Virus record (IMG/VR): IMGVR_UViG_2737471819_000015
Source: a virus
Lineage: Duplodnaviria > Heunggongvirae > Uroviricota > Caudoviricetes
Direction: 5' to 3' (one strand)
Length of the DNA: 4,073 bases
The position numbers were made by a program, and so were the translations under genes. A model generated the notes under the pieces. That model was not told where the DNA came from. It saw nothing but the letters and a program-made list of their open reading frames with translations, and made no database searches. Shown one piece after another: positions 1-4,073 of this stretch. How positions within the stretch are numbered: the first letter of the stretch is position 1; each line of letters begins with the position of its first letter.

Positions 1-278
1 TCATTCACCGCCTTCTGCAGTACTTCCGGATCGTAGTCACGACCGTCACGCGGAACAGGGATATGGCTTACCGCCTCCTTCACCATCTGCTCAAGCATCG
101 GACGCACATCATCGCCCGTCACGCACTTCTGTAATACCACAGACAGGGAAGCCAGTTTTTCTTCAAACGTTTGTGCCTGCGCGGCTATTTTCCCCTCAAA
201 TGTGCGCTGTAAATCCGCCAGCACTGCGGAAAATTCTTCACCCAGCGCACGGATAATGGACAGTTCACGTTCATTCAT
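1..278 (-). CDS. Hypothetical phage protein, N-terminal fragment (first 92 codons; continues beyond the window start)
   Basis: ATG at 276..278 overlaps the portal stop (ATGA arrangement). Translation MNERELSIIRALGEEFSAVLADLQRTFEGKIAAQAQTFEEKLASLSVVLQKCVTGDDVRPMLEQMVKEAVSHIPVPRDGRDYDPEVLQKAVN... The frame stays open to the window edge. GGGGGA lies 10 nt upstream of the ATG. Identity not recognised; by position it could be a minor head / head-morphogenesis or adaptor protein. Confidence 0.55.
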   Translation of the reverse strand, partial: MNERELSIIRALGEEFSAVLADLQRTFEGKIAAQAQTFEEKLASLSVVLQKCVTGDDVRPMLEQMVKEAVSHIPVPRDGRDYDPEVLQKAVN

Positions 279-1639
279 TTTTTCAGAATCCCCCTGAACA
301 TCGCCTTCACCGCATCATGCTCTGTTTCGCTTATGGCCTTATTACCGTCAGACGCGCCCTCCTGGCGTGTGCCTGACGACGTTTTCCCGGAAGACGCGAA
401 CGGATCCTCACGGGCATCACGACGGGACAGCGCCTCCAGACTGTAGTTCTGCTGCTGAAGATACAGTGCATCACCGCCGGCAAGGGGCGGCAGGTTCTCA
501 CGTTTACGGGCCTCATTGGGCGTGAGAAGCGTATTTTTCACCGATTCACCCAGCGTTTTCATGCGACGTTCGCTGTCCATTCTCAGCAGCGTGGTGACGT
601 CAAACTCCGTGCTCTCGTTTTCCCCTGTTTCCAGCGCCTCATCCAGTAACAGCTCAATGGACTCAATCAGCGTCTGCAGACACTGGGAATAATACTGCTG
701 CTCCAGCGCCTCCACGTTGTCACTGGAAGGCGGCTGGCCAACGCCAATCTTGTAGGCCGGGACACGGAACACCGAACAGACAATTTCAGCCGTCATCTTC
801 AGTTGTTCCACCGTCTGCGCATCCACCGGTGAAAACGTCGTGGGGTTATATTTCGCCCCGTTGCTCAGGATCGCCGTTTTCCCCGCATTTTCGCCGGTAT
901 ACCCGCTGTCCCAGTTGCTCTTCAGTTTTTTCGCATTTTCTTCCGTTATACTGCCGGGGATCTCAATCACCCCGGACGGCCTGCCGCCATTTCTGAAAAA
1001 AGACGTTGAATTTGCCTGAATATGATGCCCCTGCGTGGCCGCCAGCCCGGCAGCATACACCGGCGGCAGCCCCACAAGCGGATGAAAAAAACAGTTAAAC
1101 CGGTCGTGGATCACTTCCCTGGCAGGCACCGTCACCGCCTCCGTGATCCCGCAGTTCCGGTCCGGCGTGATGCGGTAGAACACCTCGCCGTCATCCGCCA
1201 CCAGAGGTTCAACCCGGCTCCAGTCCAGAATACGCAGTTCTTTGATCTGCCCCCGGGAGTTACGGATTTTCAGCACCACCGTATTGCCGTGACGCAGTTT
1301 GGCGTTCAGCCACAGTTCAAAAAACTGGATGCGGTTCTGCTGTGCATTGGGACGACGACAGAGGCGGGCAATATCCCCCCGGCGCGTTTCCCTGCGTATC
1401 CCCTGCGCATCCGTCTGCATAAGACGCAGCCGCATTTTGGCGATATCCTGGGATATCAGCGAAATACATGCAAACACCGCATGAAAGGAGAGGACGGCTT
1501 CAGGATCGGCTTTCACGCCCTGCTGCCAGGCGCCGGCAAAGGGCTCAGCCACCGCCTGAAACAGGCTGGTCCAGCCCGCCTCTCTTACGTCACGTCCTGA
1601 TTTCTGGTTTTTTCGGGTTCGCCGTAAAAGGTTCCACAT
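275..1639 (-). CDS. Phage portal protein, HK97 family (454 aa)
   Basis: The full-length frame carries the motif series I associate with HK97-type portal proteins: AVFACISLISQDIAKMRLRL, RPNAQQNRIQFFELWLNAKLRHGNTVV, FFRNGGRPSGVIEIPG, NWDSGYTGENAGKTAILSNGAKY, DAQTVEQLKMTAEIVCSVFRVPAYKIGV, TLLTPNEARKRENLPPL. Start ATG at 1639 with GGAG 8 nt upstream; stop TGA at 275..277. Confidence 0.85.
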   Translation of the reverse strand: MWNLLRRTRKNQKSGRDVREAGWTSLFQAVAEPFAGAWQQGVKADPEAVLSFHAVFACISLISQDIAKMRLRLMQTDAQGIRRETRRGDIARLCRRPNAQQNRIQFFELWLNAKLRHGNTVVLKIRNSRGQIKELRILDWSRVEPLVADDGEVFYRITPDRNCGITEAVTVPAREVIHDRFNCFFHPLVGLPPVYAAGLAATQGHHIQANSTSFFRNGGRPSGVIEIPGSITEENAKKLKSNWDSGYTGENAGKTAILSNGAKYNPTTFSPVDAQTVEQLKMTAEIVCSVFRVPAYKIGVGQPPSSDNVEALEQQYYSQCLQTLIESIELLLDEALETGENESTEFDVTTLLRMDSERRMKTLGESVKNTLLTPNEARKRENLPPLAGGDALYLQQQNYSLEALSRRDAREDPFASSGKTSSGTRQEGASDGNKAISETEHDAVKAMFRGILKK

Positions 1640-1806
1640 TCGCCATGCTCCGCATCACGTTTCTTTTTCTGACCTGCCGGACGTCGCACCGTGATGTACT
1701 CCGCCTTTCCCAGGCGAACCAGCACCTCCGCACACGGCTGTGCCACATCACGGATATCCCCGGCCCGGGCATCATGCGTGCCCTGCAGATATCGGATCTT
1801 TGCCAT
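1585..1806 (-). CDS. Hypothetical small protein (73 aa), uncertain gene; overlaps the portal start by 55 nt in another frame
   Basis: ATG at 1804..1806; translation MAKIRYLQGTHDARAGDIRDVAQPCAEVLVRLGKAEYITVRRPAGQKKKRDAEHGECGTFYGEPEKTRNQDVT. Codon choice looks gene-like (CTG, CAG, ATC, GAT, GCG), unlike the Arg/Trp/Cys-rich third frame. A consensus SD (AAGGAGG, 1837..1843) lies upstream but is separated from the ATG by the 22-nt hairpin plus 8 nt. No homology is recognised. Confidence 0.3.
   Translation of the reverse strand: MAKIRYLQGTHDARAGDIRDVAQPCAEVLVRLGKAEYITVRRPAGQKKKRDAEHGECGTFYGEPEKTRNQDVT
1640..1651 (-). promoter_or_regulatory. Ribosome-binding site of the portal gene (GGAG, 8-nt spacer, ATG)
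   Basis: Minus strand reads GGAGcatggcgaATG; GGAG at 1648..1651, ATG at 1637..1639. Confidence 0.5.
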
Positions 1807-1814
1807 AACCTGTT

Positions 1815-1836
1815 ACGGGAGGCACACGCCTCCCGT
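1815..1836 (-). other. Perfect 9-bp GC-rich inverted repeat (stem-loop) immediately downstream of the capsid stop codon
   Basis: Plus 1815..1823 acgggaggc and 1828..1836 gcctcccgt are exact reverse complements separated by a 4-nt loop (acac). On the mRNA strand it reads ACGGGAGGC-GUGU-GCCUCCCGU. No U-tract follows on either strand, so it is not a classical intrinsic terminator. Confidence 0.6.
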
Positions 1837-1850
1837 CCTCCTTATCAGAC

Positions 1851-3212
1851 TCAGCCGCCGGACGCACTGCCATAGTTCACTCCGGTGATCACCGCCACCG
1901 CCGCGGTACGGCGACGACGCCAGTTGATCCAGCGCTCCGCACGGATGGCCACGCTGCCTGTCTGGAACATGGAAACCAGCTCCACCGGCGACGGCGTGGT
2001 ACTGTCGCCGGTCGGCTCAGACTGCATTTCCAGTGATGCCTCGCGGGACATATCCACTGCCACGCCGCCGTCATCCGCCAGATAAATATCCGGGGCATTC
2101 ACCAGCACCAGCTGGTCACCCACGTACTGGGAGACAATCACCGGCAGCCCCTGGAAGGAGCCACCCAGCAGGGTCATGTCCGGGTATTCTTTCTGACCCA
2201 GCGCATTTTTACGCATGGACAGCGCCAGAGCATTGGTGCTGGACATCAGCCAGACCGCACCGGTGGGCTGCAGGTTTGCTGCAACAAACTGTCCAAACGC
2301 CGCCTCTGCATCCGCATCCGGGTTACCGCTTGAGGCCGTGCCCTTCACATCATGGGTGATGGACGCCGGGGAGACATCTGCCACCGCCGCTTTTTTCGGG
2401 TCCACAAAGTCTGTATCCAGACGCGCCACCACCGCTTCCGCCAGCGCATTACGGACCAGTGCATCAGCAGCCGGACTGGAAAAACGGATCAATTCTTCCG
2501 TCAGTACCGCAATGGCCGACACCTTCGCATGACTGAAGGTGATGGATTCAAAATCAAACTTCGTCAGGGGTTTTGCCTTACCCTCACCCACCCAGCCGGC
2601 AGCACCGCCCGACACCTGGGCGTGCACACGGATATTGAACGGCACCTGACGAAGTGCAGGGATCCCGCCCTGACCAAATCGCCCGATAATGGTCTGAGGA
2701 CGCAGGTAATCAATAAAGTCCTGTGCGTATTCCTGATATTCAGACAGGCTGCCTGCCCACTGCGGATCCGTGGTGGTCCCCGCGCCCACTGCCGATTTCA
2801 GGACATGATGCAGACGACTGTCATCCGGATACTGACGACGGGCCACTTCCAGGGCTTCAGAGCGGACACCTTTAGCCGCAGCCAGCGATTTGGCAAAACG
2901 TGCGAAACCAATCCCCTTATCCAGTTTCTGCTCCACACGGATCACAGGCGCAGAAGCCACCGCGGCCACATTCCCGTTACCGGCCTGTTTCACCGGCTGC
3001 GCCGTGGCGGCCTTACCGGCTTCCAGTTCACGCAGGCGCTTCAGGTGCGCATCCACCTGACGTATTTCCGCTGCGGTGTTGTCGTAATGCTCTTCCTCCT
3101 CCACATCCAGCGTGCGCCCTTCCTCTGCGGCTTTGGTCATGACCTCCTCAAGGGAGGCTGCCAGTGCTGCACGCTTGTTTTCAAAACTTTTAATCTGTTC
3201 GCCAATATTCAT
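1851..3212 (-). other. Major capsid protein unit with N-terminal delta/scaffold-like segment (residues 193-645 of the fusion ORF), beginning at internal Met193
   Basis: The in-frame ATG at 3210..3212 opens a segment (MNIGEQIKSFENKRAAL...) that resembles the N-terminus of stand-alone HK97-type capsid proteins with a delta domain. It is preceded by AAGGA (3223..3227) with a 10-nt spacer. Confidence 0.5.
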
Positions 3213-3788
3213 TATGGTCTTTTCCTTATGAAAAACGGTTGTTGACTGTGCCGCAGCGCCGGCAGAAGATGCGATTTTCACCACCGGTTTCCGGTTGCCG
3301 GACGCGGCAGAAAACTGGCGGTCGTAAGATTTAATGGTCCGGATGGTGCATTCCGCATTCGCGGGCACGGTGACGGCAGACACCTCCATCAGCTCCCAGC
3401 GCAGAAAATGCAGTCCGCCTCCGTCCAGAAAGGTGTATTCATGAGGACGGAAGCCCACGGACAGCCCCCTGACCAGCCCGGTCTTAATGGCCGCCCAGGC
3501 CTCATCCAGCCTGGCAGCCAGTTGCGATGGCATATCCGGCACGGGCTTCGCCAGTGTTGCCGTGATTTCCAGCCCTTCGCTGACCCGGCGCACCGTACAC
3601 TGCCCCACCGGGCGGGAATGGTCATGCTGCCAGAGAAACGGGATCGCACTGCCAAACTCCGCGCCCTCCGGCTCCAGGATGTCACCATCCCGATCCGGAG
3701 AAGGCGTTGACGCAATCCCGGTGATCACCCGCTCATCCTCACTGAAGGATTTCACCGTCAGCAGGGAGCAGGCCCGTTTAAGAGTCAC
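1851..3788 (-). CDS. Fused prohead serine protease / delta(scaffold)-like coiled coil / HK97-fold major capsid protein (645 aa)
   Basis: Single uninterrupted frame. Residues ~20-155 carry prohead-protease (HK97 gp4-type) hallmarks: IPFLWQHDHSRPVG (His-containing motif), RGLSVGF (candidate nucleophile Ser110) and LMEVSAVTVPANAECTI. Residues ~193-300 are charged and coiled-coil-like (MNIGEQIKSFENKRAALAASLEEVMTKAAEEGRTLDVEEEEHYD...LKRLRELEAG). Residues ~300-645 look like an HK97-family capsid protein (WVGEGKAKPLTKFDFESITFSHAKVSAIAVLTEELIRFS...; C-terminal SVAIRAERWINWRRRRTAAVAVITGV). Strong SD plus GTG start; TGA stop at 1851..1853 followed in frame by further TGA and TAA stops. Confidence 0.85.
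   Translation of the reverse strand: MTLKRACSLLTVKSFSEDERVITGIASTPSPDRDGDILEPEGAEFGSAIPFLWQHDHSRPVGQCTVRRVSEGLEITATLAKPVPDMPSQLAARLDEAWAAIKTGLVRGLSVGFRPHEYTFLDGGGLHFLRWELMEVSAVTVPANAECTIRTIKSYDRQFSAASGNRKPVVKIASSAGAAAQSTTVFHKEKTIMNIGEQIKSFENKRAALAASLEEVMTKAAEEGRTLDVEEEEHYDNTAAEIRQVDAHLKRLRELEAGKAATAQPVKQAGNGNVAAVASAPVIRVEQKLDKGIGFARFAKSLAAAKGVRSEALEVARRQYPDDSRLHHVLKSAVGAGTTTDPQWAGSLSEYQEYAQDFIDYLRPQTIIGRFGQGGIPALRQVPFNIRVHAQVSGGAAGWVGEGKAKPLTKFDFESITFSHAKVSAIAVLTEELIRFSSPAADALVRNALAEAVVARLDTDFVDPKKAAVADVSPASITHDVKGTASSGNPDADAEAAFGQFVAANLQPTGAVWLMSSTNALALSMRKNALGQKEYPDMTLLGGSFQGLPVIVSQYVGDQLVLVNAPDIYLADDGGVAVDMSREASLEMQSEPTGDSTTPSPVELVSMFQTGSVAIRAERWINWRRRRTAAVAVITGVNYGSASGG
3324..3731 (-). 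other. Prohead protease domain within the fusion ORF (approx. residues 20-155)
   Basis: Candidate catalytic His in W53-Q54-H55-D56-H57 (codons at 3618..3632) and candidate catalytic Ser110 in GLSVGF (codon 3459..3461); codons were checked directly against the sequence. Domain limits are approximate. Confidence 0.7.
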
Positions 3789-3799
3789 ATCAGCCTCCT
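3789..3799 (-). promoter_or_regulatory. Ribosome-binding site of the capsid/protease gene (AGGAGG, 5-nt spacer, GTG start)
   Basis: Minus strand reads cAGGAGGctgatGTG: a consensus Shine-Dalgarno at 3794..3799, 5-nt spacer, GTG at 3786..3788. The ATG at 3788..3790 is out of frame and is followed at once by TGA, so GTG is the only usable start for the 645-aa frame. Confidence 0.6.
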
Positions 3800-3800
3800 G

Positions 3801-3825
3801 AAAATAAAAAAACCGCCGCAGCGGT
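3801..3825 (-). terminator. Terminator-like element on the coding strand between terL and the capsid gene: 5-bp GC-rich stem with tetraloop followed by a U-tract
   Basis: Minus-strand RNA would read ACCGC-UGCG-GCGGU (plus 3812..3825; the arms are exact reverse complements) followed directly by UUUUUUAUUUU (plus 3801..3811). The stem is short, so strength is uncertain; the tract could equally be an A/U-rich translational enhancer in front of the capsid ribosome-binding site. Confidence 0.35.
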
Positions 3826-3851
3826 CCATGATGGTTACAGGGTGAACAGGG

Positions 3852-4073
3852 TTATATGAAAAAAACCGCATATTCTTTCTTTTTCGGCTCCGGATTCAGG
3901 GACATCAGGGATACCGCATTGAAGAGCGCCATCAGCGGGTCAATTTTCCCCCGTCCGCTGGCCTGTTTGGTAATAAGGATGGCGTTACCTTTCGGCTCCA
4001 CCCGGGCATTGCCAACGCACCAGGCCATCAGTGGCTGACCACCATGCACCAGCACTCCCTCAGCCAGTTTGCG
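3852..4073 (-). CDS. terL: Phage terminase large subunit, C-terminal fragment (5' end lies beyond the window edge)
   Basis: The minus-strand frame is open from the window edge (codon phase fits exactly at 4073) to a TAA stop at 3852..3854. Translation is RKLAEGVLVHGGQPLMAWCVGNARVEPKGNAILITKQASGRGKIDPLMALFNAVSLMSLNPEPKKKEYAVFFI. The pattern ...W..GN.....GN....K.....KID...AL..A.. is what I recall for the C-terminal end of HK97/lambda-type large terminases (memory of the family, not a search). The 'M' in the ORF track at 4055 is a GTG and is not the true start. Confidence 0.65.
   Translation of the reverse strand, partial: RKLAEGVLVHGGQPLMAWCVGNARVEPKGNAILITKQASGRGKIDPLMALFNAVSLMSLNPEPKKKEYAVFFI

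Follow-up and report, generated by a model that had tools for sequence, protein, structure and literature searches.

The window analysed here (the whole stretch of DNA, 4,073 nucleotides) carries, all on the minus strand and in order of transcription, the end of the large terminase gene (TerL), a protease-capsid fusion gene, a 73-aa ORF, a portal gene and the start of the next gene. Its features, listed in that order with the evidence for each in brackets, are:

3852..4073, minus strand: 3' end of the large terminase gene, comprising its last 73 codons and stop and running off the window (identity to BP-4795 ORF55)
3800..3827, minus strand: terminator-like hairpin, GGACCGC-TGCG-GCGGTTT, with a T-run after it, located past the TerL stop and ahead of the ribosome-binding site of the capsid gene (scan and RNA folding)
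3786..3799, minus strand: Shine-Dalgarno sequence AGGAGG (3799-3794) and GTG start (3788-3786) of the fusion gene (read from the sequence)
1851..3788, minus strand: protease-delta-capsid fusion gene, 645 aa (PF04586, PF05065, TIGR01554, phrog_617)
3210..3227, minus strand: candidate internal start, with a Shine-Dalgarno-like AAGGA (3227-3223) and an in-frame ATG at codon 193 (3212-3210) (conservation)
1815..1836, minus strand: 9-bp GC-rich hairpin (ACGGGAGGC-GTGT-GCCTCCCGT), 14 nt past the stop of the capsid gene (RNA folding, relatives)
1585..1806, minus strand: small ORF of 73 aa (BP-4795 ORF57), overlapping the portal start by 55 nt (phrog_829, E = 4e-39)
275..1639, minus strand: complete HK97-family portal gene, 454 aa (PF04860, E = 5.7e-81; TIGR01537, E = 3e-105)
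275..294, minus strand: junction between the portal gene and the next gene, with a G5 run (294-290), an A6 run, and a TGA (277-275) overlapping an ATG (278-276) as ATGA (alignment)
3..278, minus strand: first 92 codons of the gene after the portal (BP-4795 ORF59, 461 aa, repeat-rich), running off the window (BP-4795 ORF59, phrog_2271)

The hairpin at 3800..3827 was the sole terminator-like site in the window. A promoter scan of the window found none, and a scan against Rfam at the gathering threshold and a repeat scan returned no matches. ORFs on the plus strand (e.g. 2352-3245 and 1022-1600) were dismissed as antisense artefacts that GC-rich coding sequence produces, and genes are annotated there in no record.

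Nucleotide searches showed that the Stx1 phages Stx1_121427 and BP-4795 match the window at 98.3-98.5% identity and 100% coverage (BP-4795 at 98.3%), and that YYZ-2008, JLK-2012 and 2851 match it at 96-97%. Full-length matches at 90-99% identity were found in 1,249 E. coli records and about 92-93 phage records, and over 1,240 complete E. coli genomes have a prophage with a near-identical copy. The window ORFs correspond one for one to ORF55-ORF59 in the BP-4795 feature table. The near-identical relatives that we inspected are lambdoid phages or prophages of 50-58 kb; in BP-4795 and in the prophage of E. coli 2014C-3061, the head block occupies the usual late-operon position, and both encode cI/cro/O/P/Q, stx1 and lysis genes, along with a lambda-like tail module that is complete from Ad1 to J and Lom. 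The head module is also carried by Lys8385Vzw, an induced long-tailed phage (PMC7946995). Identity to the whole window is 96-98.5% for BP-4795 (Marienburgvirus), YYZ-2008 (Pankowvirus), 2851, Lys8385Vzw and related non-Stx EHEC lambdoid prophages, and the genes, their order and the intergenic signals are alike in the window and the Stx-converting lambdoids, the differences being SNPs only. On these sequence comparisons, which show near-identity to complete and inducible Stx phages, the window almost certainly comes from the late operon of an E. coli prophage, a lambdoid siphovirus of the BP-4795/O157 'Sp' type, and holds the part of that operon devoted to head morphogenesis. Many O157 prophages with a BP-4795-type head module are defective.

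The terminase fragment matched PF20441 only weakly (E = 7.9e-5, below threshold), and we identified it as TerL because of its 98% nucleotide identity to BP-4795 ORF55, a 553-aa TerL containing both PF03354 and PF20441. A GC hairpin and T-run equivalent to those between the TerL stop and the capsid gene were present at the matching position in Enterobacterales, Proteus, Halopseudomonas, Candidimonas and phage PAJU2.

The fusion of protease and capsid proposed in the preliminary description was confirmed as a single 645-aa ORF with both domains. This protein comprises an S78 prohead protease (approximately residues 1-165), a variable linker (166-192), a helical delta-like region (193 to approximately 262) and an HK97-type capsid domain extending to residue 645, with Pfam placing Peptidase_S78 at residues 48-153 and Phage_capsid at 386-635. 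Scores exceeded the model cut-offs for PF04586 (34 bits, cut-off 21), PF05065 (52.5 bits, cut-off 24.2) and TIGR01554, the HK97 major capsid model (E = 1e-21; 77 bits, cut-off 27.5), whereas TIGR01543 (46.6 bits) fell under its cut-off of 59; phrog_617 matched at E = 2e-261. H55 and S110, the putative catalytic residues of the S78 protease, were invariant in a nine-sequence alignment (A1). The capsid domain is distant from solved capsid proteins (best PDB match, E = 0.002), and an AlphaFold2 model of the entire fusion, built from the same nine sequences, had a mean pLDDT of 40.6 and a pTM of 0.25, with only the helices at 195-261 reaching a pLDDT of 70-79. More than 2,400 homologues of the fusion were found, and among the 120 listed, almost every one has both domains and a length of 640-650 aa. 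In relatives of the fusion gene, AGGAGG is kept and is followed by an ATG start.

Between the capsid and portal genes lies the 73-aa ORF, which was absent from the preliminary description. Its phrog_829 match is to a family of unknown function, and it had no match in Pfam, NCBIfam or PDB. A homologue was found by tblastn at the equivalent position in 21 of 27 species loci, and annotated small ORFs, possibly homologous, fill the same slot in PAJU2, vB_FUBS1, FSL SP-016 and Mcat7; for ORF57, position alone suggests a role like that of lambda gpW. Within 50 nt of the capsid stop, 23 of 29 loci had a perfectly paired, GC-rich hairpin with a stem of 7 bp or more, as compared with 1.1% of background windows, and the stem sequences of this hairpin vary between lineages.

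The 454-aa portal scored 352 bits against the HK97 portal model TIGR01537 (cut-off 112), and its PDB matches were 9lbn (5e-30), 8cez/8fql (1e-20), which we take to be the HK97 portal, and the GTA portal 6tba (2e-12). The structure of its junction with the next gene raised the question of whether the portal is a frameshifted pseudogene and the block a dead remnant, since the window has G5 where the 861-aa YYZ-2008 portal has G6, PGAP calls the equivalent gene of E. coli 2014C-3061 'frameshifted', and in E. coli the fused allele outnumbers the window type (747 vs 56 records with an exact junction match). We consider such decay very unlikely. The 454-aa product spans the entire HK97 portal model, the portal C-terminus (..RG[LIF]L[TK]K-stop, ending ..RGLLTK in frame) and the ATGA overlap are kept in at least 14 Enterobacterales species, the overlap being kept across genera, and the two-ORF form is present in BP-4795 and in the induced phage Lys8385Vzw. 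Alignment of the junction showed that the window shares G5 and two ORFs with BP-4795 and E. coli 2014C-3061, whereas G6 and one ORF are the rule in most E. coli copies and in YYZ-2008. Of the 21 species loci that have a portal as well as an ORF59-like gene, 20 keep them as two separate ORFs, as do PAJU2 and FSL SP-016. Because of this conservation of C-terminus, overlap and separate ORFs, we conclude from the alignments that the two-gene form is ancestral and the 861-aa E. coli portal a derived fusion; PGAP has probably mislabelled the two-gene form.

A programmed -1 frameshift at the junction (CTG AAA AAA TGA) was judged less likely than translational coupling, because the frame of the next gene is -1 in most lineages but +1 in four, and because the ATGA overlap is conserved and a slippery heptamer is not. 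No stable RNA structure was predicted 3' of this junction. The phrog_2271 family (859 positions) covers the portal and the ORF59-like gene together. ORF59 contains a 162-nt tandem repeat in 4.6 copies, and had no match above threshold in Pfam, NCBIfam or PDB. In 21 of the 24 portal-bearing species loci a homologue comes next after the portal, as it apparently does in PAJU2 and FSL SP-016. Searches with the 92-aa N-terminal fragment from the window returned only short partial proteins on tiny contigs, probably because the tandem repeat breaks short-read assemblies.

In the HK97, lambda and GTA modules, the order is TerL, portal, protease, (scaffold), capsid, and the preliminary description was correct that the window departs from this, having its portal gene 3' of the capsid gene; the order TerL, protease/capsid, portal was borne out by the window ORFs and recurs unchanged in thousands of database copies. 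We used tblastn with the BP-4795 proteins to examine 27 species loci. TerL lay directly 5' of the capsid gene wherever the sequence reached that far (with Pfam confirming it in L025 and L026). Enough 3' flank was available in 25 loci, and in 24 of these, from Alpha-, Beta- and Gammaproteobacteria, the portal lay directly 3' of the capsid gene; the canonical order was found in neither the window nor these 24 loci. In a Reyranella MAG (L021), other genes follow the capsid gene, and no portal was present within the remaining 2.1 kb. The order is kept in relatives with as little as 32-48% protein identity, it is identical to that of the window in the E. coli 2014C-3061 prophage, BP-4795 and YYZ-2008, and it also occurs in isolated phages, both with the fusion (PAJU2, FSL SP-016) and without it (vB_FUBS1, Mcat7). 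A polycistronic transcript with the equivalent order has been published for siphovirus EVP-1 (PMC8156552). Our literature search for explicit discussion of the TerL, protease-capsid, portal order found no direct treatment. As judged by these loci, the order is a fixed trait of the lineage, whether protease and capsid are fused or separate, in agreement with the earlier proposal of a distinct head-module lineage. The layout of this lineage is HNH, TerS, TerL, S78 protease-delta scaffold-HK97-fold capsid, small ORF and HK97-family portal, followed by the ORF59-like gene, Ad1 adaptor, head closure, gp10-like gene, tail terminator and tail genes.

This conservation bears on two other origins for the arrangement. 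A local rearrangement of recent date, or an artefact of assembly, in the source genome would account for the difference from the HK97/lambda order, and nothing beyond that difference speaks for it; the identical order in the E. coli and phage records counted above and in distant proteobacterial relatives, together with the conserved intergenic signals, leaves it practically no probability, and the suggestion of a rearranged module was thus not upheld. The preliminary description had also raised the possibility of a compact capsid-encoding satellite. Such an element, for example a capsid-forming PICI-type island, builds heads of its own and uses stolen tails. The cf-PICIs and other capsid-encoding satellites have a compact HK97-type block of terminase, portal, protease, capsid and connector genes, and the unusual order and compact fused gene, seen in a window of 4 kb without its own flanks, were the only points in favor of this origin. 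However, the head block in near-identical relatives runs into Ad1, head closure, gp10, tail terminator, major tail, tape measure, J and Lom, and a similar continuation into tail genes was seen in other genera (where the tail proteins are homologous) and in PAJU2, FSL SP-016, vB_FUBS1 and Mcat7. Integrase, alpA or primase adjoined the module in none of the loci examined. A cf-PICI is an island of about 10-20 kb that has integrase, alpA and primase/replication genes near its head genes and no genes for tails, whereas the relatives of the window are full tailed phages; in the closest of them the tail modules are complete and the genes for replication and regulation are lambdoid. On the evidence of these relatives, a satellite origin is extremely unlikely.

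The head module and its layout are therefore not unusual, as had been supposed, but a known variant, since the close relatives are well-characterised temperate phages with the identical order; the individual genes are, as previously described, ordinary phage genes. The lineage is catalogued and widespread, and the VT1-Sakai, BP-4795 and PAJU2 records (from about 2000-2009) already display this layout. We accordingly give the module little weight as a discovery, as it is among the most frequently sequenced phage gene blocks and is present in multiple copies per EHEC genome. It does show that HK97-type modules do not all follow the 'TerL, portal, protease, capsid' rule, and that prophage or satellite callers based on gene order should not count the BP-4795-type layout as aberrant.

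The fusion gene itself contains a candidate second start. M193 was invariant in alignment A1, and in 23 of 23 fused genes tested an ATG (GTG in one) was preceded, 6-13 nt 5', by AAGGA or GGAGG. Furthermore, the capsid gene of unfused relatives begins exactly at the position equivalent to codon 193. The RNA around this start is unstructured (z = +0.38), and the internal AAGGA is of moderate strength in most Enterobacterales (about -5.6 kcal/mol, within the top 4-20% of positions per gene). In the lambda C/Nu3, Mu I/Z and herpesvirus UL26/UL26.5 pairs, a long protease-bearing product is accompanied by a shorter and more abundant product that is started internally and in frame. The fusion gene resembles these in its conserved in-frame internal ribosome-binding site and ATG, and nested translation, as in lambda C/Nu3, is likely. 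It differs from them in that the predicted shorter product would be the capsid protein with its delta domain, rather than a separate scaffold. Whether the codon-193 start supplies the bulk of the capsid subunits free of protease, while a minor full-length product carries the protease covalently into the prohead, we regard as an even bet.

Under this nested-gene model, the module would assemble an HK97-like prohead, which the protease would enter covalently linked to a minority of the capsid subunits. The majority would probably arise from the codon-193 start as delta-capsid protein without protease, and the protease would then cut off itself, the linker and the delta domain. The hairpins flanking the capsid cistron would probably tune the amount of its mRNA against that of the terminase and portal genes; such a function in setting expression is compatible with the nested gene, as is the possibility that the gene after the portal encodes a portal-associated protein tolerant of fusion to the portal C-terminus. 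Covalent delivery, if it occurs, would replace the non-covalent targeting used by HK97 gp4. In the literature searched, we found no protein or RNA data on internal initiation, self-processing or a role for the hairpins, and no direct treatment of the processing of a fused protease-capsid protein. Internal initiation at codon 193 offers a cheap and testable hypothesis for how protease-to-capsid stoichiometry may be set in such a fusion.

Among known systems, the HK97 module (TerS, TerL, portal gp3, protease gp4, capsid gp5) has in common with the lineage of the window the HK97-family portal (TIGR01537) and S78 protease families, an HK97-family capsid protein whose N-terminal region is helical and delta-like, an HNH endonuclease beside the terminase genes, and gp6/gp10-type connector genes 3'. 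Unlike HK97, this lineage has its portal after the capsid gene and not before the protease, protease and capsid in one ORF, an extra small ORF before the portal, and an extra repeat-rich gene after it. PAJU2 (Pseudomonas, Detrevirus) and FSL SP-016 (Salmonella) share the succession of TerS, TerL, fusion, small ORF(s), portal, ORF59-like gene, adaptor and head closure with the window, and the PAJU2 record annotates a 'prohead protease fused capsid protein'. They differ from the window in host and in the fusion protein, which is 48% identical in PAJU2 and 77% identical in FSL SP-016, and PAJU2 has two small ORFs before the portal. A single gene for protease, scaffold and capsid has been explicitly discussed for the lambdoids resembling Pseudomonas phage MD8, in which a ClpP template served to model the protease domain and phage Mu was reported to have the closest capsid domain (PMC8508860). 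These temperate siphoviruses share the one-gene fusion design with the window, but the window proteins are of the S78 and HK97-type, a different family, and the fusion is therefore convergent.

All plausible genes in the window lie on the minus strand, and the following features were identified:

3852-4073, minus: last 73 codons of the large terminase (TerL) gene, by translation
3827-3800, minus: terminator-like hairpin and T-run, after the TerL stop and before the capsid-gene ribosome-binding site
3788-1851, minus: 645-aa ORF with a GTG start, preceded by AGGAGG; the S78 protease-capsid gene
1836-1815, minus: 9-bp GC hairpin, 14 nt past the stop of the 645-aa ORF
1806-1585, minus: 73-aa ORF between the capsid and portal genes
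1639-275, minus: 454-aa ORF, HK97-family portal
278-3, minus: first 92 codons of a further gene, whose start overlaps the portal stop as ATGA

Pfam, PHROGs and NCBIfam place an S78 prohead protease at residues 48-153 of the 645-aa protein and an HK97-family major capsid protein (TIGR01554, E = 1e-21) in the same chain, and the 454-aa protein was identified as an HK97-family portal (TIGR01537, 352 bits). The terminase fragment by itself gave a sub-threshold Pfam match; at 98% identity it corresponds to the final part of the 553-aa TerL of the Stx phage BP-4795, which has both TerL domains. The Pfam, PHROGs and NCBIfam assignments and this TerL identity confirmed the gene order (TerL, protease/capsid, portal) and the protease-capsid fusion of the preliminary description, to which we add the minus-strand orientation, the small conserved ORF between capsid and portal, and the further head gene that begins within the window.

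Lambdoid prophages of the BP-4795/O157 type carry this block as their ordinary head module. The whole window (at least 80% of its length) was matched in 1,249 E. coli records, from 1,244 of the 5,426 complete genomes, with a median of 4 copies per genome and a best identity of 98.5%. The 92 matching phage records were almost all Stx1-/Stx2-converting or related lambdoid phages, and included BP-4795 (98.3%), JLK-2012, YYZ-2008, 2851 and Lys8385Vzw, the last a long-tailed phage obtained by induction (PMC7946995). In both BP-4795 and the Stx1 prophage of E. coli 2014C-3061, a complete lambdoid genome surrounds the head block: cI/cro/cII/O/P, nin genes, Q, stx1AB, lysis genes, HNH and the small terminase gene (TerS) precede it; the block itself runs TerL, protease-capsid, ORF57 (the 73-aa ORF), portal and ORF59 (the gene after the portal); and Ad1 adaptor, head closure, gp10-like, tail terminator, major tail, chaperones, tape measure, L/K/I/J homologues and Lom follow. 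The order had been described as unusual and possibly that of a satellite; however, the closest relatives prove to be well-characterised, ordinary temperate phages whose head genes are arranged identically, the very outcome named beforehand as refuting the 'unusual' reading. The relatives examined are complete lambdoid genomes with tail genes, none of them tail-less, and the satellite reading is unsupported. Both the gene order and the block are already known.

Homologues of the fusion protein number more than 2,400; of the 120 listed, nearly all have both domains and a length of 640-650 aa, and they come from Salmonella, Enterobacter, Klebsiella, Serratia, Kosakonia, Pantoea and other genera. 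A scan with one genome per species yielded 27 loci (32-77% identity), including Proteus, Mesorhizobium, Reyranella, Halopseudomonas, Acidovorax, Candidimonas, a Burkholderiaceae MAG and Snodgrassella. When BP-4795 proteins were searched against these loci by tblastn, the order HNH-TerS-TerL-protease/capsid-ORF57-portal-ORF59-like-Ad1 recurred in loci with enough sequence, except at the portal of a Reyranella MAG, and of the 25 loci with enough downstream sequence, 24 have the portal after the capsid gene. Two loci had no tblastn match to TerL, and there a Pfam-confirmed TerL lies directly upstream. In the Reyranella exception (locus L021, 9042-10844), a 137-aa ORF, a hexapeptide-repeat transferase and a 222-aa ORF stand in the portal's place, and the contig ends 2.1 kb downstream; this segment could represent a moron insertion or a broken module. 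The same order was found in the isolated phages Pseudomonas PAJU2, whose record names gp03 'prohead protease fused capsid protein', Salmonella FSL SP-016, and Burkholderia vB_FUBS1 and Moraxella Mcat7, in which protease and capsid are separate genes. In the EVP-1 siphovirus, a published polycistronic transcript likewise has TerS and TerL followed by a capsid gene of 1,935 nt, an ORF of 168 nt, the portal and a gp6-like connector (PMC8156552). Because the order is shared by species loci and isolated phages, the earlier suggestion of a distinct lineage holds, but that of a rearrangement does not, as the order is a trait of the lineage. Nor is the lineage new: it is large and old and already includes named phages. 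In most of its loci an HNH endonuclease gene lies directly upstream of TerS (17345-17710 in the BP-4795 locus, L001; equivalents in L004-L030), as in HK97-type cos packaging systems, where terminase needs an HNH partner.

The portal gene of 2014C-3061 is labelled 'frameshifted' by PGAP, the NCBI annotation pipeline, and ORF59 of BP-4795 is labelled a second 'portal protein' in RefSeq. Alignment of the junction (275-294, minus) showed a run of five G residues and two ORFs in the window, BP-4795 and 2014C-3061, and six G residues and a single 861-aa ORF in YYZ-2008 (L002 5435-8020; two-ORF counterpart, L001 22435-25181). The two-ORF portal C-terminus (..RG[LIF]L[TK]K-stop), with its ATGA overlap with the next start, occurs in at least 14 Enterobacterales species, and two ORFs were present in 20 of the 21 species loci with both genes detected, as well as in PAJU2 and FSL SP-016. 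Because two ORFs and the ATGA overlap prevail across genera, we regard the window's form as ancestral and intact; on this sequence comparison, the 861-aa portal is a derived in-frame fusion and the 'frameshifted' label probably misdescribes the ancestral form. Among exact E. coli junctions the fused form is the majority allele (747 records vs 56 of the window type).

Both portal forms were found among sequenced Stx phages, which suggests that the ORF59 product acts at the portal C-terminus. No family or structure match to ORF59 was found in Pfam, NCBIfam or PDB. It contains a tandem repeat of 162 nt (54 aa; 4.6 copies, 95% identity; L001 23961-24712, with the repeat start at window 1-113), whose copy number varies between phages, YYZ-2008 having one fewer than BP-4795. 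In a protein search, all matches to the ORF59 N-terminus were partial proteins, dozens in number, on contigs mostly of 200-800 nt, and these small contigs suggest that the repeat breaks short-read assemblies. The ORF57-type ORF (phrog_829) is conserved between the capsid and portal genes, and in the window it shares 55 nt with the start of the portal gene; its position just upstream of the portal recalls lambda gpW, to which no similarity was found.

The GC hairpin and T-run between TerL and the capsid gene (3800-3827) has a counterpart in the same position in Enterobacterales, Proteus, Halopseudomonas, Candidimonas and PAJU2. It sits inside the expected single late operon, before the capsid-gene ribosome-binding site, and is a candidate attenuator or RNA-end stabiliser. 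No more than 50 nt past the capsid stop (window 1815-1836, minus, and the corresponding position in L004-L034), 23 of 29 loci have a GC-rich hairpin with a perfect stem of 7 bp or more, vs 1.1% of background windows; its stems show no sequence relationship from one lineage to another, and the loop is UUCG in several cases. The hairpins on either side of the capsid gene probably adjust how abundant or how stable its mRNA is in the late transcript.

A single gene for protease, scaffold and capsid has also been described in Pseudomonas lambdoids of the unrelated MD8 group (PMC8508860), and NCBIfam model NF045541 is named for such a fusion; the fusion is therefore already known. What remains of interest is the candidate nested translation, the polymorphic portal/ORF59 fusion and the annotation error attached to it, and the conserved hairpins.

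In a nine-sequence alignment of the fusion protein, protease residues H55 and S110 and also Met193 were invariant, and the 25-residue linker before Met193 was the most variable segment. Across 23 fused genes from the species loci the codon at this position is ATG, with GTG in one, and AAGGA (GGAGG instead in Reyranella and Halopseudomonas) lies 6-13 nt 5' of this internal start in all 23; anti-Shine-Dalgarno pairing there ranks in the top 0-20% of positions per gene. In the window the AAGGA and ATG occupy 3210-3227 (minus), and the flanking RNA is predicted by folding to be unstructured. The AlphaFold model of the fusion was poor overall and confident only at residues 195-261, whose two long helices are what a delta-type scaffolding domain would be expected to show. 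The capsid gene of the unfused relatives (Acidovorax, Snodgrassella, vB_FUBS1, Mcat7) begins at exactly the Met193 residue, and the conserved internal start could in part be a relic of an ancestral two-gene state.

We give an even chance to a nested protease-capsid gene, with an internal start as well as a full-length product. The internal start would yield an abundant delta-capsid subunit, and the full-length product would be a minor subunit carrying the protease into the shell; the protease would then remove itself together with the linker and the delta domain. Such a start would avoid the packing of ~415 protease domains in a T=7 prohead. The design logic would be that of the nested-gene precedents lambda C/Nu3, Mu I/Z and herpesvirus UL26/UL26.5.

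Follow-up and report, generated by a model that had tools for sequence, protein, structure and literature searches.

A predicted split ribosome binding site bridged by a conserved hairpin downstream of the capsid gene in a Shiga-toxin-type Escherichia coli prophage

The junction between the capsid gene and the small gene ORF57 in a Shiga-toxin-type Escherichia coli prophage carries a Shine-Dalgarno (SD) sequence, a perfect 9-bp hairpin and an AUG in series. This element is predicted, and probably acts, as a split, hairpin-bridged ribosome binding site (RBS) of ORF57, of the type described for bacteriophage T4 genes 38 and 25. The prediction draws on the anatomy and fixed geometry of the junction, the stability of the hairpin, its conservation and covariation among homologues, and the coding status of ORF57. 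The window analysed is a stretch of 4073 nt, and the features described here lie on its minus strand. In the proposed mechanism, the 30S subunit would anchor on the strong SD UAAGGAGG directly 5' of the 9-bp hairpin. The hairpin would stay folded and be looped out at the platform side of this subunit, which would place the AUG about 8 nt from the SD, a normal working distance. If the hairpin unfolded, the SD would be too distant for initiation at this AUG, and the junction offers no alternative SD. Ribosome binding to the folded form is inferred, as is any effect on the level of expression.

Split RBSs have very little precedent beyond T4 genes 38 and 25. In these two genes the linear distance from SD to start is too long (22 and 27 nt respectively), a hairpin cuts it to 5 and 11 nt, and mutations that destabilize the hairpin lower translation (PMC3014915; PMC7297116, summarizing Gold, 1988; Nivinskas et al., 1999; Malys and Nivinskas, 2009). 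The corresponding values in the window are 30 nt linear and 8 nt, computed, with the hairpin folded. Like the T4 cases, the element lies between two cistrons in a late operon of phage structural genes, and it is kept in close relatives, whereas distant relatives have the canonical arrangement instead. Unlike them, it shares no sequence homology with the T4 regions and belongs to lambdoid, HK97-like siphovirus prophages of Enterobacterales. Its stem is also longer and far more GC-rich, adjoins the SD or has one base in common with it, and was apparently derived from a terminator-like hairpin located after the capsid gene. The T4 cases were verified by mutagenesis and DMS probing, whereas the present element is predicted from sequence. 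No literature was found on this specific element. If the prediction is true, the junction would be an independent example of a split RBS with unusually strong phylogenetic support.

Organization of the junction

The gene upstream of the junction (1851..3788) was identified from the open reading frame list and from Pfam and PHROGs matches as a 645-aa fusion of prohead protease and major capsid protein. It matches Pfam Peptidase_S78 and Phage_capsid as well as phrog_617 (major head protein), and its BP-4795 counterpart is annotated as major capsid protein. Its UGA stop codon (1853-1851) is followed in frame by GUC and by two extra stops, UGA (1847-1845) and UAA (1844-1842), which together occupy 1842..1847. 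In variant junctions the extra stops are UGA UGA or UGA UAA. At its 5' end the extended SD UAAGGAGG (1837..1844) overlaps this UAA; it has its GGAGG core at 1841-1837 and adjoins the hairpin without a gap, and its GGAG is conserved in homologues. The hairpin begins 14 nt past the capsid stop and consists of a 5' arm ACGGGAGGC (1828..1836), a GUGU tetraloop (1824..1827) and a 3' arm GCCUCCCGU (1815..1823), with G-C pairs at eight of the nine positions; both arms are supported by folding and by pair counts. An 8-nt single-stranded spacer AACAGGUU (1807..1814) separates the hairpin from the AUG of ORF57 (1806-1804). The only purine motif in this spacer is AGG, 2 nt from the AUG, and it offers no usable SD.

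The intergenic gap between the capsid gene and ORF57 is thus 44 nt, and the distance from SD to AUG is 30 nt when measured linearly vs. 8 nt with the hairpin folded. The serial order of SD, perfect hairpin and ATG proposed in the earlier note was right to the base, and the measured distances agree with the 30 nt and approximately 8 nt given there. A further claim, that the stem sequesters a second SD-like GGGAGG by pairing with CCUCCC, holds for the E. coli-type stem and fails in other genera, in which the stem is GGCGGGG/CCCCGCC. The sequestration is probably incidental, since it is confined to the E. coli-type stem. The loop GUG also opens a mini-ORF (GUG UGC CUC CCG UAA) that lies 9 nt past the SD and in frame with the AUG. 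It was considered as a relay to the AUG and rejected because a start codon is lacking at this position in type-2 E. coli alleles and in every other genus.

ORF57 and its need for an initiation signal

ORF57 (1585..1806) encodes 73 aa and belongs to phrog_829, a family of unknown function. The protein has a conserved N-terminal domain of 37 residues followed by a basic tail. It had no match in Pfam, only the unknown-function family in PHROGs, and nothing meaningful in a sequence-profile search of the PDB. In Enterobacterales 109 homologues were found, with a pN/pS of 0.25 and entropies of 0.43, 0.37 and 1.10 at the three codon positions. By these measures ORF57 is a real gene under purifying selection as a protein, and it therefore needs an initiation signal. 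No strong SD other than UAAGGAGG occurs within 40 nt of its start, whereas SD-like motifs precede the starts of the other late genes in the operon by 2-13 nt. One database entry (P0094) places the start of ORF57 inside the hairpin.

The portal gene (275..1639; open reading frame list and Pfam) lies directly downstream. In the window it overlaps ORF57 by 55 nt, and a GGAG of its own precedes it by 8 nt. This overlap is confined to the E. coli lineage, and in other genera the portal AUG overlaps the ORF57 stop in the classic AUGA arrangement. A GAAAAAAC run within the overlap of ORF57 and portal is a candidate site for -1 frameshifting or transcriptional slippage.

Stability of the hairpin

The isolated hairpin (1836-1815) was computed to fold at about -17.8 kcal/mol, and it was present in both the minimum free energy (MFE) and the centroid structures in contexts of 66 and 181 nt. 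When flanks of 40-150 nt were included, the least probable pair of the stem had a probability of 0.85-0.94, and the SD was unpaired 58-85% of the time. The folding calculation that had been suggested for this region thus favoured the hairpin, with stem pair probabilities of at least 0.85 in context. Across the window no other perfect hairpin of at least 8 bp with a loop of 3-8 nt was found. Hairpins of at least 9 bp appeared in 6% of 300 dinucleotide shuffles of the whole window, a low expectation that argues against a chance feature. Whole-segment z-scores were unremarkable (-1.8 and -0.2 in the 66- and 181-nt contexts) owing to the GC-rich surroundings. The case for the hairpin stands on the local stem and its conservation, not on global folding energy.

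Other structures were also considered. If the free GGAGG paired instead with CCUCC in the 3' arm, the helix would have only 5 bp across a 14-nt loop. Such a helix is uncompetitive with -17.8 kcal/mol, and it was absent from the MFE and centroid structures. An RNase III site of approximately 20 bp, or two helical turns, was rejected, the stem being 9 bp and no longer helix being present in the 181-nt fold. A search of the whole window with Rfam covariance models at E values up to 10 returned two chance-level matches, both off the element. One point to set against the split RBS is that a 9-bp stem adjoining the SD might sterically hinder pairing with the anti-SD rather than help it.

Conservation of the SD-hairpin-AUG geometry

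About 116 unique homologous junctions were compared from viral, metagenomic and genome contigs of more than 12 Enterobacterales genera, including Escherichia, Salmonella, Citrobacter, Enterobacter, Kosakonia, Atlantibacter, Hafnia and Symbiopectobacterium, among others. GGAG was unchanged in all 69 unique non-E. coli junctions and in all 43 of the E. coli type. Within the non-E. coli set, GGAG and both 7-nt arms of the stem had zero entropy, save for one compensatory change of G-C to A-U; the third codon positions of ORF57 in the same 69 junctions had 1.0 bit. The loops of these junctions fell into 16 distinct sequences. The commonest E. coli allele has a GUGC loop, and other alleles have the GNRA-type loops GCGA, GAGA and GAAA. 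All 120 IMG/VR matches to the string GGAGGGCGGGG-N4-CCCCGCC-N7-ATG are followed by an ORF57 homologue, and when 1.3 Mb of related loci were scanned generically, the SD-hairpin-start layout was essentially confined to this junction.

The spacing is conserved independently of the spacer sequence. The distance from hairpin to AUG is 6-8 nt in nearly all homologues, with 5 or 9 nt in three. Non-E. coli spacers are 7 nt long in 61 junctions and 6 nt in eight, with 22 different sequences, and E. coli-type junctions with an intact stem have 8 nt in all cases and three different sequences, giving 25 spacer sequences overall. The linear distance from SD to AUG is about 24-25 nt in the non-E. coli homologues. 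When the hairpin is excised and GGAGG is taken as the SD, the virtual spacing becomes 8 nt for both stem types and 7 nt in the short-spacer variants. The SD adjoins the hairpin in every homologue, and a normally placed SD was found in none of the homologous junctions examined; spacers such as AUUUUGC, AGUAACUG, GUAAUAC and others contain no SD. The linker from the capsid stop to the SD is variable, at about 2-9 nt, and is 9 nt in the E. coli type.

The short linker bears on a second account of initiation, in which ribosomes finishing the capsid gene would be held by the SD past the stop and would reinitiate at the ORF57 AUG. The hairpin would then shorten the path, and little de novo, classical SD-directed binding of 30S subunits would be needed. 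This is possible, although on the unlikely side. The SD lies within about 2-9 nt of the nearby capsid stop in all measured junctions, the intergenic gap of 44 nt is compatible with such a path, and the AUGA overlap of ORF57 and portal in other genera implies that coupling is used in this operon. However, the stop-to-SD distance varies and the SD-hairpin-AUG arrangement is fixed, which argues that the relation of SD to AUG is what is selected. Reinitiation is also a variant of the split RBS, since the hairpin must still bridge SD and AUG.

Covariation in the stem

Among the aligned junctions, 95.4% of the cells at stem positions are paired, vs. 53-63% after a shift of the partner column by 1-3 positions. 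The basal pair is G-C in 63 cases, A-U in six and G.U in two, and the sixth pair is G-C in 54 and A-U in 18. G.U pairs on the sense strand occur twice at the basal pair, eight times at the seventh pair and seven times at the closing pair. Four stem pairs have changes on both sides, and none of 500 shuffles reached the observed covariation values, although these counts are inflated because the junction sequences are related and recombining; independent covariation events are few and haplotype linkage adds to the counts. RNAalifold independently recovered the core helix. The covariation analysis proposed in the earlier note therefore found the stem conserved in homologues, with compensatory and G.U changes. 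The bridging reading, drawn there by analogy with T4 gene 38, is the best fit to these comparative data, which combine a fixed SD-hairpin-AUG geometry with compensatory change.

The G.U pairs also bear on whether the inverted repeat is instead a palindromic protein site at the DNA level, or a chance or hitch-hiking feature, which is highly improbable. Mirrored changes in the two half-sites are also possible in symmetric DNA sites. However, G.U pairs on the sense strand correspond to A.C mismatches on the other strand and are asymmetric as DNA half-sites, and these pairs fit an RNA of the sense strand only. The position of the repeat is fixed relative to SD and AUG, and the element persists over a synonymous divergence (pS) of about 0.6.

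Possible protein ligands

The stem sequence is conserved beyond the need of a purely structural role, and a sequence-specific ligand may be involved. The hairpin could serve as a translational operator for a protein, for example the ORF57, capsid or portal protein, with feedback on synthesis of ORF57 and portal. Besides the conservation of the stem, which goes far beyond the need for pairing, the small size and basic character of ORF57 would suit this function. In an AF2 model, the N-terminal domain of ORF57 resembles the rRNA-binding N-domain of ribosomal protein bL9, with an rmsd of about 1-1.6 A over 40 residues. The match is marginal (Foldseek E about 0.1) and lacks sequence-level support, so that the likeness is a lead, not a result. 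In addition, the inner stem and loop of the E. coli type differ much from those of other genera (ACGGGAGGC-GUGY vs. GGCGGGG-GAAA), and the loops vary freely. An operator is thus very unlikely.

Only slightly less doubtful is a switch, in place of a static RBS, that would provide feedback or set a ratio between products. In one version, the basic, bL9-like ORF57 protein would bind the hairpin of its own RBS and so control synthesis of ORF57 and portal. In the other, dense traffic of ribosomes that terminate on the capsid gene would melt or occlude the SD-hairpin element for a short time. More capsid translation would then give less initiation at ORF57 and portal, and a fixed ratio of capsid to portal would result.

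Relationship to terminators and the origin of the hairpin

Five distant relatives, Pseudomonas PAJU2, Rhizobium RHph_X2_26, Stenotrophomonas SOVA965, Burkholderia vB_FUBS1 and Moraxella Mcat6, carry terminator-like hairpins at the same place, between the protease-capsid fusion gene and a small ORF that is followed by portal. Their hairpins lie directly past the capsid stop and, like that of the window, have a GC-rich stem and a tetraloop; the Stenotrophomonas stem GGGGAGGC/GCCUCCCC resembles the stem of the window. Unlike the window, the five have a U-tract past the stem and then, still downstream of the hairpin, a canonical SD 5-7 nt before the AUG. The window has no U-tract; its SD precedes the hairpin, and its AUG follows the hairpin at a distance of 8 nt. 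The distance from hairpin to AUG is long and variable in these relatives, and the tight spacing constraint therefore occurs only where the SD is upstream of the hairpin. Homology of the small post-capsid ORF to ORF57 was supported for Moraxella Mcat6, and was not significant for the ORFs of the Burkholderia phage and PAJU2. Two other hairpins of the operon, between TerL and MCP and upstream of the tape-measure gene, also follow the order of hairpin with T-run, SD and start.

Since the distant relatives carry a hairpin and U-tract followed by an SD, the hairpin probably descended from, or is equivalent to, the terminator-like post-capsid hairpin of related head modules. The comparison suggests that this hairpin was absorbed into the RBS once an SD came to lie 5' of it, and it offers a view of how split RBSs may arise. 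Intercistronic stem-loops are known to stabilize upstream mRNA against 3' exonucleases, as do the REP elements in malEFG and the hairpins of the puf operon. Like these, the present hairpin is stable and lies just past the cistron whose product is needed most; unlike them, it has a fixed relation to the next SD and start. A role as 3' stabilizer or processing site favouring capsid mRNA was probably the ancestral one. Protection of the capsid mRNA 3' end, or weak attenuation of transcription, may persist here, and is probably secondary in this phage because it is a Q-antiterminated lambdoid phage and the hairpin has no U-tract.

A stricter version holds that the hairpin is only an attenuator or terminator, or a barrier to 3' exonucleases, that keeps capsid mRNA above ORF57 and portal mRNA, with GGAGG and the short spacer being incidental. 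A virion contains hundreds of capsid subunits vs. 12 portal subunits, and such a device would be of use in operons with the capsid gene ahead of portal. The hairpins of the five distant relatives are in keeping with it, as are the U/A-rich spacers of many non-E. coli homologues, which make the hairpin resemble an intrinsic terminator and could account for its conservation: at least 5 T occur in the 8 nt past the stem in 26 of 60 unique non-E. coli junctions. Against this, the E. coli-type tails are AACAGGUU or AGUAACUG, and none of 19 passed the same T-run test. The tail of the window, AACAGGUUAU, has at most 3 U in 8 nt, too few for a terminator U-tract, and a terminator scan of the window did not call the site. 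A canonical intrinsic terminator was thus rejected because there is no U-tract. Across the junctions the U-tract varies, whereas the SD, stem and spacing do not. The Q antiterminator is encoded upstream on the same strand, and by lambdoid precedent late transcription would read through intrinsic terminators. A terminator or barrier would also leave unexplained the invariant GGAG at the stem, the 6-8 nt to the AUG and the translation of a selected gene that otherwise has no SD. The exclusive form of this explanation is therefore rather unlikely, and the split RBS remains the preferred reading of the junction.

Occurrence and implications

Roughly one in four complete E. coli genomes (1252/5426) carries the head module that contains the junction, often in several copies, and the phages with this module include Stx1, Stx2a and Stx2c phages. 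Gene callers and predictors of RBS strength that penalize long SD spacing will miss ORF57 or assign it a wrong start. Natural alleles of the element include basal pairs of A-U, G-C, G.U and A.C, stems with one mismatch, and spacers of 6-9 nt. In addition, one Citrobacter locus lacks the 5' half of the element. These basal-pair, mismatch and spacer variants, along with the Citrobacter loss, form a ready mutational series.

Genes of the window and the start of ORF57

The minus strand carries every gene of the window: the 3' end of the large terminase gene (4073-3852), a prohead-protease/major-capsid fusion gene of 645 aa (3788-1851), ORF57 (73 aa; 1806-1585), the portal gene (1639-275) and, after it, the beginning of another head gene. 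Positions 1500-2200 are 100% identical to the Stx1-converting phage BP-4795, from whose counterpart ORF57 takes its name, and the capsid proteins are 99.5% identical. Among 5426 complete E. coli genomes, this head module was present in 1252, the median copy number being 4. Of the portal profile phrog_2271, 859 positions long, the portal ORF (454 aa; 275-1639, minus) matches no more than positions 1-451, and the portal is marked as a pseudogene in some records. The ORF after it (1-278, minus) begins with an AUGA overlap and in BP-4795, where it is ORF59, is likewise labelled 'portal protein'; the two may be separate genes or parts of a split gene.

ORF57 belongs to phrog_829, a family listed there as of unknown function. 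Its detectable homologues (n = 109) come without exception from Enterobacterales and are mostly 55-56 aa long. Among 85 unique ORF57 coding sequences, codon positions 1, 2 and 3 have entropies of 0.43, 0.37 and 1.10 bits, with a pN/pS of 0.25; ORF57 is therefore selected as a protein. The only purine motif within 20 nt of its AUG is an AGG 2 nt away, and AGGAGG lies 30 nt upstream. The remaining late genes of BP-4795 have motifs resembling a Shine-Dalgarno (SD) sequence 2-13 nt upstream of their starts.

Structure of the capsid-ORF57 junction

Read on the minus strand, the junction runs UGA GUC UGA UAA-GGAGG, ACGGGAGGC GUGU GCCUCCCGU, AACAGGUU and AUG. Direct reading places the capsid stop at 1853-1851, the SD at 1844-1837, the stem arms at 1836-1828 and 1823-1815 and the ORF57 AUG at 1806-1804 (all minus strand). 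The positions in the earlier note agree throughout, and the coordinates reproduce its spacing of 30 nt between SD and AUG, or 8 nt once the hairpin is excised; its observation is confirmed. In isolation the hairpin has a folding energy of -17.8 kcal/mol, and in contexts of 66 nt and 181 nt both the MFE and the centroid structure retain it. With flanks of 40-150 nt the weakest stem pair has a probability of 0.85-0.94, and the SD is 58-85% unpaired. No other perfect hairpin of at least 8 bp occurs in the window, and dinucleotide shuffling of the window as a whole yields one of at least 9 bp in only 6% of shuffles. Global folding z-scores of the two contexts are unremarkable; the case is therefore built on the local stem and on what relatives show. 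An RNase III site was ruled out, the stem being too short, and a mini-ORF starting at the loop GUG was rejected as not conserved.

Within the operon, the order SD, hairpin, start is confined to this junction. The two other operon hairpins, between TerL and capsid and before the tape-measure gene, show the order hairpin with T-run, SD, start. The first of these (3827-3810, minus; GGACCGCUGCGGCGGUUU followed by a U-run) is the sole terminator-like call in the window, and is followed by AGGAGG 5 nt before the capsid GUG start at 3788. The same hairpin-SD-start order is seen at the tape-measure gene of BP-4795 (about 12250-12286 of locus L001).

Proposed ribosome binding site

The capsid-ORF57 element is probably a split ribosome binding site bridged by a hairpin, of the type described in phage T4. 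The 30S subunit would bind the strong SD while the hairpin, still folded, is housed outside the mRNA channel, and the distance from SD to AUG would come to about 8 nt, to which the width of the helix end is added. The proposed arrangement is the same as that of T4 genes 38 and 25, in which a hairpin shortens the spacing from 22 to 5 nt and from 27 to 11 nt respectively (PMC3014915; PMC7297116). In T4, destabilizing the hairpin lowers translation, and the split site was confirmed by DMS probing and lacZ fusions (PMC3014915; PMC7297116). Ribosomes ending capsid translation might also reinitiate at ORF57, a variant compatible with a split site because the hairpin must still bridge SD and AUG. No Rfam family matched the element, and a literature search found no paper that describes it. 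Judged from sequence, it is apparently an independently evolved new case of a known, rare kind.

Conservation and covariation of the element

The ORF57 protein was used to gather loci from GenBank phages, species-representative genomes, IMG/VR and metagenomes and by exact-protein look-ups; about 116 unique junctions remained once duplicates were removed. All but two share one layout: capsid stop, short linker, GGAG(G), hairpin, short spacer and AUG. One exception has a slightly changed SD, GAGG, and the other is a Citrobacter locus in which the upstream half is replaced. In the latter (Citrobacter sp. Cu233; L002, about 2950-3003) unrelated sequence replaces the SD and 5' arm, leaving AAAACCCCGCC-GUAAUGC-AUG, and the upstream gene is other than a capsid gene. 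It resembles a junction left by recombination or deletion within the element, and offers a possible natural 'half-element' control.

Most genera carry (A)GGAG-GGCGGGG-loop-CCCCGCC followed by 7 nt (sometimes 6), and E. coli carries two alleles, GGAGG-ACGGGAGGC-GUGY-GCCUCCCGU and GGAGG-GCGGGAGGC-GCGA-GCUUCCCGC, each followed by 8 nt. The second, sequestered SD proposed in the earlier note occurs in the E. coli stem only, and that reading was rejected. Across 69 non-E. coli junctions, entropy is zero in GGAG and at each of the 14 stem positions, apart from a single G-C to A-U double change in the stem of locus L213; the ORF57 third codon positions of these sequences reach 1.0 bit. These junctions have 16 distinct loops, linkers of 2-9 nt between stop and SD, and 22 spacer sequences of two lengths only (7 nt in 61, 6 nt in 8). 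With the hairpin removed and the SD taken as GGAGG, both stem types are left with a spacing of 8 nt, and the short-spacer variants with 7 nt. Among the most divergent homologues, the design is kept in Hafnia, in Salmonella phage FSL SP-016 and in an E. coli locus (51% protein identity) whose 9-bp stem includes two inserted pairs. The exact motif GGAGGGCGGGG-N4-CCCCGCC-N7-ATG lies upstream of an ORF57 homologue in 120 of 120 IMG/VR matches, and a generic SD-hairpin-start scan of 1.3 Mb of the collected loci found the design essentially at the capsid-ORF57 junction only. This strong comparative evidence supports the likeness to T4 gene 38 suggested earlier.

A second arrangement similar to SD-hairpin-start, restricted to the E. 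coli group, lies at 1550-1587 (minus). GAGAGG directly follows the ORF57 stop UAA (1587-1585) and shares one base with an 8-bp hairpin containing two G.U pairs (GCGGGCUG-GAC-CAGCCUGU; 1579-1561); after 8 nt more comes a GUG (1552-1550) in frame with the portal gene. The layout may have arisen by chance or may mark an internal start of the portal gene.

In a 72-sequence alignment, standard pairs occupy 95.4% of cells; sliding the partner column by 1-3 lowers this share to 53-63%. Both-side changes occur at four stem pairs, representing few independent events because the sequences are related and recombining, and 0 of 500 shuffles reached the observed covariation values. The basal pair is G-C in 63 sequences, A-U in 6, G.U in 2 and A.C in 1; the sixth is G-C in 54 and A-U in 18. 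RNAalifold independently returned a six-pair core with three compensatory pairs. Among homologues, the stem singled out in the earlier note is conserved and bears compensatory changes, and its G.U pairs on the sense strand favour an mRNA structure over a DNA palindrome. The stem sequence is more conserved than pairing alone requires. Such sequence-level conservation would suit an operator bound by a protein at the hairpin, to which a low probability is given.

Distant relatives and origin of the hairpin

The same protease-capsid fusion, at 37-48% identity, occurs in Pseudomonas PAJU2, Rhizobium RHph_X2_26, Stenotrophomonas SOVA965, Burkholderia vB_FUBS1 and Moraxella Mcat6. All five have a GC-rich hairpin and U-tract after the capsid stop, so a terminator-like hairpin there is the general condition; all five then have a canonical SD 5-7 nt ahead of the AUG that opens a small ORF, itself followed by the portal gene or by other head genes. 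The Moraxella ORF is homologous to ORF57 (hhalign probability 87%, E 3.7e-6); homology of the Burkholderia and Pseudomonas ORFs to ORF57 was not significant. In the enterobacterial lineage, by contrast, the SD lies on the 5' side of the hairpin, with only 6-8 nt between hairpin and AUG. The U-tract is not conserved in this lineage: 26 of the 60 non-E. coli junctions pass a simple T-run criterion, none of the 19 E. coli-type junctions does, and the terminator scan of the window did not call the capsid-ORF57 site terminator-like. The hairpin may also guard the 3' end of the capsid mRNA or weakly attenuate transcription, a role that would be secondary because the U-tract is absent and the phage is Q-antiterminated (the Q antiterminator of BP-4795 lies upstream on the same strand). 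The terminator stem of SOVA965, a distant phage with the canonical SD order, is GGGGAGGC-UUCG-GCCUCCCC (L257, about 3586-3636) and closely resembles ACGGGAGGC-GUGU-GCCUCCCGU of the window, a likeness that may stem from shared ancestry or from convergence. A route from post-capsid terminator to hairpin-bridged site is plausible.

The ORF57 protein

The AlphaFold model of ORF57 comprises a beta-beta-alpha-beta domain (residues 1-38; pLDDT about 85) and a basic, disordered tail. In the PDB the modelled fold comes closest to that of the N-terminal domain of ribosomal protein bL9, which binds rRNA (rmsd 1.1-1.6 A over 40 residues, identity 25-32%, Foldseek E about 0.1), and to that of the B. subtilis prophage protein YqbF; sequence-level support for these matches was not found. 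BFVD matches include many small uncharacterised phage proteins. In the other genera compared (L003-L009, L251, L253), ORF57 ends after 55-56 aa, its stop and the portal start overlapping as AUGA. The E. coli lineage has lost this stop through a change from TGA to GAA, which adds 18 codons and creates a 55-nt overlap with the portal gene (1585-1639). This overlap holds a GAAAAAAC run at about 1612-1605, a candidate slippage site. In one 87-aa database entry (P0094; L250 2501-2521, E. coli contig DAXYDF010000099.1), the annotated AUG falls in the hairpin loop and 3' arm (AAUGCCCCGCC), and the conserved start (MTRIRYLQ) is 21 nt downstream; the entry is an example of a start misplaced by gene callers because the ribosome binding site is unusual.

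What the first reader, a model, noticed from the sequence alone, without database searches (positions are those of the whole stretch)
1851..3788. Prohead protease, scaffold-like delta domain and major capsid protein encoded as a single 645-aa ORF
In canonical HK97-type head modules the maturation protease and the capsid protein are separate adjacent genes. Here one continuous frame carries both, with protease motifs (WQHDH; GLSVGF) in the N-terminal ~160 residues, a coiled-coil delta-like segment, and an HK97-fold capsid core. That would tie protease to capsid subunit at the translational level and removes the need for a separate scaffold gene. The continuity is read directly from the sequence, so it is not an annotation artefact, though a sequencing indel in the source assembly cannot be excluded from here.
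Basis: partly seen in the sequence, partly recalled or inferred. Interest (0 to 1): 0.6.

Follow-up and report, generated by a model that had tools for sequence, protein, structure and literature searches.

The report
Fused prohead protease–capsid gene, Stx phage
This is the long-annotated head gene of long-tailed Shiga-toxin phages, in which the capsid-maturation protease is fused in frame to the capsid protein; the fusion is real and widespread but not new, and it keeps a conserved internal start site that probably also makes capsid protein without the protease.

Summary
The ORF lies on the minus strand at 3788..1851 and encodes 645 aa, with a GTG start preceded by AGGAGG. It has four parts:
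- an HK97 gp4-type (S78) prohead protease, aa ~17-154, with H55 and S110 invariant in 120 diverse relatives;
- a disordered linker, aa 155-192;
- a helical delta-like hairpin, aa 195-262;
- an HK97-fold capsid core, aa ~293-645.

It is not an assembly artefact. The window matches phage BP-4795 over its full length without gaps at 98.3% identity, and it occurs in 1252 of 5426 complete E. coli genomes. Full-length fused relatives extend down to about 37% identity across alpha-, beta- and gammaproteobacteria.

It is also not new. GenBank has called this gene 'major head protein/prohead protease' since the BP-4795 record. Pseudomonas phage PAJU2 ORF003 (48% identical) is annotated 'prohead protease fused capsid protein'. 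PHROG 617 is a full-length family.

What I add is the junction. The fusion point (M193, window 3212..3210) is exactly where unfused relatives start their capsid gene, and fused genes keep a start codon and a Shine-Dalgarno sequence there. Across 64 distinct fused genes, 95% of junction starts have an SD of -5 kcal/mol or stronger, against 14% of other in-frame ATG/GTG codons.

The likely reading is a nested gene giving protease-delta-capsid plus delta-capsid alone. This is inferred from sequence comparison and has not been shown experimentally.

The parts
3810..3827 (-). Terminator-like GC hairpin plus T-run between terL and the fusion gene
   Evidence: This is the only terminator-like site in the window. 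The same hairpin, followed by GGAGG, recurs upstream of the first start in most related loci, with varying loop sequences.
3794..3799 (-). Shine-Dalgarno AGGAGG of the full-length ORF
   Evidence: Read from the sequence. The duplex with the anti-SD is -10.3 kcal/mol and the spacer is 5 nt.
1851..3788 (-). 645-aa ORF (GTG start 3788..3786, stop 1853..1851): protease, linker, delta domain and HK97-fold capsid protein
   Evidence: ORF listed. Family matches, including a full-length PHROG 617 hit at E 2e-261. It is 99.5% identical at protein level to BP-4795 ORF56, annotated 'putative major head protein/prohead protease'.
3327..3740 (-). S78 (HK97 gp4-type) prohead protease domain, aa 17-154. Catalytic His55 is at 3626..3624 and Ser110 at 3461..3459.
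3213..3326 (-). Disordered, indel-rich linker, aa 155-192
   Evidence: pLDDT below 50 for aa 155-189. It is the most variable stretch in alignment A1. Short conserved AASG and PG(A/V)SG motifs appear.
3223..3227 (-). Internal Shine-Dalgarno-like AAGGA, 10 nt upstream of the internal ATG
   Evidence: Sequence; duplex -6.2 kcal/mol. The aligned codon is GGA in 17 of 20 loci, although GGA is only 10.3% of Gly codons and is never the majority codon at the 31 invariant Gly columns.
3210..3212 (-). Internal in-frame ATG (Met193), the proposed start of a 453-aa delta-capsid product
   Evidence: Invariant in A1. ATG in 19 and GTG in 1 of 20 loci. ATG in 59 and GTG in 5 of 64 distinct viral junctions. 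Unfused capsid proteins begin exactly here.
3003..3212 (-). Delta (scaffolding) domain, aa 193-262: helical hairpin
   Evidence: Helices 195-222 and 229-262 with pLDDT about 96. Profile hit to the N-terminus of the cf-PICI EcCI2 major head protein, 9gyi_B residues 4-68, E 2.8e-9.
2913..3002 (-). Flexible segment, aa 263-292, the expected region of maturation cleavage (inferred)
   Evidence: pLDDT below 50 for aa 269-279. By analogy with HK97 gp5 cleavage between the delta domain and the N-arm; not tested.
1854..2912 (-). HK97-fold capsid core, aa 293-645
3852..4073 (-). 3' end of the large terminase gene (context; runs off the window)
   Evidence: PHROGs 2699, 7331 and 9. BP-4795 ORF55.
275..1639 (-). 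Portal gene (context), located downstream of the capsid gene
   Evidence: Pfam Phage_portal E 5.7e-81 and TIGR01537 E 3e-105.

Best explanation
The ORF is the head-shell gene of long-tailed lambdoid (BP-4795-like, Stx-converting) phages. An HK97 gp4-type serine protease is joined by a disordered linker of about 35 aa to the scaffolding (delta) domain and HK97-fold body of the major capsid protein.

**Shown here**
- The architecture, the folds and the conserved catalytic His/Ser.
- Conservation of the fusion across Proteobacteria.
- The origin of the junction. The fusion point is the old capsid start codon. In a close unfused relative the two genes are in the same frame and separated only by TAA-GGA-nnn-nnn-ATG, so loss of that stop gives the K/E/Q-G-x-x-M seen in fused genes.

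**Inferred**
- The gene is nested. Ribosomes starting at GTG 3788 make the 645-aa protease-delta-capsid chain. Ribosomes starting at the retained SD and ATG (3227..3223 and 3212..3210) make a 453-aa delta-capsid chain.
- The two chains co-assemble through their identical delta and capsid parts, so the protease is carried into the procapsid covalently and at sub-stoichiometric dose.
- After assembly the protease removes itself, the linker and the delta domains, leaving a mature capsid protein that starts around aa 265-292.
- The logic matches lambda C/Nu3, Mu I/Z and herpesvirus UL26/UL26.5, except that here the short form is the capsid subunit itself.
For: **Architecture**
- Searches support the domains and folds.

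**The fusion is conserved, not an indel**
- Searches show this within Enterobacterales.
- Of the best 150 representatives at 50% clustering, 140 are fused at 37-54% identity.
- 19 of 22 genome loci scored for reading-frame continuity are fused, including Reyranella, Caulobacter, Burkholderiaceae and Candidimonas.
- 76 of 80 viral loci have a continuous frame.

**The junction is the ancestral capsid start**
- Unfused capsid proteins P0201, P0231, P0254, P0258 and P0269 align from query residue 193-196.
- Acidovorax and Snodgrassella loci are unfused.
- Burkholderia phage vB_SBP9 reads 'TAA GGA TTA CGT ATG' in a single frame.

**The internal start signal is under selection**
- M193 is invariant inside the most variable stretch of the protein.
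- The junction codon is ATG or GTG in 20 of 20 genome loci and 64 of 64 distinct viral junctions.
- The Gly codon forming the SD is GGA in 17 of 20 loci, against 10.3% usage overall and no GGA majority at 31 invariant Gly columns.
- SD of -5 kcal/mol or stronger: 95% of junction starts against 14% of 2001 other in-frame ATG/GTG codons. SD of -9 or stronger: 45% against 0.4%. The junction has the strongest SD of all in-frame starts in 35 of 64 genes, with many GAGGAGGG or AAGGAGGG motifs 6-9 nt upstream.
- PAJU2 has AGGAGG 8 nt before its junction ATG.
- In this window the junction lies in the least-structured 60-nt stretch of the mRNA (-2.0 kcal/mol against a mean of -18.2, rank 2 of 626).

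**Precedent**
- Nested protease/scaffold genes are documented in bioRxiv 10.64898/2026.09.13.751334 and PMC4378225.
Against: - No expression or protein data were available. Internal initiation is inferred from comparative sequence only.
- In this E. coli lineage the internal SD is modest: AAGGA, -6.2 kcal/mol, a 10-nt spacer, and only in the top 12% of positions in the gene.
- The open mRNA structure is largely explained by the Lys/Asn/Thr-rich amino-acid composition. Synonymous shuffles reach the observed folding energy in 10-88% of trials.
- Ribosomes elongating from the strong upstream start could occlude the internal site.
- The only published interpretation I found for a family member (PAJU2, Uchiyama 2009, as cited in PMC8306868) is a polyprotein that cleaves itself. 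It does not mention a second start.
Confidence: 0.65

Rival explanations
1. Obligate polyprotein. Only the 645-aa chain is made, so every capsid subunit brings its own protease (1:1). The protease then cleaves itself off autocatalytically. The conserved ATG and SD-like sequence at the junction would be kept for another reason, such as a cleavage-site peptide K/E-G-x-x-M, a translational pause, or frequent evolutionary toggling between fused and unfused states.
For: - This is the interpretation attached to PAJU2 ORF003, described as a 'capsid polyprotein' that is autocatalytically cleaved.
- The upstream start has the stronger SD in this window, -10.3 against -6.2 kcal/mol.
- Fused and unfused states both occur among relatives of about 50% identity, and can differ by a single stop codon.
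Against: - A peptide-level constraint does not explain the exclusive use of the rare GGA codon.
- It does not explain why the only tolerated replacement of Met is Val encoded by GTG.
- It does not explain SDs of -10 to -12 kcal/mol, often the strongest in the gene, at 6-9 nt spacing in distant fused members.
- Within Enterobacterales every sampled member is fused and synonymous sites are saturated, yet the signal persists.
Confidence: 0.28
2. The protease domain is a decayed or non-catalytic remnant. It would serve only as extra scaffold or cargo, with maturation carried out by another protease.
For: TIGR01543 scores below its curated cut-off, 46.6 against 59 bits.
Against: - H55 and S110 are invariant, and E135, S137 and N144 nearly so, in 120 relatives at 36-54% identity.
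- Pfam S78 scores above its gathering threshold.
- The fold model is confident, with pLDDT above 90.
- No other protease gene is annotated in the BP-4795 morphogenesis module, ORF54-70.
Confidence: 0.04
3. The continuous frame is a sequencing or assembly indel, or a pseudogene fusion specific to this genome.
For: None was found.
Against: - The same length and frame appear in 92 phage records and 1244 E. coli genomes with at least 80% coverage.
- The P0002 cluster has 9916 member sequences.
- The fused architecture is retained down to about 37% identity in other bacterial classes.
Confidence: 0.01

Closest known systems
BP-4795 ORF56 and the equivalent genes of Stx1/Stx2 long-tailed converting phages and O157 prophages (GenBank product 'major head protein/prohead protease')
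   Same: It is the same gene: 99.5% protein identity, 98.3% DNA identity over the whole window, and the same neighbours, in the order terL, fusion gene, 73-aa ORF, portal.
   Different: Nothing material differs. RefSeq now labels it only 'major capsid protein', which hides the protease domain.
Pseudomonas phage PAJU2 ORF003, 'prohead protease fused capsid protein' (Uchiyama et al. 2009, Virus Res 139:131; cited in PMC8306868)
   Same: A full-length homologue, 48% identical over aa 1-642. The gene order is the same: terminase, fusion gene, small ORFs, portal. It is annotated as a virion structural protein and proposed to be autocatalytically cleaved. It also carries an internal AGGAGG plus ATG at the junction.
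   Different: The host and phage backbone differ, and its internal SD is stronger than the one in this window.
HK97 gp4 (protease) and gp5 (delta domain plus capsid protein)
   Same: The same protease family and catalytic residues, the same fold for the capsid core, a scaffold supplied as an N-terminal delta domain, and no separate scaffold gene.
   Different: - HK97 has two genes separated by a stop, at 4025/4028.
- The HK97 order is terL, portal, protease, capsid. Here the portal follows the capsid gene.
- The residue aligned to the HK97 cross-linking Asn356 is Gly611 here.
- Sequence similarity between the capsid parts is marginal (hhalign E 0.001).
Nested protease/scaffold genes: lambda C/Nu3, Mu I/Z, herpesvirus UL26/UL26.5, HFTV1 gp17/gp17.5
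   Same: A long form carries the protease. An in-frame internal start gives an abundant short form that shares the assembly-competent C-terminal part (lambda and HSV from established knowledge).
   Different: In those systems the shared part is a free scaffold protein. Here it would be the delta domain plus the capsid subunit itself. The short form is experimentally shown in those systems and only inferred here.
Actinophage protease-capsid fusions (Arthrobacter clusters AM, AU, AN; Rhodococcus RRH1; NCBIfam NF045541)
   Same: The same domain order in one gene, described in the literature as an 'unusual feature' (PMC5513430).
   Different: There is no close sequence relationship: NF045541 scores 53 bits against a cut-off of 525 and matches only aa 48-287. 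These are probably independent fusion events.

Membership tests
Peptidase S78 (HK97 gp4-type prohead serine protease, PF04586) | Sequence match above the curated threshold | tested here: met
   PF04586 scores 34.1 bits against a cut-off of 21, over aa 48-153. hhalign to HK97 gp4 gives probability 97.3% and E 2.7e-11. TIGR01543 is below its stricter equivalog cut-off, 46.6 against 59 bits.
Peptidase S78 (HK97 gp4-type prohead serine protease, PF04586) | Catalytic His and Ser conserved (HK97 gp4 His65 and Ser114) | tested here: met
   S110 aligns with gp4 S114. H55 lies one column from H65 in the hhalign output. H55 and S110 are present in 120 of 120 diverse relatives.
Peptidase S78 (HK97 gp4-type prohead serine protease, PF04586) | Herpesvirus-assemblin-like fold | tested here: met
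Peptidase S78 (HK97 gp4-type prohead serine protease, PF04586) | Proteolytic processing of the capsid precursor inside the procapsid | not testable with these tools
   This needs biochemistry or N-terminal analysis of virion protein.
HK97-family major capsid protein with delta domain (PF05065 / TIGR01554) | Sequence match above the curated threshold | tested here: met
   PF05065 scores 52.5 bits against 24.2. TIGR01554 scores 77.3 bits against 27.5, over aa 204-584.
HK97-family major capsid protein with delta domain (PF05065 / TIGR01554) | HK97 fold | tested here: met
HK97-family major capsid protein with delta domain (PF05065 / TIGR01554) | N-terminal helical scaffolding (delta) domain removed at maturation | tested here: inconclusive
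   The helical hairpin 195-262 is present and is homologous to the N-terminus of the cf-PICI EcCI2 head protein. Its removal was not testable.
HK97-family major capsid protein with delta domain (PF05065 / TIGR01554) | Lys-Asn isopeptide 'chain-mail' residues (HK97 K169, N356, E363). This defines HK97 itself, not the whole family. | tested here: not met
   By hhalign, E618 corresponds to E363 but G611 corresponds to N356 and S415 to K169. Position 611 is Asn in 106 of 120 relatives. The alignment has low confidence (probability 20%).
NCBIfam NF045541 'prohead protease/major capsid protein fusion protein' | Score above the curated cut-off | tested here: not met
   53.1 bits against a cut-off of 525, covering only aa 48-287. 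The architecture is the same but the family is different.
PHROG 617 (full-length protease plus major head protein family) | End-to-end profile match | tested here: met
   E 2e-261, aa 1-639 against profile positions 7-626 of 626.
Nested in-frame protease/scaffold gene pair (lambda C/Nu3 type) | Conserved internal in-frame start codon with a ribosome-binding site at the domain boundary | tested here: met
   ATG or GTG in every fused gene examined, and an SD of -5 kcal/mol or stronger in 95% of junction starts against 14% of control codons.
Nested in-frame protease/scaffold gene pair (lambda C/Nu3 type) | Two protein products actually made from the one ORF | not testable with these tools
   No Ribo-seq or proteomic data were accessible. 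See the next steps.

The most novel reading that the evidence does not exclude
Protease-capsid fusion genes of this large proteobacterial phage family would be nested genes. The retained ribosome-binding site and start codon at the old gene boundary would yield delta-capsid protein without protease as the bulk building block. The full-length chain would then be a minority, covalently targeted protease carrier. Protease dose per procapsid would be set by the ratio of two initiation sites, and a single stop-codon change would switch between two-gene and nested one-gene layouts. I found no paper describing a nested capsid gene of this kind.
Probability: 0.6. Interest if true: 0.5.

Novelty: already known. 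Interest (0 to 1): 0.3.

Why it matters
The fusion itself changes little. It is a known variant of the HK97 head module and has been annotated as such for about twenty years.

The junction is the useful part. It offers a simple, testable answer to the obvious puzzle of a 1:1 protease-capsid fusion, namely crowding and protease dose. It extends the lambda/herpesvirus 'nested protease-scaffold' logic to a capsid gene.

There is also a practical point. This gene sits in roughly a quarter of complete E. coli genomes, often in several copies, and current RefSeq naming ('major capsid protein') hides both the protease domain and the probable second product.

Tried and rejected
- **Shallow structure model.** The first AlphaFold run on the 14-sequence alignment A1 gave mean pLDDT 39 and was discarded. 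The 120-sequence alignment A2 gave 86.
- **SD strength alone.** On the genome loci, SD energy by itself was unconvincing, falling in the top 5-19% of positions. The case rests on codon-level and family-wide tests.
- **mRNA openness.** The junction is the least-structured stretch of the mRNA, but synonymous-codon shuffles do not show this goes beyond what the amino-acid sequence dictates. I do not count it as independent evidence.
- **NF045541.** Membership was rejected.
- **Correction to an early assumption.** I took 9gyi_B to be HK97 gp5 because of its length. It is the cf-PICI EcCI2 head protein.
- **Literature.** Nine searches found the fusion described, but no report of an internal start in a protease-capsid fusion. 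Two papers I tried to open were not held: Veesler 2014 and one requested under a PMC id I guessed for Duda 2013. I did not try to open Uchiyama 2009 and know it only as cited in PMC8306868. An earlier description cannot therefore be excluded.
- **Artefact or pseudogene reading.** Rejected.
Full report
**1. Observation**

The window carries one long ORF on the minus strand, 3788..1851, encoding 645 aa from a GTG start. AGGAGG lies 5 nt upstream of the start.

Curated profiles confirm both halves.
- Pfam Peptidase_S78 matches aa 48-153 and Phage_capsid matches aa 386-635, both above their gathering scores.
- TIGR01554 (HK97-type major capsid protein) matches aa 204-584.
- PHROG 617 matches end to end at E 2e-261. 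A full-length fused family therefore already exists in a 2021 phage-protein library.

**2. Where it comes from**

The whole window aligns in one ungapped piece at 98.3-98.5% identity to Stx1a-converting phage Stx1_121427 and to phage BP-4795. It aligns at 95-97% to many Stx1/Stx2 long-tailed converting phages.

Similar DNA is present in 1252 of 5426 complete E. coli genomes, with a median of 4 places per genome.

In the BP-4795 record the ORF is ORF56, 'putative major head protein/prohead protease'. The minus-strand gene order is:
- small terminase, large terminase;
- ORF56;
- a 73-aa ORF;
- portal;
- a 461-aa ORF;
- head-tail connector genes and tail genes.

**3. Not an artefact, and broadly conserved**

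- The 90% cluster of the E. coli protein has 9916 member sequences.
- Homologues at 73-78% identity in Salmonella, Enterobacter, Klebsiella, Serratia, Kosakonia, Pantoea and other genera are 643-650 aa long.
- An exhaustive HMMER search of 1.84 billion cluster representatives gave 1199 hits at E ≤ 1e-30. Of the best 150, 140 are fused full-length proteins at 37-54% identity and 7 are capsid-only.
- A scan of one genome per species found 25 loci. A single continuous frame is present in 19 of the 22 scored for continuity, including Reyranella, Caulobacter, a Burkholderiaceae MAG and Candidimonas at 34-45% identity. Acidovorax and two Snodgrassella loci have separate protease and capsid genes.
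- 76 of 80 IMG/VR loci have a continuous frame.

**4. Anatomy**

A shallow alignment gave an unusable model. With 120 diverse fused relatives the AlphaFold model has mean pLDDT 86. It shows:
- a beta-rich domain, aa 17-154;
- a disordered linker, aa 155-189;
- two long helices, aa 195-222 and 229-262;
- a second disordered stretch, aa 269-279;
- a confident alpha/beta body through to the C-terminus.

The helical hairpin matches the N-terminal residues 4-68 of the cf-PICI EcCI2 major head protein at E 2.8e-9. That is the position a delta (scaffolding) domain occupies. No separate scaffold gene is annotated in the module, but the same is true of HK97 itself.

**5. The junction**

The in-frame Met193 (window 3212..3210) is invariant among enterobacterial homologues, although it sits at the end of the most variable, indel-rich stretch of the protein.

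Unfused capsid proteins of the family begin exactly at this residue. Isolated phages with separate genes show how the fusion arises:
- Burkholderia phage vB_SBP9 reads TAA-GGA-TTA-CGT-ATG with both genes in one frame.
- vB_FUBS1 reads TAA-GGATTCCTTACGC-ATG.
- SOVA965 has AAGGA 8 nt before its capsid ATG.

Converting that stop to a sense codon gives the K/E/Q-G-x-x-M found in fused genes. The stop-overlapping AAGGA is the capsid gene's Shine-Dalgarno sequence.

**6. Is the internal start still under selection?**

Evidence in favour:
- In all 20 genome-derived fused genes the junction codon is ATG (19) or GTG (1, Reyranella, preceded by AAGGAGG).
- The codon supplying the SD core is GGA in 17 of 20 loci and GAA (keeping AAGGA) in 2. 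GGA is only 10.3% of Gly codons in these genes. It is never the majority codon at the 31 invariant Gly columns, and only one of those columns uses a single codon. This is a nucleotide-level constraint, not a protein-level one.
- In 64 distinct junctions from viral contigs the codon is ATG in 59 and GTG in 5. Most members at 42-51% identity carry GAGGAGGG, AAGGAGGG or CAGGAGGG 6-9 nt upstream.
- Junction starts have an SD duplex of -5 kcal/mol or stronger in 95% of genes, against 14% of 2001 other in-frame ATG/GTG codons. At -9 or stronger the figures are 45% against 0.4%. In 35 of 64 genes the junction has the strongest SD of all in-frame start-like codons.
- PAJU2 has AGGAGG 8 nt before its junction ATG.

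Evidence that weakens the case for this particular window:
- The SD here is modest: AAGGA, -6.2 kcal/mol, with a 10-nt spacer. The first start has AGGAGG at -10.3 kcal/mol but uses GTG.
- The junction lies in the least-structured 60 nt of the mRNA. Synonymous shuffles show that this follows mostly from the amino-acid composition, so I do not count it separately.

**7. Interpretation**

*Shown.* This is a conserved, catalytically intact protease-delta-capsid fusion whose junction is the former capsid start site.

*Inferred, about 0.6-0.65.* The gene is nested and yields both the 645-aa chain and a 453-aa delta-capsid chain. They would co-assemble, so that the protease is delivered covalently but at less than one per subunit. 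The protease would then remove itself, the linker and the delta domains.

This parallels the nested protease/scaffold pairs of lambda (C/Nu3), Mu (I/Z), herpesviruses (UL26/UL26.5) and the archaeal virus HFTV1 (gp17/gp17.5).

The main rival (about 0.28) is an obligate 1:1 self-cleaving polyprotein, which is the published reading for PAJU2. It does not account for the codon-level and family-wide SD conservation. Decayed-protease and artefact readings are effectively excluded.

**8. Comparison with what is known, and novelty**

- The gene is identical in kind, and nearly identical in sequence, to long-annotated GenBank entries.
- PAJU2 ORF003 is annotated 'prohead protease fused capsid protein'.
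- Protease-capsid fusions are described for several actinophage clusters (PMC5513430).
- NCBIfam holds a separate fusion family to which this protein does not belong.

The finding as stated is therefore already known.

The conserved internal initiation signal is the one element for which I found no description in nine literature searches. Two papers I tried to open were not held, and I did not try to open Uchiyama 2009, which I know only as cited in PMC8306868. An earlier description cannot be excluded.

**9. Verdict**

The nested-gene reading is the part worth an experiment.

Noticed in passing
window 3810-3827 (minus strand), and upstream of the first start in L002-L016, L021, L026, L027: A GC hairpin plus T-run (terminator-like) sits between terL and the fusion gene, directly followed by a strong GGAGG SD. 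The CCCGC/GCGGG stem is conserved across genera while the loop varies. HK97 also has an annotated 'putative terminator' just before its protease gene. Its function (attenuation, mRNA 5'-end stabiliser or processing site) is unknown.
   Followed up: partly
window 3789-3854 (minus strand): The terL stop (TAA, 3854..3852) and the fusion-gene GTG are in the same frame, with no other stop in the 63-nt spacer. One stop-codon change would therefore fuse TerL to the protease-capsid chain. One E. coli contig encodes a 1079-aa protein with terminase, S78 and capsid domains (P0001), and two distant representatives of about 1090 aa (P0123, P0133) match the query from their residue ~441.
   Followed up: partly
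window 275-4073; L001, L027, L023, L030: The module order is terL, protease(-)capsid, small ORF(s), portal, rather than the canonical terL, portal, protease, capsid of HK97. This order is shared by fused and unfused relatives (PAJU2, Burkholderia phage vB_FUBS1, Snodgrassella prophages).
   Followed up: partly
window 1585-1806 (minus strand): A 73-aa ORF (PHROG 829, unknown function, no Pfam hit) lies directly after the capsid gene and overlaps the annotated portal start by 55 nt. A similar small ORF with the same N-terminal motif (xIxYLxxxHDAxxGxxxDV) follows the capsid gene in Snodgrassella loci, where it ends in Ala/Asp repeats and a Lys-rich tail.
   Followed up: no
window 1-278 (minus strand); L001 7893-9278: This is the start of a 461-aa ORF (BP-4795 ORF59) that overlaps the portal stop by ATGA. 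PHROGs 2271 and 1289 label it 'portal protein', and the 859-position profile of PHROG 2271 spans the portal plus this ORF. However, the Pfam portal domain lies only in the upstream 454-aa ORF. ORF59 has no clear Pfam domain and looks internally repetitive. PAJU2 ORF007 is a shorter relative.
   Followed up: partly
window 1956-1958 (codon 611, minus strand): The residue aligned to HK97's cross-linking Asn356 is Gly in this E. coli lineage but Asn in 106 of 120 diverse relatives. The Glu aligned to HK97 E363 (E618) is kept in 109 of 120. This lineage may have lost a chain-mail cross-link that the rest of the family could have. The underlying alignment to HK97 gp5 has low confidence.
   Followed up: partly
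window 3249-3308 (aa 161-180, minus strand): Within the otherwise variable linker, two short motifs are conserved across the family: A-A-S/T-G at aa 161-164 and P-G-A/V-S-G at aa 176-180. They are candidate self-cleavage sites and are reminiscent of the Ala|Ser sites of herpesvirus assemblin.
   Followed up: no
window 3786-3788 (minus strand): The full-length ORF starts with GTG in this window, whereas the 19 fused relatives from other genera and PAJU2 that were examined use ATG at the same position. This may lower the yield of the protease-bearing long form.
   Followed up: no

Follow-up and report, generated by a model that had tools for sequence, protein, structure and literature searches.

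The window analyzed here, a stretch of 4,073 nucleotides from a virus of the Caudoviricetes (IMG/VR record IMGVR_UViG_2737471819_000015), carries on its minus strand a long open reading frame (ORF) of 645 amino acids. Four elements follow each other within it: a prohead protease of the HK97 family, a linker, a delta (scaffold) domain and a major capsid protein (MCP) of the HK97 fold (Table 1). The order of the genes, terL, protease–MCP, a small ORF and portal, is unusual. The ORF is 100% identical to that of an Stx1a-converting phage and 99.7% identical to that of BP-4795; it serves as head gene in many lambdoid prophages, Shiga-toxin-converting ones among them, and is present in 1,252 of 5,426 complete Escherichia coli genomes, often in multiple copies. 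PGAP annotates the span 3788..1851 as a single CDS. In the records examined the name varies (major capsid protein, prohead protease, capsid and scaffold), the product is always one protein, and an internal start is annotated in none.

Table 1. Features of the protease–capsid gene, numbered from the first nucleotide of the window
Feature	Position	Strand	Description
Full-length ORF	3788..1851	minus	645 aa, 69.0 kDa predicted mass
Primary translation start	3786..3799	minus	AGGAGG 3799..3794, 5-nt spacer, GTG 3788..3786
Protease domain, about aa 16–153	3330..3743	minus	Pfam, TIGR01543, AlphaFold model
Linker, aa 154–192	3213..3329	minus	Variable, A-rich, predicted disordered
Internal Shine-Dalgarno core AAGGA	3227..3223	minus	10 nt before ATG193; site sequence AAAGACCATA
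Internal in-frame start codon ATG (Met193)	3212..3210	minus	Conserved start codon; capsid start in un-fused relatives
Nested ORF, proposed protease-free capsid precursor	3212..1851	minus	453 aa, 48.2 kDa, delta + MCP
Delta (scaffolding) domain helices, aa 195–222 and 229–262	3003..3206	minus	AlphaFold pLDDT 84–90
Met217	3138..3149	minus	GAGGAGG 3149..3143, TC, ATG 3140..3138; rejected as start
HK97-fold capsid body, about aa 293–645	1854..2912	minus	Foldseek and PF05065

The protease–capsid fusion read from the sequence in the initial annotation is borne out by profile and structure comparisons. Pfam Peptidase_S78 (PF04586) matches amino acids 48–153 with 34.1 bits (cut-off 21), and TIGR01543 matches 48–154 with 46.6 bits, under its equivalog cut-off of 59; thus the protease is an S78 family member by Pfam and no NCBIfam equivalog. 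The AlphaFold model is confident across amino acids 16–144 of the protease part. Across 30 sequences of 37–53% identity His55 and Ser110 do not vary, and they may be the counterparts of the catalytic residues of HK97 gp4. The pLDDT is below 50 at amino acids 145–192, and across homologues the linker carries indels and scant amino acid conservation. A coiled-coil Pfam match covers amino acids 189–210, and the two delta helices are followed by a segment of low confidence at 266–284. In the capsid part Phage_capsid (PF05065) matches amino acids 386–635 (52.5 bits, cut-off 24.2), and TIGR01554 (major_cap_HK97) aligns from amino acid 204 (77.3 bits, cut-off 27.5). Foldseek matched the capsids of Bxb1, D3 and HK97 with E values of 1e-13 to 1e-9, and a sequence search of solved structures gave nothing beyond a marginal match to the Bxb1 capsid. 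The NCBIfam model NF045541 (scaf_prot_MCP2) scored 53.1 bits against a cut-off of 525, with only amino acids 48–287 aligned; judged by these scores, the protein of the window has an NF045541-like architecture and belongs to a different family.

A probable in-frame start codon at the protease–capsid junction

Within this ORF the initial annotation had singled out Met193 as a candidate start for a capsid protein free of the protease, with products of ~70 and ~48 kDa; the predicted masses are 69.0 kDa for the full-length protein and 48.2 kDa for amino acids 193–645. The position of the ATG behind AAGGA, with a 10-nt spacer, was verified on the minus strand. Met193 had also been taken as the point where a delta-domain capsid protein would naturally begin, and the AlphaFold model agrees, placing it after the disordered linker (145–192) and before the first long helix, which begins at amino acid 195.

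In this one sequence the motif is no more than would be found by chance. The window has one AAGGA-N5-10-ATG where 0.76 would be expected, and 102 of 200 shuffles contain one or more. The calculated pairing with the anti-Shine-Dalgarno (anti-SD) sequence is −6.2 kcal/mol, which ranks 74th among 637 codon positions of the gene. Equally strong, conserved SD-like motifs are found around amino acids 44–47, 127–129, 397–405 and 545–548, and before Met580. Such motifs are created by conserved Gly and Glu codons, so that SD energy alone does not discriminate; the tests were for this reason moved to synonymous sites and to the variable linker. The Met193 site rises above chance because it is conserved across homologues.

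A start codon stands at the position of Met193 in all 87 fused homologues with DNA (34–100% identity), ATG in 82 and GTG in five; every Val at this position is encoded by GTG. Among 140 fused cluster representatives of 38–54% identity the same column holds Met in 115 and Val in nine, with a Met within a few residues in about 11 more, and it is the best conserved column within residues 157–245. Among the 74 distinct sequences upstream of it, 73 have an SD core of 4 nt or more with a spacer of 5–12 nt, the aligned SD spacing being 4–8 nt in 70 of them. Since the homologues are phylogenetically related, these counts overstate the number of independent observations. Conservation of Met193 and of the purine motif upstream had been set beforehand as a point on which an internal start would stand or fall, and both have been kept (87/87 and 73/74).

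The conservation is at the level of nucleotides, beyond the needs of the protein. The core is AAGGA in the enterics, and GAGGAGG, AAGGAGG or CAGGAGG in distant clades, where the pairing reaches −10 to −12 kcal/mol. Across homologues it occurs in all three codon phases and encodes diverse peptides (KG, KE, KD, QE, EEG, KEG, QEG, RR, TRS, LES, TEA and others), with some preference at residues 188–189 for K, E or R followed by G, E or A. All 38 of 38 enteric genes write the Gly of the motif as GGA, a codon that accounts for 176 of the 1792 Gly codons in these genes (10%). When sequences were re-coded with the amino acids fixed and the codons drawn by the gene's own usage, the natural SD was stronger than the re-coded expectation in 72 of the 74 sequences (mean −7.5 versus −5.6 kcal/mol; control positions average +0.16). 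Thus the motif has been kept at synonymous positions, a check that the initial annotation had proposed.

The surroundings are also distinctive. The segment from −30 to +30 around ATG193 is the window of lowest GC content and least folding in the gene (about 30% GC against 55–60% gene-wide), and it lies at the extreme ~1% in most homologues. GC at third codon positions is low in the 12 codons upstream of Met193, with no consistent drop downstream. A search for special RNA structure around the site found that positions 3160–3290 fold no better than shuffles (z = −0.44). The fraction of optimal codons rises from 0.48 in the protease part to 0.60 after Met193; 34 of 35 enteric genes show this step, and so do 14 of the 18 amino acids. 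This is consistent with a greater output of the protease-free subunit; the step could also stem from a mosaic origin of the two halves. The strength of the SD predicts no excess of the short product, because the internal SD of the window and of its enteric relatives (−5.6 to −6.2 kcal/mol) is weaker than that of the primary start (−9 to −10 kcal/mol). The primary start codon is GTG in 11 of 11 E. coli-type copies examined, and ATG in the 11 homologues from other genera that were compared.

Un-fused relatives and alternative explanations

Some relatives keep protease and capsid protein as separate genes. At the DNA level these are from Acidovorax, Snodgrassella, two viral contigs and Burkholderia phage vB_FUB47a. 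In them the protease ORF stops in the linker and the capsid gene begins at the Met193 codon, so that Met193 coincides with the capsid start of the un-fused relatives; the SD before it is the same as in the fused genes. One of them differs from the fused form solely by a TAA directly before the ATG. The nearest match of the un-fused capsid proteins is a fused gene in eight of ten cases (51–73% identity), while two Snodgrassella copies are each other's closest match. Fused and un-fused states have therefore interconverted repeatedly, and with ease.

The un-fused genes show that the site was, or is, a genuine start of a gene, and this invites the reading that it is now silent. The stop codon between protease and capsid genes would have been lost, the old ribosome-binding site and ATG persisting unused; the 69-kDa chimera would be the sole product, with a protease on every subunit and autoproteolysis trimming them all. 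The internal SD is indeed merely moderate in the enteric clade, and proteins with protease and scaffold in a ratio of 1:1 occur elsewhere: that of P2 gpO is viable (HFTV1 preprint), so that internal initiation is no physical necessity. Yet a relic should decay, while here nearly all fused lineages, down to 34% identity, have retained both the start codon and the SD, with the peptide and length of the linker varying freely around them. Nor does disuse agree with the synonymous constraint (GGA in 38/38, 72/74 above synonymous expectation), and a single initiation site leaves the codon-adaptation step at Met193 unexplained. The fused genes are moreover in the large majority, with 140 of 150 representatives, and form the deep state of the family, not short-lived offshoots. 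We therefore consider a silent relic unlikely.

It is quite improbable that what is conserved has its role in the protein or in its folding rather than in initiation. Met193 and the Lys/Glu-Gly before it might belong to a site of autoproteolytic cleavage or of docking, or the SD-like sequence might delay ribosomes, the protease domain folding before the capsid part emerges. The site does lie exactly at the domain boundary, and the bias at residues 188–189 would fit such a role. However, selection on amino acids does not account for GGA, a rare codon, being the only one used, for the occurrence of the motif in three codon phases and in unrelated peptides, or for the GTG found wherever the residue is Val. 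A pause site requires neither a start codon 5–12 nt downstream nor AT-rich, unstructured surroundings, and in the un-fused relatives the motif is kept in a place that allows no function but ribosome binding.

A start at Met217, used instead of Met193 or in addition to it, is very improbable and was dropped: the coordinates and 2-nt spacer given in the initial annotation are correct, GAGGAGG is a strong SD core and Met217 is invariant in close homologues (73–98% identity), but 2 nt is all that separates core from ATG, the motif stems from Glu-Glu-Val codons specific to the window with an SD in 0 of 21 non-E. coli homologues, the column is Met in 74 of 150 representatives (elsewhere Q, V or L) and lies within the modelled helix 195–222, and none of the stand-alone capsid genes begins there.

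Nested initiation at Met193 is left as the probable explanation, and comparison of the start codon, the SD, the synonymous sites and the capsid start of the un-fused genes supports it strongly. The gene would then be two nested genes sharing one reading frame. Initiation at GTG 3788 would give the 69-kDa protease–linker–delta–MCP chimera. Ribosomes would also bind the unstructured, A-rich RNA of the linker at AAGGA 3227..3223 and start at ATG 3212, giving a 48-kDa delta-domain capsid precursor without protease; the DNA of the linker is thereby proposed to act as 5′ leader for this start as well. As both products share the C-terminal capsid domain, we propose that they co-assemble into the procapsid, the chimera being a minority subunit that would bring the protease inside covalently. 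After assembly the protease would excise itself together with the linker and the delta domains. How much protease is made per capsid protein would depend on how strong the two initiation sites are relative to each other. On the comparative evidence we infer that initiation at ATG 3212 takes place; the short product is probably the more abundant, and the chimera would be the vehicle that delivers the protease into the capsid.

Relation to known nested protease genes

The layout of an N-terminal protease and a C-terminal assembly protein within one ORF is that of lambda C/Nu3, where, as in Mu I/Z, a protease gene contains an in-frame internal start yielding the scaffold protein. In lambda too an internal ribosome-binding site and ATG give the C-terminal assembly protein alone, and the two starts set the stoichiometry. 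As in that type, the start codon at the junction, with its ribosome-binding site, is conserved among relatives. The lambda protease is of the S49/ClpP-like family, in contrast to S78 here. Moreover, the nested product of lambda is a separate scaffold and the capsid protein comes from a third gene, whereas here the nested product would be the capsid protein with its delta scaffold built in, and the long form a chimeric subunit of the shell.

The components themselves resemble those of HK97, with an S78 protease (gp4) and a capsid fold preceded by an N-terminal helical delta domain (gp5). In HK97 these are two separate genes, in contrast to the in-frame fusion here. In work of Duda and colleagues from 2013 the free HK97 protease was reportedly recruited through its own C-terminal part. 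The N-terminal delta domain of gp5 acts as scaffold.

Nested in-frame genes for a protease–scaffold and the scaffold alone are found in herpes simplex virus (HSV; UL26/UL26.5) and in the archaeal virus HFTV1 (gp17/gp17.5, shown by start-site ribosome profiling). The short form is in large excess in both, and the long form brings the protease into the procapsid; lambda is named as a precedent for the nested protease in the HFTV1 preprint. In neither HSV nor HFTV1 is the protease fused to the capsid protein. The short form of HSV has a separate promoter and transcript, unlike the gene here, in which no sigma-70-like site was found within positions 3000–3900.

How general is internal initiation in protease–capsid fusions? 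The fused architecture as such is already catalogued, as 'major capsid and protease fusion protein' genes in actinobacteriophages, PHROG 617 and 4523, and NF045541. The 'coat protein' of Moraxella phage Mcat12 was considered as another example and dropped, as it is not a fusion. A literature search found no paper on the expression of this gene family; the full texts searched describe nested protease–scaffold precedents or mention capsid–protease fusions by name, and nowhere take up an internal start within these fusions, though an earlier description is possible. The pattern runs through the whole of the large proteobacterial family, with its 140 fused cluster representatives, and the E. coli cluster alone counts about 9,900 sequences. 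In a family of ~15-kb actinobacteriophages whose fusion arose independently, all eight genes examined have an in-frame ATG after the protease domain, directly after it in six and 40–60 residues beyond in two, with AAAGGA, GAGAGG, GAGGAG or the weaker AAGGT 5–10 nt upstream. We lean towards the view that nested initiation is a general, unannotated rule of protease–capsid fusion genes.

If that rule holds, each of the 'fusions' amounts to a pair of overlapping genes, with the chimera as a covalent device that loads the protease into the capsid in place of a targeting peptide, and lineages may toggle between fused and split forms via a single stop codon, with assembly unchanged. For the gene described here, nested initiation would let one gene provide the shell with its bulk subunit and, in small numbers, with a subunit that carries the enzyme, and would explain how a T=7-type shell is made from a gene that seemingly forces one protease on each subunit. 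It would also give a simple account of the alternation of fused and split forms among close relatives. With a second product, probably the dominant one, thousands of annotations would be put right, and the nested-protease strategy of lambda, Mu, the herpesviruses and an archaeal virus would extend to phages that carry the scaffold inside the capsid protein.

The fusion gene and its surroundings

The 645-aa ORF really is a fusion of protease and major capsid protein. Peptidase_S78 covers residues 48-153 and Phage_capsid residues 386-635, while a TIGR01554 match begins at residue 204. In an AlphaFold model built from 30 diverse homologues the protease domain (residues 16-144) is confident, and is followed by a disordered linker (residues 145-192, pLDDT <50), two long helices (residues 195-222 and 229-262) and an HK97-fold body that matches the capsids of Bxb1, D3 and HK97. 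Since the linker ends at residue 192 and the helices run from residue 195, the model places Met193 exactly at the end of the linker and the beginning of the delta domain.

The initial annotation had proposed Met193, which follows AAGGA with a 10-nt spacer, as an internal start for protease-free capsid protein, and had pointed to a second ATG, Met217, lying 2 nt from GAGGAGG. Both arrangements are present in the sequence as described, and the predicted masses of the two products (69.0 and 48.2 kDa) agree with those it had estimated. Met217 is rejected as a start by its spacing, its poor conservation and its location inside a helix. Taken alone, without comparison, the Met193 motif means little: AAGGA-N5-10-ATG is expected by chance 0.76 times per window, and the Shine-Dalgarno (SD) energy at Met193 ranks 74th among 637 codon positions.

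Features of the window and of locus L001
Feature	Coordinates	Strand
Large terminase gene, 3' end	4073..3852	minus
Terminator-like GC hairpin and T-run	3810..3827	minus
Primary SD	3799..3794	minus
645-aa ORF	3788..1851	minus
Start codon of 645-aa ORF	3786..3788	minus
AAGGA before Met193	3227..3223	minus
ATG of Met193	3212..3210	minus
GAGGAGG before Met217	3149..3143	minus
ATG of Met217	3140..3138	minus
73-aa ORF	1806..1585	minus
Portal gene	1639..275	minus
RefSeq portal pseudogene	275..1639 + 1..278 (L001 14435..17181)	minus
ATG of 461-aa ORF	278..276	minus
Repeat-rich 461-aa ORF downstream of portal gene, start only	278..1 (L001 15796..17181)	minus

Every gene in the window is encoded on the minus strand. 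An E. coli chromosome with 98.5% identity carries the region within a lambdoid Stx1a prophage, with terS/terL on one side and head-tail connector genes on the other. The DNA of the 645-aa ORF is 100% identical in the Stx1a-converting phage Stx1_121427, 99.7% identical in BP-4795 and ~98% identical in phages 2851, YYZ-2008 and 1717, and the ORF is present in 1,252 of 5,426 complete E. coli genomes.

Several neighbouring features deserve mention in their own right. The terminator-like hairpin sits in the gap that separates the terL stop from the fusion gene's ribosome-binding site, just 5' of the SD. It occupies the same place in every enteric homologue examined, where the stems vary yet keep pairing (CCGC/GCGG, CCCGC/GCGGG, GCCCG/CGGGC, CCCCGC/GCGGGG). 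It may be a conserved intrinsic terminator or an element of RNA stability, in either case within a late operon. The capsid and portal genes are separated by the conserved 73-aa ORF (PHROG 829), which shares 55 nt with the beginning of the portal gene; in Burkholderia phage vB_FUB47a a hypothetical ORF of 58 aa takes its place. In several genomes RefSeq (PGAP) records the portal gene as a pseudogene of 2.7 kb, labelled 'frameshifted'. The portal ORF is intact in the sequence (454 aa), and its TGA forms an ATGA overlap with the start codon of another ORF, of 461 aa. The frameshift is probably an annotation artefact, although a run of six A's precedes the overlap. The 461-aa ORF contains five tandem ~54-aa units (…DGKSLTPDDVRPMLEQMVKEAVSHIPVPRDGRDYDPDVLQKAVNDAVANIPQPA…), and many E. 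coli copies of the region, whose matches aligned in two pieces, are ~162 nt (54 aa) longer, a difference that variation in the number of these units could account for.

Conservation of the Met193 site

Conservation of Met193 and its upstream motif in fused homologues had been set beforehand as the test by which the proposal could be refuted, and both are conserved. Among 87 fused homologues with DNA, from bacterial genomes and viral contigs at 34-100% protein identity, the position aligned with Met193 is a start codon without exception (82 ATG, 5 GTG). It is preceded by an SD core of 4 nt or longer in 73 of 74 distinct upstream sequences, with an aligned spacing of 4-8 nt in 70. The enterobacterial core is AAGGA (~-5.6 kcal/mol); distant clades have GAGGAGG, AAGGAGG or CAGGAGG (-10 to -12 kcal/mol). 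When 1.8 billion cluster representatives were searched all-against-all, 12,339 relatives emerged, and 140 of the best 150 are fused (38-54% identity). In these 140 the Met193 column holds Met in 115 and Val in 9, with a Met within a few residues in ~11 more; no other column from residue 157 to 245 is as well conserved, and the linker directly before it is variable in sequence and length.

Four counts argue that this conservation acts at the nucleotide level. The SD core is encoded through many unrelated peptides (KGN, KGK, KEK, KDH, QEV, EEG, KEG, QEG, RRK, TRS, LES, TEA and others), and each of the three codon phases occurs at its first base. When the six upstream codons were re-drawn synonymously according to the codon usage of each gene, the SD became weaker in 72 of 74 cases (mean -7.5 kcal/mol observed, -5.6 expected; observed minus expected was +0.16 at control positions). 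All 38 of 38 enteric genes use GGA for the Gly of the motif, whereas GGA makes up only 176 of 1,792 Gly codons (9.8%) across these genes. Lastly, in almost all homologues no other window of the gene is as AT-rich or as weakly folded as the 60 nt centred on ATG193 (GC ~30% versus 55-60%, the extreme ~1%), and the 12 codons upstream have unusually low GC3. A purely protein-level role, as a cleavage site or for docking, or a ribosome pause, would leave this codon-level conservation unexplained, together with the exclusive use of GTG for Val and the requirement for a start codon. Taken together, the SD, synonymous constraint, AT-richness and lack of structure are characteristic of a bacterial translation initiation region.

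Codon usage and proposed nested initiation

The fraction of optimal codons (E. coli-type) is 0.48 in the protease part (residues 2-150) and 0.60 after Met193, as scored with a working list of optimal codons; mosaic ancestry could add to the step. The rise is seen in 34 of 35 enteric genes (that of the window and homologues among loci L003-L078) and holds for 14 of 18 amino acids; for Leu, for instance, the fraction goes from 0.34 to 0.67, and for Arg from 0.58 to 0.89. Such a step is consistent with heavier translation downstream of the protease part, in the capsid portion. A site that had become a silent relic would leave the step unexplained; moreover it should decay, and its synonymous sites would not stay fixed.

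We return to Met193 as a functional internal start, which we consider probable; the nested-initiation interpretation has strong comparative support. One late mRNA would carry two initiation sites, and a search of 3000-3900 found no sigma-70-like internal promoter. The long product would be a protease-capsid chimera that co-assembles through its capsid domain and thereby brings the protease inside the procapsid, while the short one would be an ordinary delta-domain capsid precursor. We infer that the two ribosome-binding sites set their ratio. Against an internal start, its SD is weaker than the primary SD in the enteric clade, but the primary start is GTG in E. coli copies and the internal site is exceptionally unstructured. 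The full-length ORF begins with GTG in 11 of 11 E. coli-type copies examined, and with ATG in all 11 homologues shown from other genera; a weaker start codon for the form with the protease would be in keeping with a small proportion of chimera relative to capsid.

Known nested genes and un-fused relatives

Among head-assembly genes, lambda C/Nu3 and Mu I/Z are established cases of nested in-frame initiation. It is likewise established for UL26/UL26.5 of HSV-1 and related herpesviruses, and start-site ribosome profiling has recently demonstrated it for gp17/gp17.5 of the archaeal virus HFTV1. The nested products of all these viruses are protease-scaffold pairs, whereas the gene studied here is a protease-capsid fusion. 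Such fusions are already catalogued (PHROG 617 and 4523, NCBIfam NF045541; 'major capsid and protease fusion protein' in SEA-PHAGES). In the records and literature examined we found no annotation or discussion of an internal capsid start in them; earlier mention is possible.

An independent fusion family occurs in ~15-kb actinobacteriophages (Inspire2, Kels, Penoan, Atraxa, Adaia, MooKitty, Schiebs and Yavru; loci L113, 3704..5287, and L114-L121). Each of the eight genes carries an in-frame ATG past the protease domain. In six it follows the domain at once, and in Schiebs and Yavru another 40-60 residues intervene; AAAGGA, GAGAGG or GAGGAG, or the weaker AAGGT in Yavru, precedes it by 5-10 nt. 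These eight genes offer a hint, and no more than that, that internal capsid starts may be general in protease-capsid fusions.

Several relatives have two genes instead of one: the protease ORF stops within the linker, and the capsid gene, preceded by a similar SD, starts at the codon homologous to Met193. These come from Acidovorax (L025), Snodgrassella (L026/L029), viral contigs L086 and L101, and the isolated phage vB_FUB47a. L086 differs from a fusion solely by a TAA directly 5' of the ATG; in vB_FUB47a the protease stop lies within TAAGGA, 10 nt 5' of the ATG, an arrangement identical to that of the window. The cluster representatives likewise include five stand-alone capsid proteins that begin at query positions 193-196. 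Apart from these, two homologues are disrupted: an Arsenophonus endosymbiont copy (L021, 2480..3400) is broken into several frames yet keeps AAAGGA-N7-ATG at the capsid start, and a homologue at L110 (1408..1677) has an in-frame TAG within the protease domain.

The nearest relative of eight of ten un-fused capsid proteins is a fused gene (51-73% identity); the other two, the Snodgrassella copies, pair with each other. Fusion and fission have therefore occurred repeatedly. This is easily understood if the capsid start is active in the fused gene, because the switch, a single stop codon, would then be near neutral.
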